Positions 1-64,000 of a DNA stretch of 64,000 nucleotides are shown piece by piece; within the stretch, counting starts at the first letter, position 1; every line of letters starts with the position of its first letter. Under the pieces are notes generated by a model. That model did no database searches. It was not told the origin of the DNA and worked only from the letters and a program-made list of their open reading frames with translations. This DNA comes from a virus. Lineage: Duplodnaviria > Caudoviricetes. The position numbers and the translations under genes are program-made. The DNA lies in the IMG/VR virus record IMGVR_UViG_3300032075_000001, positions 11,382 through 75,381 of that record, one strand, 5' to 3'.

Positions 1-67
1 GTCTGGAACACGTACAAATCATGCGCACGGGCGAAGTCTCTTAGTTCCTTGCTGATTGGATTAGCTC

Positions 68-994
68 TCATTTCATCGCACCTTTGCTCAGCGAATCTTT
101 CCATGCAAGAATTGAGTTCGCAGATTTCTCTCGCACTGAGTCCATGAATTTGAGATAGTCGTAGAGTGATTCCTTGCTAAGATCGATATAACCTTCCGGC
201 CATTTTTCCTGAATAGCCGAAATCTGATCAAAAGGCATGCGCGGTTTAGCGGGCCAGACAATTGACTGCAATTCACTGTCTGCATGAGGCCGCAAGTAAG
301 CACGCACTGTGGTTTTGTTTGACTTCGCATCGATTATGGCAGTCTCGAAATGCAGTAGATCAGAGACATAGAAAGGGATCGCGCCTGTAATAGCTTGGCC
401 TACAGCCGCAGGCCCGTAGACGGTCTGCCGTGTTTGCTGGTCCTGCCCTTTGCCCTCATGGGCCGTAAACATTACCCGCTTTGAAAGGGTAGGGAGCGAG
501 CCAAAACCGCCGACGCCCAGCATATCGAGCGCGAATTGCTGCACGAAACCATAGTGTGATCGTCCCGCTGCTCCGAATACTTCGGCTCCCTCGCGAAACT
601 GGCCGACGATGTCTTCAGAAATTTTCTGGCCTTTGCTTACCAAATGTCGCAGGATCAGGAAGGAAATGCTAGTAATACCTTCAACTGCATACGCTCCGAC
701 ATTATCCAGATTTGGATCTTTGCCAAGCGTTCCATCCGGCGTAGGCCAATGGCCCTTCATCAGCAATCTTATATTCTCAAGGAGCGTCTTGCTATCCGTG
801 AGGCGATAGGGATGAATTATTCCCGCTTTGATGAAAGGTTCGATTGTTTCCCAGCCGCCGGGGTCGGCACTGATCAGCCGTACTGGAGCGCCCGTTATCT
901 CGAATACGTATTTTGCGAATTGGCCCACATTAGTAGTTTTTAGCGTGCCACTGCTGCCATAACAGAGAATTGATGCTGCGTAGTTGTCGCTCAT
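68..994 (-). CDS. P-loop ATPase, Sak4/AAA_24-like phage recombination protein
   Basis: N-terminal Walker A YGSSGTLKTT, a Walker B-like AVEGITS and a FTAHE segment; 308 aa; next to a PD-(D/E)XK nuclease gene. Confidence 0.65.
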   Translation of the reverse strand: MSDNYAASILCYGSSGTLKTTNVGQFAKYVFEITGAPVRLISADPGGWETIEPFIKAGIIHPYRLTDSKTLLENIRLLMKGHWPTPDGTLGKDPNLDNVGAYAVEGITSISFLILRHLVSKGQKISEDIVGQFREGAEVFGAAGRSHYGFVQQFALDMLGVGGFGSLPTLSKRVMFTAHEGKGQDQQTRQTVYGPAAVGQAITGAIPFYVSDLLHFETAIIDAKSNKTTVRAYLRPHADSELQSIVWPAKPRMPFDQISAIQEKWPEGYIDLSKESLYDYLKFMDSVREKSANSILAWKDSLSKGAMK

Positions 995-1203
995 TCAGAT
1001 TCCTTTTTGTTTGTTTCGTCTCGCTCAAACTCAACATGAATGTCCATTGTCGTTGGTGGACGTTGGGATAAGAACTTCGATGTTCCCTGCACTCGTTTGG
1101 TGTGCGGTATCCAGAACTTGAAAATGCCCTCGTCGCTCATGTGCTCATACACCCAAAATTTCTGAGTGCCGTGCGTGTAAGTGGCAGTGATGCTGAGGGC
1201 CAT
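991..1203 (-). CDS. Hypothetical protein (70 aa)
   Basis: Overlaps the ATPase start by 4 nt and lies in the same operon. Confidence 0.5.
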   Translation of the reverse strand: MALSITATYTHGTQKFWVYEHMSDEGIFKFWIPHTKRVQGTSKFLSQRPPTTMDIHVEFERDETNKKESE

Positions 1204-1209
1204 TTTCGT

Positions 1210-1644
1210 CTACTTCCAGATATGTTGTAGTGTTAGAACTGCCAAGCCTCTACGGAAATTACATCCTTGACAAACAGGCTCCACAGTCAGCGGTTTGGTG
1301 TAATCCCTGTGATCGTAATGTTGGGCCTTCTTCTGGCAATCAACACAACGTACATTTCCATTTGTAAGACGTGGCAGCTTTCCCTGAATGATTGCTCGAT
1401 GAACTTTATGTGCAGCTTCTCGACGCAAGCTATACAATTTCTGTCTAACCTTTAAAGGCAACGCTTGAGAAGCATTTTGATATAGAAAGCAGCCGAGTCT
1501 CCTTAGCGATGAGTTAGTCGGTGCAGATTCCCCGGTTTCCCATCTAGAGATTGTTTTAGCGGAAACATCCAAAGCCCGTGCTATCTCTTCTTGTGACATT
1601 TCAAGGTTCTCTCGAATGGCCCTAAACTGTTTTGCAGTAATCAT
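1210..1644 (-). CDS. XRE-type HTH fused to an HNH-like zinc-binding domain
   Basis: N-terminus IRENLEMSQEEIARALDVSAKTISRWETG; C-terminus CVDC..HYDHRDYTKPLTVEPVCQGC. Confidence 0.75.
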   Translation of the reverse strand: MITAKQFRAIRENLEMSQEEIARALDVSAKTISRWETGESAPTNSSLRRLGCFLYQNASQALPLKVRQKLYSLRREAAHKVHRAIIQGKLPRLTNGNVRCVDCQKKAQHYDHRDYTKPLTVEPVCQGCNFRRGLAVLTLQHIWK

Positions 1645-1656
1645 GTCAGGGAGCGG

Positions 1657-1686
1657 AGTATAGACAAGTGTCTAGACATCTGTCAA
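1657..1686 (-). promoter_or_regulatory. Sigma70-like promoter with nested palindromes upstream of the HTH-HNH gene
   Basis: Minus-strand TTGACA (1686-1681), 18-nt spacer, TATACT (1662-1657); palindromes TAGACA-AG-TGTCTA (1661-1674) and TGTCTAGACA (1669-1678). Confidence 0.6.
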
Positions 1687-1697
1687 CACTTATTTCG

Positions 1698-2819
1698 TTA
1701 GTCGGGAGAAATTTCTTCGTGATGATCAACTCGCGGCACATACAGCCCGCAGTCAGGATCTAATCGATCGTGGCAGATTGGGGCATACGAACAGGTTCGC
1801 TGATAGTTGAAGCACGAATGACGATACATTGGAAAATGTTCATCGAGCATAGCCGGAGTGAGCACTTTCAGTTGACGTTCAATTCTCGACTCCTGATGCT
1901 GAGCTTGCACGAGCCATTCCGATAATTCAGCCGCGTTCCTCTCATGCGGGATGGGAGTGACGAATAACTCACTCAGTCCATTCGAGTCCTGCACCTTGCG
2001 ATCTGCAAGTAACTCGATCCATTCCTTGATTGACATGTGTTCCCAGATGTTCACTCGACTAAACGAATTCCCGAGCGATGATCTACGTCCGTTCTTCTCG
2101 AAGTAGTATTGCCATGCCCATTCGTCATCTGACGAGGTTATGCCAGATTTGAGCCACGGATGAACGAGGAAAGTAGCCTGAATGTAGGAGTCGTCTTTCT
2201 GCTTCTGTCTCGAACCCTTGATGAAGATCTCATCCTGAATTCCAGCGACTTTCTCTCCTAATCTCTGCTCGATAGCTGCCATCTCACTCAATCCCTGCAC
2301 ATTGTAACGAGACGACTTCAATTCTCGATCCGTCCAAGCGTAGGATGACTTCAGATTGAAGATGTACAATCCGCCTGTGTTGAGCTTGCGCAAGAGGGCG
2401 TCTGGACGATAGGCGAGATCAATGTTGTCAGTCCACTCACTCCACAATCCCTCTCGCTCAACCTCGATCACTTCGTAAGTCCCGAGAAAGTCGGGCAGGC
2501 GTTCTATCGCCCATGCGCGAATGAATCCCTCGATCAGTGCTTGACCTTCCTTGTAGACGAATGACTGAGATTCGAGATCGTCGATGTCAAAGTCGCGTTC
2601 CTCGCATTGATCGGCGTAGGCAAGGAGCGCATGTCCGACAGCGTCATCCGGTTCGTGGCCCTGCAAGAGCGACGCAACTCCTACATGCAATCCCTGACCC
2701 CAGACGAGCGGCACGGCTTGACGACGAGGTTCGATTCCGGTTGAGTTGTAGTGGAATTGTAAGTAACGTTTGCGCGGGCAGCTTTGATATGTAGTGATCG
2801 CTGTGCGAGATGTTTTCAT
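1698..2819 (-). CDS. PD-(D/E)XK nuclease (RecB/Cas4-like phage exonuclease)
   Basis: SRTAITTYQSCPRKRYL start, WGQGLH, EVIEVEREG, YRPDALLR, FNLKSS and C-terminal C..YQRTCSYAPIC cysteines. Confidence 0.75.
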   Translation of the reverse strand: MKTSRTAITTYQSCPRKRYLQFHYNSTGIEPRRQAVPLVWGQGLHVGVASLLQGHEPDDAVGHALLAYADQCEERDFDIDDLESQSFVYKEGQALIEGFIRAWAIERLPDFLGTYEVIEVEREGLWSEWTDNIDLAYRPDALLRKLNTGGLYIFNLKSSYAWTDRELKSSRYNVQGLSEMAAIEQRLGEKVAGIQDEIFIKGSRQKQKDDSYIQATFLVHPWLKSGITSSDDEWAWQYYFEKNGRRSSLGNSFSRVNIWEHMSIKEWIELLADRKVQDSNGLSELFVTPIPHERNAAELSEWLVQAQHQESRIERQLKVLTPAMLDEHFPMYRHSCFNYQRTCSYAPICHDRLDPDCGLYVPRVDHHEEISPD

Positions 2820-2872
2820 CGTGATTTGGGACTATACATCCTTCCTTGAACAGAATCAAGGTTTTATTTCCA

Positions 2873-2902
2873 TTGACATCAAATGTATTCAAGATTTATA
2901 TT
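2873..2902 (+). promoter_or_regulatory. Sigma70-like promoter of the HTH/helicase operon
   Basis: TTGACA 2873-2878, 18-nt spacer, TATATT 2897-2902; ATG at 2911 implies a very short leader. Confidence 0.6.
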
Positions 2903-2910
2903 GAGCACCT

Positions 2911-3144
2911 ATGAGCAAGTCCAATGGAAAGTATTTAACAGTTCAGGAATTTGCCAAGCGCGTTGGTATTTCAGAGGCCGCAGTTTACCTCGCCATTAAG
3001 GAAAAGCGCATCGGCTGCATCAGTGCGTTTGGAGAGCGCAAAGCTATTCCGGCGGAAGAATTGGACTATCTCACCCGGCGGTCGAAGACGGAAGCAAAGC
3101 AGACCAAAGTGCTCCGTCGTGATCGATTCGATCTAGTTGCTTAA
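2911..3144 (+). CDS. Excisionase/MerR-like HTH DNA-binding protein
   Basis: YLTVQEFAKRVGISEAAVYLAIKEKRI...IPAEEL pattern. Confidence 0.75.
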   Translation: MSKSNGKYLTVQEFAKRVGISEAAVYLAIKEKRIGCISAFGERKAIPAEELDYLTRRSKTEAKQTKVLRRDRFDLVA

Positions 3145-3159
3145 GTACTGCTCTATCAA

Positions 3160-4410
3160 ATGCCATCATCCCCTAAACTGGATTTACGCCAGATCCGTCT
3201 ACGCGACAGGTATCTGGCTGATTATCCAAATACAATCTACGGGCTCGGGGAATGGCGCAGATATGACAATGGAGTTTGGCCTGTCGTTCACGAATTACTG
3301 ATTCGCCGTGAGATCCAAGAATCAGTAATGGGCCAACGACAGGTAGCTATCAAAGTTGACAATGCTCTCATCAACTCCCTTTATAATCTTATCAAAGCTC
3401 ACAGATTTATTTCCGACAGCCAATTCGATCGAGATAAAGGCTTGCTTATATTTGACGATTGCACACTTGACTTCCTGACCGGAGAACGTCGTGGGCACTT
3501 GCCTGAGAATTATCGAACCTCGAAGTTGCCTTTTGCTTATGATCCTGACGCAACTTCGGATTGTTGGTTAAAGTTTCTGTTTGAAGTCGTCGGCGAAGAA
3601 GTAGCCAACTTCCTGCAAGAATTTGCGGGATATGCAATCACTGGATTAACAAAGTATGAGATAGCCGTTTGGTTGTATGGCCCTCCCGGTGGCGGCAAAT
3701 CTACATTTATCACCGGATTAGAGTCGATGTTAGGTGCGCAGTGTGGAGTACTCGGGCTATCGGATATTGAGACAAGTAACTTCGGCCTTACCAATCTCCC
3801 CGGCAAGACTCTGGTAATCTCGACTGAACAACCCGCCCATTTCATCAAATCCGCCCATATCGTCAACGCGCTTATTTCTGGTGAGAGAGTCACCGTAGAT
3901 CGTAAGTTCCGCGATCCTGTCACTTTCGCCTCTCAGTGCAAAATCCTCTGGGCGATGAATGAGCTGCCGCGAGTGGATGACAAAGGCGCTGGTATCTTTC
4001 GCCGAGTGAAACTGGTCCATTTCCCATCAATCGACGAAAACAAACGAGATCCGCGCGTGAAAGAGGAAATTCAAGTGTCCGGTATGGCAATCCTCAACTG
4101 GGCGCGAATCGGATTGCAGCGACTTCTTCAACGCGGACGATTCCAGATTCCCGACGTAGTTCAAGCGGCAACTGAGCACTATCGGATCAACAATGATATT
4201 CCGAGGATGTTTGTTGAGGAGCGTTGTGAGGCCGATTCTACTGGGAAAATTCAAGCACAAACTCTCTATGAAATGTACCGAGAATGGTGCTCCGATACGG
4301 GCCATAAGCCCCTTGCCTCGCCCCGCTTCTCCGAAGAAATGCAACGCCTTGGATTCCATAAAGTCAAGATTGGCAACGTTTACTATCGAGGGCTGAAGCT
4401 GCGTGCATGA
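3160..4410 (+). CDS. D5/P4-primase-family SF3 helicase (no primase domain)
   Basis: LLIFDDCTLD..TGERRGHLPENYRTSKLPFAYDPDA, Walker A GPPGGGKST, WAMNELP, IFRRVKLVHF and C-terminal YYRGLKL. Confidence 0.85.
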   Translation: MPSSPKLDLRQIRLRDRYLADYPNTIYGLGEWRRYDNGVWPVVHELLIRREIQESVMGQRQVAIKVDNALINSLYNLIKAHRFISDSQFDRDKGLLIFDDCTLDFLTGERRGHLPENYRTSKLPFAYDPDATSDCWLKFLFEVVGEEVANFLQEFAGYAITGLTKYEIAVWLYGPPGGGKSTFITGLESMLGAQCGVLGLSDIETSNFGLTNLPGKTLVISTEQPAHFIKSAHIVNALISGERVTVDRKFRDPVTFASQCKILWAMNELPRVDDKGAGIFRRVKLVHFPSIDENKRDPRVKEEIQVSGMAILNWARIGLQRLLQRGRFQIPDVVQAATEHYRINNDIPRMFVEERCEADSTGKIQAQTLYEMYREWCSDTGHKPLASPRFSEEMQRLGFHKVKIGNVYYRGLKLRA

Positions 4411-4424
4411 TAACCGTGCAATTG

Positions 4425-4533
4425 GGGAGGATAGGGAGGATAGGGAGGCATTCTCTATTTATACTCTATTACTATCGCGCCGCCCGAGGTAAAATATACA
4501 GGGTAAATAGGTTAGTCCTCCCTATCCTCCCTA
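4425..4533. repeat. Iteron-like inverted repeat, putative replication origin
   Basis: GGGAGGATA tandem repeats at 4425-4448; a 17-bp perfect inverted copy CCTCCCTATCCTCCCTA at 4517-4533; AT-rich spacer; directly after the helicase stop. Confidence 0.7.
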
Positions 4534-4562
4534 GTGGTCGAACAACGGAGTTAAACTTTCGG

Positions 4563-6146
4563 TCAACTTGACTCACTTCCCTCTCCCTTGAGTTGCTCAA
4601 GCGTGGTTGCAATCTCCCGCAATCCGCGCGGATCGATAGTTCGTAATCCGTCGCCGTCGCTGTAATCTAAATCAGTCATCGTCCTGACGGCGTTCGCGCA
4701 CTCTCCAATAGCATCAGCGCGGGCGGTGGTGTCGCGTCTGCGAAGTTCAGCTACAAGCAACTCGACGCAGTTCTTTCCAGTGTTGTCCTTGACCGCTTCG
4801 CGCAAGTCAAATCCGATTTCGTCGGCCCAGCGAAAGCAAGGCAGAATGTAATTCTGTTCGTATTCGCGATACTTGGCTGTGAGTCGTTCTACCTCACCTT
4901 TAAGCCGCTCGATTTCATCCGCGCTTTCGCGTAACTGATCCAGCTCCGCACTGACTTCCTTGATTCTGGCGATGATTTCAGGCGTGGACATGACGCGACC
5001 ATTACGCGCGATGAAGGTTAAATCAAGGAACGACGTGATATGGCCCATCGCCTCAACTTCTGGTTGCTGTGCTGGTAAGTAACGAGAGAGGATTGCTCGG
5101 ACTGTTCGAGAATCCGGTAACTCGTCAATCTCAACTGACAGAAAGTGGTCCATAATCTCTCTAACAACATCTTCTACTGCTGTTGTGGTTGGGGTAGTAG
5201 TGCCGTCTCCGCATGTGCAAATCGCGTCAGCCCGAATCCAGACATCGCACTCGACAGTATGGCCCGCTGACTGACGCTGTTCTTTTTGTTTTCTCTCTTG
5301 CTCTAGTAAATTTTCCGCTAGCTGAAATACCAAGTCATTAGTGAAGCCGGAATCCGCTAGCCTCGTCCTAATTTCTTCGACTAAACGTAGAGCGCTGTCT
5401 GAAACCCTACGGCCCTCATAAGGATCGGCTTCTGGTTGCGCTACTGAGGGAGCAGGGGCGGTACTCGCAACTTCTTCGGGCGTTCTTACGGCCCCGCACC
5501 AACACAACAGATTCGGAGTTCCCGTCCACTTCTTGAAGACATGATCGTGGACAAGCTGATACCCCTCTTTAGTTCCCGTAACAATATCGAGCGAGCGACA
5601 CATGCCGCACCATTGGATCGTGTTAGAGCGCGTGGTTCCCACGGGAACATGGCAGGTGCAGTGACAATAACGCGAACCTTCGTCCACTTCACCCTCAAGG
5701 CAGACTTCGGGATCGTGATCCGTGCAGCCGCACACCTGCTCCCCCGCCTGTTCAGTCGATGCAGGGAATACGCACTTGCAGCCACACGGTACGTAGCGGT
5801 CAGTATCGGTTAGGTTGTAATCGCAAATCTCACTATTACGCTCTGACCATTTCCGCTCATGCCCGCACTCCCCGCACCGCGTACTCGTCTCGGTGGGGGC
5901 GGTGGCGCGGAATTCACTACATGGTTCGTCCAATCCGCGACAGCCTAAGCACTCATCGTGGTCGCTGAATAGTTCGTGGTCTGATTTAGGATGGCCGCAA
6001 ACGCATTTCGTAGTTCCACCGTCTTTAAGCTGGGAGAGTAAGTAGTCGATGTAACTCAGCAACCGCGAACACGTCATACATTCAACGTTGCCCCATAGCG
6101 GCGCACAACCTTCTTTGATTTCATCAATTGTGTATTGAGTGCTCAT
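4563..6146 (-). CDS. Hypothetical Cys/His-rich mosaic protein (527 aa)
   Basis: Long ORF with many CxxC/CxC/H motifs in the N-terminal half and a coiled-coil C-terminus. Confidence 0.65.
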   Translation of the reverse strand: MSTQYTIDEIKEGCAPLWGNVECMTCSRLLSYIDYLLSQLKDGGTTKCVCGHPKSDHELFSDHDECLGCRGLDEPCSEFRATAPTETSTRCGECGHERKWSERNSEICDYNLTDTDRYVPCGCKCVFPASTEQAGEQVCGCTDHDPEVCLEGEVDEGSRYCHCTCHVPVGTTRSNTIQWCGMCRSLDIVTGTKEGYQLVHDHVFKKWTGTPNLLCWCGAVRTPEEVASTAPAPSVAQPEADPYEGRRVSDSALRLVEEIRTRLADSGFTNDLVFQLAENLLEQERKQKEQRQSAGHTVECDVWIRADAICTCGDGTTTPTTTAVEDVVREIMDHFLSVEIDELPDSRTVRAILSRYLPAQQPEVEAMGHITSFLDLTFIARNGRVMSTPEIIARIKEVSAELDQLRESADEIERLKGEVERLTAKYREYEQNYILPCFRWADEIGFDLREAVKDNTGKNCVELLVAELRRRDTTARADAIGECANAVRTMTDLDYSDGDGLRTIDPRGLREIATTLEQLKGEGSESS

Positions 6147-9100
6147 GCTGTTGTGCCTTTCACTTTCGACGGGAACTCGACCTCGTGTTCCTTCGCCCGC
6201 TTCACCATTGCGGGCCGAAGTTCCTTCTTCAGTTCGTCTGCGAGGTTCTGTAACTCGACGGCCTTGTCTCGCTGTCGCTGGCTAAACAACTGCGTTGCTT
6301 TCTTTTCCAGATAAGCGCAGCAATCATCCAAGCCACTGTAATGACCGTCCAGCCACTTTTGCGTGGCGAGATTGTCCAGTGAATAAACCTCGCCGTCGTC
6401 ATCCTTTAGTAGCGTTTCTCTGCTCACGATGATTCACAGCCTTTCACTTCGTCGTGCTCACGAATTACCCCTGCGAGCACTTCCTGCACTTCCTGAAGTT
6501 CTCCGTCGATGATCCTGCGGCCCCATTCCAAAACATTCTCAGGAACGCCGCTGGTTAACTTTGCTGATAACTCAGTTGCGAACCTACTAGCCATTCCCTT
6601 CACCTACCTTTCCGCTTAGTGCGGCGCGAGATTCGATCACGGCAGCTTCAATTGCGGCCCACACTTCAGGCGCGATCCACTTGCGACTTTCAGCGTCCGC
6701 TAGCAGCGCCTCGTAAGGTATCGCTGCTTTCACCAGCGCCTCCCGCAGTCGGCCTACCTCTGCAAGTAGGGCATCACGTTCGTTTACTGTGGTGGCTATT
6801 GGTGATTGCTGGAACAGGTGGATGTTCTCCCAGCCAACACAAGCCGCACGGCGTAATAAGTTGATAAGGTGTGTATCGCAGTTGGGTTTGCGGGACTCTT
6901 CGTCAACGAAGTATTTGATTCCGCGCGCGTATTCCAGCAACGTGCAGTCCAGATAACCGAGCGAGAGCGTTCCCGCAAGAACTTCTTCGTATTCGTCAGC
7001 CATAATCAGCCCCTTCTTTAACTGTCCAGATCAGGACATTTCTTCAGCAGTTGGCCCTCTAGCTCAATGATTCGCCGCCCGTTCCTTTTGCGCGCGCTCA
7101 CGATTCGCTCTGCCTTCTTAATTAGATCGGCAATTGCAATGTCAGGAGTAGCCTCTAACGCATTGGTCAGGGCCAGCCACTTATCAAACGGAACCATGAC
7201 TACCGCCTCGGTCTTCTTACGTTTCGCTGTCGCCTCATTGCTCATTGGGGTTGCTCCTGCGTTGTCGTCTCCTCTGACTCTGTGTACGACATCTCCCAAC
7301 AAGGGGCCACCACTGATAGCGAAATACGCGGCCCCACCGATATTCTGTCGTATGCTCCTGTTCTGCTTTACAGTTCAAACACCGCCTTCTCCGTATAAAG
7401 GAATTCGGGTTCTGAAATTCTTCCCATTGGTGTTTCACCTTAGTTGCTCTTCGCGTCTTAGCTCAAGTAGTAAGACATTAATCAGAGATGCGGCATCGTA
7501 CAATTCCTGCTTACACTTTCTGTCGAGCGGCTCACTTGTCGGCCAGTGATCGGCTATTTGTTCAAGATACTTCACGGTTAATACGGCCATGATTTCAGGA
7601 TCGTCTCTCAACGGATCAATCAGCAACTCGGATACGACGCCATCGTTAGTGCGGGATGAGATCCGTACTGTCACCTGCTCAATGTTTTTCCGCCATGTCT
7701 GGGCGTCTTTTTTATTCAGCTTCATCTCAGTTGATTTACTCGCAAGTCGCGCAACGCTTCCGCGACATATTCAGACTCGGTGTCGCGCCATTGTTCCTCG
7801 TCAGTTTCCAGCCACTCACCAACAGACTTGAGAACGCGCTCAAGCAAGCGATCAGGCCCGGCAATCAGCCCGTGGTCCTTCTCGACGTGATCCTTAAAAG
7901 CCTCTTGCAACCGTTCCTTCAGCGTGTCAGCCATCTATTCCCCTTTCCCTGCAATCACTGGGAGTCAGTCGTCGAAGTGACAACAGTCCTCATCATCCGC
8001 GTCCATTCCGCTCCCGCAATTCGTACAGGTGTGATCATTCTCCACGTCCGCGCTCATCAGTTGCGCCTCGCAGTTGAGACAGTAGCCGTGGTCGTAGTCT
8101 GAGCGGGATTCGGTAACTCGCTCGCGGAGTCGTTCCCTTAGCTTGTCAGCGTCGATCATTTCATTACCCTCTCATTCCCGACGCGGAACATCTCGCGCAT
8201 GTCGGAGTTTTGCTGCAACTCGCGTCGTTCCGCTCGCTTCCCCTGCTCATACCAGTACTCAGCACACTCGCGCTCAGTGGTCTTCGTCATCGACAACGGC
8301 GCAAGTTCCCAGTCGTCATCGAAAGAGGGGAGTAGGTAACCTCCATTTACACGAACCTCCGCATTCGTCGCGTCAATCGCCGCATCGATCACTCGTGCTC
8401 GCTCAGTCTGAGAGAGTCGATGAAGTGCGCAGTCGCAGTCGGGTTCGCTCAACGCCTCCCGCACTCGTTCCAGCACTTGTCGTTTCTCGAATTTGATGGC
8501 GGCGGCACACATGGCGCATGGGTTACCTGCGTTAGCCTGACACGTCGCGGAGTCGTGGGTGGTGGTTGTAGTCATTGTCGTCTGATCCTTTCTGCTGCTT
8601 GCGCAATTACGCTTCGTATGCCCGCCGCTTCACGGCGCAGCTTGTCAGCCAGCTTTTAACTGCGCATCCACTTGATGCGTGGACCAACCCCCGGAACGCG
8701 ACTGGCCAGCCCACAGATCCATCTGGTTAGCGTCGCGATCCTTCTCTTCCGCTGCGCCTTGCAACGCAATGATTAAGGTTTGGGTAAGTTCGTCAGTCAT
8801 TGTCCGAATTCCTCCCTGATGAGTGCGGTTAGCTTCCGCGCGAAGTCGATAGCCCGGCGCTCCTCGCCTACCTGAAATCCGATCTTTGCAGTTACGTGCG
8901 GCCACTCTCGCGCGCCGCCGAATGCATCTTTTTCGGAACCGTTATAATGCTCGTGAATCTCGACGGTGTGAGCATTACCGACTTTGCAATTATTTCCAAT
9001 CCTGCCCTCAATACTGATCTTGCTCATCCTTCGCCTCCTCGGGTGGTGGGGTTAGTCGTCGCGATCTCCGCCGTCGTTGGTTATTCCATAAACTTCATCT

Positions 9101-9260
9101 ATGAGCGTGTCGCCCGTATATGGCTCACCGTCGCCGCACCTGTGGACCTCAAGCGTGCCGCTGTTTGAAAATAACGCAAGCGTTTTAGGCCACGTCTTAG
9201 CGAGCTTCCGTAAACGCGCAATCGCAGCCTTTTCCTTCGTAGTCAGATCGTCAAAATCAA

Positions 9261-9422
9261 TCATCTGCTCCCTCTCCCTTTCGGTCCCGGCTTCGTTTTC
9301 TGTCGTGGTCTGTCCCAGTACGGTGAATTGCAACTTGCACAGGTGCGTGGCTTCTCGGTTGCACGCGGCCACCAGCGATGACCACAGCGAAGGCAAAGTA
9401 GCTGCTTTAACGTTTGGGCCAT
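9261..9422 (-). CDS. Small zinc-ribbon protein (53 aa, not in the ORF track)
   Basis: Manual translation: MAQTLKQLLCLRCGHRWSPRATEKPRTCASCNSPYWDRPRQKTKPGPKGRGSR. Confidence 0.7.
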   Translation of the reverse strand: MAQTLKQLLCLRCGHRWWPRATEKPRTCASCNSPYWDRPRQKTKPGPKGRGSR

Positions 9423-10143
9423 AACTACGCCGCCGCCTCGTATAGAACATCCGACTCTAACGGAACCCGCCAGACGTACACGTGATCGCGCGGGCTAAAT
9501 GTCAGCTTCTTCGCATCGGCAATGGGCCATACTCCTTCGACTGCCTTGCGCGGTGACAGCTTGCGATAGCTCATAGCGGCCACGTCCGGTTCTGCTCGGA
9601 ACCATTCGTCAACTTTCAAATCGACAAACTCGACAACGACTAGCCGTTTTCTACTTTCCTCAATGTCTCTTTTTATTTCCCGTTCAAGCTCTTGCGCAAA
9701 GCCCCATGAACCAAACATCTTCGCAGTCGCTGCAAGCGTGGCCCGACTGGCGATATTGGACATGGTAGACGAGGACGTTTCGCCTTGATGTGCCCACGAG
9801 ATAACATAGCCTTTATACCGTTCGCAGAATTGCTCGAAAGCGGGCAGGACGTCTTCCAATGTCGCCGCTTTAGACAGAGAGTAGCTGGCTTCAATCAGCA
9901 CGGTCAGCGTCGTTTGATCTTCGATAAGTCCCTCACCACGCCATGAAATTCCATCCGTCGGATCGACAGCGATTCGGGCAACAGCATCTGCGATGGATTC
10001 ACGCAGCTTGGTATCCATTCCGTCCATCCGTGTATATGTCTGTTTCAACACATCAGCGAACGGTCGTTCAGGGCTTAGTGTTTTGTCGAGTCTGTATGGT
10101 TCGTTATGTAACATCTTCGTTGTCCTCCTTAAAGTCGAAGGTA

Positions 10144-10172
10144 GTTATACTCTCTATATATCGACTTGTCAA
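10144..10172 (-). promoter_or_regulatory. Sigma70-like promoter for the 10114 leftward operon
   Basis: Minus-strand TTGACA (10172-10167), 17-nt spacer, TATAAC (10149-10144). Confidence 0.65.
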
Positions 10173-11478
10173 TAGGGTAAAGCGAAATAGTGAGAATTTA
10201 TTTATGCACAGCCTGATTCACTCTCTTACCCCTCCCGGCGCAGGGTGGTGAGAGCGGCGTCGATCTGTTTGACGATCTCTGCCAGTCCTTGTCGCGCCGT
10301 ATCGAGATATTGAGCGCCTATGAACACTTGCGCATTGTTACGAGCTTGGATGAGAGCGTCCTCAAGTCGCGGCACGGCAGCGTGGTCAGCGATGATTTGC
10401 GCGGCGATTTCCGGCTTAACCAGCAACACGCCGATAGTCTGATTATTTTGAATTAAGTGATAATAATCAGAGGCAGTCTCATTCGCGACTACCGACCACT
10501 CCCCGGTCTCCGGCGCGGGTTGCGTGCGTTGTGACTTGAGATACTGTTCAGCTTCGTACTCGATAGCCTTCGCGGCTTCTTCCGCGCTCCAATCGCCACC
10601 GACGCCATCTGATCCATTTTGCATAATTCCGTAGAGATATTCAGTCAAGGTCTTAGTCATCACCTGATCCTCTTTCCAAGTTGCGGTCTGATGAGTTGAG
10701 TTAGCCCCAACAGTCACATTCGTATTCGTAGACGCCCTCTGTCTCCGGCAATTCACACAACGGGCAGACGTAGACGTTGCTCGGGTATATCGCAGGTTTG
10801 AACCAGCGTTCAGTTTCCCGGCGCTCCGGGTTATCGCGCTCATAGTCAGTGTTCACGATCATCCTTCCCCGTCCTTTCGTGGCTGGGTGCGCAGGTATAG
10901 CTCTCCGCTATTCACTAAACTTGCATCAATCACCTTCCGTAGCTCTCGTAACGCTGCCCGCGCAACATGTTTAGTTTTCTCAATCGCGGCCTGCGGCGTC
11001 TTACCAGACTCAGCCCACTTACCGCCAGCACTACCCGGCTCGCCGAGGAACGCAGTGTAGTGAACGTCTCCGTCTGCGTATTCATGCGCATGGACCTTCC
11101 AGTAACCGCTCGCGTCGATGGCGCAGTAATACCAGCCCATGTTCTCCCAGATGCGCGGCTTCCAGTTCGGGCCAAGCTGCTCAGCCAGTGCCTTGCCTTT
11201 GAAACACGCGGCATCATAGGCCGCGATAGTGCAATTCGCGCCGCACCACGGCGAGCAGTAGAACGGCCCGCGCCTTACTGGCCCTTTGCTATACAGTTCA
11301 TCGATTTCAGCTTCGCGGCCGTTAAAGCTCTTTGCTGTTGTCGGCATCGTTTTTCTCCACTCTGATTCGCTCCGCCTCCTCCCGCACTGCTTCCAGCAGC
11401 CTCGACGTCTCATGCCACTCGCAGCAACCGGGGCAGTAGAAGCGTTGGGCGCGGGGTTGAGTGGGCGTAGTCCGATGC

Positions 11479-12174
11479 TCAGTCATGCGACTCCTTTTCC
11501 GATGCGGTCGTCCAGTCCTTCGCCTCGATTACGTCATTCATCGGCATTGCCACAACGGTCATGTGCTGCCCTGTATCCCAGTTCCGCGCGTCAAACCGTA
11601 CAGGAGTGAAAGAACGATCTGGCTTGTCGTGTTCAGACTTATACACGCGCATCGTGACGGATTTGGTTCTATCCGGCCCGAACGCAGCCATTGCTTTCAA
11701 TGCTGGCAGTAATAGATTCAAATCGAGTGTTGCTACTGCCACGGGCTCGCCGTCAGGGATAGCTTTCTCCCACTTTGGAAACTGTTTCGAGGGTGGCTGT
11801 GGCGACTCGTCAACCTTGAATACCGTCTTAGTCTCAAGGTCGGTAGTAGCGATAACTTTCGACTGCCCGTCACCGTTGACGCCGATAAGTGCATGGTTCA
11901 ATGCTGGCAGTTGGCGTTCATTCGGAATCGCCTTAACGATGGCAGCGGCTTGTGCGGCAGGAATCAGAAATGGTTCAAACTCAGCAAGTGGCGTAACGTT
12001 GTCAATGAGTGGAAAATTCTCGTTCTCGGTTTCAGTGTTCGACACGAGCGCGAGCACGTGCCCGTCACAGGCCACGGTTTTATCCCGATGGATCTGAACA
12101 GTTGCCAGACTGAAACGGGTATCTTCTGATTTGGCTACCAATGAGCCGATTGCGAAGTTCTTACGGTTATGCAT
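11479..12174 (-). CDS. DNA polymerase III beta-clamp-like protein (short phage version)
   Basis: RFSLATVQI..KTVACDGHVLA and QFPKWEKAIP..LDLNLLL resemble the dnaN motifs R..L.GV....VATDGHRL and .YPDY..VIP; 231 aa. Confidence 0.6.
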   Translation of the reverse strand: MHNRKNFAIGSLVAKSEDTRFSLATVQIHRDKTVACDGHVLALVSNTETENENFPLIDNVTPLAEFEPFLIPAAQAAAIVKAIPNERQLPALNHALIGVNGDGQSKVIATTDLETKTVFKVDESPQPPSKQFPKWEKAIPDGEPVAVATLDLNLLLPALKAMAAFGPDRTKSVTMRVYKSEHDKPDRSFTPVRFDARNWDTGQHMTVVAMPMNDVIEAKDWTTASEKESHD

Positions 12175-12888
12175 TTGATTCTGCCTTTCGTTGAATGTTT
12201 TGTCTCGGATGTTCGCGATCCCATGCTCGCCACCTGCAAATGTCCGAACAGAACCGTTGCAGTTTGCGGGTAGTGGTCAGCGGCGTCTTACAACTTTCGC
12301 ATCTAGTCTTACGTTCCGGTTTCCTTTTGTAACGGCTCATACTCGCTCAACTTTCCGTTGCTACGGTTTTCTGCCGTGCGACAGAGTATCAGGCGTCACT
12401 TCCGTTGTCAACGAATATTTCAACGTCATCATTCCCTACCCCCGCACGCGGCTGAGTACTTGGCGAATCTTCTCCGTGCTGATTTGCAATCCGTCACGAA
12501 CGTCAGCCGGAACATTCCGCGCTGATTGCCAGAGGCGGATTGCCTCAAGTTCGTCTCGCAGTGCCGCGACGAGCTGTGCGTAATTGTCCGCTCGCACGTA
12601 TCTGACACTGTAGCCGTCCTTGGGACCGTCTTCATTCCTGTCGTAACTGTTCTAAGTCTGGCTCGACTTCGATTTCAACCTCTCTTGTTATTACAATTAC
12701 CTCAGCACCACAATCGCGGCACTTAAGAACGTAATCATCGGATGGCCCGTTACACATACGCTCAAACAGCATGGCGTTGTATCGATTGCAGTTCGGGCAT
12801 GACGGGTTATCTTCGCCGTTAAGTTTCAGATCAACTCGCTTGCCGTTGTAGTGATAGGTAATCATTTTAGTTTGTCTCCGTAAGAAGC

Positions 12889-12993
12889 ACTCTACTATCA
12901 TTGTCTAGCGTTGTCAAGCACAATCTCAATTATTTCATTGTTCAAATTGACCGCGAATAAATGCTTGACATAGATTGACGGCTAGTGTAGTCT
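12889..12993. promoter_or_regulatory. Divergent sigma70-like promoter pair
   Basis: Leftward TTGACA (12917-12912)-17-TAGAGT (12894-12889); rightward TTGACA (12965-12970)-17-TAGTCT (12988-12993). Confidence 0.7.
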
Positions 12994-13003
12994 GTCCTTC
13001 GAC

Positions 13004-13165
13004 ATGGCGACAACCACTAAAGACAAAATGTTATTCGCCCGCGTGGAAGAGGCTTTAATCCGACGACTTAAGCGGGTAGCGAAACAGATCGACCGCCCGC
13101 CTTCATGGGTGGTGCGGGAAGCGGTCAAGGCTGAGTTGGATAGGATTGAAGGGAAGGTTAAGTAA
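13004..13165 (+). CDS. Ribbon-helix-helix (CopG/Arc-like) regulator (53 aa, not in the ORF track)
   Basis: Manual translation: MATTTKDKMLFARVEEALIRRLKRVAKQIDRPPSWVVREAVKAELDRIEGKVK. Confidence 0.75.
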   Translation: MATTTKDKMLFARVEEALIRRLKRVAKQIDRPPSWVVREAVKAELDRIEGKVK

Positions 13166-13282
13166 TGTGCAAACACTGTAAACTTGAACGAGCACTGAAT
13201 TACGCGCAGGGATTGTGCTGGTTTTGTTACTGGAATGGATTAGCACGACTCGCGCGCAGACCGAAGCGAAAGGGGTGAGGGA

Positions 13283-14506
13283 ATGGGCGCAACGGCGATT
13301 ATGAAGCGAGTGATTCACAGGCCAACCGGAATTTGGTACTGGCTCGAAGTCAAGTTTAGTTGGAACGTGAAGTATTATTCCTTTGACGGCGGCGAGACTT
13401 GGCACAAGTCAAAAGTGACGGCTTTTATAAAGGCGCAGGGAAGCAATAGACTGCAATCCTGCGACTAACCAACCAACCCACGGGAGGGAGTATGAGTGAG
13501 ACGAAGATGACAGCGATTGAAACAATGATTCTCAGGACCGCGCGCTCAAGACCTGATCAGTGGCTGGATCATCATCGTCATTATCTCGGCGAGGTACTAG
13601 CCTTGCAATGTAAGGGATTAGTGACTACACGCATTGACGGTGATCGGTTACAGGTGCGTGCAACCACCACCAACGCGGAGTTGAGTTGATGCGAGTGAGA
13701 GAACATGAGTACGAAACAAGGTAACAAGCTACCAGCAAGAGAGTCGGCCTATTGCCCTACTTGCCGGATTCATTCATCGCAGTCGAGGACGGAGAGGCGC
13801 GGTGTACGATACTGCGGCGTATGTGGCAATGAGTTCACATTGGTTGAGTCGCGGTCAGCCTTAGCGATGCAAATGGAATCCGAAATCACGACAACAAAGG
13901 ATCTAACCCCATGCAACGTCTAACCTTATCCGACTACACCCTAACCATTCTCCTCATCCTCGCGCTCTCTTTCGGTGTCTACTACGGGTTGCAATCGTGG
14001 TTGACGAGGGTAAGTGAGGAGACGAGTGGGCGGATTGAGCGAGCAGGGAGGATCTATCAGTGATCTCTTTCGTTACCTTTCTTTTGGCGGTTACAGCTCT
14101 CGTTGGCGTAATCCGCTCCCAGTCTATTATGCCGCAGGTGATATTCTCGTTCTGGGCGGTGCTGCTGACAGTCGTTACCGTGATAATTGCGACTGATGCG
14201 ACTACGGAAGAACGACCTGAGACGACTGAGACAACTGCGCGGATGGGGGTTGACTACTGAGGACTACTAGTGATCACAGATCGTCATCATCCGAAACTCA
14301 AACAGGTACGCCGTCACGGCTGCCTGAAGTGTCGCAATCCACGTTGCGATCAACGTCATTGTCCCTTGTGTACGGAGTGCTCGACTTCACGTAAAGGGTA
14401 CACCGTTCCAATGCCAGCCTGTCGGATTGTTAAACCCTACCAAACAATAACAACACTAGCGGGAATCCACCTGTTTAACCCGCGATTAACGCTACCTCTA
14501 GTCTAA
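13283..14506 (+). other. Array of small rightward accessory genes, including small membrane proteins
   Basis: ORFs 13283-13468, 13492-13689, 13705-13923 (Zn finger), 14060-14260 (2 TM) and 14270-14506. Confidence 0.6.
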
Positions 14507-14536
14507 TGAAACAAAGTTGTGTAAACTCTTGTTGCG

Positions 14537-15061
14537 ATGAGTACTTCTTACGTTTCCGATTACACGCGTCATCAGCAACAGAAAATCGTCTGGGATAAGA
14601 CTCGCTCCAGAGCCGCGTCTTTACTGGCTTTAGGCTATAATAAGCAGTATGTCGCGGATGACGTAGGGGTTTGCCGGGCAACTATTTACAACTGGTTAGA
14701 CGATCCTGAATTTTGCCTGGAAGTAGATCGGTTATCTGTAATGCTGGACGTTTCCTCACGTGCCGAACGCATGCGTCATGTAATGCGGGTCATTCGTTCG
14801 CTGATGGATGAGAACGGCGTCCTTTGTACTGAGAAAGATCCACTAGACTGGTTGAAGTATGCGCAAAGTGAAACAGACGGAGCGAAGATTGATCTGAGTA
14901 AGTTAGCTGAACTACTCACAGGAGAGCATAGTGTGCAAGTGGGAGAGAGTGAGCAGCGGCAGTTGAGTCCGGCGATTGATGTTAGCGCAACCAGTGGTAG
15001 TAGCGAGGAGTTGTCGGCACAAGGGGAAGTAGTCGATGAAGACGCGCTCAATCCTTCGTAA
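14537..15061 (+). CDS. terS: Probable terminase small subunit (HTH)
   Basis: RAASLLALGYNKQYVADDVGVCRATIYNWLDDPEF HTH followed by a helical region and an acidic tail, a typical TerS layout. Confidence 0.6.
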   Translation: MSTSYVSDYTRHQQQKIVWDKTRSRAASLLALGYNKQYVADDVGVCRATIYNWLDDPEFCLEVDRLSVMLDVSSRAERMRHVMRVIRSLMDENGVLCTEKDPLDWLKYAQSETDGAKIDLSKLAELLTGEHSVQVGESEQRQLSPAIDVSATSGSSEELSAQGEVVDEDALNPS

Positions 15062-15228
15062 CGGAGCAGAAGCAATATGAATTCGAGCTTATTTGCGCTG
15101 ATTTTCCTGTGTGCTATATACGCTGGAGGAGTAGGTGGCGTAGCATGGTTGGCTTACCGTGTGTACCAGAACTCGCGCCCTCGTTATTAACCGCCCTACT
15201 CTCAGTAGCAGACATAGACCACAACTAA

Positions 15229-15317
15229 TGCTGGCGGAAGGACTCGAACCTTCATCACGCCCTAATCCGGGGCTTACGGATTATAAGTCCGCCGCACTGC
15301 CATTGTGCTACGCCAGC
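15229..15317 (-). tRNA. tRNA with UAU anticodon (Ile) and a long variable arm
   Basis: Cloverleaf: acceptor GCTGGCG/CGCCAGC, D stem GCAC/GTGC, anticodon stem GCGGA/TCCGT with loop CT-TAT-AA, 22-nt variable arm with GCCC/GGGC stem, T arm GAAGG-TTCGAGT-CCTTC, A73; CCA not encoded. Confidence 0.85.
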
Positions 15318-15403
15318 GTAATCCCTCAACAACCCACTTAGACCACTACTCACAACTGCGTATAGTCGTCACTGTCATCGTTGGGCCACGTGGTTCTAGG
15401 CTG

Positions 15404-15700
15404 TCATAGATCCAGCCATCGCAAAAAGAAATACATTAACCCAAACGAGATAGGGGGTATTAGTATTGTAGGTAGTATCGCAACACTGGGCCAACCACTA
15501 CGCGCCGCAACTGACAACGCCAGTAGAAGCATCATAAAAGCAAATCCCCCGGCGAAGACTGCGGTAGTTTTACGATCATTATCACCTTTCACCGTCCCGC
15601 GATCATGTCTCTGACTGCGCCCGTACCTGCTCACGTGGCGTAGTCGATTGTCGTCGTCGTTATCATCGTCTGAATCGATCATCATCATCATCACTCTCAC
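15404..15700 (-). CDS. Small membrane protein (2 TM)
   Basis: Acidic N-terminus and two hydrophobic segments. Confidence 0.5.
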   Translation of the reverse strand: MRVMMMMIDSDDDNDDDNRLRHVSRYGRSQRHDRGTVKGDNDRKTTAVFAGGFAFMMLLLALSVAARSGWPSVAILPTILIPPISFGLMYFFLRWLDL

Positions 15701-15797
15701 ACCTCAAATCTAAAAGTGTTGGGGGAGCTGGAGGGGTGGGGTCACACCCTCGTGTAAATTTTCCCCTTCTCGACTTATACAACATCTTGTTACCTGC

Positions 15798-16406
15798 TCA
15801 TCTCGACGGATTATTCCGTGCGTACTCGATAGCTTCTTCCAGTGTTTGGATTACTCGCATCGGCGGCAATCGGGATGGCTCCTCCGACGCAATCCCTTGC
15901 AGGGAGTTAGTCTGCGATGGACTAGTACCACCTCCACCTGCCAGCGTTGCATCTGCCTGCCGAGCGAAAGACAGCCGCTCTGCCAGTTTTGGAATAAAGG
16001 GTCGCTGTTGCTGTTCGCAGACTCCGCGCTCATTGTTACAAACTGAACAAGCTAATACGTGCAGCACGCCTTTCTGTTCCCGATAGCGATTCGCTCTTTC
16101 AGGGTGGAGACGTGAATAAAGATGGTCTACGGTAGTTTGTAAGGGATTTCCCACTGCGCCGTAGAGAGTTTTTTGTCCGCACCAGAAGCAATGCGGATCA
16201 GCGTGAAATAGCCGCAGTCGCATCTTTAAGATCTTCTCGCGCGATTCTTCTTTTGCGATGCGACGTGGAGGCGGGTGTAATGGTTGCGGCAGATAGTTAC
16301 GACTCGGAATCATCCATTCCGGCAGGCGGCGCTTACCTGCTTCGATCTCGCAATACTCCTCCCATGATTGCGGTCTGACCTGTCCCTCGTTGTCGAGCCA
16401 TGTCAT
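15798..16406 (-). CDS. HNH endonuclease
   Basis: CFWCGQ...TTVDHLYSR...VLACSVCNNERG. Confidence 0.75.
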   Translation of the reverse strand: MTWLDNEGQVRPQSWEEYCEIEAGKRRLPEWMIPSRNYLPQPLHPPPRRIAKEESREKILKMRLRLFHADPHCFWCGQKTLYGAVGNPLQTTVDHLYSRLHPERANRYREQKGVLHVLACSVCNNERGVCEQQQRPFIPKLAERLSFARQADATLAGGGGTSPSQTNSLQGIASEEPSRLPPMRVIQTLEEAIEYARNNPSR

Positions 16407-16412
16407 CGCGAT

Positions 16413-19400
16413 TTAGCCTTTCCGAAGGCAATCCTCCACATCCCGCAGTGTATCACCGAGCGTGAACTCCTTCACCTCGCAGTGCTCCCAGCCTAGATCT
16501 GTTCGACGCGCTTCAGCCAGCACTGGACTTGGGTAGTAGAGAAAGTCGCCACTGCCGTTACGTGCCCAGCCCGGCTGCTGATTCGGCGGACTTACCCAGA
16601 TGCCCCAGTAGCGCAATGGTTCCGACATGGAGACTGGCCCTGCGACGATAGTGATATTGTACAGTCCACGCTCCTGGAGTCGCTCCTGCATTCGACTGAG
16701 ATCTTCTGTGGCGATGTCAGCGCACTCGATCGCCAGCACGTAGCGTTTAGTAGAGTCGATTTCATGTAGCTTCATATCAGTCTTTCTGGTCGCCCAGCCA
16801 TTCGCGGTAGTTATTGTTATTCCGCGGTCCCCGGCAGTACTCACATACCGTGCGGATAACTCCGGTAGAAACGACCTGAATTATCGATAAAGATTCAGTA
16901 GCACCGCACATATTGCAGTGACCGGGCTCGAACAGGGACTCGCCGGAGGGCTGCTCTGGCGGCGGGGGTAAGAGCGCCCAATGCGTAGGTTCTCGTCCCA
17001 GTTTTGTGCCAATCCAGACATTACCCAACATTCTGGCGCTACAGATATTCCCGTAGCGATCCGCGGTCAGTAGCGGCGTATCCTTGGGCGGGTTGCTACC
17101 GCGTAACGGAATCCATTCATTGAACATGTGAGTTACCTTTCGGGCGTTGAATTTACCTAAGCTACAAACTCGGCATCACGCCATACATCCCCGCCACGTA
17201 GAAGCTCTCGGCGTGAGCTTGCGCCATGATGTCAGCACAGGAGGCGCAGTAGGACTTCCCTTGAACTTGATGCAGGTATGAGCTTGAGTTACGTGTTGGA
17301 CCACAACGCCTACAGTAAGCTAGATCGCTCGTGACGAAGCAACCGCCATGCTTATGCATTCGTTGGTTGACGCGACAGCCGCCGCAGTTGTCGTCGTGAT
17401 CGATCATCTCAATTCCTCGCCTCTCCCGGTTCCCGTCCCTCTTCCAGCACCGCTCGCCGAACCAGTTCACGACGTTGCGGCAACTCGGCCAGTTCGGACT
17501 CAAGATCCAGCCTGTGCGCTTCGCTCTCCCATAGGTCCATCAGTGCCATGTAGTAAGGGAGTCGATTTGCGGGCGTCCCTAACTCCTGCCAGCAGTCTTC
17601 GCAAAGCGGGAAGCATGAACTACCCGATCTGTATGACGTGTCATGCGACCGAACCACGGGCCACGGAAACTCGCAGCGACCACAGAAGCTGAAGTTAGGA
17701 TAAAGAGCTTGCAGATACGAGGACACGGATAACCGCTCTCGACATAACCGAGTGTTGACCTTATCCAACTTGCCGTGTGCTGTTTCGTTCAATTGCGTGC
17801 TCCTCACTGCTATCGCTCGGGATCGTATTGATCCGCATGTATTCGCGCCTCGTGTTCCGTATCGAATTTTACGGACCAGCGTGTGATCGATGCTGTCGTT
17901 ATGGGTTCCCATTCTGATCCGTTCCAGTAATGCGCGCCGGGAAACATGCCTTCGTTCTCGTCCCATGTAGAATAAGTAGGATACCAGCCTGTTTCAGTTG
18001 GTGTGTCAGTTGTTAGTTGTTGTTGCATTCTTTCTCCGCCGCCTGTGCCCACAACTTCACACTCATCCTCGCCGTCTCATCATCCAACTCACGAAACATC
18101 TCAATGAGCACGCTCGCCAACCTCGGCTCGTACCCATCCAGCACGAGATGGATGATTGTCGGGTAGTCGAGCAGGAGATTGAGAGCGTCGTCTGGAGTGA
18201 TCATTTGGCTGACTCCATAGCCTGTTGTTCTCGCAGCGCCTTGCGCCAGTCGCCTCTGCTGAGCCCGCTCAGGTCTAGGCGATTCTTCGTTACGCGCTGG
18301 CCGATATTGTAGGGCGCGAATGGGTAGCCGCTTTTGTGAATGCGCCAGAACTCGTCCGAGGGTAAGTCGTTCCCGTAAAAGTAACAATGGACACACAAGC
18401 CGGAATCGAACGGATCTACATCGAATGGCTTCCGACACCTCGGACAGCGATGCCAGCCCTGCGCTTCTCCGGTGGTAATCCAGCGTCCGTCAGATTTGGC
18501 AATCAGGTGAATAAACCGTCCCGACGAATCCTTGAACGCTGTCCACGCATGTCCGGCTCTCGGCCTACTCATAAGTACGGCCCACTCCACTTCTGCAACT
18601 TGCCCTTATCCACCGTGCGCCAGTAGTCCTCCAAATTCACCCCGCCACTCGCAGGCCATGCGAACTCTCGCCACTCGGGCATGGGTGGGAGTACATCCGG
18701 CAATCCCGCATCCTCCCACGCAATGAGTTGACGAATGATCGGCGCAGCGGGGAGTTTGTACGCGGCTTCCACTGCGTAGAGGAGACGAAGTTCGTTTTGC
18801 AGTCGCGTGCTCACCGTGACGATTTCACCTCCACGATCTTATTCTCCTCACCCAACGCACAAGCCCAGCAAATCCCCTGTTCACCACATTCGTCTATGTA
18901 CCGCTCGATCGCCGCTCCCGCTCCCACTCGCCCCGTCCCCGGACAATGGTTCTCCTCGATGTCGAACACGGCGTCATAGCTCGGATCGTCCGGCACTTCG
19001 ACTGGGATGATGAAGGTGCAGCGGACGTGGATGGTTCTAGTTTTGGGATCGTTTTTCGTCTCGATCAATCCGTTTCCCATGATGGTAATTCCTGCATGGT
19101 CAGTGCTTCCAGTAGCGCGGCTAGCTTGATGACCCCCTGCGTTGTTAGGCTTACGTGCACCAGCCACTCGGCGCTTTTATTATGATGGCTCTCGTAAACA
19201 CATACCATACGTTTACCGAATAGCGCGTTTAGTTTACCGCGATGTGCCTCTTTTTCTTGGCGGGCCAGTGTTTCCCGTTCGGCCTCTTGCTTCCGCTGCT
19301 CTTGTGCCGCATCGTACTCGGCGCATTGAGATTTGGTTGCAATGGCTTGGATCTCTGAGCCGTACCACCCGCTGTAACCAATCTTGCGATAATGCGGCTG

Positions 19401-19577
19401 CTTATCGTATCGAGATAGCTTGCCGCGATAGAATCGCGCGCCGTCCTTCCCCCACGGCCAGTCTGTTACGACCTGCTTAGGCGTTAACCTGACTACCGTG
19501 CAAATGATTTGTTTTCGGTCGTAATCAACCCAAACACGGTCGCCTTCTTTGATGTTTTTTAGGTTAGCTCTTCTCAT
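16413..19577 (-). other. Array of small leftward accessory genes
   Basis: ORFs including 16777-17127 (DUF551-like WIP....PP...PTHWALLPPPP), 17810-18052, 18201-18572, 18569-18814, 18811-19167 and 19065-19577. Confidence 0.6.
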
Positions 19578-19590
19578 TCTCGCCCTACTA

Positions 19591-19629
19591 TTGACTCCTA
19601 ACAATATCTTGTGCGATGATGGATGTCAA
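19591..19629. promoter_or_regulatory. Overlapping divergent promoters with an operator
   Basis: Leftward TTGACA (19629-19624)-17-TATTGT (19606-19601); weaker rightward TTGACT (19591)-18-TGcGATGAT; ACAATATCTTGT at 19601-19612. Confidence 0.6.
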
Positions 19630-19638
19630 GGAGGAATT

Positions 19639-20313
19639 ATGGACAACGCACTAGACCGCGACACTGCTGGTAGTATTGCTCACAACGCAAGTGCTATCGT
19701 TAAACTGCAAGGTGAGATTGCCAATGCTGCTGATCTGATCAGGGTGTTGGATTCACTACCGCTAGGCGAGGCAACTATAACGGTTTCTACTTTCGTTCGA
19801 CAGGAACCTTACTCTTGCGCCATTTCAAACGCCTCGGCGATTTGCTTACTACGCGAGTCGATTGAGATGAAGCAGCAATACATTAAGACTCTCAGTGACT
19901 GGCTGCGATCTGCGTTGAACGAATAGCAGCGCACATACCCGTCAAGTTCTATTGTATACTGCGCGACGATGGACACCGTTCCTGAATATCCCTTCGACCT
20001 TTTGTCGAGAATCCGTGAGCGAATCGTTAAAGACGTTGACGCGAATGGTAGAACTTATCGCTGCTCGTCTGAACTTTCAACCGCGTTTGCCGGATGGAGC
20101 CACGAGCAGATTGATGAATGGGCCATTGAGCACGGTTTGGTAATCATCGCTCAACCCGATCGTCGAATTGTAATCATGCGCGTTACGCCGGATAGCTTAG
20201 CGCCGTTGATAGCCATCGTCGGGAAAACTGAGGCGCTTGAGCTTCAACAGTTTGCGCGTGAGCGCGTACGTGCAGAAGTAGACGCGATGGACTGGTCGGA
20301 CATTATCGAATGA
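19639..20313 (+). other. Two hypothetical genes (19639-19926 and 19969-20313) preceding TerL
   Basis: GGAGG RBS before 19639; 20313 overlaps the TerL start. Confidence 0.6.
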
Positions 20314-22709
20314 GCGACGATCTCAATCTCCCACCATCCCTCCGTCTCAAGCACCTCTGGCCCATCGAGGACAAGCTGGAGGATGCGCGGCGACAGCGAC
20401 TCAAGGGCGGCGGGTTGATTCGTCCCGCTCTTCACGAAGCGCAGAAGAAGATGAAAGCTGAAGCGCGCAGGTTCAATGTTGCTGCGTTAGGCCGACGCGC
20501 GGGTAAGTCAGTATTCGGTCAGGATGTCAGTGGCGACTATCTCATGGCGGGTTGGCCTGTCGGGTGGTTCGCACCCTCATACAAGATTCTCGCAGATAGC
20601 TGGCGCGACTTACAACGAGTGTTCGCTCCAGTGACAGTGGACAAATCCACGCAGGAGCATCGACTGGAACTCTCGACGAAAGGGGTGCTGGAGTGCTGGT
20701 CGCTGGACAATCCCGACGCAGGTAGAAGTCGCAAGTACAAGCTGGTGATCGTTGACGAAGCAGCCCTCGTGCGTTATCTGGGAGATGCATGGCAAGCGTC
20801 AATTCGACCCACTCTCACTGACTATCAAGGTGATGCGTGGTTCCTCTCCACTCCACGTGGCTCGAACTTTTTCCGCACGATCTACAACTGGGGACAAGAT
20901 CCACTCAAAGACGAATGGCGCTCGTGGCAGATGCCGTCGTCGGTCAATACTACCCTCACCGATCTCGACAAAGAGATCGAAGCGGCGCGATTGGAACTGC
21001 CGGAGCGCATCTTTCGACAAGAGTATCTGGCTGAGTTCATCGACGACGCGGGTGGAGTGTTTAGACGAGTGCTCGAATCAGCTTGTGCCACTGCTCAAGA
21101 CTCAGCCCTCGATGGACATAACTACCTGATCGGAATCGACTGGGGCAAGTATAACGATTTCACGGTGCTGAGTGTAATTGACGTGACGACGAAGGAGTTG
21201 GTCTACGTGGATCGCTTCAATCAGATCGACTACACCGTGCAGATTGAGAGGTTGCGCACGCTCGCCACGAAGTTTAAGACGAAGACTCTCATCCCTGAGC
21301 ACAACTCCATCGGCATTCCGCTGATTGAGCAACTCCAGCGTGAAGGCTACAACGTCCACCCATTTACGACCACGAATGCGTCTAAAGCTGAAGCGATAGA
21401 CTCGCTCGCGCTTGCGTTGGAGAAAGGCGATTTGCGCATAATTGATAACCCAGTACTGATTGCTGAATTGCAAGCCTATGAAGCTGAGAGATTGCCGAGT
21501 GGGATGCTGAGATATTCGAGCCCGGAAGGTTATCACGATGACTGTTTGCCGCAGGGAACGCTGATTAAAACATTGACTGGCTATCGTCCAATTGAAGAAG
21601 TCCAACCCGGTGATCAGGTGCTTACTCATCGCGGTCGCTATATGCCCGTAGAGAGGGCGATTACCAAGCCCTTCTCGGGCCTGTTTTATGATTGTAAATT
21701 TAGAAATCAGCTAGAACTGTCGCTGAGCCACAATCACCCAATATTGGCTGTCTGCCGCGACTACACCGGCGATGTCTCTGGTCCATTTACACGCGAGCAG
21801 TGGGTATTACCGGGCGACTGGCGTAAATCTTACCGTGCGGTAACGGTAGTTGAATCTCCAGTACTGCGTGTTGGCGATGTACTGACAGAACGTGAGTTTT
21901 ACACCAATGGGAAATGCGCGGTGAATATCAAGTTGCGAGAACTGCAACTTGATGAAGGATTTGCAAGCTTGCTCGGGCGCTTTCTTGCCGATGGTCACTG
22001 TTCCAATTCTTCGGGCTGGACCATGAGCCTCGCATTTAACGTTAAAGATGTGCATTCGATTGAGTACTTTCGCTACTATCTCAACTTGCTGAGAATTTCT
22101 AATAGAGCGGAGAAGGCGCGAAGTAACTGCGTGGCCTTAACGTTTTCCAGTAAGCTATTATGGCATGCCCTGAAGACCTGTTATTCATCCTCCGGCGAGA
22201 AACAGCTCCCGCCTTACTTTCACCGTTTACAAGTTCACGGTAAAACAGTGGTAGATGAATGGTTGGCTGGCGATGGTTGGCACCGTCCTCCACACGTAAC
22301 GCAACCGAACGGCGTTACGGTTCAGTCTCCCGGCTACACGATAGGTGCGACCACAAGTGCGCGACTGGCTTTAGGAATGCGAGATCTAGCTCTCGCAAAT
22401 GGGCTATACGCAACGGTAAGAAAATATGAGCGGCGGCGTTACGAAAAGTCTACTAAGCCTCAATATTGGGTTACGATAAAAGAAGACGGTTCCGAGAATA
22501 ATCATTCCCGAAAGCTCTCTCCGGTTAGTTACGGCTCTCCCGTGGAGACTATTGCCGAACGGCAATTTGAAGGCACGGTCTATAATCTTCAAGTTGCCGA
22601 AGATAGATCATTTATAGCGAATGGCATCGTGGTCCATAATTGCGTCATCAGCCTCGCCCTCGCATGGCACGGAGCCAGCATCAGGCCGAGACGGGTGCTG
22701 TATGCGTAG
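20310..22709 (+). CDS. terL: Terminase large subunit, intein-containing
   Basis: GRRAGKS Walker A, LVIVDEAA Walker B, STPRGSNFF, IGIDWGKYNDFTV and GYHDD|CVISLALAW nuclease motifs. Confidence 0.95.
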   Translation: MSDDLNLPPSLRLKHLWPIEDKLEDARRQRLKGGGLIRPALHEAQKKMKAEARRFNVAALGRRAGKSVFGQDVSGDYLMAGWPVGWFAPSYKILADSWRDLQRVFAPVTVDKSTQEHRLELSTKGVLECWSLDNPDAGRSRKYKLVIVDEAALVRYLGDAWQASIRPTLTDYQGDAWFLSTPRGSNFFRTIYNWGQDPLKDEWRSWQMPSSVNTTLTDLDKEIEAARLELPERIFRQEYLAEFIDDAGGVFRRVLESACATAQDSALDGHNYLIGIDWGKYNDFTVLSVIDVTTKELVYVDRFNQIDYTVQIERLRTLATKFKTKTLIPEHNSIGIPLIEQLQREGYNVHPFTTTNASKAEAIDSLALALEKGDLRIIDNPVLIAELQAYEAERLPSGMLRYSSPEGYHDDCLPQGTLIKTLTGYRPIEEVQPGDQVLTHRGRYMPVERAITKPFSGLFYDCKFRNQLELSLSHNHPILAVCRDYTGDVSGPFTREQWVLPGDWRKSYRAVTVVESPVLRVGDVLTEREFYTNGKCAVNIKLRELQLDEGFASLLGRFLADGHCSNSSGWTMSLAFNVKDVHSIEYFRYYLNLLRISNRAEKARSNCVALTFSSKLLWHALKTCYSSSGEKQLPPYFHRLQVHGKTVVDEWLAGDGWHRPPHVTQPNGVTVQSPGYTIGATTSARLALGMRDLALANGLYATVRKYERRRYEKSTKPQYWVTIKEDGSENNHSRKLSPVSYGSPVETIAERQFEGTVYNLQVAEDRSFIANGIVVHNCVISLALAWHGASIRPRRVLYA
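21543..22640 (+). mobile_element. Intein (366 aa) with a LAGLIDADG homing endonuclease
   Basis: Starts CLPQGTLIKT..GYRPIEEVQPGDQVLTHRG; LLGRFLADG and EWLAGDGW motifs; ends VYNLQVAEDRSFIANGIVVHN followed by Cys(+1). Confidence 0.95.
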
Positions 22710-24074
22710 ATTCGATAGCGGCTAGAGCGGCGAGACAGATTGCTTCCGCGAGTGACTCGGCCTCGGCATTCCTGCTCGACTTCACTGTGCCCTTGCAGAA
22801 TGATGCGTAAGGCAACTTTCCTTCGTACAACGTACAGGCGAATGACCAGCCCTGTTCCCGCATCTTCTCAACTACCCGCATTGCAGCTTCAATGGATCTG
22901 GCAAACTTCGGAATGTCATCGTTGAACTGATCGTCCTGCATTCCATCGATTTCAGTCAAGACCCATCCCAGTTCGCGCCATACTTCCGCAGTCCCCGGTG
23001 AGAGAAACTGGTTACGCTCGACTTCATTTGCCTCGCAATGAAACCAACGAAAGTTAAAGACGCGCTTTGCTACTTCAAGCTCAAGCTCTCTTCCACTTAG
23101 TTCTTCAGACATCTCTCAACACTCCCTGAAGAATTACGATCACCCAGAATAAACCCGCGTAGAGGATCGCTATCCATCTTGACGATAACTTCCAGATCTT
23201 CATTGCAATGAGTGGGACGATCGCTGGGGTTAAACTTACAAACACCGCATAGCCAATCCGGTTCAAAGGATTGCAACCAGATAGAAGTAAGCAGATTGAG
23301 AGACTCAGTACGAAACCTGAGACAGTTGAAATTAAGAGGGTTAAGCTAGGTGACAAAATACTGCTCTCCGATCTCAGCGTTCACGGATAACCTCCGAGTC
23401 ATCAGGCAAACTCTTGTGACCCCACTCCGGCCCGCCCATGCCGCCTGTAACCTTACCCCACGCCGATCCGTTTTCATCGTCAAGATAGAATGTCTGCTTG
23501 CCGTAGTTGACTTCAACCGCCACGCGCTCAGTACCTTCCATATCAGCGCACCACCACGTAGGTTTTTCAACTGTACCGACGCGGACAATCACTCGGCGAC
23601 AGTTTGCTGGCTCGCCATTCCAGTACGTCTTCTCTGGTCGTGGGCCTGATCTCAGTATGAACGACGACGACTTACGTGCTCGCCGTCTCAGTGAACTTGC
23701 AATGCTCATTTGAAGTCCTCGTAAATCGCGTCTAACTCTTCGTCTGTCGGCTCCGTGACTTTCGAGAAGTCTACCTTACTGAAATCAACTCCGGCAGCGA
23801 TAAGGTTTTTAACAATACCCCGCGCGATCAGTGGCCCTGTTCGGCGGAATCGTTCACGAAAACGAATCTTTGCAATTTCTCGCAGAATTGCAATGTTCAC
23901 GTCGTCGCGCGTGGCGTATTCAAATTCGTCGCTTCCGGTTGATAGGCTAGACATACGCGACTCGCTCTCCCAATCAGAACCAGCCCGCCATGCCCCTCGC
24001 ACAACGGGCCAGTCCTCACCATACAGGAAACCACTCCACGGAGGAGTGATCGAGGGGGAGTGTAGCATAAGCAA
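22681..24074 (-). other. Four leftward accessory genes (22681-23112, 23105-23356, 23374-23709, 23706-24074)
   Basis: Abutting ORFs; 23105-23356 is a multi-TM membrane protein. Confidence 0.6.
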
Positions 24075-24080
24075 TTCGAG

Positions 24081-24109
24081 TTGACAAGATGTTGTGCACA
24101 GTGTATTGT
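24081..24109 (+). promoter_or_regulatory. Sigma70-like promoter with an operator
   Basis: TTGACA 24081-24086, 17-nt spacer, TATTGT 24104-24109; ACAAGATGTTGT at 24084-24095. Confidence 0.75.
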
Positions 24110-24142
24110 TCCTTTTCTAAATCTTAATCGTTGGAGAAGGAA

Positions 24143-24874
24143 ATGCCAAAACTACATCAAATCATCGCTATCGAAGAAGACGCGAAGAACAAGATAGGAT
24201 CTGTCACCGCAATGCTGGAACGGGAAGCGTTAAAGCCCGATTCGTTTAACGGACTAGCTCGCACGTATCGACCAAAGGACGAAGGCGGTGAACCGCTACC
24301 TCCTGAACATAAGCGAGTACAGTTAGACGCGCGTAAAGAAATTGACAAGTTCATCAAAGCCAAGACTGAATTGATCGACCTGACTGCGACGAAGGACTGG
24401 GCCAACATGGAAGCGCGGGCCGATGTGGAAGTTAACGGTCAGGTGATTCTTATAGCGGTACCTGTTACTCATTTGCTATTCCTAAGCAAGCAGTTGGACC
24501 ACTTTCGTAACTACGTCGAGAAACTGCCTACGTTGGACGAATCCGAGGAGTGGAAAGTAGACCCATCAACCGGACAGTGGCGTACGGATATTACAACTCG
24601 CCACCGTACCGAGAAGATAGTTGACTTTAAGACTGTCTCAGAAGCGACGAAGGAACACCCGGCTCAGGTGGCCCAACTAACTAAAGACGTAACAGTCGGC
24701 TACTGGGACCAGACTAAGCTGTCGGCGGCGCTTCCCGTGCCGCAGAAAGAGGAACTGATTACGAAGATTGAGGAACTGCTTAGCGCGGTCAAGTTAGCAC
24801 GCGGCAAGGCCAACGAGGTCGAAGCTCCGAGGCAAAAGATCGCTGACACGTTATTTGAATACGTGTTAGGCTAG
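24143..24874 (+). CDS. Uncharacterised 243-aa protein, recalled as the DUF7873-type family
   Basis: GGAGAAGG RBS then ATG 24143; MPKLHQIIAIE, RTYRPKDEGGEPLPPE, TATKDWAN..ARADV, LLFLSKQL, EATKEHPAQV and KLARGKAN match my recollection of a widespread bacterial and phage family. The family name needs HMM confirmation. Confidence 0.75.
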   Translation: MPKLHQIIAIEEDAKNKIGSVTAMLEREALKPDSFNGLARTYRPKDEGGEPLPPEHKRVQLDARKEIDKFIKAKTELIDLTATKDWANMEARADVEVNGQVILIAVPVTHLLFLSKQLDHFRNYVEKLPTLDESEEWKVDPSTGQWRTDITTRHRTEKIVDFKTVSEATKEHPAQVAQLTKDVTVGYWDQTKLSAALPVPQKEELITKIEELLSAVKLARGKANEVEAPRQKIADTLFEYVLG

Positions 24875-24986
24875 CGAGTGTGGAAGTTTTAATCTGAGGC
24901 TTAGGCTGAACATGAGAATCAACCTATTCCACAGAATCTTAAACCGATCACTATCTGAATGAAGGTAAGCTAAAGCAAAACTAACA

Positions 24987-25066
24987 GTCCTATGCGTGGG
25001 TTCGATTCCCACCGGACGCTCCAAATATTACTTATGCGTCCGTAGTTCAGCGGTAGAACATGGGAC
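24987..25066 (+). ncRNA. Circularly permuted tRNA-like element (Gly-type acceptor, no anticodon loop)
   Basis: 3' half: GTCCTA-TGC-GTGGG-TTCGATT-CCCAC-CGGACGC-T-CCA (24987-25023); 12-nt AT linker; 5' half: GCGTCCG-TA-GTTC-AGCGGTA-GAAC-A-TGGGAC (25036-25066). The acceptor has 7 Watson-Crick pairs, and the D, T and anticodon stems all pair. Confidence 0.85.
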
Positions 25067-25117
25067 ATTGAAACTTAGCGCAATGGCAAGCCGGACACGG
25101 ATATAGATGATCAAAAC

Positions 25118-25190
25118 CGCGACATAGCTCAACTGGCAGAGCGCAAGACTTATAATCTTGAGGTCGCAGGTTCGACTCCTGCTATCGCAA
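25118..25190 (+). tRNA. tRNA-Ile(UAU), class I
   Basis: D stem GCTC/GAGC, anticodon stem CAAGA/TCTTG with loop CT-TAT-AA, variable loop AGGTC, T arm GCAGG-TTCGACT-CCTGC; acceptor CGCGACA/TATCGCA has two C-A mismatches; CCA not encoded. Confidence 0.8.
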
Positions 25191-25198
25191 ACTCAATG

Positions 25199-25238
25199 GG
25201 GCGGGTGGCTAGGGTAAGCTGCTCGCCCTGTAATCTTC
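25199..25238 (+). terminator. GC-rich hairpin, probable terminator
   Basis: GGGCGGGTGGCT/AGCTGCTCGCCC 12-bp stem (with GU pairs) followed by TGTAATCTTC. Confidence 0.5.
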
Positions 25239-25243
25239 TCGGG

Positions 25244-25273
25244 TTGACAATATCTTGTGGAACGGGCTATTCT
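25244..25273 (+). promoter_or_regulatory. Sigma70-like promoter with an operator
   Basis: TTGACA 25244-25249, 18-nt spacer, TATTCT 25268-25273; ACAATATCTTGT at 25247-25258. Confidence 0.65.
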
Positions 25274-25276
25274 AAT

Positions 25277-25382
25277 CCCCGTCTCGCTGCTGTGTGCAAA
25301 GAGGAAGACGCCGCCTGCCAGTCAGGTGCTCCGTAAAACGGAACTAAGGGATCGCGGTTCGAGTCCGCGTCGGCGGGACACC
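25277..25382 (+). ncRNA. Degenerate tRNA-like RNA
   Basis: T arm CGCGG-TTCGAGT-CCGCG (25353-25369), hairpins CGCCT/AGGTG and TCCGT/ACGGA, partial acceptor CCCGTC/GGCGGG; no canonical D arm. Confidence 0.4.
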
Positions 25383-25410
25383 TAACAACGATTAAAATGG
25401 AGCGACGACG

Positions 25411-27593
25411 ATGAGCGCGAACATGGACGAAGCAATCGAGCGGCAACGTAATCTGCTCTACGCTCCGAAGACCGATGAGCAGTTGATTATGATTGCACTG
25501 CATCATCTTCTTGAAGGAGTTGGCCTGAAGATGCCAGCATTGCAACGCGAGCTATACGATCGTTATTACGGCGAGCGAGCCAGTAGCGCAAAGTCGGGGA
25601 GAAAGTAGTCGTGGTGAAAATTCTTGTACTAGCCCATGACGGCAAACCCGAGATATTGCACGTCTTTGAAGATGAAGGCGAACAGGTGAATTACTATCAT
25701 TATACTGGAACGGACTGCCCTTGCGCTCCGGTATTGAGTGAATCTAACTCGGGCGGCTACGTGGTTAGGCATTGTTCATTTGAAAAGGCTGTGCAGTGGA
25801 ATAGCGGTTACTAAGGAGATAGACAATGCAACGTCAAGCCGAGCGTCACACACGCTTTCAGACATTTGTCGTGACCATGCCCTACTGGGAGACGTGGACC
25901 GAGCAAGTCAAACGTAACGGCGAAACGATCGAGCGCGGCAACTGTCGTCGGATTTCTCGCCGTACTCGTCGTGACATGGCCCGTCAGCGAGCAAGGCGTG
26001 AATATCGCGCGGCTCATAATTTACCGGAGCCGCAACATGGATGAACGAGAAGAGGCTGCCTACGCACTGGGCCAGAAGTCGATCTATCGCGAGATGTTAG
26101 GTACGGCACTACGACATCTCGACAGCGATGAGTATAGCCGTGAGGAGTTAATTAAAGAGCGGGTCGATACGATTGCTGTCCTGCGTGGTCTATGTGAGGA
26201 GCACGGCGATAACGACTGGGACGACGATCTCTACTTGGCAGATGTTGTCAGTAAGCACTTAGGTGATCACTTGGATTCGTAACCTATGGTCAAACTCGTC
26301 TACGCCACCTGTCGTCACTGCGGGCACAAGTTCATTCCGCGCGTTGAGCAGCCGCGTCAGTGCGGGGCATGTTGGGGTCTCTCTCCACTGAGAGATACGC
26401 CGAGTAACAAGAAGAATGGACCAGTGAGTGAAACGCGGAAGAAGGAGGGGAAGTGATGGGCGGAGAGATTTCATTTGACGACTTAAAGAAAATACCCGGT
26501 ATTGATGAGAAGTGCGAGGGCGGTGTTTATAAGATGCCGCCTTTCTTTGCCGAGGTGGAGGTTCATGCAGATCGCGAGAATGCGACAATGGCGGTCCATG
26601 CCCTGACGGAGATTGCGCTGGAAACAAAGAACAAAAGTCTTGCCGAGAGTTGTCGTGACTTAATTGTTGACATAATAGCTGAATATGGAGTTGCGAACGG
26701 TGCGGGGAAGGAGCAGAAGTGAGCGATGAATACGATCGCGAACGGTTTACGCGCTACATCAAGGCGTCCAAAATGCTCGAAGAGATCGTGACGATGACAG
26801 CAGACGCCGAACCCGGCTACTGGGGTCATTGGGTTCCTTTTCAGGAAGGGGTAAAGATGCTTGTCAGGGCGCGTAATAGCGGGTCATTGGATTTAATTGC
26901 TGCTACTGGTAATGCAATTTGCGAGTCGGCTGAACGAGCCCGCCGGAAACTACCTCCGAGGCGATCAAGGAGCCCGAGCAATGAGTGAGCGAGGCGAAGA
27001 ACTGACGACGCAGCAAGTAGGATGCCTGCTAATTTTTTCCGTGCTTGCACTGGTTATTATGATTGTATGGGTGAGTAAGGGCTCCACTGATCAAATCCGC
27101 GACCTCCAGCGTCGTGTGGGCCAGTTGGAATCGGAGCGGAGATGAGAACCATAGCACAGTACGAACTCTGGGAGCGCGCACTTGCTGAGATGACGGACGA
27201 ACAACGCGCCGAGATTGAATCTATGATCGCCAACGCTCGCAGCGTGGAATTTGTCTTCAATTGCCCAAAGGTAAAGTACGGCCATCGCGAGACGGCGGAA
27301 ACAGCAGCGGAGGCAATGCACGCAAAGACCGGAGATAGTTATGACGCCTATCAGTGCGACTTCTGTGGTTCGTGGCATATTGGGCACTCGAAGGGTTAAT
27401 GACAATGATCTGGGCCAGTCGCATTATTGCCCTTCTCAGCGGCATCCTCTTCGGCTATTGGTGTAACCTCGGCGGCACGCACGTTGACTGGTGGTTATGG
27501 GGCAAGTTTATGATTGCCGCCACGCTTGGAGGACTGGCTGCGGACCTGCGTCGGGAAGCTAAGGTCGCAAACACAACCAAAGCCAGCCTGTAA
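25411..27593 (+). other. Array of small rightward accessory genes
   Basis: Abutting ORFs 25411-25608, 25611-25814, 25826-26044, 26453-26722, 26719-26988, 27142-27399 (YQCDFCGSWHIGH motif) and membrane ORFs. Confidence 0.65.
26286..26456 (+). CDS. Small zinc-ribbon protein (56 aa, not in the ORF track)
   Basis: Manual translation: MVKLVYATCRHCGHKFIPRVEQPRQCGACWGLSPL... Confidence 0.6.
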   Translation: MVKLVYATCRHCGHKFIPRVEQPRQCGACWGLSPLRDTPSNKKNGPVSETRKKEGK

Positions 27594-27697
27594 ACCTGTC
27601 GGAAAAGCAAGCTGGCCCTAGTTGGTTCCATAGGGATTGGAAGATGCCGCGCATTATACCTCAACTTCATCGCTAATTCCATGCTACATTCCCACTC

Positions 27698-30600
27698 ATG
27701 GCCTTCGCGGTACGCACGGCTGGGGTAGCATCTGGTGGCTCGTCCTCCGGCACGGGGAATCGCACTGCGACTTTCACTCCGGCAGTGGGAGATCTCGTCG
27801 TCGTCTACTGTTGCGTCGCCGCGAACACGAACGACACTCCCACTTGCTCAGACGACAATTCCGGCACCTACGACCTCATCGACACGCTCAACTTTGCTAT
27901 CTCCACAGTGAACTATCGACTCAGCGTGTTCATTCGCACGGCCTTGATGGTGAATACGACTGCGACGACGATCACAGTTGCAACTGGCAGCAACACCTCC
28001 GGCACGATCCACGTCGTTCCCTGCACGGGAGTCACACGCACCGGAGCAAACGCAGTCCGTAGCAAAGGATCGCAGAACAACCAAGCGGCTGGGACTGCGG
28101 CTCCAACCCTGAATCAAGCCGCGCTCACCAACAACGGCACACTCGTCGCGCAAGGCTCAGCCGACACGACGACAACTCCCCCGACTAACTGGACTGAAAT
28201 TCTCGACACGAGCCAGATTAATGACACAGTTGCCCTTGAATCCGCCTCACGTGCGTCAGGCTTCACTGGTACGACGATCACTTTTGGGGCAGCGTCATCC
28301 ACCCAGTTCTGCGCGCACGCGATGGAGATCGACATTACCGTGCCGCTCACGCAGTCAGCTTCGGACGATGTCAATAATCTCGCTGATGCGCGTGGGCTGG
28401 GTTATGGCAATCTCCACGCGGACACGCTCAACGCTCTCACTGACACTGCTCAAATCGTCCTCGGCTACAGTGTCGCTGCGACTGACACAGTAACCCTCAC
28501 TGACGGAGAAGCGCGTCTCCTCGGCACTCAAACAACTCTCGCCGATACTCTCGCTGCACTCTCAGATGCGAATGCACAACTACTTGGCTACTTACTTGCG
28601 CTCGCTGATACGGAAGCTGCTAACTGGGCCGACTCGCATCAACTCCTCCTCTCGCAACGACTGGCGCTCGCAGACAACTCATTCAACACGGCTGATGCCG
28701 CAACTATCCAACTTGGCATAACTCTCGCCCTCACCGATTCACTCGAACCGCTCACGGACGATGAATCTCGCCTCGTTACTATCCAGCTTGCTTTTTCAGA
28801 CTTAATCACTCTATCGGACTCGATTCCCGAGCTAACGCACGGATTCAACTTTCGCTCCACTTCTACCTTCGTCACCGATGGCGCAGATCAGACCTACGTA
28901 CTATCGAATACCTATCCTGTTACCCGGGATGACTTTAATTTCGGTTATCAAATACCGGGAATAGCCCGTGTCGATCGCTCCACTGGCACTGATCCGAGAC
29001 TGGCCGGAGCGCACCTTGCTACTAACGAAGAAGAGGCTACGTACGTCTTCCGTCTCGATCTTCCTACCGCTGGTACGTATCGCGTCGGTCTGGCTATTGG
29101 TGACTTCAGCGCCAGTGCGCGGAGCTATATTGAAGTACGAGACAACAACACGCCGTTCATTACCTTTAGCCCGATAGATACCAACGCCGGAGAATTCGCC
29201 GACGCCACGGGGACGATCCATACCGCCGCTAATTGGCCTGCGAACAATACCACTGTCGAGCACGTCTTTACCTCGACGATATTGCGGATCGCCATCAATG
29301 GAACGTTCGACAGTGGCGATTCGGCGATTGCGCATTTATCAATCTCTCAAGTTCAAGAGGGTGCGACTACGCCTTTCGCGATTGGTTACGGGTTGCTGAT
29401 AACAGAGGCGCTGGATGCACTGACCGAGACTCTCAATCTGCACAGTGACGGAGAGTTGCGTACTTCAGACTCTCTCGCTCTCACTGACGCCTTCACTCTC
29501 CACCTGCATGTCATCAGCAGCGTGCTGGAGCTGGAGCTAGACGATCAACTGTCACTGGATGATTCGTGCGCGCTGGGACATGGATTGAGTTGCGTTGATT
29601 CAGTCTCGCTCACTGATAGCGTTGCGGTTCAACTCGGCTATCTCGCCCAATTTTCCGACTCGCTCCAGTCGTTTAATGACAGTGTCAGTCTCCAGTTGGG
29701 CCAGCTAGCAGCACTCTCCGACTCGCTCACTCTCACCGACAGTGAGTTAACGACACTAGGCTACGAGGAACAAGCGACTGACACTCTCGTTCTGACTGAC
29801 GCGGAGACTAACGAGCTAAGTTATCGATTCACTTTCACGGAGACGATCACACTCACTGACTCACTTGCGTTGGGTATTGGGTTAATTTTCGCAGATACTG
29901 CTGCGATTCTTACTGACTCGATCTCCACGCAACTCGATCACTTACTCGACTTCAGCGATTCACTCATCATTATTGATAGCGTTGTCATCACCCTCGGCTA
30001 TGCAGAGAGCGCGAGTGATTCACTTCTGCTCACGGACGCTGAGTCACATCGACTAGACCAGTTGCGCGCTTTCTCAGACCTACTCGTCCTTACTGACGAG
30101 GTCGCACTCGGCTTCGGACTACTATTCACGGATAACGTTGCAACCTTTACCGACTCGATCTCAGTCAGACTTAACGAACTCCTCAATTTCAGTGATTCGC
30201 TAGTTCTCGCAGACAACGTCTCGCTCCGACTCGCCTATGAGCTGCAATTCGCCGACTCAATCGACAATCTTCTCGATAATGAGACGCAGCGACTTGAACA
30301 ACGGCTAACCTTTACCGACTCGCTCAACACTCTCAGCGATTCACTCACTTTCACGCTTGGCGAAGTACTGAGCTTCAGTGACTCCATCACGTTAATCGAT
30401 TCCCTCGTCCTCGGCTATGGCCTCGCTCTCACCGACGACGCCAGTTTCCTCATGGACGACATCCTCACTAGTGCGCCACAGGGGCCGTTGCGCGAGGTTG
30501 GCGTGACAGATGCGCTTACACCGCTCACTGATGAAGTTTTACTCAGACTCGACTACTTGCTCTCCGTCGCCGACACGGTGGCGAATCTCGACGATTCCTC

Positions 30601-31558
30601 GGCATTGATCGAAGGTTTGCGAACTTCCTTTAGCGATCTCTTCGCACTCTCGGACTCGATCTTTCCCACTTTGAACCACTTGCTCCCACTGACTGACGCT
30701 CTCGTCTTCGGTGATTCAATCCAGTTGCAGGTGGGTTATGAGATTGCGAATGCGGATGTGCTCTCGCTCAGCGATAATATCTCCCTGCGTGTGAGTTACA
30801 ATCTCGCGTTCTCGGACAACCTCACTCTAACTGATGACGTACAACTCAACCTGTCATATCGCACGCAACTCGCTGATAGTTTTACGCTGACGGATTCCAT
30901 CGCAACGACACTCAGCTATAATCAGTCTCTTGCTGACTCACTCACACTCACCGATAGTGTTCAGTTGCAATTGGGTTACGAACTCGCTACGTCTGATTCG
31001 ATCGCCCTCACCGACTCGTCCACCACCACTCTCACCCACATCCTCTCACTTGCGGATAATGTTGCATTATTAGCTGATTCCGCCCTGTTTACCCCTGGTC
31101 TAACCCTGATTATCGCGGATAATGGGCCAATCTTCACTGACTCAGTTTCCTTGTTTGGTACAGGCCAGCTTCAACTCAGCGACGCGCTCGCACTCACTGA
31201 CTCGCTCGCGAAGTTCAGCGCTGGGTTCATTGAGTTCGACGACACGCTCGTCATCTCAGACAGTGTCGCCATTGACCTGCGCGGGCCGGACTTGGACGAG
31301 GCGCCGAGTGATTCGTTGCTACTGACCGACGCGATCTCGATCTCGCTCGGCAATGAACTACGCATCGAGTTGCAACTCACCGATACGATCACACTTACTG
31401 ACCACTATTTCGACCTCCGCTATCCCTACACCCCTAGCGCTAAACGACATATTGTAGTACCATCCCGCGCGAGGGTGACGATCCCAGCTAAACGAACAGG
31501 AATTGTAGTGCCGCCGAGTGACAGAATGACGAGAATCGAACGAGCAAGGCTGAATTAG
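27698..31558 (+). CDS. Giant acidic Ser/Thr/Asp/Leu-rich repeat protein, probable virion fibre or whisker (1286 aa)
   Basis: Dozens of ~20-21-aa repeats such as LADSLTLTDSVQLQLGYELA; globular N-terminal domain; non-repeat insert near 28830-29360; basic C-terminal tail. Confidence 0.75.
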   Translation: MAFAVRTAGVASGGSSSGTGNRTATFTPAVGDLVVVYCCVAANTNDTPTCSDDNSGTYDLIDTLNFAISTVNYRLSVFIRTALMVNTTATTITVATGSNTSGTIHVVPCTGVTRTGANAVRSKGSQNNQAAGTAAPTLNQAALTNNGTLVAQGSADTTTTPPTNWTEILDTSQINDTVALESASRASGFTGTTITFGAASSTQFCAHAMEIDITVPLTQSASDDVNNLADARGLGYGNLHADTLNALTDTAQIVLGYSVAATDTVTLTDGEARLLGTQTTLADTLAALSDANAQLLGYLLALADTEAANWADSHQLLLSQRLALADNSFNTADAATIQLGITLALTDSLEPLTDDESRLVTIQLAFSDLITLSDSIPELTHGFNFRSTSTFVTDGADQTYVLSNTYPVTRDDFNFGYQIPGIARVDRSTGTDPRLAGAHLATNEEEATYVFRLDLPTAGTYRVGLAIGDFSASARSYIEVRDNNTPFITFSPIDTNAGEFADATGTIHTAANWPANNTTVEHVFTSTILRIAINGTFDSGDSAIAHLSISQVQEGATTPFAIGYGLLITEALDALTETLNLHSDGELRTSDSLALTDAFTLHLHVISSVLELELDDQLSLDDSCALGHGLSCVDSVSLTDSVAVQLGYLAQFSDSLQSFNDSVSLQLGQLAALSDSLTLTDSELTTLGYEEQATDTLVLTDAETNELSYRFTFTETITLTDSLALGIGLIFADTAAILTDSISTQLDHLLDFSDSLIIIDSVVITLGYAESASDSLLLTDAESHRLDQLRAFSDLLVLTDEVALGFGLLFTDNVATFTDSISVRLNELLNFSDSLVLADNVSLRLAYELQFADSIDNLLDNETQRLEQRLTFTDSLNTLSDSLTFTLGEVLSFSDSITLIDSLVLGYGLALTDDASFLMDDILTSAPQGPLREVGVTDALTPLTDEVLLRLDYLLSVADTVANLDDSSALIEGLRTSFSDLFALSDSIFPTLNHLLPLTDALVFGDSIQLQVGYEIANADVLSLSDNISLRVSYNLAFSDNLTLTDDVQLNLSYRTQLADSFTLTDSIATTLSYNQSLADSLTLTDSVQLQLGYELATSDSIALTDSSTTTLTHILSLADNVALLADSALFTPGLTLIIADNGPIFTDSVSLFGTGQLQLSDALALTDSLAKFSAGFIEFDDTLVISDSVAIDLRGPDLDEAPSDSLLLTDAISISLGNELRIELQLTDTITLTDHYFDLRYPYTPSAKRHIVVPSRARVTIPAKRTGIVVPPSDRMTRIERARLN

Positions 31559-31653
31559 CTTTAGATGTTTATCCAGATAGCGATGGCGATGGCGTACCTG
31601 ATGCCTTTGAGAATCGACTGTCGATTAGTGAAATTCTAAACGGTAACGATTCA

Positions 31654-33275
31654 ATGAACGCTCTCGATATTGCGCAAAGGTCCAACAAGGCCCTGAATAA
31701 ACAGGTTGCCGCACTGCGTTGCCAGTTAGGAAGCGCTGAGAACGAAATCGAAAATCTGAAAGCTAAGAATACTGCACTGACGGCCCAGTTAAAAATCCCT
31801 GTATCGGCGACTGATAGTAGTACGATTGTCACCGTTGAAATCGAGAAGACTATGCGTTCAGCCAATGCAGGAGAATGGGTATTCACCGCGCAGGGGCTTT
31901 TCCAGTGTCCGGGGTTCGACGCTAATCGTTATCGAGGTTACGTAGTTCGGCGCTTCATTAAATAATCTCAATGAGCACCGCCCGCATCCAACTCCGCGAA
32001 CTGATCGTCGCCGACATCAACGAGCACCACCCTGATAACGCGGACAAAGCGCAGGCGATCGTGGATCAACTACTCAACATGCCGCAGATGGAATCCGACG
32101 ACAGTGTGATTCGGTTCATCAATTCGTATCGACGGGCGGTGGAGAGGAGGGACAGTGGGGGAATTCCTGCTCAATAACATCCGTCAGCAGATAGTCGTGA
32201 TGCAGCAAATAGGTAAGAAGCCGGAGCGGCTGGTCTGTGATACCCGTAGCTGGGATGCGCTCGTTGATGAACTCGTGCCCTTGCTGCCAATGTATCCACT
32301 CACGTCCGGCAGGCCAAAGATCTACGGACTGGAAGTTGAGTTCTCCCCTGAACCAAACTTTGAGGTGAAGTGAATGGCCTTCTCCGACAAACTCGCAGTA
32401 GCTGATGGCGTCTCAATCACACTCAACTGCGGCCTCTGCGGTCAGGTCGCAACTGAGAACCACTCCTGCACAAAGCGCTACTTGCGCAATCCGGCAATCG
32501 TCTTCGTGCGGTGCTTGGTTGATCCATCCTCAGACGATCCCAACGACCTCTTTCTCGTGAAGGTGAAGGATTGTAGTGAGGAATACACGACGACAAGGGA
32601 GACATTGAAGCGGGATTATGAGGAGCTATGAAATTTTGCTTGTTTGCCAATGCGACCTTTGAGGCTGAGAACATTGACGATGCTTTCAAGCGGCTTGCGG
32701 CCCACTTTCAACAATTAGCTGAGTATGGGGTTGGCGATTCATCGGAAGACGATCAGTTATTTGAAGGTGGAGTTGTTCAGATTACCAAGTATCGCGATCA
32801 TGACGGAGATGAATCTCGATGACCTGCACGCACGAATCCTTCAGCGGCTCGGTTGAAGTAGGGCGCATCGTCGATCGCTCTCCGATTGAGTTCATCGCTG
32901 AAGTGACAATCCACTGCGACGAGTGCGGGCTGCCGTTCACTTTCGACGAGAATCACTTCGCGGTGAGTGTGGACAGGTTGCGACTGAGGTACAAGTTGAA
33001 GCCTGCGTCAACTGTTTCGAGCAATGGAAGGCTGAATTGAAATGAACTGTGAATACTGTGGACGATTCGTAAGAGACGAAACCTGTGCTGGTTGTGGTGC
33101 GCCTAATCGCTACGTTCATCAAGGTGATCCGATTCGACTACGAGCGGGAGTCGATCCCCGTGAGCGCGGATACTTTAGTACCTCCGGCTACTTTGGTGAG
33201 CATACGATGATAAGCACTGCTATGTTTAGTACTACAAGCCTCGGAAGAGAGTTTCGCCGCACCGACGAATTCTAA
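31654..33275 (+). other. Array of small accessory genes
   Basis: Abutting ORFs 31654-31965, 31971-32177, 32155-32373, 32374-32631, 32628-32822, 32819-33040 and 33042-33275 (Zn ribbon). Confidence 0.65.
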
Positions 33276-33290
33276 CTATAAGGAGACTGA

Positions 33291-34610
33291 ATGTCTGGAC
33301 ACTACCCAATGTTCACTGGTCTAATGATTGGTATTCCCCTCAGCGGTCGGCCCATCGTGCCGCAGTGGGCCTTCGGTTACGCGGCCCTCCATCCGCCCAT
33401 GTGCTACAACGTCATCACTTGCCATACGTGGAAAGCGCCGATTGCAGAAGCGCGCAATTACTTCGCTGAGCAGGCGATCGCAAACGGAGCCCGTTACCTT
33501 TTTACCCTTGACGAAGATGTCGTTGCACCGGGCCACACTTTGCGTCAGCTCATCTATCAAGCCGAGAACAGGCCAGAGGCAATGGTCATCGGCGGTATCT
33601 ACTGCCATAAATCTCCGCCTGCAATGCCGATGGTGTTTCGCGGTATGGGCGCTGGTCCATACTTCGATTGGAAAGCGGGCGAGCTATTTGAAGTTGATGG
33701 CATTGCGATGGGCTGCACGTTGATCAAAACGGAAGTCTTCAAGCACTTGCCTAAGCCTTGGTTTCGCACAGTTGACGATCTCAGCGCATACTTCGACGGC
33801 AAGACGAAAGCAGAAGTGTGGACGGAAGATCTTTGGTTTTCAAAACTGGTAAGAGACGCAGGGTTTAAGATCTACGCTGACGGCGCGGTCCTGTGCGAAC
33901 ACTGGGATTACAACACGATGACTGCGACGACGCTCCCAGCCGACTCCCCGCCGATGCGCCGCGCCACTACCGCAGTCAAGGGTCAGAAAAAGATTCTCGA
34001 CTTAGGCTGTGGTGAGAGTAAATACCAGTCTGATGAAGGTGACGTATTGACAGTCGATATTCGCGAGGATGTTAACCCTGACTACCGTGCGGATCTGCGT
34101 CAACTACCATTCGCGACCGGGGAATTTGATCAAGTCTATAGTTCGCACGTGTTTGAACATTTCTCCCGTGCGGATGTCGTCAAAGTCATGGACGAAGCGG
34201 TTCGCGTACTCAAACCAGACGGTGAACTGCGACTCGTGCTCCCGAATATCCAATGGGCCGCAGAGCGCATCATGCAGAACAAGGTCGATGACGACGTGAT
34301 GAATGTCGTTCTGGGAGCCCAAACCTACAAAGAGAACTTCCATCAATTCTTCTTTACTCCACAGACTTTGGAAGTTATGCTAAAAGAGCGCGAGTTTAAA
34401 CGGGTTGATTTTCAGTTGTCCGGTTACAATATCTATTGTAGAGCATGGCGACAGCCACCCGCTGACTTGCCGAGTCTGGGCCAGCCACCCAAATCAGTCA
34501 GACGGTTTACCAACAACGGAAAGGCCCATCATGAAATGAGTTTGTCGAGTAATGGGTACAAGAAGCGGAAGGTGGCAACTAAGTCTTCGTCCAAGAGTAA
34601 AAAGAAATGA
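33291..34610 (+). CDS. GT-A (GT2-like) glycosyltransferase fused to a class I SAM methyltransferase
   Basis: IAEARN..AEQA..GARYLFTLDEDV (DxD motif), IGMGC-like IAMGCTLIKTEVF, WTEDLWF; C-terminal ILDLGCG, ADLRQLPF, FDQVYSSHVFEHF. Confidence 0.85.
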   Translation: MSGHYPMFTGLMIGIPLSGRPIVPQWAFGYAALHPPMCYNVITCHTWKAPIAEARNYFAEQAIANGARYLFTLDEDVVAPGHTLRQLIYQAENRPEAMVIGGIYCHKSPPAMPMVFRGMGAGPYFDWKAGELFEVDGIAMGCTLIKTEVFKHLPKPWFRTVDDLSAYFDGKTKAEVWTEDLWFSKLVRDAGFKIYADGAVLCEHWDYNTMTATTLPADSPPMRRATTAVKGQKKILDLGCGESKYQSDEGDVLTVDIREDVNPDYRADLRQLPFATGEFDQVYSSHVFEHFSRADVVKVMDEAVRVLKPDGELRLVLPNIQWAAERIMQNKVDDDVMNVVLGAQTYKENFHQFFFTPQTLEVMLKEREFKRVDFQLSGYNIYCRAWRQPPADLPSLGQPPKSVRRFTNNGKAHHEMSLSSNGYKKRKVATKSSSKSKKK

Positions 34611-34972
34611 TCGACCCCGCAGAGTTGCGTGACCTGATTAAGCAGTACGGCGCTGAAGTTGACGACGAAGCGTACAAGGATGTCTACGACTTTGGCATCT
34701 GGTTCGCGGACAAGCAAGACGCAAGCGATGTAGTACTATCCGATTGGACTCCCGTCACAGTAGGGAAGGGGATAATACGTGGCTGACATCGAAATTAGTG
34801 AAACGTCGAAAGTTGAAGCCCGTGTTTTTGCGCGGCTGCACAAATTAGACCAAAGATCGGAATGGGCGCTTGCTCAGCTTCTAGAAAAAGTCTGGCAAGA
34901 TGGTTGTCAGTGTGAGCGCACGATGCAATTTCTTGAGCGTGACATCATTCCCAACGTAAACCCCGTTAAGCA

Positions 34973-35242
34973 ATGACCCCCTTCATCCAAGATCCAAACG
35001 CCGTGCTCGACTATCCCTTCGATTGGTCTACTTATCTTGCAGGGGATACGATTCAGACGAGTGTGTTCTCCGCTGACAGCGGCATCATGGTCGAATCGGA
35101 CGCGATTCTCGATCCCTCTAACACCGTCGTCTGGTTGTCGGGTGGAGTGAAAGGCAAGCGCTACGCAATCACGAATCACGTCAAGACAGCGGGTGCTAGA
35201 GAGGATGATTGGACGATCTACGTGCTGGTGAAGGAGCGGTGA
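34973..35242 (+). CDS. Phage fibre-tail adaptor-like protein
   Basis: FIQDPNAVLDYPFDWSTYLAGDTI...VVWLSGG..GKRYAITNHVKTAGAREDD pattern. Confidence 0.7.
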   Translation: MTPFIQDPNAVLDYPFDWSTYLAGDTIQTSVFSADSGIMVESDAILDPSNTVVWLSGGVKGKRYAITNHVKTAGAREDDWTIYVLVKER

Positions 35243-35685
35243 TGCGGGAACTTATCTTTCGACCGATACCTGAAGATGATGGTTCGTACCTTGAGGAACC
35301 TGAATATGACGTGCTGCTGGACGGGGAGAGTTTAACAAAGATTCGCTCTGACGACATGGACCTTCGTTCCGGTTCCCTTGATCCGCTGTGGCAAAAACTT
35401 GGTCTAAAGGTTACTTTTGAAGAAGCTGACGACTGGGACTAAATGGCCGAGCTTAAATTAACTAAAGAGCTACTGGAGACCAAGCGTCCGCTGTCAGAGA
35501 TTCGCAGTGGGCTACTTACCCGTCGTCACAAGCTACGTCCAGAAGCTGGACCACCCGTTGCGCTCATTGTTTCTAACGATGACTTCCCGATTGATTTATA
35601 CGACGGCGACAGCATGACGATCATTGTAGCGAGTGACGATAAGCCGACTATTCTTAGGATAGTAACGACCGATTCCCGTTAAGCG

Positions 35686-37098
35686 ATGGCCCTCAACTTT
35701 CTAGATCGAATGTCCGCTGCATGGAAGTCACTCCGCTTCCCTGCGCCTTCCCCACCCAACCTCGTCTCCGTCTTCCCGACATGGGCCGACTTCGATCAAG
35801 CGGTTAATCAACTCCTCATCGGCTTCAAAGGAACTGAGCGCGACTACGCCTCCGCGGTCGGCGATCTCACGATGTCGTCGTTGATGATGGCCGCAGTAAC
35901 CGCAGTGGGTAACTCTGCCTCTGAAGCTGAGCTGCAAGTCCGCGAGCAGCAAGGGAACGAGGAAGTGATCGTCGATAACCACTCCCTCGTCAAACTCTGG
36001 TATCGGCCCAACGACTTCTACGATGCCCCGACGATGCTCAAAGCCGTCTCCACCAGTTGGGTGATGACCGACAACGCTTACATTCGCAAAGAGCGCAACG
36101 ATCAAGGGCGGGTGAAAGAACTTTGGTATGAGCCGCATGGTACGATCCGGGCTAGGTACCCCGAAGACGGATCGTCCTTCATCTCCCACTATGAAGTTAA
36201 ACGCGGCCCAGACTGGTTGCCGATCCCTGTCACTGATGTCATCCACTTCCGCAATGGCCTAGACCCCGCCAACCCCCGCTATGGACTCGCGTCCACCCCC
36301 GCCATCTTCCGCGAGATCTTCGGTGACAACGAATCGGCAAACTGGTATGCGAATTTGATGGCGAATGATGCTGGGTTCCGCTACTTCCTGTCCATCGACA
36401 ATAAAGCTGGCGAACTCGGGCAGGAAGACATCAACAACATCAAGAAGCTGCTGATGGCGCAGATCTCCGGTGATAAGAAATTCACGCCGCCGATCATCAC
36501 CAACGCTGAGCCGAAGAAGTTGCAGTTTTCGCCACAGGAATTAGACCTGAGACTACAACGCTATCTCGCTGAAGAGAGATTTTGCGCGGTGAAGGGGATT
36601 CCGGGTACGGTAATGGAGTTTGGCTCGGCGGGGGAGCATTCGATTTATAATAATGTATTCCAGAGCCAGCAAAGGTTTACTAATAACTACCTAGTCCCTC
36701 TTTGGAAGCACCTTGCTGAGACTCTCACGCATCACCTGCTGCCCGATTTTGATAACCAGCCTAACCACTACGTCTTCTACGACACTGCCGATGTGAAGGC
36801 ACTGCAAGAGGATGAAACTGCTCGTCACAAACGTATTCGCGAGGATTATTTAGGCGGCGGAATTACTCGCGCTGAGTACCGTCGAGCGATCGGACTGGAC
36901 GCAACTGAGGCTGACGACGTATATTTCGTCCCGAGAGGTGGGGCAACGCAGGCGCGCGATGCCACTGCGCCAGCTCATGCCGCTGCTCCTGCGACTACGA
37001 CCGCAACTGCGAGTAACAATGGAAACGGTGCAAGCGATAACGGCACAAGTGGGGTAAAACCTAGTCCGGCAATTTCAACAGCGAGGTTGGTTTCGTGA
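35686..37098 (+). CDS. Portal protein (HK97-like)
   Basis: L..RPN, DNAYIRKERND.GRVKELWY, DVIHFRNG......RYGLAS, ERFCAVKGIP and ITRAEYRRAIGL motifs. Confidence 0.9.
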   Translation: MALNFLDRMSAAWKSLRFPAPSPPNLVSVFPTWADFDQAVNQLLIGFKGTERDYASAVGDLTMSSLMMAAVTAVGNSASEAELQVREQQGNEEVIVDNHSLVKLWYRPNDFYDAPTMLKAVSTSWVMTDNAYIRKERNDQGRVKELWYEPHGTIRARYPEDGSSFISHYEVKRGPDWLPIPVTDVIHFRNGLDPANPRYGLASTPAIFREIFGDNESANWYANLMANDAGFRYFLSIDNKAGELGQEDINNIKKLLMAQISGDKKFTPPIITNAEPKKLQFSPQELDLRLQRYLAEERFCAVKGIPGTVMEFGSAGEHSIYNNVFQSQQRFTNNYLVPLWKHLAETLTHHLLPDFDNQPNHYVFYDTADVKALQEDETARHKRIREDYLGGGITRAEYRRAIGLDATEADDVYFVPRGGATQARDATAPAHAAAPATTTATASNNGNGASDNGTSGVKPSPAISTARLVS

Positions 37099-37684
37099 GC
37101 AAATTTAGCAGCCTAAAATGCGGGAAGCGGCTACCAAGCATCGAACGAAACGGATGGAGATTTTCATTGCTTTGCGATTTGCCTATGGCCCATGAAGGTC
37201 CATGTGAGCCGGACGATCTAGAAATCTTGGCAGGAACTATTATTCCTAGCCTAAAACAGCATCAGTGGTGGTGCGGCGGTAAGGAACCGTGTGCTTGTAC
37301 TGAGACGTGGAAAGCCAAATACCTTAAACGTCCAGATCCCGATGGCACGATTGAGTTGATGTTAAAACAGGCTCGCGCAAACGATAAACACACAATGGAA
37401 GCAATTTACGGCAGGCAAGATTGATTCCGAATGAGCACCCAATCCATCCCCCGCCTGATAAAACCTGTTGCAACCGAGCCAATCGGTGATAGAATCCGGC
37501 TGACTGAAGCGCTTGAGGTCGAAATCAGACGCATTGTGCGCGAGGAGATGAGAGAGTTTCTACTGGCCCAGCGCCGGGCCGCGAAGTACATCGATAGTGC
37601 GGTAATTCAACAGCTTGGATTGACAACTTCTTAGGTCGCAGCTCGAACCGAGCCCCGCCTGTCATTTTGCAGATCGCGCTAGTC

Positions 37685-37715
37685 GCCTGTCTGTGATGAC
37701 AGGCTTTTCGTTTTT
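37685..37715 (+). terminator. Rho-independent terminator between convergent genes
   Basis: GCCTGTC-TGTGAT-GACAGGC followed by TTTTCGTTTTT. Confidence 0.7.
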
Positions 37716-38295
37716 ACTGGATATGTTTCCAGATTTGACCAGTGTTAATCCGGCAGATGACGCTCTGAGCGATATTGAATTTTCGACCGATTTCAGCCTG
37801 AGGTAAACCGAGCTTGAGTAATTGCTTGATTTCAGAAACCTGCGCATCTTGCAACTTGGTCATGAAGTTATCTTGCCCGCGAGGTAGACGCTCAGGATGT
37901 TTACGTGAGCCGTTTCTGTCACCAAATGCTGCAAGTCCAGTTCTGGAGGCATGTTGATGATTTTCCAGAACAGTACAGTATTCAAGGTTCTCGGCGTGAT
38001 TGTTGAGCTTGTCACCGTCGAGGTGATTGATTTCGTAACCCGCTGGACGTGGCCCAATAAAAGCTTCCGCTACCAAGTGATGGATGAGGGCCTGTCTACG
38101 GTGCTCTCTTCCGTTACTCAGCACGACGAAATAATAGCCACGTCCGTTTCGTCCGTTGATTTGCGGCTTGCGGATTCGATTGATCGAAGTTCTAGGACGT
38201 GGAGAGATATTTCTAACCCGGCCATGATTAGAAACTTCATACAACAAATCAAAGCCGTTAACGGGCTTCCATTGTTCGACGTTGTTGGGGCTCAC
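37714..38295 (-). CDS. NUMOD4-HNH homing endonuclease
   Basis: EQWKPVNGFDLLYEVSNHGRVRN, IHHLVAEAFIGP, INHLDGDKLNNHAENLEY; GTG at 38295 lies 7 nt after TGgTATAAT, so a leaderless start is likely. Confidence 0.9.
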   Translation of the reverse strand: MSPNNVEQWKPVNGFDLLYEVSNHGRVRNISPRPRTSINRIRKPQINGRNGRGYYFVVLSNGREHRRQALIHHLVAEAFIGPRPAGYEINHLDGDKLNNHAENLEYCTVLENHQHASRTGLAAFGDRNGSRKHPERLPRGQDNFMTKLQDAQVSEIKQLLKLGLPQAEIGRKFNIAQSVICRINTGQIWKHIQ

Positions 38296-38333
38296 GAGCG
38301 AATTATACCACTTCACCGATAGGAGATGAACGA

Positions 38334-38858
38334 ATGAGTCGGAAGAAAAAAGACACTATTCAACCCGCTGTCGTTGAAGAAATGGGCGATACGTATCTAC
38401 TCCGGGGCTGTATTGAGATGCAACTCCACAACGCCTTCAACGGTGAGCCAGTGGGCGATCGTATGCGCATGAACACGGTAGTGACCGCTGGACGCCGCTG
38501 GGTACTGGAGAAGATTGGTTCATTCTCCAACCAGACGAACTCGATCAATGCGATTGCAGTTGGAACTTCGACTACTGCGCCAGCGACAAGCGACACTGCG
38601 CTCGGATCTGAAATCACTGCGTCAGTGGGACGCAAGACGATCGGCACGTTCACTACTACGAATCTGACAAGCAATCCTCCGTCGTGGCGCGCAGAGGTGA
38701 GTTTCGCCACTGATGAAGCAACCGGGACGCTGGGTGAGGCGGGGTTGTTTAATACGTCGAGTGCGACGGCAGGCACGCTCCTGTCACACGTGACGTTCAG
38801 CACAATAAACAAATCAACTTCAAATACACTTTCCGTGAGTTATACGATATCAGGATAG
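38334..38858 (+). CDS. Virion fibre/collar-associated structural protein
   Basis: NTVVTAGRRWV, IAVGTSTTAPATSDTALGSE, LGEAGLFN, LLSHVTFSTINK pattern of tail-collar-fibre N-terminal domains. Confidence 0.65.
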   Translation: MSRKKKDTIQPAVVEEMGDTYLLRGCIEMQLHNAFNGEPVGDRMRMNTVVTAGRRWVLEKIGSFSNQTNSINAIAVGTSTTAPATSDTALGSEITASVGRKTIGTFTTTNLTSNPPSWRAEVSFATDEATGTLGEAGLFNTSSATAGTLLSHVTFSTINKSTSNTLSVSYTISG

Positions 38859-38914
38859 TGTTTGCGGCAATGTAGCATCTTGTGGTATACTCCATTTCAA
38901 GGAGGAATTACAAG

Positions 38915-39751
38915 ATGGAAGAAAGATGTACCAGATGCAGATCTTTGAATCATACGTCCGGGGAACACGCTGAGAAGCTAGCGGAAGGGCGTCGTAATAG
39001 TAGTAAGTGGCGAGAAGCGGTTGCGGCTGCCAATACGAGAACGAAAAAGGGAAAGCCAGCTCGTTTTCGCGATCCGATAGCACGCGGTAAGGCGATAGCC
39101 CACGGTCTTAGTAGACCGGAAACCAAAGCGTTACGGGTAAAGGTACTCAAGGAAGTATGGGCCAAGCGCTCCGAGGAAGAACGGCAAGCTATTGGTGCCA
39201 AAAGTTCAGCGAGCCAAAAAGGCAAGGAGTTTACCCCTGAGCACTTAGCCAATCTGCAAGCCGCAAACGCAAAACCACGCAGCGAGACACATCGACAAAA
39301 GTTGTCAGAGGCCCGAAAAGGACAGTCGTCATGGAACAAAGGCTTAACTATATTTACCAACGCCTCAGTGGCGGCGATGTCGGCCAAACAGGTTGGACGT
39401 ATCCCGGACTACAACAAGTATCGAGCGCACTACGATGGCCCAAAAGGAAAATATCTCATGCGCTCGCGTTGGGAAGTGGCTTACGCAGAGTGGTTGGATG
39501 AACAGGGAATTGATTGGCGGTACGAGCCACGCTGGTTCAATCTTGGCGGCACGAGCTACACACCAGACTTCTACTTGCCTGCCGAAGATCGCTACGTGGA
39601 GATCAAAGGACGGATGACTGAAGAGAACGCAAAGAAGTTGAAAAGATTCGCGGAACGCTATCCGCATGTTAATCTAACTGTTCTGCAACGAGCGGAACTA
39701 ACTGCGATAGGTTTACTGGACAAGCATTGTCGATTGGTGAAACGTCAGTAG
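38915..39751 (+). CDS. NUMOD3-repeat endonuclease with a C-terminal PD-(D/E)XK domain
   Basis: SETHRQKLSEARKG..SWNKG repeats; MRSRWEVAYAEWLD..WRYEP..YTPDFYLP..YVEIKG; GGAGG RBS at 38901; extended -10 TGgTATACT at 38883-38891. Confidence 0.8.
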   Translation: MEERCTRCRSLNHTSGEHAEKLAEGRRNSSKWREAVAAANTRTKKGKPARFRDPIARGKAIAHGLSRPETKALRVKVLKEVWAKRSEEERQAIGAKSSASQKGKEFTPEHLANLQAANAKPRSETHRQKLSEARKGQSSWNKGLTIFTNASVAAMSAKQVGRIPDYNKYRAHYDGPKGKYLMRSRWEVAYAEWLDEQGIDWRYEPRWFNLGGTSYTPDFYLPAEDRYVEIKGRMTEENAKKLKRFAERYPHVNLTVLQRAELTAIGLLDKHCRLVKRQ

Positions 39752-39793
39752 CTTTTTAACAATTTAATCAGGGTCGCACGCTGAGCAATCAGC

Positions 39794-39855
39794 CCCGCCC
39801 GCTATTTACCGGATCGCGTAACAGCCCGTCCGGTGAGTGGCGGGTTTCTTTGTTT
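39794..39855 (+). terminator. Long hairpin terminator after the endonuclease gene
   Basis: CCCGCC..TTTACCGGA/TCCGGTGAG..GGCGGG stem followed by TTTCTTTGTTT. Confidence 0.6.
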
Positions 39856-39869
39856 GAGGACTCATCAAG

Positions 39870-40979
39870 ATGCCGTGGCGAGTGGAAGAGAGAGACGGTC
39901 GTTTCTGTGTTGTGAAAATCACAGACGGTAGTACCGTCCACTGCCACGACAGCCGCTCGATGGCCGAAGCGCAAGTCCGCGCCTTATACGCAAGTGAGGG
40001 TAAATCCTTCTCCTATCTCGACATTGAAAGCGAGGGTAAACCGCCAATGGATAATGCGACAGATGCGCTGGTTTTCTATGGCGGCGCGGTGAAGGCGTTG
40101 GGCGATGGGCGTGTGGGCGGGTATGGCGTGCTGTTTACCACTGCCGATGATCCTGATCTGCAAGGCGATTATTTTACCAAATCTACCGACCTCGAACTGA
40201 ATGGTCGGGAGTCACTACTGGCGATGTGGGATCACGGTTTGGATTCAGTGCTGAAGCGCCGCCGATTGGGTCGTGCGACTTACCGAGTTGACGATGCTGG
40301 AGTTTGGTTTGAGACAAAGCTGAACGAGTCGGACGACTACGAAAAGGCGGTCTATGGGCTGGCGAAGGCAGGTAAGCTGGGCTGGTCCACTGGATCTGCT
40401 CCACACCTCGTCGAGCGCGTTCCAGTCAAGAAAGCCTTCGAGCTGAAGTCGTGGCCCATCATCGAAGTTTCCTTGACCCATATGCCTGTGGAGCCACGCA
40501 CTGCGGCGGTTCCATTGAAGTCGATTGCTCATGTTGAACTGAAGTCCCTGCTTGATGAAGTAGAGTCGGAAAAAGTACCACCGTTTACCACTAAAGCTCT
40601 CGACGCGGCTCTCGCGGCTGCGTACGACGACGATCTCGATACCCACTCCCTCAAGGTGGCGACCGCTGTTGAGGAGTTGATTGCCCACTACACCAAAGCC
40701 GCTACCGCACTCGACGTGCTCAGTGGCCGCTTGGCAAGGAAGCAGGAGTTTCGCGCTATCAAAGATGGCCGTGCTTTCTCGCAACGGAGAGTCGATAAAA
40801 TGAACGAGTTGATTGCTCAACTGAAGAAATTAGCTGAGCACCCGATCGCCCTCGCCTCCGAGTTCGAGAAGATGGTCAAAGAAGCAGTTACGACAAGAGA
40901 TCAGCGTAACGCGCTCCAGCAGGCTGCGGAATTCCAGTACAACCAATTCCAACAGTTAAAGGAGTCACACAATGGCTGA
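39870..40979 (+). CDS. Prohead (maturation) protease
   Basis: VGGYGVLF...DLQGDYF, WDHG, VDDAGVWFE, LGWSTGS and IEVSLT..PVEPRT motifs; directly precedes the capsid gene. Confidence 0.85.
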   Translation: MPWRVEERDGRFCVVKITDGSTVHCHDSRSMAEAQVRALYASEGKSFSYLDIESEGKPPMDNATDALVFYGGAVKALGDGRVGGYGVLFTTADDPDLQGDYFTKSTDLELNGRESLLAMWDHGLDSVLKRRRLGRATYRVDDAGVWFETKLNESDDYEKAVYGLAKAGKLGWSTGSAPHLVERVPVKKAFELKSWPIIEVSLTHMPVEPRTAAVPLKSIAHVELKSLLDEVESEKVPPFTTKALDAALAAAYDDDLDTHSLKVATAVEELIAHYTKAATALDVLSGRLARKQEFRAIKDGRAFSQRRVDKMNELIAQLKKLAEHPIALASEFEKMVKEAVTTRDQRNALQQAAEFQYNQFQQLKESHNG

Positions 40980-42267
40980 CGTACAGGTCAATACTTTTGA
41001 AAACCTGAGTCTTAATGAACTCGGCGCGTACAAGGACATTAAAATTGCTGAATTGGAGACTTACTTCAAGTCTCATACCAAAGACGGCCAGATCGTCATG
41101 GACGCGGACGAGGTTGAGATCGTCCGCATGAAGAACAAGGAGATCACCGAGGCCACGAAGCGTTGGGAGAACCTGCGCGAGATGGACGAAGTGTTCAAAC
41201 AGACAGTGGAGAAGCACGCCAAAGCGAACACGGTGAATCGTCAAGTGCCATTCATTGTTGACGACAAAGGCGGATTCCAGCCGTCGAACGCATTCAAATC
41301 AATCGGCGAGATCTTCACCGACTCTCCAGTCTATAAATCTCACAAAGGACTCCACGATGGCCAGCCGCATTACCAGTATACGATCGGCGAGAATTTGGAC
41401 ATGCGGGCGTTGAAGACCTTGATGACGACCAGCGCGGGATTCGCACCGCCGAATGATCGTACAGCGACAGTTGTTAACTTCGCGCTCCGTCGTCCGACTG
41501 TGGCGGATCTTGTCCCAACTGATGCCACAACCCTCACCTCGATCAAGTACATGGAAGAGACAACATGGGGTACGGCATCGACTAATGCTAATCCTGCGGC
41601 TGCCGTAACTGAAGGTGATCCCAAGCCAGAAGCTGAACTCGAATGGACTGAGGTGACTGTCCCGGTCGAGAAAATCGCCGTCTACATCCCGGTAACAACC
41701 GAGCAACTCGACGACGTTCCCGGTATTCAGGGCATCATCAATAATCGATTGAGCATGATGCTCCAGTTAAAAGAGGAAGACTATCTGCTCAACGGCACTG
41801 GCACACCGCCGCAGATCACAGGTTTCCTTGTCAAGTCCGGTGTGCAGACACAAGCTGCGGCAGGTGATACGAATATCGACACGATCTACAAAGCGATGAC
41901 AAAGGTTCGTACGACAGGATTCGCTGAGCCGACTGCGGTAGTCGTCCATCCGAACAACTGGACTCCGATTCGTCTCGCCAAGACCCTCGACGGCCTGTAC
42001 ATCTGGGGTGCGCCGAGCGATCCCGGCCCGGAGCGCATCTTCGGTAAGTCGGTCGTGGTGACAACTGCGATGACTGCCGGAACTGCACTCACTGGCGACT
42101 TCCAACTCTATTCGCATATTAGCCGTCGTCAAGGCATCACGATCATCGTCGGCACGATCGGCAATCAATTGATCGAGAATAAGAAGACGATCGTTGCTGA
42201 GATGCGGGAGAGTTTGGAAATTTTCAGGGCGTCGGCGTTTTGTAAAGCGACCGGATTGGCGTCGTAA
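40972..42267 (+). CDS. Major capsid protein (HK97 fold)
   Basis: N-terminal helical delta-like domain, VTEGDPKPEAEL, VEKIAVYIPVTTEQLDD, EEDYLLNGTG, HPNNW, IFGKSVV, GDF motifs. Confidence 0.95.
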   Translation: MADVQVNTFENLSLNELGAYKDIKIAELETYFKSHTKDGQIVMDADEVEIVRMKNKEITEATKRWENLREMDEVFKQTVEKHAKANTVNRQVPFIVDDKGGFQPSNAFKSIGEIFTDSPVYKSHKGLHDGQPHYQYTIGENLDMRALKTLMTTSAGFAPPNDRTATVVNFALRRPTVADLVPTDATTLTSIKYMEETTWGTASTNANPAAAVTEGDPKPEAELEWTEVTVPVEKIAVYIPVTTEQLDDVPGIQGIINNRLSMMLQLKEEDYLLNGTGTPPQITGFLVKSGVQTQAAAGDTNIDTIYKAMTKVRTTGFAEPTAVVVHPNNWTPIRLAKTLDGLYIWGAPSDPGPERIFGKSVVVTTAMTAGTALTGDFQLYSHISRRQGITIIVGTIGNQLIENKKTIVAEMRESLEIFRASAFCKATGLAS

Positions 42268-42278
42268 GCGGGTTAAGC

Positions 42279-42304
42279 GGAGGACTGGTTCATGCTGGTC
42301 CTCC
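42279..42304 (+). terminator. Hairpin after the capsid gene
   Basis: GGAGGACTGG/CTGGTCCTCC 10-bp stem; no clear U tract. Confidence 0.45.
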
Positions 42305-42328
42305 AATTGAATAGGGAGATTCAAAGCA

Positions 42329-42835
42329 ATGGCATCAACTCCAAACAGGTTACGCGATCTGGGCACCCTGACAGCGGGAACCAGTGAGGTGCAAACGCTC
42401 ACCATCGGCGGCACTCCGACAGGCGGAACTTTCATTCTCCGCTTCGAGGGGAATAACACTTCCGCGATCACGTGGTCAGCGACGAACAACACCCTACTCG
42501 CAAATATCCAAGCGGCCCTTGACGCACATCCTTCACTTGGCACGAATGGGTGTGTGGCGAGTGCGGGAACGGTGACTGCGGGTATCGGCACAGTGCTCCT
42601 GACTTTTGGCGCAATCCGTGCGAAAGAGAACGTTGAGCTGATGACCGTGTTCAAAAACAGTCTGACAGGAACTGCGCCAACTCTCGCTATCGCCACTACT
42701 ACGCCGGGAGTGAATGCAAGTGGTCGATATGCGCAGCCGAAGGAAATGGGCGTGGACTCTGCGGGCACGGTGTACGTGAACACTGCGACTAGTGGCCCAG
42801 TGGCTACGTGGACAGTTGTGGGCAGTCAGACATGA
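42329..42835 (+). CDS. Capsid decoration-like protein
   Basis: EVQTLTIGGTPTGGTFILRF..TSAITWSAT...IQAAL domain, also present in the tail tube protein. Confidence 0.55.
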   Translation: MASTPNRLRDLGTLTAGTSEVQTLTIGGTPTGGTFILRFEGNNTSAITWSATNNTLLANIQAALDAHPSLGTNGCVASAGTVTAGIGTVLLTFGAIRAKENVELMTVFKNSLTGTAPTLAIATTTPGVNASGRYAQPKEMGVDSAGTVYVNTATSGPVATWTVVGSQT

Positions 42836-42849
42836 GAATTGGAGACTGA

Positions 42850-43697
42850 ATGGGCTTAACCATTGTTAAAACCGATGCACGAGGCGCATACCGAATGGTA
42901 GCGCAGGAGGATCTCTATCTCAACGAGGACCAGACGGAGATTATCGTCGTTAAACAAGGCGAGGAAGTGCCGAAAGAGGCTGCGTTCGTGCTGGCTGGGA
43001 GAGGTGGAACGATCCCAGTGCGATATGCGGAGATGCTCAAAACTCTCGATGCACCAGTTGAAGTAAAGTCTGAGGTGAAGGAAGTTAAAGTAGAACCTGA
43101 GACTAAGCCAAGTGCGGAAGCTAAAGTGAAACCTCAGGCTGCTCCATCTAAGTCCAAGCCAATTGAGGAGACTCCGGCTCAGTGAGCACGAGATTTAGAA
43201 ACTTCGGAGCGGCGTTGACGAAGGCTGGCGTGCCTACGAGTGGGGTGTATCAGGTCGAGACTGCGGTGATTGTCGGAACGATTACGCTCGGCGGGAACAT
43301 GTCAGTCACTGTGACTGCCGCAGGGATGACCGGATCGCCGAAGACGCTAACGGTTGCAGTTGCGTTGAACGATACCGCGACTCAAGTTGCAACGAAGGTT
43401 CGAGCAGCCCTCGCAGCGGATGTAGATGTCATGGCGATGTTCTCAGTCGGGGGTACAGGGGCGAATGTTGCACTGACTGCTCTCCAATCGGCGGCTAATG
43501 ACGCAACTCTCAACATCGCTTATGACAATGACACTTGCACGGGACTGACCGGGGATGCGTCGTCGAACAACTCCACTGCCGGGGTGAAAGGTGACTACAA
43601 AGGGGTTATCACCGGGAACTGCTGCGTTGACACAACGAACCACGACATTTACGAGAACACGGGAGATGATTCGCGCCCGGTGTGGACGGTGATATGA
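42850..43697 (+). other. Two head-region structural or hypothetical genes (42850-43185 and 43182-43697)
   Basis: Position in the head operon; the second is Thr/Ala/Gly-rich with an Ig-like TAAQVA pattern. Confidence 0.55.
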
Positions 43698-43854
43698 CGG
43701 ACGAGTGGGACATTCCCTGCAAGACCTGCGGCGGTAAGGTGGATCTATACAACTACCTCATGGGTAGACCTTGCCCTCCCGGACAGGAGAATCGGATTTG
43801 CAGGACTTGCGATTTCGGAGAGAGTGAATGTACGTGTAAGCGGAAGACCGAGAC

Positions 43855-44382
43855 ATGACACTGGACGCAACAATAGGAGGCGTGAACGCGAACTCCTACC
43901 CCACCCTCGCCTACGCCAACTTGTTCTTTGAAAACATGCTCCTGCCGAATGCGTGGGACAGTGCGGTTCCAGACGATCAGGAACGTGCGCTGATGACTGC
44001 GACGCAGTGGCTGGAGGAGTACGATTACGTCGGTCGAGCCGCAACTCTCACTCAAGCATTGAAATGGCCGAGGTTTGGGATTGAGGATGAGCTGATTCTC
44101 GGGTTGTACGATGAAACCGAGATGCCCGTGCCGTTACTGAATGCGACTTGCGAGTTAGCTTTCTACTTACTGACGTTAGGACCAGCGGGAGGGGCTGCCG
44201 CGCTCACGACCGGGCTCGGGCCAATTAGTTCTTTGAAGATCGGAAACTCAGTCGAGGTGAAGTACCAGCAGCAGTCGGCGTCGTCTACCGTGACTTCAGT
44301 AGCGACAACCGACACGAGTGGCTTGCCCATTCACGTGGCACGACTGTTACGCGGATTGCGACTGCCAGTGGTGATTGCATGA
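43855..44382 (+). CDS. Head-tail adaptor (DnaT-like annotated family)
   Basis: GGVNANSYPTLAYA...ERALMTATQWLE..YVG...QALKWPR...LLNATCELA. Confidence 0.75.
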   Translation: MTLDATIGGVNANSYPTLAYANLFFENMLLPNAWDSAVPDDQERALMTATQWLEEYDYVGRAATLTQALKWPRFGIEDELILGLYDETEMPVPLLNATCELAFYLLTLGPAGGAAALTTGLGPISSLKIGNSVEVKYQQQSASSTVTSVATTDTSGLPIHVARLLRGLRLPVVIA

Positions 44383-44780
44383 CGCCTGCGATTCTGATAG
44401 CTCAGGCGAAAGTATTAGCTGAGCAATATCTCCCTGATTCATGTGCGATTCAGGAATTGTCAACGACGAACGATGGCTCGGGTGGATTTGGTGAGAGTTG
44501 GAACACGATCGAAACAGTTCCCGGCTTAGTCGAAGCAGTCGATGACATGGAAGCAATTGTCGGTTCCGCTCCCAGAGGCGCAGTAACCCAGAAGCTCTAC
44601 TTGCGAGTGACCACAGTGACACAAGCCATCAAACCTAGTCAGCGGGTAGCAGTTGCCCCACGGGACGGAAAAGGTGAATTGATATTCACGCAATTAAAAC
44701 GACTGGATGAATCATTTGAAGCATTGATCACAGTCGCTGGAGTGCTAGATGTCAGCAACCCTGAAGAGTCGAATTCCTGA
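44379..44780 (+). CDS. Head closure (stopper) protein
   Basis: TNDGSGGFGESWNTIETVP motif and neck-module synteny. Confidence 0.65.
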   Translation: MTPAILIAQAKVLAEQYLPDSCAIQELSTTNDGSGGFGESWNTIETVPGLVEAVDDMEAIVGSAPRGAVTQKLYLRVTTVTQAIKPSQRVAVAPRDGKGELIFTQLKRLDESFEALITVAGVLDVSNPEESNS

Positions 44781-45195
44781 AATTCGCCAACGAATGCATC
44801 GCGCAATGGGCGTGGGTTTGCATCGTGCAGCGGACTCACACGTTGCAGTAGCCCAGCAGATTGCTCCCCGTGACACCGGACTGATGGCTGACACGACGCA
44901 CAAAGAACCGGAGGAAGTGCCTGCAACTGAGAGTGCGAATGTTCGAGTGGATGTCGTTGCGCCTCAATTCTACTCAGGGCTGGTCGAGTTCGGCACAGTG
45001 AGACAGGAAGCGCAGCCGTGGTTTCTCCCTGCGTTCGAGTCGGCTAAGCGCCAGTACAAGGCCGAAGCTAAGCAAGTGACTGAGACAGTATTGAAAGGTG
45101 GAATGCCACCGACTGCGACGATTGGCGTAAGGCGTTCAGTAACACAGCGACGAGGTCCGACTACTGGAGTTGTGCGTAAGGTAAGGGAACCGTGA
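44749..45195 (+). CDS. HK97 gp10-like tail completion protein
   Basis: APRDTGLMA, YSGLVEFGT..QEAQPWFLPA. Confidence 0.8.
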   Translation: MSATLKSRIPEIRQRMHRAMGVGLHRAADSHVAVAQQIAPRDTGLMADTTHKEPEEVPATESANVRVDVVAPQFYSGLVEFGTVRQEAQPWFLPAFESAKRQYKAEAKQVTETVLKGGMPPTATIGVRRSVTQRRGPTTGVVRKVREP

Positions 45196-45338
45196 GTGAA
45201 CTTGTCTACGACGAACTGATGTGGATTGAAGTGATTGAAGTAGCGCGATTCCTTAACTTGCCAGTAGTCCATCTGGTCAATGTTCCAGCTAGGTATATCG
45301 AGGAGATTTTGATCATCGTCAGAGCGAGGCGACAGTGA
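45192..45338 (+). CDS. 48-aa paralogue of the tail-chaperone frameshift domain (not in the ORF track)
   Basis: Manual translation MSELVYDELMWIEVIEVARFLNLPVVHLVNVPARYIEEILIIVRARRQ; overlaps both neighbours by 4 nt. Confidence 0.7.
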   Translation: MSELVYDELMWIEVIEVARFLNLPVVHLVNVPARYIEEILIIVRARRQ

Positions 45339-45835
45339 ATGAACTACCCGCAGCGGAGAACTGGTTACATGACAAGCTTGCGAGCGATGGCGAAATTACG
45401 TCAGTTGTCGGCGGGCGAATCTACAAATACGCCCTCCCGCAATCACCGATCTACCCGCTCGTTATCTACTCCCTCGCGTCCGATTCCGACTTTCAAGGAC
45501 TGGGCACGGTGCGGATTCTCGCTCGTCCGCTCTATCTCGTCAAAGTTATCTCGCGCGGCAGTCCGTCGTCTCTCGTCAATCTGGCAGCGGATCGCATCGA
45601 TGAAATCGTGGGTAAGACGACTAAGGACAGCTTCATCTCCACTGCTGGCGATATGTTCGCTGTCAGTTCGCGACGAGAAGCTGCCGTGCAGTTCATGGAG
45701 CGCGATCCGACTGTCGCAGGCACGCTCTATTTCCACCTCGGCGGGTTGTATCGACTGGAAGTGTTCAGTCTGGGACGCAAGGTAGTGGAGATGGGTGATT
45801 CAGTGAATTTGAACGACGCGGTAAACGTAGTCTAA
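45335..45835 (+). CDS. Tail terminator (DUF3168/gp17-like)
   Basis: WLHDKLASD.EITSVVGGRIY..ALPQ..IYPLVIY. Confidence 0.75.
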   Translation: MNELPAAENWLHDKLASDGEITSVVGGRIYKYALPQSPIYPLVIYSLASDSDFQGLGTVRILARPLYLVKVISRGSPSSLVNLAADRIDEIVGKTTKDSFISTAGDMFAVSSRREAAVQFMERDPTVAGTLYFHLGGLYRLEVFSLGRKVVEMGDSVNLNDAVNVV

Positions 45836-45852
45836 CTTGGAGACGATAACCA

Positions 45853-47196
45853 ATGGCCCTACTTGATGTTAGAGCGGCAGTTGATACGATCCTGCAAATT
45901 GGTGTTGAGCATGATTACGGAGTAAGAGTTGCGGCTACTCGACGACTACCCGGCGTGAACATCTCGCTCAACCCGCAGGCTGAGTTTCAACTGTTCCGTG
46001 CGCGCGGGTTCAATATTCCTACCACTTCCGTCCCGCAAAAGATGTGGGCGAATGGAACGTGGAATGGAATCGCTGATTACAATCAAGTGATCTATCCGTT
46101 GAGTGGGCTGATTGGATTGCAGACTGCAAGTGAGCCTGCGACTCCGATTGGAGCGACGAATGCGCGGAGCTGGTTATTTGCACCAGTGTCGTCCGGGGCT
46201 GATCCTTTGCCTAAGTCATTCACGATCGAGGAAGGTGATAGCGATGCGGTACAGGTTGGGGAAGGGTTGAAATTCTCCTCGTTCGGCTTGGAGTGGACGA
46301 ACGATGCGTCGAATATGACGGGCAATTTGTTCGCGCGCTTTCCGGTGGATAATGAGCCGCTTACGACAAAAACCGACGAGGAGCAGACGATTACTAAGTC
46401 CGGCACTGTCACTGCTGGAACTTTCACGATCACTTACTCCGCTCAGACTACTTCAGCCATCGACTTCGACGCGACCGCGGCTGAGATTCAGGCTGCACTC
46501 ATCGCCCTCTCCAATCTCGCTCCGGGAGACGTAGTAGTTAGTGGCGGGCCGATTTCGACGACTCCTATTACGATCATCTTCCAAGGCACGTTGAAGGGGA
46601 CAAATGTCAGCGCGATCACGGTGGACTCAACTGGATTGACTGGGGGTGGGACTTACGTCGTTGCGACTGCGATTGCAGGTGGAGCGGACATTAGCTCAAT
46701 TGCACAATCCCCCGTCAGTCGTATGCATGTGGATATTTTTGTCAACGATACGTTTGGCGCAATCGGCACAACCAAAGTTGCACAAGCCTACGCAGGCGAC
46801 TTTCGCATCGGAGACAAAGTGCAACCCTTCTGGGCATTGAACACCGACTACGATTCGTTCCAGTCAACCGTGCGAATCGCTGCCGATGTCACTTGCTCAT
46901 TCTCTACTCCACACAACGCTCAGTCCCGCGCGCTGTACAATGCGGTGAAGACCAACCCGTGGAAGTGGGTGAGATTACTCGCAACTGGGAATGAGATTGA
47001 TGTCGGCGTGAACAATGAGACGATCCGCGTCGATGTCGCGGCGAAGTTCGGTAATCCCGAGAAGCAGGAAGATGCAAATGGAGTGTTTGGTTACAAGTTT
47101 AACTTTAACTCGCTGCACAATGCGGATTTCACTTCTGAACACGCAAGTGGAGCAGCGTATGAGATCGAGGTGATCAACTCGCTGACGGCACTCTAA
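45853..47196 (+). CDS. Major tail tube protein with an inserted Ig-like domain
   Basis: LQIGVE..YG start, synteny, and an internal EEQTITKSGTVTAGTFTITY...IQAAL domain. Confidence 0.8.
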   Translation: MALLDVRAAVDTILQIGVEHDYGVRVAATRRLPGVNISLNPQAEFQLFRARGFNIPTTSVPQKMWANGTWNGIADYNQVIYPLSGLIGLQTASEPATPIGATNARSWLFAPVSSGADPLPKSFTIEEGDSDAVQVGEGLKFSSFGLEWTNDASNMTGNLFARFPVDNEPLTTKTDEEQTITKSGTVTAGTFTITYSAQTTSAIDFDATAAEIQAALIALSNLAPGDVVVSGGPISTTPITIIFQGTLKGTNVSAITVDSTGLTGGGTYVVATAIAGGADISSIAQSPVSRMHVDIFVNDTFGAIGTTKVAQAYAGDFRIGDKVQPFWALNTDYDSFQSTVRIAADVTCSFSTPHNAQSRALYNAVKTNPWKWVRLLATGNEIDVGVNNETIRVDVAAKFGNPEKQEDANGVFGYKFNFNSLHNADFTSEHASGAAYEIEVINSLTAL

Positions 47197-47366
47197 TGCT
47201 TACACTGGTTATTACAATTCTGGCGCTGGCGGGATTTCTCGTCCTGAACGACTCGTATGTGAGATTACGTGAAATCTGTCGTCTCACGTATTTCGCAGCG
47301 CTACTCATCCTCCTGCTCCAGTATGGTGCTTATTTCAACTCAATGATCAAAGAGGTTGCTCGCTGA
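47196..47366 (+). CDS. Small 2-TM membrane protein (56 aa, not in the ORF track)
   Basis: MLTLVITILALAGFLVLNDSYVRLREICRLTYFAALLILLLQYGAYFNSMIKEVAR; shares stop/start junctions with both neighbours. Confidence 0.6.
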   Translation: MLTLVITILALAGFLVLNDSYVRLREICRLTYFAALLILLLQYGAYFNSMIKEVAR

Positions 47367-48078
47367 TGGACGTACTCCAATTTCAAGCTAATCCCCAGAC
47401 TGAAACTTTCACTCGTCACGGCAAGTCGATGGAGGTGACGTTCAATACTGACGCCTTCACGCCGGACTTCTTTCGTAGTGCCGCGCAGATGTTTCGCGAG
47501 ATTCACCAGCAGGCTAAGGACGGCGATGCGCAAGCAACTGAAGCGTTCAAGAAGGCAAAGAAAGACGACAATGAACGGGTGGCATTGAACTTCGATGCGC
47601 GAGCACGACAGTTGGAAATTCAGCGTGAGATCTACGCGCGGCTCCTCGCGGGCACACCTGACACTCCTGTGCTTATGGGCTGGGAGTTGACACGAGATGG
47701 TGAGACGATTCCGATCACTCTCGACGAGTTGAATCGACTACATCCCGACTTTGTCACCGACTTGTATAGCTTCTGTTTGGAGCACTCAGTCCCAAAATCG
47801 CCGGAGATCCCAACGACAGCAGCCAGCCAGATGATCTCCGAGACTACCGACGCTGGCTCACTCACCCCGGCAACCCCGCTGGAAGAAAACCAAGCTACGT
47901 TGACCAGCATCGCATAGCCCGGTTTCTCCAAGTTCCGGTCTGGTTGCTAAGTCGCGTGCCCCTTCACTATCAGGAGGAGGCGCGAATCATCCTACAAGCG
48001 AATCGTGAGGCGAAGTCGCACAACATCGGAAGTGCGAAATTGATGCCGATTATTCCGGTCGATCCGTATGAGATGTGA
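47366..48078 (+). CDS. Tail assembly chaperone G (47366-47917) with a -1 frameshift extension GT ending at 48078
   Basis: In-frame slippery heptamer C CCA AAA at 47791-47797; the -1 frame is open for 95 codons to TGA 48076-48078; lies directly before the tape measure gene. Confidence 0.85.
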
Positions 48079-48089
48079 GGTGAGTTACT

Positions 48090-51000
48090 TTGGATGTAGC
48101 AGAACTAAGGGCGGTCTACTCCGCCACGTCGGCTGACTTTGATCGCGTAACCGATCACGTTCAGAAGCGGCTGAAAGAGACTCAGGCGCAAGCCAGTGGT
48201 CTAGGCGGAGCCTCGCAAACAGTTGCGAATGAAGCGAAGAGAATTGAGTCAACTCTCACCTCACGTGCGCCTGTACGCTTCCTCGGCATTGATCTCGCAA
48301 GTGAGAAGAAAGCTGCGGCTGAAGTTGTCAGCACTGCGCAGAATACTGTTAAGCAAGTCGAGCAGGCTACGTCGAAGTTTGATCGCACTGCCTTCTGGGC
48401 GCGGCAGGGAACACAGGCTACTAATGCGGCTAAGACCGTTGAGAAAGCGTGGTCGTTGGCCGATACTGAGCAAGCCCGCGCAGCTAGCAGGCTGGCCGCA
48501 GCGGAGGAGCAGGTGCTGGCGCGTCGAGTGACAAACGCCGCCAAGGCTACCTCAACTGTCATCCGCGACGCTAAAACAGGCGCAACTCTTACTCAGGCGG
48601 AACTCGCGAAGATTATCAGCGGCGGCTCAAAAGTAGTCGAAGCTGAAGCAAAGAAAGTTGGTGCGGCTACAGGTGGGGTGTTTGCAAATCTCCAGAAGCT
48701 ATTCCTGCAAAACAACTTCCTCTTTCGTCAATTAGGTCAACGAGTAGCGGGCGATCTCGGCTTCACTGCGGTCGGAGTCGGTAAGCTCGCATTGAACTTT
48801 GAGCAACTCGCGGGTAAGTCACTAGTTGCAGCAGCAGGCATGGAAGGAGCGGCGGGGGGTGCGGCGAGTCTGTTGGGTATATTAGGGCCAGTTGGAATAG
48901 CTGTCGGTGTAGTAGTGGCCGGACTGACCGCAATGGCAGCGCTCTCAATCAGCGCAGCAGTAGGGATGTTCTACCTCGCAAAGTCCGTCACGGACACGGA
49001 GGAACATCTCGACGATCTCAGTCGTCAAACCGGACTGAGTACGGACAATTTGCAAGTTCTCGAAATCACTACACGGCAGGCTGGATCCAATATCGACAAG
49101 TTCATTGGCTCCGTGGGCCAGTTGCAGCGGAAGCTAGTGGACGCAAGCGAGGGCGGGACTTCACGACTGAGCATTGGATTAAAGAAACTTGGAGTCGATC
49201 TTGATAATCCGAACATCGCACTCGGGCAATTAATTGATCTACTGAGCAAGGTTGAGCGTGGCAACGCCCGCACAGGCGCAGCGATGCAGATCTTCGGGCG
49301 CGGCGGGAGAGAGGTCGCGGGTGTCGTTGATCAAATCGAGGAAAGCGTCGGGAATGCTGATGGCGCACTCGACAGACTCAAGAAGCAGTTTATCGACGCT
49401 GGCGTTCATATTGATAAAGATGGAATTAAGACTGCGGGCAAGTTTCACGATCAGCTCATTCTCATCGAAGCACAATTTGAATCAGTTAAGCGCGTCATCG
49501 GTGAAGAAGCACTCCCGACCGTGCTCGACGCTGCGACTAAGTTCAGCAATTGGATCGCAACCAATCGCACTGAGATCGCTGACTGGGCCAAGGCAATTGA
49601 GCATGTAGCGGAGACGCTGACTAACCTCGGCGCGATCTTACTAAAGCTGACCGGGTTATCACTGCTCATTCCGGTCACGATCCAGTTGCGTATCGCACGC
49701 TCTTTCAAATCACCAAGCGGGGATACTACTTCCGACATTGCGGAGTTGATTGGCAAAACAATTGGAGAGAAAGCACCGCTTCCTGATTCGACTCTTGCAC
49801 GACGCACTTTCACGCAGGATCGTCAAGCGCAGGACGTGGCTGAGAATGCGGCGAATAAGATTCGCAGTGCATTCGCGCCGAAAGGACGCGGTGGGCATAA
49901 AGGAGAAGATCCGGCTGAGACCGCGCGACGACTGGCGGAGATCTCACTACAGGAGACGTTGAAAGGACTACAAGCTGAGCATGACGCACTGGAACGACAG
50001 TTAGACCAGAACCTTGTCTCACGCAATCGCTACACGCAGGATGCAATCAATCTCGAACTCCGTCGTCGTCAGGAGACGATTGCAGGGTTGCGGAAGGAGT
50101 TAGACGAAGCTGAGAAGATTCGCAAGCCGGGACAGCGTGCGATTAAAGTCGCGGAGATCAATGCACGGATTAAGGAAGAGGAACGTCGCAGTGCGAAGGA
50201 AGTCCAGCAGATCACCGATGAGTCTGCCGCTGAGCAGTTGCGCATCGGACAAGCGACCGCGCAATCTCAGTTACGTATCATTGAAACGCAAACCGATCAA
50301 GTCAAGGCGCGCATACGTGAGCAAGCTGACTTCCGTATTGTTACCGAGCAACAAGCGGCTGAATTCGAGGAGAATCAGGCGCTGCGGGTGTTCAACGCGA
50401 GAGAGCAACTCATTCGACAGGAGCTGAGGGAAGCTGGTGACAATGCTGAGAAGCGCAACGAGGCGCGGAATAAGCTTGATGAGCTGAACGCTGAGCGCAA
50501 ATCGTTCATTGAATCCAGTAGTCGTGCGATTGCCGCCGCGATTCGTTCCGATGCTGAGCACGTGATCCAATTCGCCGCACAAATCCGAGACGCATTCCAA
50601 CGTGCGGCTGATGTCCGACTCGAAGCAGGGGAAGCTAATCTTGAACCTTTACGTAACTCGATCCTCACCCGCCACCAGCTCTGGGATGCGGAGTTGAAGT
50701 TTGAGATCGAGCGGGAGAAGCGACGGCATGATCAGGTGATGAGCGGGTTGGATGACGAGGCGAGACTCGCGCAGATTCGTATTAAGAACGAGCAGGAATT
50801 GGCGGCGGTATTGAGCGGAATTCGCGCGCAGTCCGAAGCTGAAGAAGAACTCCATCAAGCCCGCCTCGGTCAAATTACCACGCAAGCCGCTGAGCAACGT
50901 CGTCAGGAGATGCTGCAAGTGGCGGATGATCTCGCTTCGATTGCGTCTGACATCTTTGACGCGATTGGTAAGTCGAGCGACGAGTTCTGGAAGTCGTTAA

Positions 51001-51602
51001 AACAATCCGCGACGAACTTTGCCAAACAGATTCGCGACGAGTTGTTCAAAGGGTTCCTTGAGAAGTTAATTACCGGACAAGCGCAAGGTGCAGAGGGGCT
51101 GATTGGCGCGATCGTCAACCCGCTACTACGCGCACGTGAGCCAAACGCAGCAGTCTCAGACAATACGAAAGCAACTCAATCCAACACCGCTGCGATTCAC
51201 GCACTGACTCGTTCGATGGGCGGCACAGCACCACTCGACATCGAGAGCGGGTTGAGTTCGGCGCTCCACGAAGTCGGGCACGGAATTGGACAGGTATCGG
51301 ATGTGCTCGGTGGACTGTTCGGTGGCGGGCGCGCGACAGGTGGGCCAGTCAACGCGGGACGAATCTACCAAGTCCACGACAACGAATTCTTCCGGCCCAA
51401 TGTCAGTGGGCGGATCTACAACTTAGACCAGATGAGCGCGGTGGTAGGCAAGTCAAATGGAGAAGTGCGGACGATTGTCGCGCTTGGAGATGATGCGGTG
51501 AGCGATGCAATGGAATCGCATCGACTGACGCCACAAGGAAGACGCGCGCAGATCGTGCGCGGCAGGTGGAATCGTAAGACTGGAGGATTGCAGTTTGCAT
51601 GA
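48090..51602 (+). CDS. Tape measure protein (1170 aa)
   Basis: Long Ala-rich helical protein; LDDLSRQTGLSTDNLQ and C-terminal RATGGPVNAGRIYQV..NEFFRPNVSGRI motifs. Confidence 0.9.
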   Translation: MDVAELRAVYSATSADFDRVTDHVQKRLKETQAQASGLGGASQTVANEAKRIESTLTSRAPVRFLGIDLASEKKAAAEVVSTAQNTVKQVEQATSKFDRTAFWARQGTQATNAAKTVEKAWSLADTEQARAASRLAAAEEQVLARRVTNAAKATSTVIRDAKTGATLTQAELAKIISGGSKVVEAEAKKVGAATGGVFANLQKLFLQNNFLFRQLGQRVAGDLGFTAVGVGKLALNFEQLAGKSLVAAAGMEGAAGGAASLLGILGPVGIAVGVVVAGLTAMAALSISAAVGMFYLAKSVTDTEEHLDDLSRQTGLSTDNLQVLEITTRQAGSNIDKFIGSVGQLQRKLVDASEGGTSRLSIGLKKLGVDLDNPNIALGQLIDLLSKVERGNARTGAAMQIFGRGGREVAGVVDQIEESVGNADGALDRLKKQFIDAGVHIDKDGIKTAGKFHDQLILIEAQFESVKRVIGEEALPTVLDAATKFSNWIATNRTEIADWAKAIEHVAETLTNLGAILLKLTGLSLLIPVTIQLRIARSFKSPSGDTTSDIAELIGKTIGEKAPLPDSTLARRTFTQDRQAQDVAENAANKIRSAFAPKGRGGHKGEDPAETARRLAEISLQETLKGLQAEHDALERQLDQNLVSRNRYTQDAINLELRRRQETIAGLRKELDEAEKIRKPGQRAIKVAEINARIKEEERRSAKEVQQITDESAAEQLRIGQATAQSQLRIIETQTDQVKARIREQADFRIVTEQQAAEFEENQALRVFNAREQLIRQELREAGDNAEKRNEARNKLDELNAERKSFIESSSRAIAAAIRSDAEHVIQFAAQIRDAFQRAADVRLEAGEANLEPLRNSILTRHQLWDAELKFEIEREKRRHDQVMSGLDDEARLAQIRIKNEQELAAVLSGIRAQSEAEEELHQARLGQITTQAAEQRRQEMLQVADDLASIASDIFDAIGKSSDEFWKSLKQSATNFAKQIRDELFKGFLEKLITGQAQGAEGLIGAIVNPLLRAREPNAAVSDNTKATQSNTAAIHALTRSMGGTAPLDIESGLSSALHEVGHGIGQVSDVLGGLFGGGRATGGPVNAGRIYQVHDNEFFRPNVSGRIYNLDQMSAVVGKSNGEVRTIVALGDDAVSDAMESHRLTPQGRRAQIVRGRWNRKTGGLQFA

Positions 51603-51979
51603 GTATCAGTGATAGCGCAGGAGCGGATTTCCTGAATCTCGACTTCAATGGCACGAGTTACACCCCGCCCGCGATCTGGTACGTGGGTTTTAGGGGTGCA
51701 GGTAGCGAACTCAGCGGCAACGGCTACGCACGCATTCCACTCACGGCTAACTCCACCAACTTCCCGGTCACTGCGACGAAGGTGATTAGCAATGGAGTGG
51801 AGTTTGAGACGCCGAGTGCGTCGGGTGGTGACTGGGATCAGGCCGATGAAGTGGGGTTGTGGGATGCGTCAACTGGAGGTAGTCCGAGGTACTACGACTT
51901 GTTAGATGCGCCGTTCACGTTGTTGGAGGGGAGAAAGAGGACGTTTCCAATCAGTTCTCTAACGATCCGACTAATATGA
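51599..51979 (+). CDS. Small tail structural protein
   Basis: ELSGNGYARIP...NGVEFETPSASGGDW....VGLWDASTGG motif common in tail modules. Confidence 0.65.
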   Translation: MSISDSAGADFLNLDFNGTSYTPPAIWYVGFRGAGSELSGNGYARIPLTANSTNFPVTATKVISNGVEFETPSASGGDWDQADEVGLWDASTGGSPRYYDLLDAPFTLLEGRKRTFPISSLTIRLI

Positions 51980-52824
51980 GTTACCCATCCGTTGAAGTTA
52001 GCGAATACTCCGCTGCACAAACATTCCTATACGAGTTCCGTGGCCCAAGTGGAACTTTCCGCTGGACTTCCGCGCCTATCGCTATTGACGCCACGATCGC
52101 CACCATCTCGACTCGCTTCCTCCATCCACGCGGCGGCATCTCGCACAACGATCCAACGATGTCCCCACAGGCGGATCGGGGGAACTTGGAAATCACTGTC
52201 AGTCATCGCAACCCAATTATCCGCGCGCACCGAGAATTCCCTCCCGCTGGCGACACGGAAGTGACCGTGTGGAGACAGAATGAGATCGGCGGAGACGTGT
52301 TCGAGATCTGGTCCGGGGTGGTGATTGAGACGCCGATCGTCGGTTCGACTGGAATCATCCGCTCGCAACACTGGGCAGCGGTAGTGGCGGGGAGTGAAGG
52401 GCTCAGTGAGAAGTGGGCTCCGACTTGTCCGTTTATGACTTACCAGTTTCCTTGTCCGGCACAGGTGGCGAATCACTCAACTGCGGTAGTGGTGAGCGCG
52501 ATCGATACGGAGAATTTCACTGTGCAAGTGACAGGGATTACGCAGATCGACCACTGGTTCAATGCGGGAGTGTTCTCGGTCGCGAATGGGGATAAGCGCT
52601 TCATCTTAGACCATACGGGCGATGTGCTTACATTGCTACAGAACTTTCCCGTGTCGTCGTTAAAGGTGGGGGACAGTGCGACATTGATCGATGGGGATGA
52701 TCATCTCTATCAGACGTGCAGGGACAAGTTCGGCGGGGAGACTGGTAATGGGGCAGCGTTTGGTGGGAACCACCTGCAAGCGAATAAGAACGTTCATGCG
52801 ATTGGGAGGATTGAGGTGTCATAG
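51976..52824 (+). CDS. BR0599/DUF2163-like tail hub protein
   Basis: YEF.GPSGTFRWTS start, TCPFMTY..PC, GDDHLYQTCRDKF..NGAAFGG C-terminal motif. Confidence 0.75.
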   Translation: MSYPSVEVSEYSAAQTFLYEFRGPSGTFRWTSAPIAIDATIATISTRFLHPRGGISHNDPTMSPQADRGNLEITVSHRNPIIRAHREFPPAGDTEVTVWRQNEIGGDVFEIWSGVVIETPIVGSTGIIRSQHWAAVVAGSEGLSEKWAPTCPFMTYQFPCPAQVANHSTAVVVSAIDTENFTVQVTGITQIDHWFNAGVFSVANGDKRFILDHTGDVLTLLQNFPVSSLKVGDSATLIDGDDHLYQTCRDKFGGETGNGAAFGGNHLQANKNVHAIGRIEVS

Positions 52825-53260
52825 CAGACGATGACGAATGCGTCCTATCGAGGAACGGAGTAGCAGCCACGCCTCAAACCAACGGGGTGGATGTAGCCAG
52901 TGCTTATACATCATGTTCCGCTCCCACTGCCACATGACAAAGGGAAAGAATCTTACGTCGGCTACTTTACCTGTCCACATGACGCAAGTATACAACACAT
53001 TGTCAAGAGGTGATCGCTACTTCTATATGCGGGATGAACTCAAAGCGACTAGCCCATGCAACCGCTTCAAGATCTACAGGCTTCCCGTCGCGTACGTCCT
53101 GCATGATTGATTCTGCGATGGAGTATGAATAAAGAGCATAGACGATTTCGGTGTAGTTGATTGGTCCAGTTAAAGTTTTAGTTATTTCACCTGTCGAGTT
53201 GAACATATCGTGATTGTAATCTTCATCCAGCAAGGATTCAATAGATGAGTGGCGGCGCAT
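52819..53260 (-). other. Antisense two-ORF insert in the tail module
   Basis: ORFs 52819-52980 (Trp-rich, 53 aa) and about 53003-53260; visibly more AT-rich than the flanking tail genes. Confidence 0.45.
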
Positions 53261-55803
53261 TAGGACGGGCAGCAGGTAGCGCGTTGAATCGCGGGCCGAC
53301 GAATTCCTCTGTTCTCTCCTCGACCCTCCTCCTCGCAGGTTCACAAGCACTGGGCATTCTCCTCGAACCCACTGGAGTTAAACGCGCCACTTTCAATGAC
53401 TTCAGTGTGTCACCGGGAGAAGCCTCCGACACTGTCTCCTACATCGCAGGCACGGTCGAAACAGTCCCGCATCTCATCTCCTACTTCGACTTTCACAGCA
53501 AGAAGGTGAAGAATGATGTTTCAGTCGCGCAAATGCTCATTAGCGCGGGATTGGACGGATTAGCAGGGTATGTCGCAGGTGGTGGCACGTTCGGACTTGC
53601 ACCTGATCCACCGACTGCGTTCATTGGGCTGGCTGAAGGAGCGGTGCTGGGAGCGATTGTCGCGGGACTGGGCCAACTTCGTACTGCGTCCTATCGCTAC
53701 TACTGCGGGTTCCTCTATGGGATTTGTCATGGAGTGATTGACTCGATCGAAGCGGTGAAAGTAGATGAGCGCATCGTCAGCTTCGGCGCTCCGGCTGGGA
53801 ATCAATTCCTCATCGACGATCCCCAAGCATGGGGCGGGGATCACGTCGATGGTGGGGTGTACGCACTCGCTAAAGCAATCCCCGGCCACTTCTGGCCGAC
53901 ACAGGGGATTGATCCGTACATCGCTGCGCAATTAGGGGCGAATACGTCGTCGTGGAGTGGGAAGGCGTTGTTTCTCGTCTATGGATTCTCCGGCTATCCT
54001 GAGTCGGGATACTTCGCTGCGACTCCACAAGGAGCACCCGCGGTCAGGCCGATCAAGTTGCGAGTCAGACGTCTCCCGAACAACCTCGGCGTGAGTGCTT
54101 ACCATGACATCAACGGAGACGCGAATATCGCCGAGTGCTGCTACGAGTGGTTAACTTCGCCCACCTTCGGCGTCAAGAAGCTGCCATTGAGTAAGATCGA
54201 CCTCGCTTCGTTCCAACTCGGCGCGCAGACCCACTTCGATCGCGGACTCGGAATCTCAATTGAGATGAACGCGGATACGGATGTCGAAACAGCGCTCGAC
54301 AAATTCACCGCGCTGGGAGACTCCATCATCTACTACTCATTCAACTCGGGAATGATTCGTTACAAGGTGATCGAGAGAGATTACTCGTTTGGCTCCTTAC
54401 CTGTGTTCAGACGTGGACCGGATGGATCATCACCGGAACTCTACAACGTCATCAAAGTCGATGGCTTCACGCCGGGAACATGGGCCAGCACGGCGAATGA
54501 TTTCAGTTTCGATTACGTTGACAGAGATAACAACTATCTCAAAGCGACAAGGTATGTCCAAGACACCGCGAACAAGATGCTCACCGGGCGCACGCGCTCG
54601 CTCTCCCAATCGCTGGATGGAGTGAGCAATGGAGTGAGTGCGGCGCTGGTTGGAACGCGAGAACTCCGTGCAGGTTCATATCCACGTCCTCCGTTCAGTC
54701 TCACGGTGAATCGCGATGGTTATACATTGGAGCCGGGTAGTGTCATCAAGTACATCGATAACGTGGACAACTTCGTCAAGGTACTACGTGTAGCTGAGGT
54801 CCAAGCACTTGCGACAGACGAGACGACGCAGATCCAACTCAACTGCACCGAGGACCAATATGGCGTTGGCGCAGCAGCGTTTGAGCCCTATGTCGCACCC
54901 GGATTCTCACTCACGCTGCATATGCACTTCGAGTTGGAAGACAGTCTCAGCGGACTGAGTGATGCACTGAACAAGCTCGTTGCAGTGACGCAAACGTCGT
55001 CGTTCTCCGATAGTCTCAATTTGAGCGACGCAATCAGCGTACAACTCAGATCTGCGACAGCGCTTAGCTTAAGCGACTCGGTCAACAATCTCGCGGACAG
55101 CGCCACTGCATCACTCGACTTCTCGCCCACTGACATCGCTTCTCTCAACTACTGGCTGAATGCGAGCAATCTCGTGCTAAGCGACGGGGATCCAGTAGTT
55201 GACTGGCTCTACACCGGGACGAAGAACTACGGTCAGAATACGGGTGCGAATCAGCCTACTTACAAGGAGAACATTGTCAACGGGAACAAGCCTGTAGTGA
55301 GATTCGCAACTGACGATAAACTCATCGCAGATCCTACCGCTCTCTCCTTCGGCGTTGCCAACACGGTGATCGTTGTTTGCACGCCCAGTAGCACTACAAA
55401 CTCGTACATTTGGGGCGGGAGCGGGGGCGGCGGGACTCCGGCATTTATTTCCGGTTTTAGCAGCCTATCGTTTGAATATTACAACGGTGGCAGTGAGCGC
55501 GCGACCTTTGCGGCATCAACTTCGGGATTTCATATTCTTTCGTTAAGACGTACCGACGACGGAACCGCTGCGGGCTTTTTTGACGGTGCTTCTGCGTTTT
55601 CAATAGCGACTGATACCGCAGTTGATTGGAACTCGAAAAACATGAACGAGATTGGCGCGAACGGCGGAGGTGCCGGGGATGATTTCTTCAACGGTGACAT
55701 TCGGCACATCTTACATTTCAACGCAGAACTGACCGACGCGGAATTAAACGACTTGCATACTTATCTCGGGAACGACTGCGGGATTTCGATCACTTTAATC
55801 TAA
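53245..55803 (+). CDS. Tail tip/central fibre protein with a C-terminal LamG-like lectin domain
   Basis: YYCGFLYGICHGVID, GDANIAECCYEWLT, LEPGSVIK and EDQY motifs; short DSL repeat block; WLNASN..SDGDPVVDW...NGKPVVRF...FFNGDIRHILHFN lectin fold. Confidence 0.8.
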   Translation: MSGGALGRAAGSALNRGPTNSSVLSSTLLLAGSQALGILLEPTGVKRATFNDFSVSPGEASDTVSYIAGTVETVPHLISYFDFHSKKVKNDVSVAQMLISAGLDGLAGYVAGGGTFGLAPDPPTAFIGLAEGAVLGAIVAGLGQLRTASYRYYCGFLYGICHGVIDSIEAVKVDERIVSFGAPAGNQFLIDDPQAWGGDHVDGGVYALAKAIPGHFWPTQGIDPYIAAQLGANTSSWSGKALFLVYGFSGYPESGYFAATPQGAPAVRPIKLRVRRLPNNLGVSAYHDINGDANIAECCYEWLTSPTFGVKKLPLSKIDLASFQLGAQTHFDRGLGISIEMNADTDVETALDKFTALGDSIIYYSFNSGMIRYKVIERDYSFGSLPVFRRGPDGSSPELYNVIKVDGFTPGTWASTANDFSFDYVDRDNNYLKATRYVQDTANKMLTGRTRSLSQSLDGVSNGVSAALVGTRELRAGSYPRPPFSLTVNRDGYTLEPGSVIKYIDNVDNFVKVLRVAEVQALATDETTQIQLNCTEDQYGVGAAAFEPYVAPGFSLTLHMHFELEDSLSGLSDALNKLVAVTQTSSFSDSLNLSDAISVQLRSATALSLSDSVNNLADSATASLDFSPTDIASLNYWLNASNLVLSDGDPVVDWLYTGTKNYGQNTGANQPTYKENIVNGNKPVVRFATDDKLIADPTALSFGVANTVIVVCTPSSTTNSYIWGGSGGGGTPAFISGFSSLSFEYYNGGSERATFAASTSGFHILSLRRTDDGTAAGFFDGASAFSIATDTAVDWNSKNMNEIGANGGGAGDDFFNGDIRHILHFNAELTDAELNDLHTYLGNDCGISITLI

Positions 55804-57779
55804 TGCCACTTTCATACGAGGATACAATTCTTAGCCGCGCCGGACTGAAACTCTTCCATCGCATGGACGAGGCGAGCGGGACGGTGCTGCATGATACTTC
55901 GTCGTTTGCGACGCACGGGACGATCTACGCACCAGTGTTCGGCGTCCTCTCTCCAGTTGAGACGGACCCAGCTTCACTTGCAATGAGCGGCTCAGTTGGG
56001 AAGACGTTGATTGCAGATGCGCCGCAAGCTGATGTGCGCGACAACTTCTCGATCGAAGTGTTCGGCTATCTCCTGCCACCTACGCAAGTCTCGCATCTCG
56101 TCACGCGCAACGGACAAGTCGGACTGAGTGGGGGGAATTGGATTGCAATCAATCCGGGCGGTGGTGGAGTGAGATTCACCCTCTCTGTCAGCGGTACGGA
56201 TTACGAACTAACTCAAGAGCAGGCCGTCGCGAATCGCTGGTATCACATCGTCGGCACACGGATCGGGAATGTGATGCGGCTGTATGTGAATGGGGTACTA
56301 GTGGCGACAAGGACGGATGTTGCACTCGGAGATATTGGTGTAGGAGGATCACCCGCATGGTTCTTCGGCAGTGCGGGAAATCAGGATTTGTTCATTAGCG
56401 CTGGAATTGATGAAGCTTCGATCTGCTCACCAGCGTTGAACGCAACTGAGGTGAAGGAGAATTATGAAGCTGCGATCAATCGATTGCTGAGCAGCGCAAC
56501 AATCACCGTGCGCGTTCAACTCATCCTCGACACCGATGCGCCTGAACCAGTTGACTTCGCCTTCGCCCATAACTGGACTGAGCCGATTAGTGGAAGTGGG
56601 CGGGTGATTACCGAGCATCTCAGCTACCGCACGCACGGGAATCGCAGTGAGCCTGACTACGAGCAACGAGTGAACGCGCGTCCACACGGGCCGAGACGAG
56701 CGTTGGAATATGCGATCACTCCTACTTCCGCTCTCGCCCGAGCCGCATTCCAACGCGCGCTCTTCCAACCTGCGCAAGTGTTCAAGCTGCCAATCTGGAC
56801 TGATTGGACCCCACTCACTACAACGGCGAATGTTAGCGACACAACTCTTGACTGTGACACGACCCTGAGAGACTTCGAGATCGGCTCCTACTGCGCAATT
56901 GCGAGCGATCCTTACGATCCATCGACGTTCCAATTCTTTCGCATCACCTCGCGCACTGATTCACAATTAGGAATTTCGTCGTCTGTAACAGCGACAGTTA
57001 CAAATGGGTTCGTCGCACCCGCGAGACTCGCGCACTTACCAAACGATGAGTCGCAATTAGAGTCGTATGTGATCGATCGTGAGACTGGGACGCTGACGTT
57101 TGAGATACTCGATACTGAGTTGAGTTCAAGGCGAATTACTACCTACGCTCCTGTCTCTACCTATCAGCCCAACGTGCTGAAACCTGCAATTGAAGTGTTC
57201 TCCCTTGACTCAGCTCGATTCGACATCCTTGAACAATCGCAATACGCCATTCGTCAGCGTCAATTGGGAACTGGAAACCTCACTGGAAATGATTACTTCA
57301 GGGGATTGGATACTGCAACTTCATCGACGATCCCCGTGCGAGTGCTGATGGTTTCACGCGAGGCGCTGAGTGAATTTTATGGCTGGTTGGACGCACGGCA
57401 GGGACGGCAAAATCCGATATGGATTCCAAGTCGAGAGAACGATCTCACATTCATCGCGCAAATCAGTGGTACAATACAGCGTATCGTTGCGGGCTATTCC
57501 TTTTACAGTCTCCACCACGCGCGTCGCGATATTCAGATTACCTACTCAGATGGAACTGTGGCAAATCGCCGCATCGTAGCGGCGGTAGATAACAATGACG
57601 GAACTGAAAATATCACATTAAATGCCTCAGTCAGCCCGAACATCCAGAAAATCTCATGGTTACGATTTTGCGTTGCACCTGACTCCTTTGAATTAAGATT
57701 CCACCGCGATTTAGGTACACTCGGCGGCATGATCGTTGAATGTGCATGGGAGTTCAGCGAGCTGCTAACGACGCCTTAA
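55803..57779 (+). CDS. LamG-like domain fused to a distal-tail-like structural protein
   Basis: HRMDEASG, WYHIVGTR...RLYVNG, GIDEASIC (LamG); then YEQRVNAR..PRRALEY and FYGWLDARQGRQNPIWIP. Confidence 0.7.
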   Translation: MPLSYEDTILSRAGLKLFHRMDEASGTVLHDTSSFATHGTIYAPVFGVLSPVETDPASLAMSGSVGKTLIADAPQADVRDNFSIEVFGYLLPPTQVSHLVTRNGQVGLSGGNWIAINPGGGGVRFTLSVSGTDYELTQEQAVANRWYHIVGTRIGNVMRLYVNGVLVATRTDVALGDIGVGGSPAWFFGSAGNQDLFISAGIDEASICSPALNATEVKENYEAAINRLLSSATITVRVQLILDTDAPEPVDFAFAHNWTEPISGSGRVITEHLSYRTHGNRSEPDYEQRVNARPHGPRRALEYAITPTSALARAAFQRALFQPAQVFKLPIWTDWTPLTTTANVSDTTLDCDTTLRDFEIGSYCAIASDPYDPSTFQFFRITSRTDSQLGISSSVTATVTNGFVAPARLAHLPNDESQLESYVIDRETGTLTFEILDTELSSRRITTYAPVSTYQPNVLKPAIEVFSLDSARFDILEQSQYAIRQRQLGTGNLTGNDYFRGLDTATSSTIPVRVLMVSREALSEFYGWLDARQGRQNPIWIPSRENDLTFIAQISGTIQRIVAGYSFYSLHHARRDIQITYSDGTVANRRIVAAVDNNDGTENITLNASVSPNIQKISWLRFCVAPDSFELRFHRDLGTLGGMIVECAWEFSELLTTP

Positions 57780-57785
57780 CACCAC

Positions 57786-58115
57786 ATGAAAGAACGACAA
57801 AAACAGACTTGCAGTTGGACGGGTTGCAGTAACCCTCTTAACGTTTCGTCTCAGCGTTATTGTCGTATGCACCATGCGGAGTACATGCGTGGTTGGCGCA
57901 AGCTACATCCGATGACGGAGGAACAGAAACGCAAGGATATTGCTCGCAGTATCGCAGGGGTTTACCAGAAAAGAGGGTTATTAATTCCCCGGCCTTGTGA
58001 ACTTTGCGGTAGCGAGAAAAAAGTGGAAAAACACCACGAAGATTATTCAAAACCGTTAGATGTTCGGTGGCTGTGCCGTAAGTGTCATCTAAGCACTCAC
58101 GAGATTGCGGCGTAA
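57786..58115 (+). CDS. HNH-like endonuclease
   Basis: PCELCG..VEKHHEDYSKPLDVRWLCRKCH. Confidence 0.75.
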   Translation: MKERQKQTCSWTGCSNPLNVSSQRYCRMHHAEYMRGWRKLHPMTEEQKRKDIARSIAGVYQKRGLLIPRPCELCGSEKKVEKHHEDYSKPLDVRWLCRKCHLSTHEIAA

Positions 58116-58142
58116 AATGTTCCACGTGTCACATCCAGCAAC

Positions 58143-58193
58143 ATGATCGTCGAATGCGCATGGGAATTTACTGAACCCCTGACCACTCCTTGA
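58143..58193 (+). repeat. Recoded duplicate of the last 17 codons of the 55803-57779 gene
   Basis: 57729-57779 encodes MIVECAWEFSELLTTP*; 58143-58193 encodes MIVECAWEFTEPLTTP*; 38 of 51 nt identical. Confidence 0.9.
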
Positions 58194-58251
58194 CAATTTC
58201 GTGATAAACTGCGCTCAAGTGACGCTTGATCACTATGTTCCTCCTGTATTC

Positions 58252-58293
58252 GGGGCCGGGTCACTGAAGACTGGCTCGGCCCCACTTTTATTT
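58252..58293 (+). terminator. Rho-independent terminator
   Basis: GGGGCCGGGTCA/TGGCTCGGCCCC 12-bp stem followed by ACTTTTATTT. Confidence 0.7.
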
Positions 58294-58318
58294 CCCTTCA
58301 TGTGAAAGGTTTCTTTCT

Positions 58319-60475
58319 ATGGCGATTATCAATAAACGCACTGGTGTTGATTACGTCGGCAACTTACAACAGGCAATCAATGAGGCAGCAGGCGGAGATG
58401 TAATCACTATCGCTGCAAATTCCCCTGTAGTTGCAAATATCACCTTACCGAACAAGGCTATTGATAAAGAGATCATCGTCCAAAGCGATCGCGTAGATGA
58501 GTTGCCTGTCGGCGAGCGAATCAATCCAGCAACGCAATCCACGCTACTCGCAAAGATTCAGGGAAGTGTTCCGGCTGAGCCTATTATTCAGACCGCGCCC
58601 GGAGCGCATCACTACAGGTTCGTTGGAATCGAGATCTCCACGATGAGCGAGTCGTCAGTGGTCTACGACTTGATTCGACTTGGCAAAGGGGCCGACGAAC
58701 AGAGAGCAGTGGACTCGGTCCCGCATCATATCGTTATTGACCGTTGTTATGTTCATGGATGGAGTTCGCGGGATGTGCAGCGCGGCGTGAGTTTGAATAG
58801 CGCTGAGACTACCATCAGCAACTCCTATTTCTCCGAGATTCACGGCGCAGGATTCGACACGCAGGCAATCTGTGGCTGGAACGGGCCGGGCCCTTTTCAT
58901 ATCATCAACAACTACCTCGAAGCAGCGGGCGAAAACATCATGTTTGGCGGCTCCGATCCGGCTATAGAAGCGCTCACTCCGTCGAGCATTGAGATTCGCC
59001 GCAACTACGTCTTCAAGCCGCTGACATGGAAAGTTGGACATCCAACCTACGCAGGCCATCACTGGACCGTGAAGAATCTACTGGAGTTAAAGAACGCAAA
59101 GGATGTCGTCATCGATGGAAACGTGTTTGAGAACAATTGGGCCGATGGGCAAAGCGGTGTGCCAATTCTATTTACGGTTCGTAATCAAGATTGTTTCGCG
59201 CCGTGGTCCACGATTCAAAATGTTGTGTTCACGAATAACATCGTGAAGAACGCAACGGGCGGAGGTGTTAACTTCCTTGGAGTGGACAACGAATCGTTGA
59301 CTACTACTTCGGGTTCGTGTCTGGATAAAAGTGGTCAGCCAAAAGCTAACGCAAAGCCGGGCTCGATTCGCGGTGATAACGTCCTACTACGAAACAACCT
59401 GTTCACCGACATTGGCAGCAACTTTCTCACGCTGAACGGCTTCAATAACGTCGTCTTTGACCGTAACACGCACGTTCAGCAGGGAAACTTAATGACGCTG
59501 TACGGCGACCAGTCGGCAGGATTCAGGTACACCAACAATCTCACCGTGGACCATGATTACGGCATCTTCGGTGACGGTGGGACGAGTGGAGTGGCAGCGC
59601 TGGCGAAGTTCACACCGAGTTCGATTGTGACCGGGAACACGATCGTGAAGCCGTATGACAAAGGCGCATATCCAACTGGAAACAACTACCCCGACACGCT
59701 TGTGATTCCGAGTGACTGGCGCAGTCCGATTGCCGGAGTTGGCGCTGATATTGATGCACTACTGGCGGCGCAGAGTAGTACAGCGAGCGTGCCTATTCCT
59801 ACGCCTACGCCCGATCTTGTTCCAGTACCGATTCCTGTACCTGTACCAATCCCTGCCCCTGCCCCGATACCCATCGGCTCGCAGATCCAGGTCATCAGTC
59901 GGGTTAACGTCAGAGAAGCGCCGACGACTTCCAGTACGATTAAGCGAGTGGCCGAAGTTGGCGAAACTGGAGTCACGACCGGAGCAACTCAACTTGATGC
60001 AGTCAGTGGCAATGTTTTCGTTCCAGTGGATTTCACTACCGATCTTGACGGGTTCGTGGCGGTTCAATTCCTGAGCGTAGCAGATCCGGTTCCTGTGCCT
60101 ATTCCTGCACCGACTCCCACGCCAACCCCGGACCCGGTTCCAGCGCCGCCTCCCGTTCCGACACCAGTACCAACTCCTACGCCAGTCCCCGCCCCTGTGC
60201 CTTGCGTAATGACAGTCAGCGTTAGTCCTGCAACGCTCCCGCAGTGGGGTAGTGGTAAGCTGGTTGTGACTCTTTCCGGCTTGACCGGAAGCACAACTAT
60301 CAAAGCAACTTCCACCTCGGGACAGGTAGCAGTCACCCCAACATCGAAGTCGGTTAATCCCGGTAACGCTACCAGCGCGATCGTCGAGTTTCAACTACAA
60401 ACCAAGAGAAAGTCCGGGACAGTGATAGTTACTGGGCCGTGTGGGACACAGACGGTGACGGTGAACGTACATTAG
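58319..60475 (+). CDS. Right-handed beta-helix (pectate-lyase-like) protein with Pro-rich linkers, an SH3-like and an Ig-like domain
   Basis: LQQAINEAAGGDVITI, HIVIDRCYVHG, IINNYLEAAGENIMFGG, VIDGNVFEN repeats; PVP/PTP linkers; VNVREAPTTSS SH3-like segment. Confidence 0.8.
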   Translation: MAIINKRTGVDYVGNLQQAINEAAGGDVITIAANSPVVANITLPNKAIDKEIIVQSDRVDELPVGERINPATQSTLLAKIQGSVPAEPIIQTAPGAHHYRFVGIEISTMSESSVVYDLIRLGKGADEQRAVDSVPHHIVIDRCYVHGWSSRDVQRGVSLNSAETTISNSYFSEIHGAGFDTQAICGWNGPGPFHIINNYLEAAGENIMFGGSDPAIEALTPSSIEIRRNYVFKPLTWKVGHPTYAGHHWTVKNLLELKNAKDVVIDGNVFENNWADGQSGVPILFTVRNQDCFAPWSTIQNVVFTNNIVKNATGGGVNFLGVDNESLTTTSGSCLDKSGQPKANAKPGSIRGDNVLLRNNLFTDIGSNFLTLNGFNNVVFDRNTHVQQGNLMTLYGDQSAGFRYTNNLTVDHDYGIFGDGGTSGVAALAKFTPSSIVTGNTIVKPYDKGAYPTGNNYPDTLVIPSDWRSPIAGVGADIDALLAAQSSTASVPIPTPTPDLVPVPIPVPVPIPAPAPIPIGSQIQVISRVNVREAPTTSSTIKRVAEVGETGVTTGATQLDAVSGNVFVPVDFTTDLDGFVAVQFLSVADPVPVPIPAPTPTPTPDPVPAPPPVPTPVPTPTPVPAPVPCVMTVSVSPATLPQWGSGKLVVTLSGLTGSTTIKATSTSGQVAVTPTSKSVNPGNATSAIVEFQLQTKRKSGTVIVTGPCGTQTVTVNVH

Positions 60476-60672
60476 GCCGCCTTCTGGTCCCATCGTGGAT
60501 TGTGGCAGCGCTTGTTCGGGCAGACCATCGGAACGCCTTTGCGGCTAACCCACTCGTAGCCGCAGCGTTCACATTTGCAGTGATACTGATTCTTGGTGAT
60601 CTGTTTCTTCATTTTTGCACCTTCCGATTTCCCGCGCGCCATTCTTCGGCTGTTAGTAGTAGCCACGCCCAC
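60472..60672 (-). CDS. Small zinc-ribbon protein
   Basis: CKCERCGYEWVSRKGVPMVCPNKRCHNPRWD; probable start MKKQ. Confidence 0.7.
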   Translation of the reverse strand: MGVATTNSRRMARGKSEGAKMKKQITKNQYHCKCERCGYEWVSRKGVPMVCPNKRCHNPRWDQKAA

Positions 60673-62549
60673 TGCAAATAATCAGCGCGTGTTCGCGGAT
60701 CGTCAAAGAAGATATGGAAGTCTCCGGCCTGATATGCGCTTGCATTCAGCACCTTTTCTGTCGGCACCGTGAGACGGCACGTGATTGGGCCACTATGCCC
60801 CCAAGTCTCACGCTCGCGATCCTTTGTCCATGAGTACGAGCAGCCCTTCTTCGAGATTTGCTTGACCGTGGCGAGTTTGCCGGGGCCGTCATTGCCCGGA
60901 GGCGAATAACGCGAGATGTCGCGGTGGTGTTGAATTCTCCAATTATTGCGACATGCTCTGTTGTACTTTTCCGCTTCAAGCATCCGCCAATAGTCATGCT
61001 GACCAACCGTAATCGATCCGACTTTCAGCGATTCGTTAAGCTTCGCCCGATAGGCTTCAAAGTCCGGCGCATCCCCGCTTACAAGTCCGCGAGTATCGTC
61101 ATAGATCAGTCGAATGGCCTGACCGAATCCTTCTGGCGACCACAGTTGCCATGGTGGGTGAGGGTGAAACGTGGGCGACCGATCCAAGAGTCCCTGAAGC
61201 ACTAGAACAAGGCGATTGTGCTTGTCGATCTGATCTTGAATGAACTCAGAGATGTCATCGTAATAAACAGTTTCAGGCGACCACAGAATATATTTTCCGT
61301 GGTAATCCTTTGGATCCGGGCCATTGCTAAATCTACTGAACCCCGGCTCTAGCCACCAGCTATCTTTGGGAACCTTTCGGGCACGCAGGTCACGAACCAA
61401 AGCGGCGTGGTGCTGTCGCGCCTTCTTATAATCTTCAATCAGCCCTTGATACTCACTCTCGCCAATAACGCGCTCCACTTTACCCCAATCGTGCTTGGCG
61501 TATACCGTGCCGTTAAGATTCGACCGCTCGCTATCAGGGAACAATTGTGCGCCAAACTCAATCCCGGTATTCAATCGAAAGACCTGCTCGCCATTTCGCA
61601 TGTATAGAAATGTCAGCTTGTCATAGTCTTGCTCGCGAGCAAACAGCATCCGAATGAAGTCATCAATGCTGGCAATCTCGCGCTTCTTTTCTTTGCGTCT
61701 TACTTGGAAGGCAAGAATGCAGCGCGGGTGCGGCAAAAGGCGTTTAAGGTTTGCGGGCACGACTAGCCATTTGTCGAAGGCTCCGAGATTCTTAAACTCC
61801 ATGCCGCCGGTTTCGTATTCAGCTAAGCACTCCTCGTCCATGTACGCGCGGCGTTGGAACAAGTGAATCGGCTCAGACATCGGCGCGGGTTCGCCTTTCT
61901 TGATCTCTTTTACCTGCTCGACCAAGCCCGCGTAGAGTTCAACGTTAAAAATTCGCCCCTGAATCAACTCAATCGCGGGTTTGAGTGTTTCAACCTCTGC
62001 TTCCAACGGGAGGAGCGCGGCCTGCATCCATGCGCCCATGTGTTCATTGTTCTGCCTGATCTGCCTAAAGAGATCGGGCAGAGTCTTCTCCTTCGCTTTG
62101 ACGAGCGCCTTTTTGTAGTCCTTCACGTTGACGCCCTTACTGCGTAGAACAAGCGCCTCAGTGTCGTCGCCGTCGTTAAGTTCCCGGCGTGGCGCGATCG
62201 CAAGACTAGCCGTGACTCGTTGAACTTCACCCATTAGTCGCTTGGTTTCTTGCTGATACTCCAAAACGCAATCCTGAATGATCTGTTCAGCATGTAATTC
62301 AGCTTCACATAGTTTGTGGAATTCGTTTAGGTGAACGCGCTCTGTCTCACTACCGTTATAGACCCCGGCCCTGCTTAGCTCAATATAGTTCGAGCCGAGG
62401 TGCGTCACGCAGCCAAGCCAGCGTACCTTCTTGCCGCGATAGTCTTCAGTTGTAACCCAATACCATTGGCCGCTGACTATTTCTCTGCCGTTGGATTCTT
62501 CGCGGGAAACACGTGCCGATGTTTGCAGGGCGTCTTTCACAATCGACAC
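60609..62549 (-). CDS. Large hypothetical protein (646 aa) with coiled coils
   Basis: Long open frame antisense to the late genes; no motif recognised. Confidence 0.7.
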   Translation of the reverse strand: MSIVKDALQTSARVSREESNGREIVSGQWYWVTTEDYRGKKVRWLGCVTHLGSNYIELSRAGVYNGSETERVHLNEFHKLCEAELHAEQIIQDCVLEYQQETKRLMGEVQRVTASLAIAPRRELNDGDDTEALVLRSKGVNVKDYKKALVKAKEKTLPDLFRQIRQNNEHMGAWMQAALLPLEAEVETLKPAIELIQGRIFNVELYAGLVEQVKEIKKGEPAPMSEPIHLFQRRAYMDEECLAEYETGGMEFKNLGAFDKWLVVPANLKRLLPHPRCILAFQVRRKEKKREIASIDDFIRMLFAREQDYDKLTFLYMRNGEQVFRLNTGIEFGAQLFPDSERSNLNGTVYAKHDWGKVERVIGESEYQGLIEDYKKARQHHAALVRDLRARKVPKDSWWLEPGFSRFSNGPDPKDYHGKYILWSPETVYYDDISEFIQDQIDKHNRLVLVLQGLLDRSPTFHPHPPWQLWSPEGFGQAIRLIYDDTRGLVSGDAPDFEAYRAKLNESLKVGSITVGQHDYWRMLEAEKYNRACRNNWRIQHHRDISRYSPPGNDGPGKLATVKQISKKGCSYSWTKDRERETWGHSGPITCRLTVPTEKVLNASAYQAGDFHIFFDDPRTRADYLQWAWLLLTAEEWRAGNRKVQK

Positions 62550-62629
62550 CGTACCACAACTCAGTATTACAAGTCAACCCTTGCAACAAATTCGTGACTT
62601 ACAACGGTGTTTATGGGATACTGCTGACT

Positions 62630-63103
62630 ATGAAACGCTCCAATCAAACTCGCCACCTTGCAATCCTGCTCACTGTTTCACTAATCGCCTACTCAGGCTA
62701 TGGATTCGCCTGTTCCGTTTCCGATGTTAGCCGGGTCAAGAAGAAAGTTGCTGACGCTGCGGCAATCCTGAATACGGCAGCAAAATCCAATCGTTCCCTG
62801 TATCAGTCAGGACTATACGGCGCGACGGGCTCGCCTGAAGCAATTGCCAAGCGCCAGAAGGTTGCTACTGCGATTCATCAAGCGAATGAGTACCTATCGC
62901 TTGCTGTCGAACGCGCTGCGAACTTACAACCGAGCGATCTCGAAGTTGGCAAGGCAAATATCGTATCATTACTTCAACAGGCAACCTCAGTACTCGCCGC
63001 TCTCAACATCGACAACGAGAACATTCGCGCAGTGATCACCAGCGCAGTCACGGCTATTAACGCCGCCGTTACGCTCACGCTCGCGATAAAAGGAGGCAAG
63101 TAA
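62630..63103 (+). CDS. Putative lipoprotein
   Basis: Basic N-terminus, hydrophobic stretch and GYGFAC lipobox-like Cys, followed by amphipathic helices. Confidence 0.55.
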   Translation: MKRSNQTRHLAILLTVSLIAYSGYGFACSVSDVSRVKKKVADAAAILNTAAKSNRSLYQSGLYGATGSPEAIAKRQKVATAIHQANEYLSLAVERAANLQPSDLEVGKANIVSLLQQATSVLAALNIDNENIRAVITSAVTAINAAVTLTLAIKGGK

Positions 63104-63993
63104 TGGCTGCGACACTAATTGGAATCATCGGCGCAATTAACACCTTGACTCCCTTGGCAACGCAGTTGATTAATCAGTTGCGGCAGACTGGTGAGACAGA
63201 CGAGCAGGTGATCGCGAGAGCGCGCGCATTAGCTGCTGAGACGAAGAAGATCGCTGAAGAAGACATGGGTAATCAGGCATAGAATTGACAATGCGGCATC
63301 GAATCGAGGGATCGCCTGTCCACTGGAATACGCAGTCGATTGTTCGGGGGACTTCGATGCCGCAGGATTTGATGAGAAGGAGCAGCTTATATGGTTGACG
63401 AATCCCCTGACCCCAACACTGAAGGCGTAGGCTACTCGCAAATCATCCTTCCGACGCAAACGCTCGTGGACATTGGTCGGAACTTGCGTGACAAGAAGGA
63501 TCTCACCGACGAGCAGAAGAGTGAGTTACTGAGTGCAATCATGCGAGGGGTTGGTTAAGCAGGCTAAGCACCTTCAGCTAGAGAAAGGAACCGCATGGCC
63601 GATGATGGCAACCGACAAGTAGTGCTATCGCTGAGTTCAGCAACAATGAATCTCAGCCCTGAGCAGTTCGCAGCGCTCGACACGAAACTCGGCGGGATTG
63701 ATGGCGCGATCAATAAACTCGCTGAGGGTATCTCCGCACCTGACACGAGCGTCGCGGCTGAGATCTCCTTGTTGAGAAATGAAGTCGGGATGCGGCTGAC
63801 CGCGCTCAACGAGACTATCGTGCAAGCCTCTGAGAACCTCGGCAAGTGGCTGGCCGCGATTGCGTTAGCTGCTGCTAATCCCGACAATAACACCGACGAA
63901 GTACAACAACACATAGACGAAGCCGCGAGTGCCGTTAGAACCGCTCGCGAGAAACTGCAAACATCCGTAGATAATCAAACTAAAGGAGACTGA
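63103..63993 (+). other. Small late genes 63103-63282, 63391-63558 and 63595-63993
   Basis: GGAGG or AAGGA RBSs and helical or coiled-coil products; possibly lysis-related, but not demonstrable. Confidence 0.5.
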
Positions 63994-64000
63994 TATGCCT

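What the first reader, a model, noticed from the sequence alone, without database searches (positions are those of the whole stretch)
24081..25238. Candidate new protein + RNA system: DUF7873-like gene followed by a circularly permuted, anticodon-less tRNA-Gly mimic
Seen in sequence: one promoter drives a 243-aa uncharacterised gene, ~110 nt of non-coding sequence, the 3' half of a tRNA (anticodon-stem 3' strand, perfect T arm, CGGACGC-U-CCA at 24987-25023), a 12-nt AT linker, then the 5' half (GCGTCCG, D arm, TGGGAC at 25036-25066), ~50 nt more, a tRNA-Ile and a hairpin. All four stems pair, but the molecule is opened where the anticodon loop should be. Established: G1-C72, C2-G71, G3-C70 with U73 are bacterial tRNA-Gly acceptor determinants. 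Two-piece permuted tmRNAs need G3-U70 and lack a D stem. As I recall, YrlA Y RNAs have a similar permuted tRNA-like domain but sit beside Ro60/TROVE genes, and none is present here. Inference: RNase P cutting at 25036 and 25118 plus the encoded CCA would give a two-piece RNA that could be glycylated but cannot decode. Its acceptor piece may remain attached to the protein's own mRNA, as in viral tRNA-like structures. The protein would be its partner, with a possible role as an anti-defence decoy, in translation control, or in Gly transfer.
Basis: partly seen in the sequence, partly recalled or inferred. Interest (0 to 1): 0.95.

Follow-up and report, generated by a model that had tools for sequence, protein, structure and literature searches.

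The report
Phage tRNA-mimic RNA beside DUF7873
The "back-to-front tRNA" is real: it is the head of a roughly 240-base non-coding RNA from a widespread family, absent from Rfam, that is encoded next to the unknown protein DUF7873 in many phages and bacteria, so it probably marks an undescribed RNA-protein particle built on tRNA mimicry rather than a glycine tRNA.

Summary
Observation confirmed. Window 24987-25066 holds a T arm, a 7-bp acceptor stem with an encoded UCCA, a 12-nt linker, a D arm and an anticodon-stem-like helix, in permuted order.

It is not a stand-alone oddity. A covariance model built only from other viral loci hits it at 70 bits (E 2e-15). The same RNA follows DUF7873 in at least 86 of 88 usable viral loci and 79 of 79 usable bacterial loci. 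Five whole bacterial genomes each hold exactly one full-length copy, always beside DUF7873. All 30 modelled pairs covary.

Most relatives have two tRNA-like heads. This phage and five close relatives have one: head 1 is replaced by a short loop.

The nearest known RNA is YrlA (34 bits against a gathering score of 69), but this complete phage has no Ro60. Bacteria that have Ro60 keep it, with its own YrlA-like modules, at another locus.

Glycine identity is not supported, because the acceptor base pairs differ among close relatives. RNase P cleavage into a two-piece, CCA-ended RNA is plausible: U-1, G+1, the 7-bp stem and NCCA are enriched across the family, and M. smegmatis YrlA is a precedent.

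Protein-RNA binding is inferred from gene linkage only. This scan has already reported the same DUF7873-RNA pair on DNA from over 100 other genomes. I found no description of it in Rfam 15 or in the papers I could search.

The parts
24081..24109 (+). sigma-70-like promoter (TTGACA, 17 nt, TATTGT)
   Evidence: Consensus scan, 10 of 12 matches. No promoter-like site lies between the ORF and the RNA. Not tested for function.
24143..24874 (+). DUF7873 gene (243 aa)
   Evidence: Pfam PF25283, E 6.3e-87, covering 1-242 of 244 profile positions. 1352 homologues, nearly all 243-246 aa. AF2 model has pLDDT 87 and no clear PDB relative.
24875..25117 (+). Whole non-coding RNA, a one-headed variant of the DUF7873-associated RNA family (ends inferred)
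   Evidence: Conserved block starts 3-5 nt after the stop codon and runs to the tRNA 5' end in 6 relatives. RNAalifold on those 6 gives 53 pairs, 22 with compensatory changes.
24893..24935 (+). Domain-1 irregular hairpin with three CUNAGG hexamers on its 5' strand; in most relatives this stem carries tRNA-like head 1, absent here
   Evidence: Nearly invariant in 6 relatives. The family leader profile has its best hit in the whole window at 24887-24914, but only E 0.034. Headless versions also occur in L035, L069 and L070.
24946..24950 (+). Outer helix of domain 2, 5' strand (GAUCA)
   Evidence: Pairs with 25108-25112. Compensatory changes in relatives (columns 73-78 with 256-261).
24987..24992 (+). 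Anticodon-stem-like helix, 3'-type strand
   Evidence: Pairs with 25061-25066. Covaries in L094. The helix continues into family helices instead of closing on a 7-nt loop.
24996..25012 (+). T arm
   Evidence: 5-bp stem with loop UUCGAUU. Stem covaries (99% of cells paired in 28 sequences).
25013..25023 (+). Acceptor 3' strand, discriminator U, encoded CCA
   Evidence: 7 of 7 pairs with 25036-25042. UCCA is kept in all 6 close relatives. NCCA is present in 26 of 53 head-2 copies of the family.
25024..25035 (+). A/U-rich linker ending in UUAU; probably removed
   Evidence: Length varies from 8 to 29 nt in close relatives. U at -1 in 37 of 53 family members.
25036..25059 (+). Acceptor 5' strand, UA, D arm
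   Evidence: G+1 in 47 of 53. D stem covaries. D loop carries GG.
25061..25079 (+). AC-like strand plus conserved trailer motif (AUUGAAACUUAG)
   Evidence: Invariant in 6 relatives. Aligned to family model positions 115-134.
25108..25112 (+). Outer helix of domain 2, 3' strand (UGAUC)
   Evidence: Lies 5 nt before the tRNA 5' end.
25118..25190 (+). tRNA with anticodon UAU; its 5' processing would set the 3' end of the RNA
   Evidence: ARAGORN, Rfam. Orthologues in 5 relatives carry 5 other anticodons.
25199..25228 (+). Conserved G+C-rich hairpin after the tRNA, a possible end of the transcription unit
   Evidence: Seen in the sequence and in relatives. Not called as an intrinsic terminator because the U tract is poor.

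Best explanation
The flagged element is the tRNA-like head of a roughly 240-nt non-coding RNA (about 24875-25117). The RNA belongs to a widespread family, absent from Rfam, whose gene sits beside the gene for DUF7873. Its head is a YrlA-type inside-out tRNA top half: T arm, 7-bp acceptor stem and D arm. The anticodon arm is replaced by a stem that runs on into family-specific helices. Most relatives carry two such heads. This phage and its close kin keep the stem of domain 1 but have lost head 1. Proposed working, with the steps marked. (1) Inferred from layout: the RNA is co-transcribed with DUF7873 from the promoter at 24081. (2) Inferred from determinants and from the M. smegmatis YrlA precedent: host RNase P cuts 5' of G25036 and 5' of the tRNA at 25118, and exonucleases trim the linker back to the encoded UCCA. 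This leaves two pieces held together by the acceptor, AC-like and outer helices. (3) Inferred from strict gene linkage only: DUF7873 binds the sequence-conserved, non-tRNA helices. (4) Speculative: the exposed tRNA-like head engages a host factor that recognises the tRNA elbow and acceptor end, such as a processing or decay enzyme or a tRNA-targeting conflict enzyme. That would make the particle a Ro60-independent analogue of Ro-Y RNA particles. It does not decode and has no conserved amino-acid identity.
For: Family membership: model R1, built without the window, scores 70.2 bits, E 1.9e-15, at 24980-25079. This is the single hit in the phage. Structure: all 30 modelled pairs show compensatory change; 92.7% of cells pair against 60% in shuffles (0 of 500 reach it) and 37-47% when partners are slid. 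In the 6-member one-headed subfamily, 22 of 53 pairs show compensatory change. Linkage: an RNA hit lies downstream of DUF7873 in 8 of 9 cultured phages from 7 host genera (a pattern scan finds two modules in the ninth, Pam2), in at least 86 of 88 usable IMG/VR loci and in 79 of 79 usable bacterial loci. Five whole genomes have exactly one full-length hit each, always beside DUF7873. Other neighbouring genes differ between genomes. Independence from Ro60: no TROVE in this complete phage or in one complete bacterial genome that has the pair. Where TROVE exists it lies far away, in two genomes with its own core-only tRNA-like hits nearby. RNase P and CCA: 7-bp acceptor plus 5-bp T stem, G+1 (47 of 53), U-1 (37 of 53), C74 (46 of 53) and NCCA (26 of 53, against about 1 in 64 by chance). 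UCCA is kept in all 6 close relatives while the linker varies from 8 to 29 nt. M. smegmatis YrlA with a 7-bp stem is cleaved by RNase P and CCA-tailed in vivo (PMC4201824).
Against: There is no transcript, end-mapping, binding or processing datum for any member. Half of the family lacks a full NCCA, and many members close the acceptor stem with a 7-nt loop, so processing may not be general. DUF7873 has no recognisable RNA-binding fold; the best Foldseek row is Pur-alpha at E 0.014, and VIA-align gives only helical hairpins at Z 8 or less. The window's flanking helices do not align to the family model, which matches only locally at positions 40-134. Homology of its domain 1 to the family's rests on a weak hit, E 0.034. 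Four of five bacterial genomes with the pair also encode Ro60, so a link to Ro60 in trans is not excluded.
Confidence: 0.5

Rival explanations
1. The RNA is a pseudo-substrate or antitoxin-like regulator. DUF7873 would be an enzyme acting on the tRNA acceptor or elbow region, and the tRNA-like head(s) would occupy its substrate site, as in a type III toxin-antitoxin or a defence/counter-defence module.
For: Patchy accessory distribution: DUF7873 is in 35 of 61 sampled genomes of one genus and in none of 14 model organisms. It is also carried by many phages. It is a self-contained two-gene unit with unrelated neighbours. The protein is very strongly conserved, with invariant polar residues (E55, D85, N88, K116, D140, H172, Q175, D182, R220).
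Against: No match to PADLOC, NCBIfam or PHROGs models. No enzyme-like fold was found. The RNA follows the gene rather than preceding it, unlike known type III systems. No toxicity data exist.
Confidence: 0.15
2. It is an ordinary Y RNA of the YrlA class that works with a Ro60 protein supplied in trans by the host, and DUF7873 is an unrelated neighbour.
For: The best Rfam match is YrlA, covering all 114 model positions, E 1e-5. Four of five bacterial genomes carrying the pair encode a TROVE protein.
Against: The score is 34.3 bits against a gathering score of 69, and the Ro-binding stem positions are mismatched. The GNCGAA(N)G motif of YrlA (PMC4201824) is not seen in 24875-25117. TROVE loci lie elsewhere, in two genomes with their own tRNA-like modules nearby, while the full-length RNA sits only beside DUF7873. 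One complete bacterial genome and this complete phage lack TROVE. Near-universal linkage to DUF7873 cannot be explained by chance neighbourhood.
Confidence: 0.1
3. It is a cis-acting 3' end of the DUF7873 mRNA. A tRNA-like, CCA-ended structure would protect or regulate the message, as in viral tRNA-like structures, with no separate RNA function.
For: The conserved RNA block starts 3-5 nt after the stop codon and no promoter-like site intervenes. After RNase P cleavage the 5' piece could stay attached to the mRNA.
Against: In L103 and L057 the RNA lies on the opposite strand, and in L097 it lies 1.5 kb away, yet it is fully conserved. About 330-380 nt with two heads and covarying long-range helices is far more than a stabiliser needs.
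Confidence: 0.1
4. One reading: a chargeable, non-decoding tRNA-Gly mimic used for Gly transfer or as a charged decoy.
For: The window copy has G1-C72, C2-G71, G3-C70, U73 and an encoded CCA. These are the E. coli-type GlyRS acceptor determinants (established knowledge).
Against: Only 2 of 6 close relatives keep GCG. There are 17 different first-three-pair combinations in 53 family members. The C35/C36 anticodon determinants are absent. Half of the family lacks CCA.
Confidence: 0.05
5. A true circularly permuted or split tRNA gene whose halves are joined after transcription into a decoding tRNA.
For: When trailer and leader are joined in silico, ARAGORN calls a 'tRNA-Val(aac)', but only by accepting a 158-nt intron.
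Against: That call is an artefact of the forced join. The leader and trailer are conserved and pair with each other in covarying helices instead of forming an anticodon loop or a bulge-helix-bulge. No RtcB or other ligase is present in the phage. The putative anticodon region is not conserved as a 7-nt loop in any relative.
Confidence: 0.02

Closest known systems
YrlA-class bacterial and mycobacteriophage Y RNAs with Ro60/Rsr (Rfam RF02553; Chen et al. 2014, PMC4201824)
   Same: Inside-out tRNA module (T arm, closed acceptor-like stem, D arm) whose anticodon-side stem extends into a protein-binding helix. Encoded next to a partner protein gene. Often more than one RNA or module per locus. The M. 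smegmatis member, with a 7-bp acceptor stem, is cut by RNase P and CCA-tailed in vivo.
   Different: The partner gene is DUF7873, not a TROVE protein. The flanking domains are different and family-specific (hexamer-repeat stem, AUCGA and UUAAACG motifs in most members). The element scores half of the Rfam gathering score. The GNCGAA(N)G Ro-binding motif is not seen. It coexists with genuine Ro60 loci that have their own tRNA-like modules in the same genomes.
Two-piece (permuted) tmRNA with SmpB
   Same: Gene order is 3' acceptor piece, then intervening segment, then 5' acceptor piece. Encoded CCA. A two-piece RNA held together by pairing. An anticodon-less tRNA-like domain working with a small dedicated protein.
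   Different: No G3-U70 (1 of 53), a full D arm, and no tag reading frame or pseudoknots. ARAGORN finds no tmRNA. Rfam tmRNA_permuted scores 16 bits against a gathering score of 47.
Circularly permuted tRNA genes (Cyanidioschyzon merolae, Thermofilum pendens; from my own knowledge)
   Same: The 3' half is encoded upstream of the 5' half, with a short linker between CCA and position 1.
   Different: Those genes mature through a circular intermediate into decoding tRNAs using the archaeal/eukaryal splicing endonuclease. Here there is no anticodon loop and no bulge-helix-bulge, the setting is bacterial and phage, and conserved extra domains are present.
The DUF7873-associated double tRNA-mimic RNA reported earlier by this scan (e1-2703945, e1-4274050 and others)
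   Same: Same protein family, same RNA family (domain 2 aligns at 70 bits), same position after the gene.
   Different: This window holds a one-headed variant of about 240 nt instead of about 330-390 nt. It keeps UCCA and is fused directly to a tRNA whose anticodon changes between close relatives.

Membership tests
YrlA / Y RNA (RF02553) | Reaches the Rfam gathering score (69 bits) | tested here: not met
   34.3 bits, E 1.1e-5. Relatives score 29-38 bits.
YrlA / Y RNA (RF02553) | Encoded near a Ro60/TROVE gene | tested here: not met
   No TROVE match in the complete 75-kb phage. In bacteria, TROVE is at other loci or absent.
YrlA / Y RNA (RF02553) | tRNA-like module with T arm, acceptor-like stem and D arm in permuted order | tested here: met
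YrlA / Y RNA (RF02553) | GNCGAA(N0-1)G Ro-binding motif on the 5' strand of the terminal stem (PMC4201824) | tested here: not met
   Not present in 24875-24990 by reading. The model's stem positions are marked non-canonical. Most family members have a different invariant AUCGA.
YrlA / Y RNA (RF02553) | Bound by Ro60 | not testable with these tools
   Needs immunoprecipitation.
   70.2 bits, E 1.9e-15, model positions 40-134.
   Gene ends at 24874; the RNA block starts by 24880.
   One head only. The match is local. Equivalent outer helices exist but with a different sequence. This is a divergent one-headed subfamily; other headless cases are L035, L069 and L070.
tRNA (RF00005) | Contiguous cloverleaf with a 7-nt anticodon loop | tested here: not met
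   Not called by ARAGORN or by the Rfam tRNA model. It is called only after an artificial join with a 158-nt 'intron'.
Two-piece tmRNA | G3-U70 alanine identity, tag reading frame, no D stem | tested here: not met
   G3-C70 and a D stem are present. tmRNA_permuted scores 16 bits against 47. ARAGORN finds none.
DUF7873 (PF25283) | Pfam gathering score over the full length | tested here: met
   291.8 bits against 27, positions 1-242 of 244.

The most novel reading that the evidence does not exclude
DUF7873 and this RNA form a Ro60-independent ribonucleoprotein. RNase P cuts the RNA into a two-piece, CCA-ended tRNA top half that is a working ligand, possibly even aminoacylated. In two-headed relatives head 1 looks like tRNA-Leu (A73 plus a Leu-type D arm), and as I recall LeuRS needs no anticodon. 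Phages would carry the particle inside tRNA clusters to manipulate or protect the host tRNA machinery during infection. That would be a new class of tRNA-mimic particle shared by cells and viruses.
Probability: 0.15. Interest if true: 0.9.

Novelty: new variant of a known kind. Interest (0 to 1): 0.7.

Why it matters
Y RNAs were the only known bacterial RNAs with an inside-out tRNA module, and they are defined by their partner Ro60. Here the same RNA design is tied to a different, highly conserved protein of unknown fold. The pair occurs in hundreds of bacterial species (580 or more in one scan) and in many phages, where it sits among tRNA genes. If the pair is a particle, it reveals a second, independent use of tRNA mimicry and gives DUF7873 a first functional handle. 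The conserved RNase P and CCA features offer a directly testable processing pathway. The one-headed variant in this window shows which parts are dispensable: head 1 can be lost, while the domain-1 stem and head 2 are kept.

Tried and rejected
RNA evidence: the look-up of sequencing runs listed no RNA holder, only DNA runs, one of which may be the source sample.

Relatives: the search for related loci with the single protein found nothing in viral contigs; the alignment-based scan worked. Exact-pattern scans for the domain-1 motif found 0 hits in viral and metagenome contigs. blastn of the region against cultured phages matched only tRNAs. DNA for P0009 and P0010 could not be fetched.

Protein:
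- Foldseek against PDB gave no hit at E 0.001 or better; the top row was Pur-alpha at E 0.014 with TM about 0.12.
- VIA-align wide returned only helical-hairpin matches at Z 8.1 or less.
- The HMM search against PDB sequences gave nothing below E 0.2.
- The ESM Atlas returned only unnamed viral clusters and DUF6847 at TM 0.48-0.63.
- PHROGs, PADLOC and NCBIfam gave no match.

Phage genome: no Ro60, RtcB or CCA-adding enzyme.

Domain-1 homology: an nhmmer profile of the family's domain-1 return strand did not hit the expected place in the window.

Searches for DUF7873 and for YrlA-like RNAs in phages found no description of this pair.

Considered and rejected: phage attP or a tRNA fragment, and decayed tandem tRNAs. 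Both fail on conservation, covariation and linkage to DUF7873.
Full report
THE OBSERVATION.
- An anticodon-stem-like strand lies at 24987-24992.
- The T arm is at 24996-25012.
- The acceptor 3' strand is at 25013-25019, followed by U and CCA (25020-25023).
- A 12-nt A/U linker runs from 25024 to 25035.
- The acceptor 5' strand is at 25036-25042, with all seven pairs Watson-Crick.
- The D arm is at 25045-25059.
- The partner strand of the first helix is at 25061-25066.

ARAGORN and Rfam at gathering score see only the neighbouring tRNA(UAU) at 25118-25190. The upstream ORF, 24143-24874, is a full-length DUF7873 (E 6e-87). A promoter-like site lies at 24081-24109, and none lies between the ORF and the RNA. 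The window is part of a complete 75.4-kb phage with direct terminal repeats. The phage has a terminase carrying an intein.

WHAT IT IS. At a permissive threshold the only informative Rfam match is YrlA, the tRNA-like Y RNA. It covers the whole model but scores 34 bits against a gathering score of 69.

I fetched nine cultured phages that encode a DUF7873 homologue. Their hosts are Arthrobacter, Gordonia, Pseudanabaena, Ralstonia, Rhizobium, Vibrio and Klebsiella. Eight show a sub-threshold YrlA or permuted T-arm/acceptor hit 200-450 nt downstream on the same strand, in unannotated gaps that usually lie inside tRNA clusters. The ninth, Pam2, has two modules by pattern scan.

Eighty IMG/VR loci and eighty bacterial loci extended this. 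A strict pattern scan found one or two modules after the gene in 82 of 90 viral loci. The typical layout is two modules about 150 nt apart.

A MAFFT alignment of the second module with its flanks from 28 loci gave a consensus of 30 pairs, and every pair shows compensatory change. Of all cells, 92.7% pair, against 60% in shuffles (0 of 500 reach the observed value) and 37-47% when partners are slid.

The covariance model R1 built from that alignment gave these results:
- It hits the window at 24980-25079 with 70.2 bits, E 1.9e-15, while real tRNAs score about 12 bits.
- It finds the RNA beside DUF7873 in 79 of 80 bacterial loci; the eightieth contig is too short.
- It finds the RNA in at least 86 of 88 usable viral loci.
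- In five whole bacterial genomes it finds exactly one full-length copy each, always beside DUF7873.

The other neighbours of the gene differ from genome to genome. In L103 and L057 the RNA is on the other strand, and in L097 it is 1.5 kb away. The RNA is therefore a gene in its own right, not merely a 3' UTR.

THIS WINDOW'S VARIANT. Five close relatives (67-82% protein identity; L091, L092, L094, L179, L180) share the window's layout.

The conserved block begins 3-5 nt after the stop codon. First comes an irregular hairpin (24893-24935) whose 5' strand carries three CUNAGG hexamers. It resembles the long stem that carries head 1 in two-headed relatives. The family leader profile has its best hit in the whole window there, although weakly (E 0.034). 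Head 1 itself is replaced by a 9-nt loop.

Then comes domain 2: an outer helix (24946-24950 with 25108-25112), inner helices, and the single tRNA-like head. RNAalifold on the six sequences gives 53 pairs, 22 with compensatory changes. The RNA ends 5 nt before the tRNA.

Headless domain-1 stems also occur in L035, L069 and L070. Loss of head 1 is therefore recurrent, and domain 2 is the constant core.

RELATION TO Ro60/Y RNA. The phage has no TROVE protein, no RtcB and no CCA-adding enzyme.

Of five bacterial genomes with the pair, four encode a TROVE protein, but at distant loci. In two of these genomes, core-only tRNA-like hits lie near the TROVE gene. One complete genome has none. The two systems therefore coexist and are distinct.

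The YrlA defining features are not met: the gathering score, the Ro60 neighbour and the GNCGAA(N)G motif. Only the tRNA-like module is shared.

PROCESSING AND IDENTITY. Across 53 non-redundant viral RNAs, head 2 has:
- G at +1 in 47;
- U at -1 in 37;
- C74 in 46;
- a full NCCA in 26, against about 1 in 64 expected by chance.

Head 1 has A73 in 38 and NCCA in 22. All six members of the window's subfamily keep UCCA while the linker varies from 8 to 29 nt.

These are the classical bacterial RNase P determinants: a 12-bp acceptor/T stack, U-1, G+1 and 3' RCCA (established knowledge). Chen et al. showed that M. smegmatis YrlA, which has a 7-bp acceptor stem, is cut by RNase P and receives CCA in vivo, and that both halves stay in the particle (PMC4201824).

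The glycine label is not supported. The first three acceptor pairs differ among the six close relatives (GCG in two) and take 17 forms in the family. G3-U70 occurs once.

THE PROTEIN. DUF7873 is nearly invariant in length and 45-50% identical between phages and distant phyla. It has 27 invariant positions in 33 sequences.

The AF2 model is confident (pLDDT 87) but matches nothing clearly. The weak Pur-alpha rows, and beta-beta-beta-beta-alpha units in the secondary structure, are only a lead towards a nucleic-acid-binding fold.

The gene is accessory: it is present in 35 of 61 sampled genomes of one genus and in none of 14 model organisms. It is unknown to PADLOC, NCBIfam and PHROGs.

VERDICT. 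The element is a member, in a one-headed divergent form, of a real and widespread RNA family tied to DUF7873. The design is YrlA-like, but the partner and flanking domains are new.

My estimates are:
- 0.97 that the RNA family assignment is right;
- about 0.85 that gene and RNA are functionally linked;
- about 0.6 that the protein binds the RNA;
- about 0.55 that this copy is cut by RNase P;
- below 0.1 that it is glycylated.

The same pair was reported earlier by this scan in over 100 other genomes. I repeated the key tests independently and they agree. I found no published description. Burroughs and Aravind 2016 could not be read.

Noticed in passing
window 25118-25190; L091, L092, L094, L179, L180 at the same place: The tRNA directly after the RNA is orthologous in six close relatives (mean 81% identity, with a shared C6-A67 mismatch). 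It carries six different anticodons: UAU, CAU, UGU, AUU, UGA and GAA. Positions 34-35 are the most variable columns. This looks like diversifying selection on the anticodon, and it is odd for normal decoding because the tRNA body stays the same.
   Followed up: partly
related loci, head 1 (e.g. L018 2284-2360): In two-headed relatives, head 1 has a tRNA-Leu-type D arm (nearest isotype Leu in 43 of 47) and A73 in 38 of 53. Head 2 has a generic class-I D arm and U73 or G73. As I recall, LeuRS does not need the anticodon, so head 1 could in principle be charged if it were cut open.
   Followed up: partly
window 15229-15317 (-): A second tRNA with anticodon UAU carries a 19-nt insertion in the variable region (Rfam tRNA 67.7 bits). 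That is unusual for tRNA-Ile.
   Followed up: no
window 25244-25376 (+): A second promoter-like site (25244-25273) is followed by a stretch with a perfect T arm and a partial acceptor-like stem (25311-25376). It gives only a weak mascRNA-like Rfam hit (17.5 bits) and its folding z-score is -0.09. It is absent from close relatives. Possibly a tRNA remnant.
   Followed up: partly
window 20310-22709 (+): The large terminase subunit is interrupted by an intein (Hint and intein splicing domains around residues 411-777).
   Followed up: no
L010 3266-3345 (Klebsiella phage FBKp24, MW394391): The GenBank record annotates a 'tRNA-Sup-TTA' that overlaps the start of the DUF7873-associated RNA head 2 (R1 hit at 3299-3418). 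It is probably a mis-call caused by the tRNA-like module.
   Followed up: no
L003 572-1100 (Gordonia phage Phendrix): An Rfam tmRNA hit (89 bits, E 3e-33) lies in a gap of the record's annotation, inside the same tRNA cluster as the DUF7873-RNA pair.
   Followed up: no
G005:C22:75773-77564 and 85045-86914: One bacterial genome has at least six core-only tRNA-like modules near its TROVE gene, which suggests a multi-Y-RNA locus. It also has a separate DUF7873-RNA pair on another contig.
   Followed up: no

What the first reader, a model, noticed from the sequence alone, without database searches (positions are those of the whole stretch)
24882..25115. Adenine every sixth base on both arms of the permuted tRNA
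Seen in sequence: four tracts with A at hexamer position 4. GGAAGT-TTTAAT-CTGAGG-CTTAGG-CTGAAC-ATGAGA-ATCAAC (24882-24923, 7 units). CAGAAT-CTTAAA-CCGATC-ACTATC-TGAATG (24932-24961, 5 units). ATGAAG-GTAAGC-TAAAGC-AAAACT-AACAGT-CCTATG (24959-24994, 6 units). TTGAAA-CTTAGC-GCAATG-GCAAGC-CGGACA-CGGATA-TAGATG-ATCAAA (25068-25115, 8 units). The register shifts between tracts and in-frame stops occur, so this is not one ORF. Established: Cas7 backbones and paramyxovirus nucleocapsids bind 6 nt per subunit. Inference: the upstream protein may polymerise along these single-stranded arms at one subunit per hexamer, leaving five variable positions that could act as guide or decoy sequence. An alternative is a non-canonically read message for alternating polar/apolar peptides (NLRLRLNMRIN, LKLSAMASRTRI).
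Basis: partly seen in the sequence, partly recalled or inferred. Interest (0 to 1): 0.85.

Follow-up and report, generated by a model that had tools for sequence, protein, structure and literature searches.

The report
Hexamer-repeat helix in a tRNA-mimic RNA
The "A every sixth base" pattern is real and conserved. It marks tandem six-letter repeats that pair with each other to build the stems of an undescribed phage and bacterial RNA carrying a back-to-front tRNA look-alike, always next to one unknown protein (DUF7873).

Summary
Runs of 9, 7, 6 and 5 A at 6-nt spacing lie at 24882-25115, and 0 of 20,000 dinucleotide shuffles reach this.

The unit is a hexamer, A-R-N-Y-U-N; U is as periodic as A. 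Across 79 distinct homologous RNAs this motif recurs at exactly 6 nt 176 times, against 8 in shuffles. Arrays of 4 or more units number 81, against 13.

The region is not single-stranded arms. It is a one-headed form of the DUF7873-associated tRNA-mimic RNA. Tract 1 is a hexamer-repeat hairpin. Tracts 2-3 and tract 4 are opposite strands of a covarying closing stem under a permuted tRNA-like head with a 7-bp acceptor stem and an encoded UCCA.

The motif is self-complementary, so two arrays pair A1 to U5'. Hexamer pairs also sit just 5' of the DUF7873 ribosome-binding site (24 against 1.4 expected). This suggests, but does not show, that the protein reads the repeats.

The guide/decoy and coded-peptide readings are not supported, and no Cas7 fold match held up.

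The RNA is absent from Rfam 15 and from the papers I could search. This scan has already noted the same RNA-protein pair on other DNA many times.

The parts
24081..24109 (+). Promoter-like site (TTGACA, 17 nt, TATTGT) in front of the DUF7873 gene
   Evidence: Consensus scan, 10 of 12 matches. This is a pattern match only.
24120..24131 (+). Two hexamers (AATCTT AATCGT, the second degenerate at position 5) directly 5' of the Shine-Dalgarno GGAG at 24133-24136
   Evidence: Read. Family-wide, 24 spacing-6 motif pairs lie in the 60 nt before the start codon of 77 loci, against 1.4 in shuffles (maximum 6).
24143..24874 (+). DUF7873 protein gene. The ATG at 24143 gives the 243-aa form MPKL...; the ORF listing starts it at the TTG at 24131.
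   Evidence: Pfam PF25283, E 7e-87, 291.7 bits against a cut-off of 27. 2,496 homologues at E<1e-5.
24885..24935 (+). Hexamer-repeat hairpin (tract 1 plus the start of tract 2). The A-R-N-Y-U-N units start at 24885. 5' strand 24893-24909, 9-nt loop 24910-24918, 3' strand 24919-24935.
   Evidence: Array of 7 units. RNAalifold consensus helix of 13 pairs, 96.7% paired, invariant in 7 sequences and so without covariation in this clade. The homologous array-linker pairing covaries in two other subfamilies.
24946..24991 (+). 5' strand of the long interrupted closing stem (tracts 2-3): 24946-51, 24955-57, 24965-71, 24975-76, 24985-91
   Evidence: It pairs with 25107-12, 25098-100, 25085-91, 25080-81 and 25062-70. 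Helices 2-4 and 6 show compensatory changes.
24996..25059 (+). Circularly permuted tRNA-like head: T arm 24996-25012, acceptor 3' strand 25013-19, U73-CCA 25020-23, 12-nt loop 25024-35, acceptor 5' strand 25036-42, D arm 25045-59
   Evidence: Read. Full-length but sub-threshold YrlA match at 24966-25085, 34.3 bits, E 2e-5. T, acceptor and D stems are 100% paired, with 3, 5 and 1 pairs changed on both sides.
25062..25112 (+). 3' strand of the closing stem (tract 4)
   Evidence: Periodic A at 25083 and 25101 are G in all four relatives aligned in A1.
25118..25190 (+). tRNA-Ile(UAU) directly abutting the RNA. Its 5' processing would set the RNA's 3' end.
   Evidence: ARAGORN and Rfam, 66.4 bits. 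All seven clade members have a tRNA in this slot.
25196..25231 (+). 15-bp terminal hairpin with loop AGGGUA, the probable end of the transcription unit. The next promoter-like site starts at 25244.
   Evidence: MFE fold and promoter scan. The strict terminator scan did not call it. Similar hairpins end the RNA in relatives.

Best explanation
The region is a structured non-coding RNA transcribed with the DUF7873 gene. It is the one-headed form of a widespread RNA that usually carries two circularly permuted, anticodon-less tRNA look-alikes.

The periodic A is position 1 of a tandem hexamer, A-R-N-Y-U-N. Because A-R-N-Y-U is its own reverse complement, two arrays pair antiparallel in the register A1:U5', R2:Y4', N6:N6'. 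This gives a helix of two-fold symmetric 5-bp blocks, with N3 facing N3' and often mismatched.

In two-headed relatives the 5' array pairs with the linker and closes head 1. In this phage head 1 is missing, and the array folds back as a hairpin capped by 9 nt. Tracts 2-3 and tract 4 are the two strands of the interrupted stem that closes the remaining head, which has a 7-bp acceptor stem and an encoded U73-CCA.

Shown: the repeats, their conservation, the pairings and the gene-RNA linkage.

Inferred: the repeat helix is the docking platform for DUF7873, which would also bind the two hexamers at its own ribosome-binding site and so limit its own translation. Also inferred: RNase P and 3' trimming open the head at 25036 and 25023, as in M. 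smegmatis YrlA.
For: - Periodicity: 0 of 20,000 shuffles reach the observed value.
- Family-wide hexamers: spacing of exactly 6 occurs 176 times, against 8 in shuffles, 8 in the coding sequence and 20 in far flanks.
- Arrays of 4 or more units number 81, against 12.9 in shuffles (maximum 18); 61 of them lie in the 5' arm. Position weights are A .93, R .96, Y .91, U .80.
- Gene-RNA linkage: 80 of 88 DUF7873 loci (the window included) have at least one permuted module within 700 nt downstream on the same strand, and 52 have two. Bacterial chromosomal copies are a stand-alone gene followed by a gap.
- Window-clade structure: 97.3% of cells paired, and 21 pairs changed on both sides. Slid controls give 30-42% and 3-5 pairs.
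- Array-linker pairing in subfamily A: 82.4% paired against 36-50% slid. N6:N6' shows GC 4, AU 3, CG 1. The periodic A at columns 20, 32 and 38 pair with U in 28 of 30 cells. The Racecar subfamily shows the same pairing.
- 5' arm by linker duplex energy has mean z of -1.9 in 46 loci; 5' arm by 3' arm gives 0.0.
- Single-headed loci mostly carry the U-CCA tail typical of head 2.
- Hexamers at the ribosome-binding site: 24 pairs against 1.4 expected.
Against: - The hairpin of tract 1 is invariant in the seven clade sequences, so its pairing rests on homology with other subfamilies, not on covariation here.
- An alternative fold (GTGGAA/TTCCAC plus TAGGCTGA/TCAACCTA with a 16-nt bulge) and a 10-bp pairing of 24884-93 with 25067-76 are not excluded. 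I found both by eye and did not test them against the alignment.
- The whole-region MFE fold is not exceptional (z -1.6).
- There are no data on transcripts, RNA ends or protein binding.
- The hexamers at the ribosome-binding site could act through RNA-RNA pairing with the array rather than through the protein.
- The window's own second hexamer at the ribosome-binding site is degenerate.
- The loci are related to each other, so the family counts are not independent events.
Confidence: 0.6

Rival explanations
1. The repeats are purely an RNA-level building principle. Slippage-generated, self-complementary hexamers make stems whose length is easy to change, and no protein reads them unit by unit. 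DUF7873 would bind elsewhere, for example the tRNA-like head, or not at all.
For: The motif is its own reverse complement, and the arrays pair with each other. The number of units varies from 4 to 7. Spacings of 5 and 7 occur. There are no binding data.
Against: A helix alone needs no fixed A, R, Y and U at four of six positions across phyla. The same hexamers recur at the gene's ribosome-binding site, away from any array partner. That could still be RNA-RNA pairing.
Confidence: 0.25
2. One reading: DUF7873 polymerises along single-stranded arms, one subunit per six nucleotides as Cas7 or a paramyxovirus nucleocapsid does, and leaves five variable bases per unit as guide or decoy.
For: The periodicity is real and conserved. 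The weak top Foldseek rows are Cas7 chains (E 5e-3, TM 0.12-0.16).
Against: The arms are paired, with covariation. Four of six positions are fixed, and tract 1 is nearly invariant in the clade, so there is no variable guide. No Cas7 chain is among the 50 rows listed in the second-look alignment (lowest listed Z 2.8). The wide search gives only generic helical matches with Z up to 8.6.
Confidence: 0.08
3. The hexamers are read as codons, either as a small ORF or as a tmRNA-like tag, giving alternating basic and hydrophobic residues (NLRLRLNMRIN...).
For: ARN-YUN translates to (K/R/N/S)(L/F) in every relative. The head is permuted like a two-piece tmRNA and ends in CCA.
Against: - The peptide pattern follows from the code for any ARN-YUN repeat.
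- Spacings of 5 nt (35 cases) and 7 nt (11 cases) break the frame (examples L029 and L087).
- There is no consistent start, resume or stop codon. In L018 and L022 the frame runs into the T arm.
- Positions covary with a partner strand.
- The same hexamers lie upstream of a ribosome-binding site.
- The acceptor stem has G3-C70, not G3:U70.
- ARAGORN finds no tmRNA. The Rfam permuted-tmRNA match scores 16.2 bits against a threshold of 47.
Confidence: 0.03

Closest known systems
YrlA-class bacterial and phage Y RNAs with Ro60/Rsr (Rfam RF02553; Chen et al. 2014, PMC4201824)
   Same: A long stem formed by the RNA's two ends carries a tRNA-like module in the order T arm, acceptor stem, D arm. The 7-bp acceptor stem with CCA matches M. 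smegmatis YrlA, which RNase P cleaves. Two such RNAs in tandem are common. The Rfam model aligns end to end.
   Different: The score is half the gathering threshold. The Ro60-binding motif GNCGAAN0-1G is absent here and not enriched in the family. The 75-kb phage has no TROVE/Ro60 gene, and none of the called genes within 6 kb of the three chromosomal copies carries one. The constant neighbour is DUF7873. Hexamer-repeat helices are not a described YrlA feature.
Two-piece (circularly permuted) tmRNA
   Same: Permuted gene order, with the T arm and 3' acceptor strand with CCA upstream of the 5' acceptor strand. Probable processing into a nicked tRNA-like domain.
   Different: A true D stem is present. 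The acceptor has G3-C70 rather than G3:U70. There is no pseudoknot or tag frame with a stop. Rfam and ARAGORN do not call it.
TRAP binding to (G/U)AG repeats spaced 2-3 nt apart, and r-protein or ThrRS autoregulation by mimicry of the RNA site in the mRNA leader (from my own knowledge)
   Same: This is what it may work like: a short motif repeated every 5-6 nt is read by repeated protein units, and a copy of the site at the protein's own ribosome-binding site gives feedback.
   Different: TRAP reads single-stranded RNA, and its fold (PF02081) is unrelated. Here the repeats are paired. Neither binding nor feedback has been shown.
Cas7 backbone on crRNA (6-nt periodicity)
   Same: A six-nucleotide repeat length. 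In the repeat helix every sixth position (N3) tends to be unpaired between 5-bp blocks.
   Different: crRNA guides have no sequence periodicity. No CRISPR repeat or cas gene turned up in the Rfam scan of the window or among the neighbouring ORFs I screened. Fold support is absent.

Membership tests
YrlA (Rfam RF02553) | Covariance-model score at or above the gathering threshold (69 bits) | tested here: not met
   34.3 bits, E 2e-5, model positions 1-114 of 114. Relatives score 38.1 and 32.9 bits.
YrlA (Rfam RF02553) | tRNA-like module (T arm, acceptor-like stem, D arm) closed by a stem made from the RNA's two ends | tested here: met
   All three stems are 100% paired, with compensatory changes.
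YrlA (Rfam RF02553) | Ro60-binding motif GNCGAAN0-1G in the 5' strand of the stem (PMC4201824) | tested here: not met
   No match in 24875-25240. The motif occurs in 22 of 85 family RNAs, about my own rough chance estimate for a 480-nt stretch.
YrlA (Rfam RF02553) | Encoded next to a Ro60/Rsr (TROVE) gene | tested here: not met
   No TROVE match in the complete 75,381-bp virus record, while the control genomes gave hits. No called gene within 6 kb of the three chromosomal copies carries one. The host genome is unknown.
Permuted tmRNA (Rfam RF04321, RF01849-51) | Model score at threshold; G3:U70 alanine identity pair; tag reading frame ending in a stop | tested here: not met
   16.2 bits against 47, covering only the T arm and acceptor stem. 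ARAGORN finds no tmRNA. The acceptor has G3-C70. No consistent frame.
DUF7873 (Pfam PF25283) | Whole-protein score above the curated cut-off (27 bits) | tested here: met
   291.7 bits, residues 5-246 on profile positions 1-242 of 244.
Cas7 (RAMP backbone) proteins | Shared fold (RRM palm with a thumb hairpin) | tested here: inconclusive
   Foldseek top rows are CasC chains at E 5e-3, TM 0.12-0.16, rmsd over 20 A. No Cas7 chain is among the 50 rows listed in the VIA second look or in the wide search.
DUF7873-associated tRNA-mimic RNA (unnamed; defined in this scan) | Lies directly downstream of DUF7873 on the same strand; one or two permuted tRNA-like heads; A-R-N-Y-U-N arrays in the 5' arm | tested here: met
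   Head at +121 nt from the stop codon. Seven-unit array. 80 of 88 loci (the window included) have at least one head.

The most novel reading that the evidence does not exclude
DUF7873 binds in repeating units, plausibly a dimer on each two-fold symmetric 5-bp block. One unit per hexamer would sit along a helix built from self-complementary repeats. This would give a ruler-like RNA-protein rod that displays one or two CCA-ended tRNA mimics, and the protein would repress its own translation through two hexamers at its ribosome-binding site. That would be a Ro60-independent tRNA-mimic particle with a previously unknown mode of periodic RNA recognition, shared by phages and bacteria of several phyla.
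Probability: 0.25. Interest if true: 0.8.

Novelty: new variant of a known kind. Interest (0 to 1): 0.6.

Why it matters
tRNA mimicry by Y RNAs is so far tied to Ro60. Here the same kind of RNA head sits on helices made of a strict six-letter repeat and travels with a different, uncharacterised protein. The pair occurs in the phage records searched here, often inside tRNA gene clusters, and in bacterial chromosomes. If the protein reads the repeats, this is a new way to assemble a protein on RNA at fixed spacing. It would also be a new player in the tRNA-centred conflicts between phages and hosts. The repeat also gives a simple sequence signature (ARNYUN four or more times, followed by a permuted T arm) for finding the RNA.

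Tried and rejected
- Close-relative search in IMG/VR with the single protein found nothing. The alignment-based search worked.
- The 19-mer pattern AATCTGAGNCTTAGNCTGA, scanned in the metagenome and viral collections, returned about 100 loci. None was a new clade member; most were unrelated coding DNA.
- Two contig look-ups returned no DNA.
- Fold searches gave no match at E below 1e-3 in Foldseek PDB and only generic helical rows in the VIA wide and second-look searches. The ESM Atlas gave only unnamed clusters. I therefore make no fold assignment.
- Literature: no paper mentions DUF7873 or PF25283, and none describes a phage permuted tRNA of this kind.
- Pairing GCTAA (24969-73) with TTAGC (25075-79): rejected, because the clade has C at the third position opposite an invariant A.
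- tRNA-Gly identity of the head (G1-C72, C2-G71, G3-C70, U73): the stem covaries freely in relatives and only U73-CCA is kept. A glycine identity is therefore not conserved.
- DNA-level iterons or operators: rejected, because the repeats covary as RNA pairs.

Full report
**What is there.** The window is part of a complete 75,381-bp viral record with direct terminal repeats. It carries a terminase with an intein and other phage genes. The finding lies between the stop codon of a 243-aa gene (24143-24874) and tRNA-Ile(UAU) at 25118-25190. The gene matches Pfam DUF7873 at E 7e-87. The "permuted tRNA" at 24996-25059 reads, in order:
- T arm;
- 3' acceptor strand;
- U-CCA;
- a 12-nt loop;
- 5' acceptor strand;
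- D arm.

Rfam gives no family at its threshold. The best match is a full-length YrlA (Y RNA-like) alignment at 34.3 bits against the 69 needed.

**The observation.** The four tracts are as written. Period-6 A runs of 9, 7, 6 and 5 stand out from all other periods. None of 20,000 dinucleotide shuffles reaches the summed run length. None of 3,000 shuffles does so for any base at any period from 2 to 12. In the real window only C in coding DNA matches it. T at unit position 5 is just as periodic in tract 1.

**Homologous loci.**
- DUF7873 has 2,496 relatives at E<1e-5. They occur in many phages: Arthrobacter, Gordonia, Rhodococcus, cyanophages, phiRSL1, Rhizobium, Vibrio and Klebsiella jumbo phages. 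They also occur in bacterial chromosomes.
- All twelve contexts I read in full (L001-L010, L087, L088) have a gene-free gap of 370-870 nt after the gene.
- A strict pattern search finds permuted tRNA-like modules on the same strand within 700 nt in 80 of 88 loci, the window included. Two tandem modules is the commonest form, in 52 loci.
- The window and its six nearest relatives have one module. Its U-CCA tail is the type seen in the second module of two-headed RNAs. I therefore read this clade as having lost head 1.

**The periodicity is a family hallmark.** The 5' arms of distant relatives carry 4-6 tandem hexamers. Examples are AATCTG AATCTC repeated five times in L079 and AAGTTC-type units in L035.

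| Measure over 79 distinct RNAs | Observed | Controls |
|---|---|---|
| Successive ARNYUN motifs exactly 6 nt apart | 176 | 8 in shuffles, 8 in the coding sequence, 20 in far flanks |
| Arrays of 4 or more units | 81 | 12.9 in shuffles (maximum 18) |

- 61 of the arrays lie in the 5' arm, in two-headed loci typically starting about 36-49 nt before the first T arm.
- Position weights are A .93, R .96, N, Y .91, U .80, N.
- Lag-6 A-A autocorrelation averages z = +1.05 in 73 loci outside the window's clade, and lag 3 is depleted.
- In the window's clade all seven periodic A of tract 1 are invariant. In tracts 2-4 the periodic A are no better conserved than their surroundings, and tract 4's run is broken in every relative. 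The stem strands still keep a weak lag-6 signal.

**The arms are paired.** The RNAalifold consensus of seven clade sequences gives three parts:
- a hairpin of the array on itself (24893-24909 with 24919-24935);
- a long interrupted stem joining 24946-24991 to 25062-25112;
- the T, acceptor and D stems.

Overall 97.3% of cells pair and 21 pairs changed on both sides. Slid controls give 30-42% paired and 3-5 such pairs. The structure was derived from the same alignment, which flatters it. The array hairpin itself never varies in this clade.

Independent support comes from two-headed subfamilies.
- In ten L018-type RNAs the 5' array pairs with the linker behind head 1, through GCUCAR/YUGAGC, CUUG/CAAG, GUGAA/UUCAC and CUGA/UCAG. 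Covariation is seen at N6:N6' (GC 4, AU 3, CG 1) and at 21/187 (GC 5, AU 3). The periodic A pair with U in 28 of 30 cells.
- The Racecar subfamily shows CUGAA/UUCAG pairing between array and linker.
- In 46 loci the 5' arm is more complementary to the linker than to shuffled linkers (mean z -1.9). It is not more complementary to the 3' arm (0.0).

The logic is simple. A-R-N-Y-U is its own reverse complement, so two arrays zip up in the register A1:U5'. This leaves 5-bp two-fold symmetric blocks, with N3 facing N3'. In most of the window's clade N3·N3' is an A·A mismatch.

**A hint of protein recognition.** Tandem hexamers also lie directly 5' of the DUF7873 Shine-Dalgarno sequence in 20 of 77 loci. 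That makes 24 spacing-6 pairs, against 1.4 in shuffles. The window has AATCTT AATCGT at 24120-24131, with the second unit degenerate. This resembles autoregulation of RNA-binding proteins through a copy of their RNA site. RNA-RNA pairing with the array could explain it equally well.

The AlphaFold model (pLDDT 85) has four long helices and long beta hairpins. It has no convincing structural relative. The weak Cas7 rows in Foldseek (TM 0.12-0.16) do not reappear among the rows listed by the second-look alignment.

**Rejected readings.**
- Guide or decoy: only positions 3 and 6 are free, and position 6 covaries with its partner.
- Coded peptide or tmRNA-like tag: the alternating K/R/N and L/F pattern follows from the code for any ARN-YUN repeat. 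Units of 5 nt (35 cases) and 7 nt (11 cases) break the frame. There is no consistent start or stop. The acceptor stem lacks G3:U70, and ARAGORN and Rfam do not call a tmRNA.
- YrlA membership fails on score, on the Ro60-binding motif and on the absence of a Ro60 gene. The architecture is nevertheless YrlA-like, including the 7-bp acceptor stem that makes M. smegmatis YrlA an RNase P substrate (PMC4201824).

**Transcription unit.** A promoter-like site at 24081-24109 is followed by the gene, the RNA, tRNA-Ile and a 15-bp hairpin at 25196-25231. The next promoter-like site is at 25244.

**Status.** I found the RNA in neither Rfam 15 nor any searchable paper. This scan has already noted the DUF7873-RNA pair, and its hexamers, many times on other DNA. 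One earlier follow-up read the repeats as two strands of one helix, which my tests support. Another called them single-stranded, which my tests do not support; its lead on the ribosome-binding site held up here.

Noticed in passing
window 25118-25190; L005 3993-4065; L006 3976-4048; L009 3182-3257; L010 1807-1879; L197 1839-1911; L198 1351-1423: All seven clade members have a tRNA gene directly after the RNA's 3' arm. Most begin with a similar 5' sequence (GCGACATAGCTCA and close variants), but the anticodons differ: UAU, AUU, UGA, GAA, CAU, UGU and UAU. The slot is conserved while the anticodon changes.
   Followed up: partly
window 25300-25385: Behind a second promoter-like site (25244-25273) lies another tRNA-like piece with a good T arm (CGCGG TTCGAGT CCGCG at 25353-25369). 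ARAGORN and Rfam do not call it a tRNA; the only match is a weak mascRNA-like one (17.5 bits).
   Followed up: partly
window 20310-22709: The large terminase gene (799 aa) contains Hint and intein-splicing domains, so it is an intein-interrupted TerL.
   Followed up: no
window 15229-15317 (minus strand): A second tRNA-Ile(UAU), 89 nt long with a long variable arm, which is unusual for an Ile tRNA.
   Followed up: no
window 25196-25231 and the equivalent ends in L001, L016, L022, L031, L064: The hairpin that ends the RNA unit has a recurring purine-rich loop (AGGGUA, UAGGCUA, CGGAUA, UAGGAUAG) in distant relatives. It may therefore be more than a terminator.
   Followed up: no
family RNAs, stop codon to +480 (79 loci): Besides spacing 6, the ARNYUN motif is strongly enriched at spacing 13 (63 against 8 in shuffles) and at spacing 14 (33). 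This probably reflects a conserved element in the linker (…AGAUUAUUCACNNCAAGYUGAGC…).
   Followed up: no
L003 (Pseudanabaena phage PA-SR01) 2735-3340: In this cyanophage the tRNA-like modules start about 600 nt after DUF7873. A small unannotated ORF-like stretch is inserted between the gene and the RNA.
   Followed up: no
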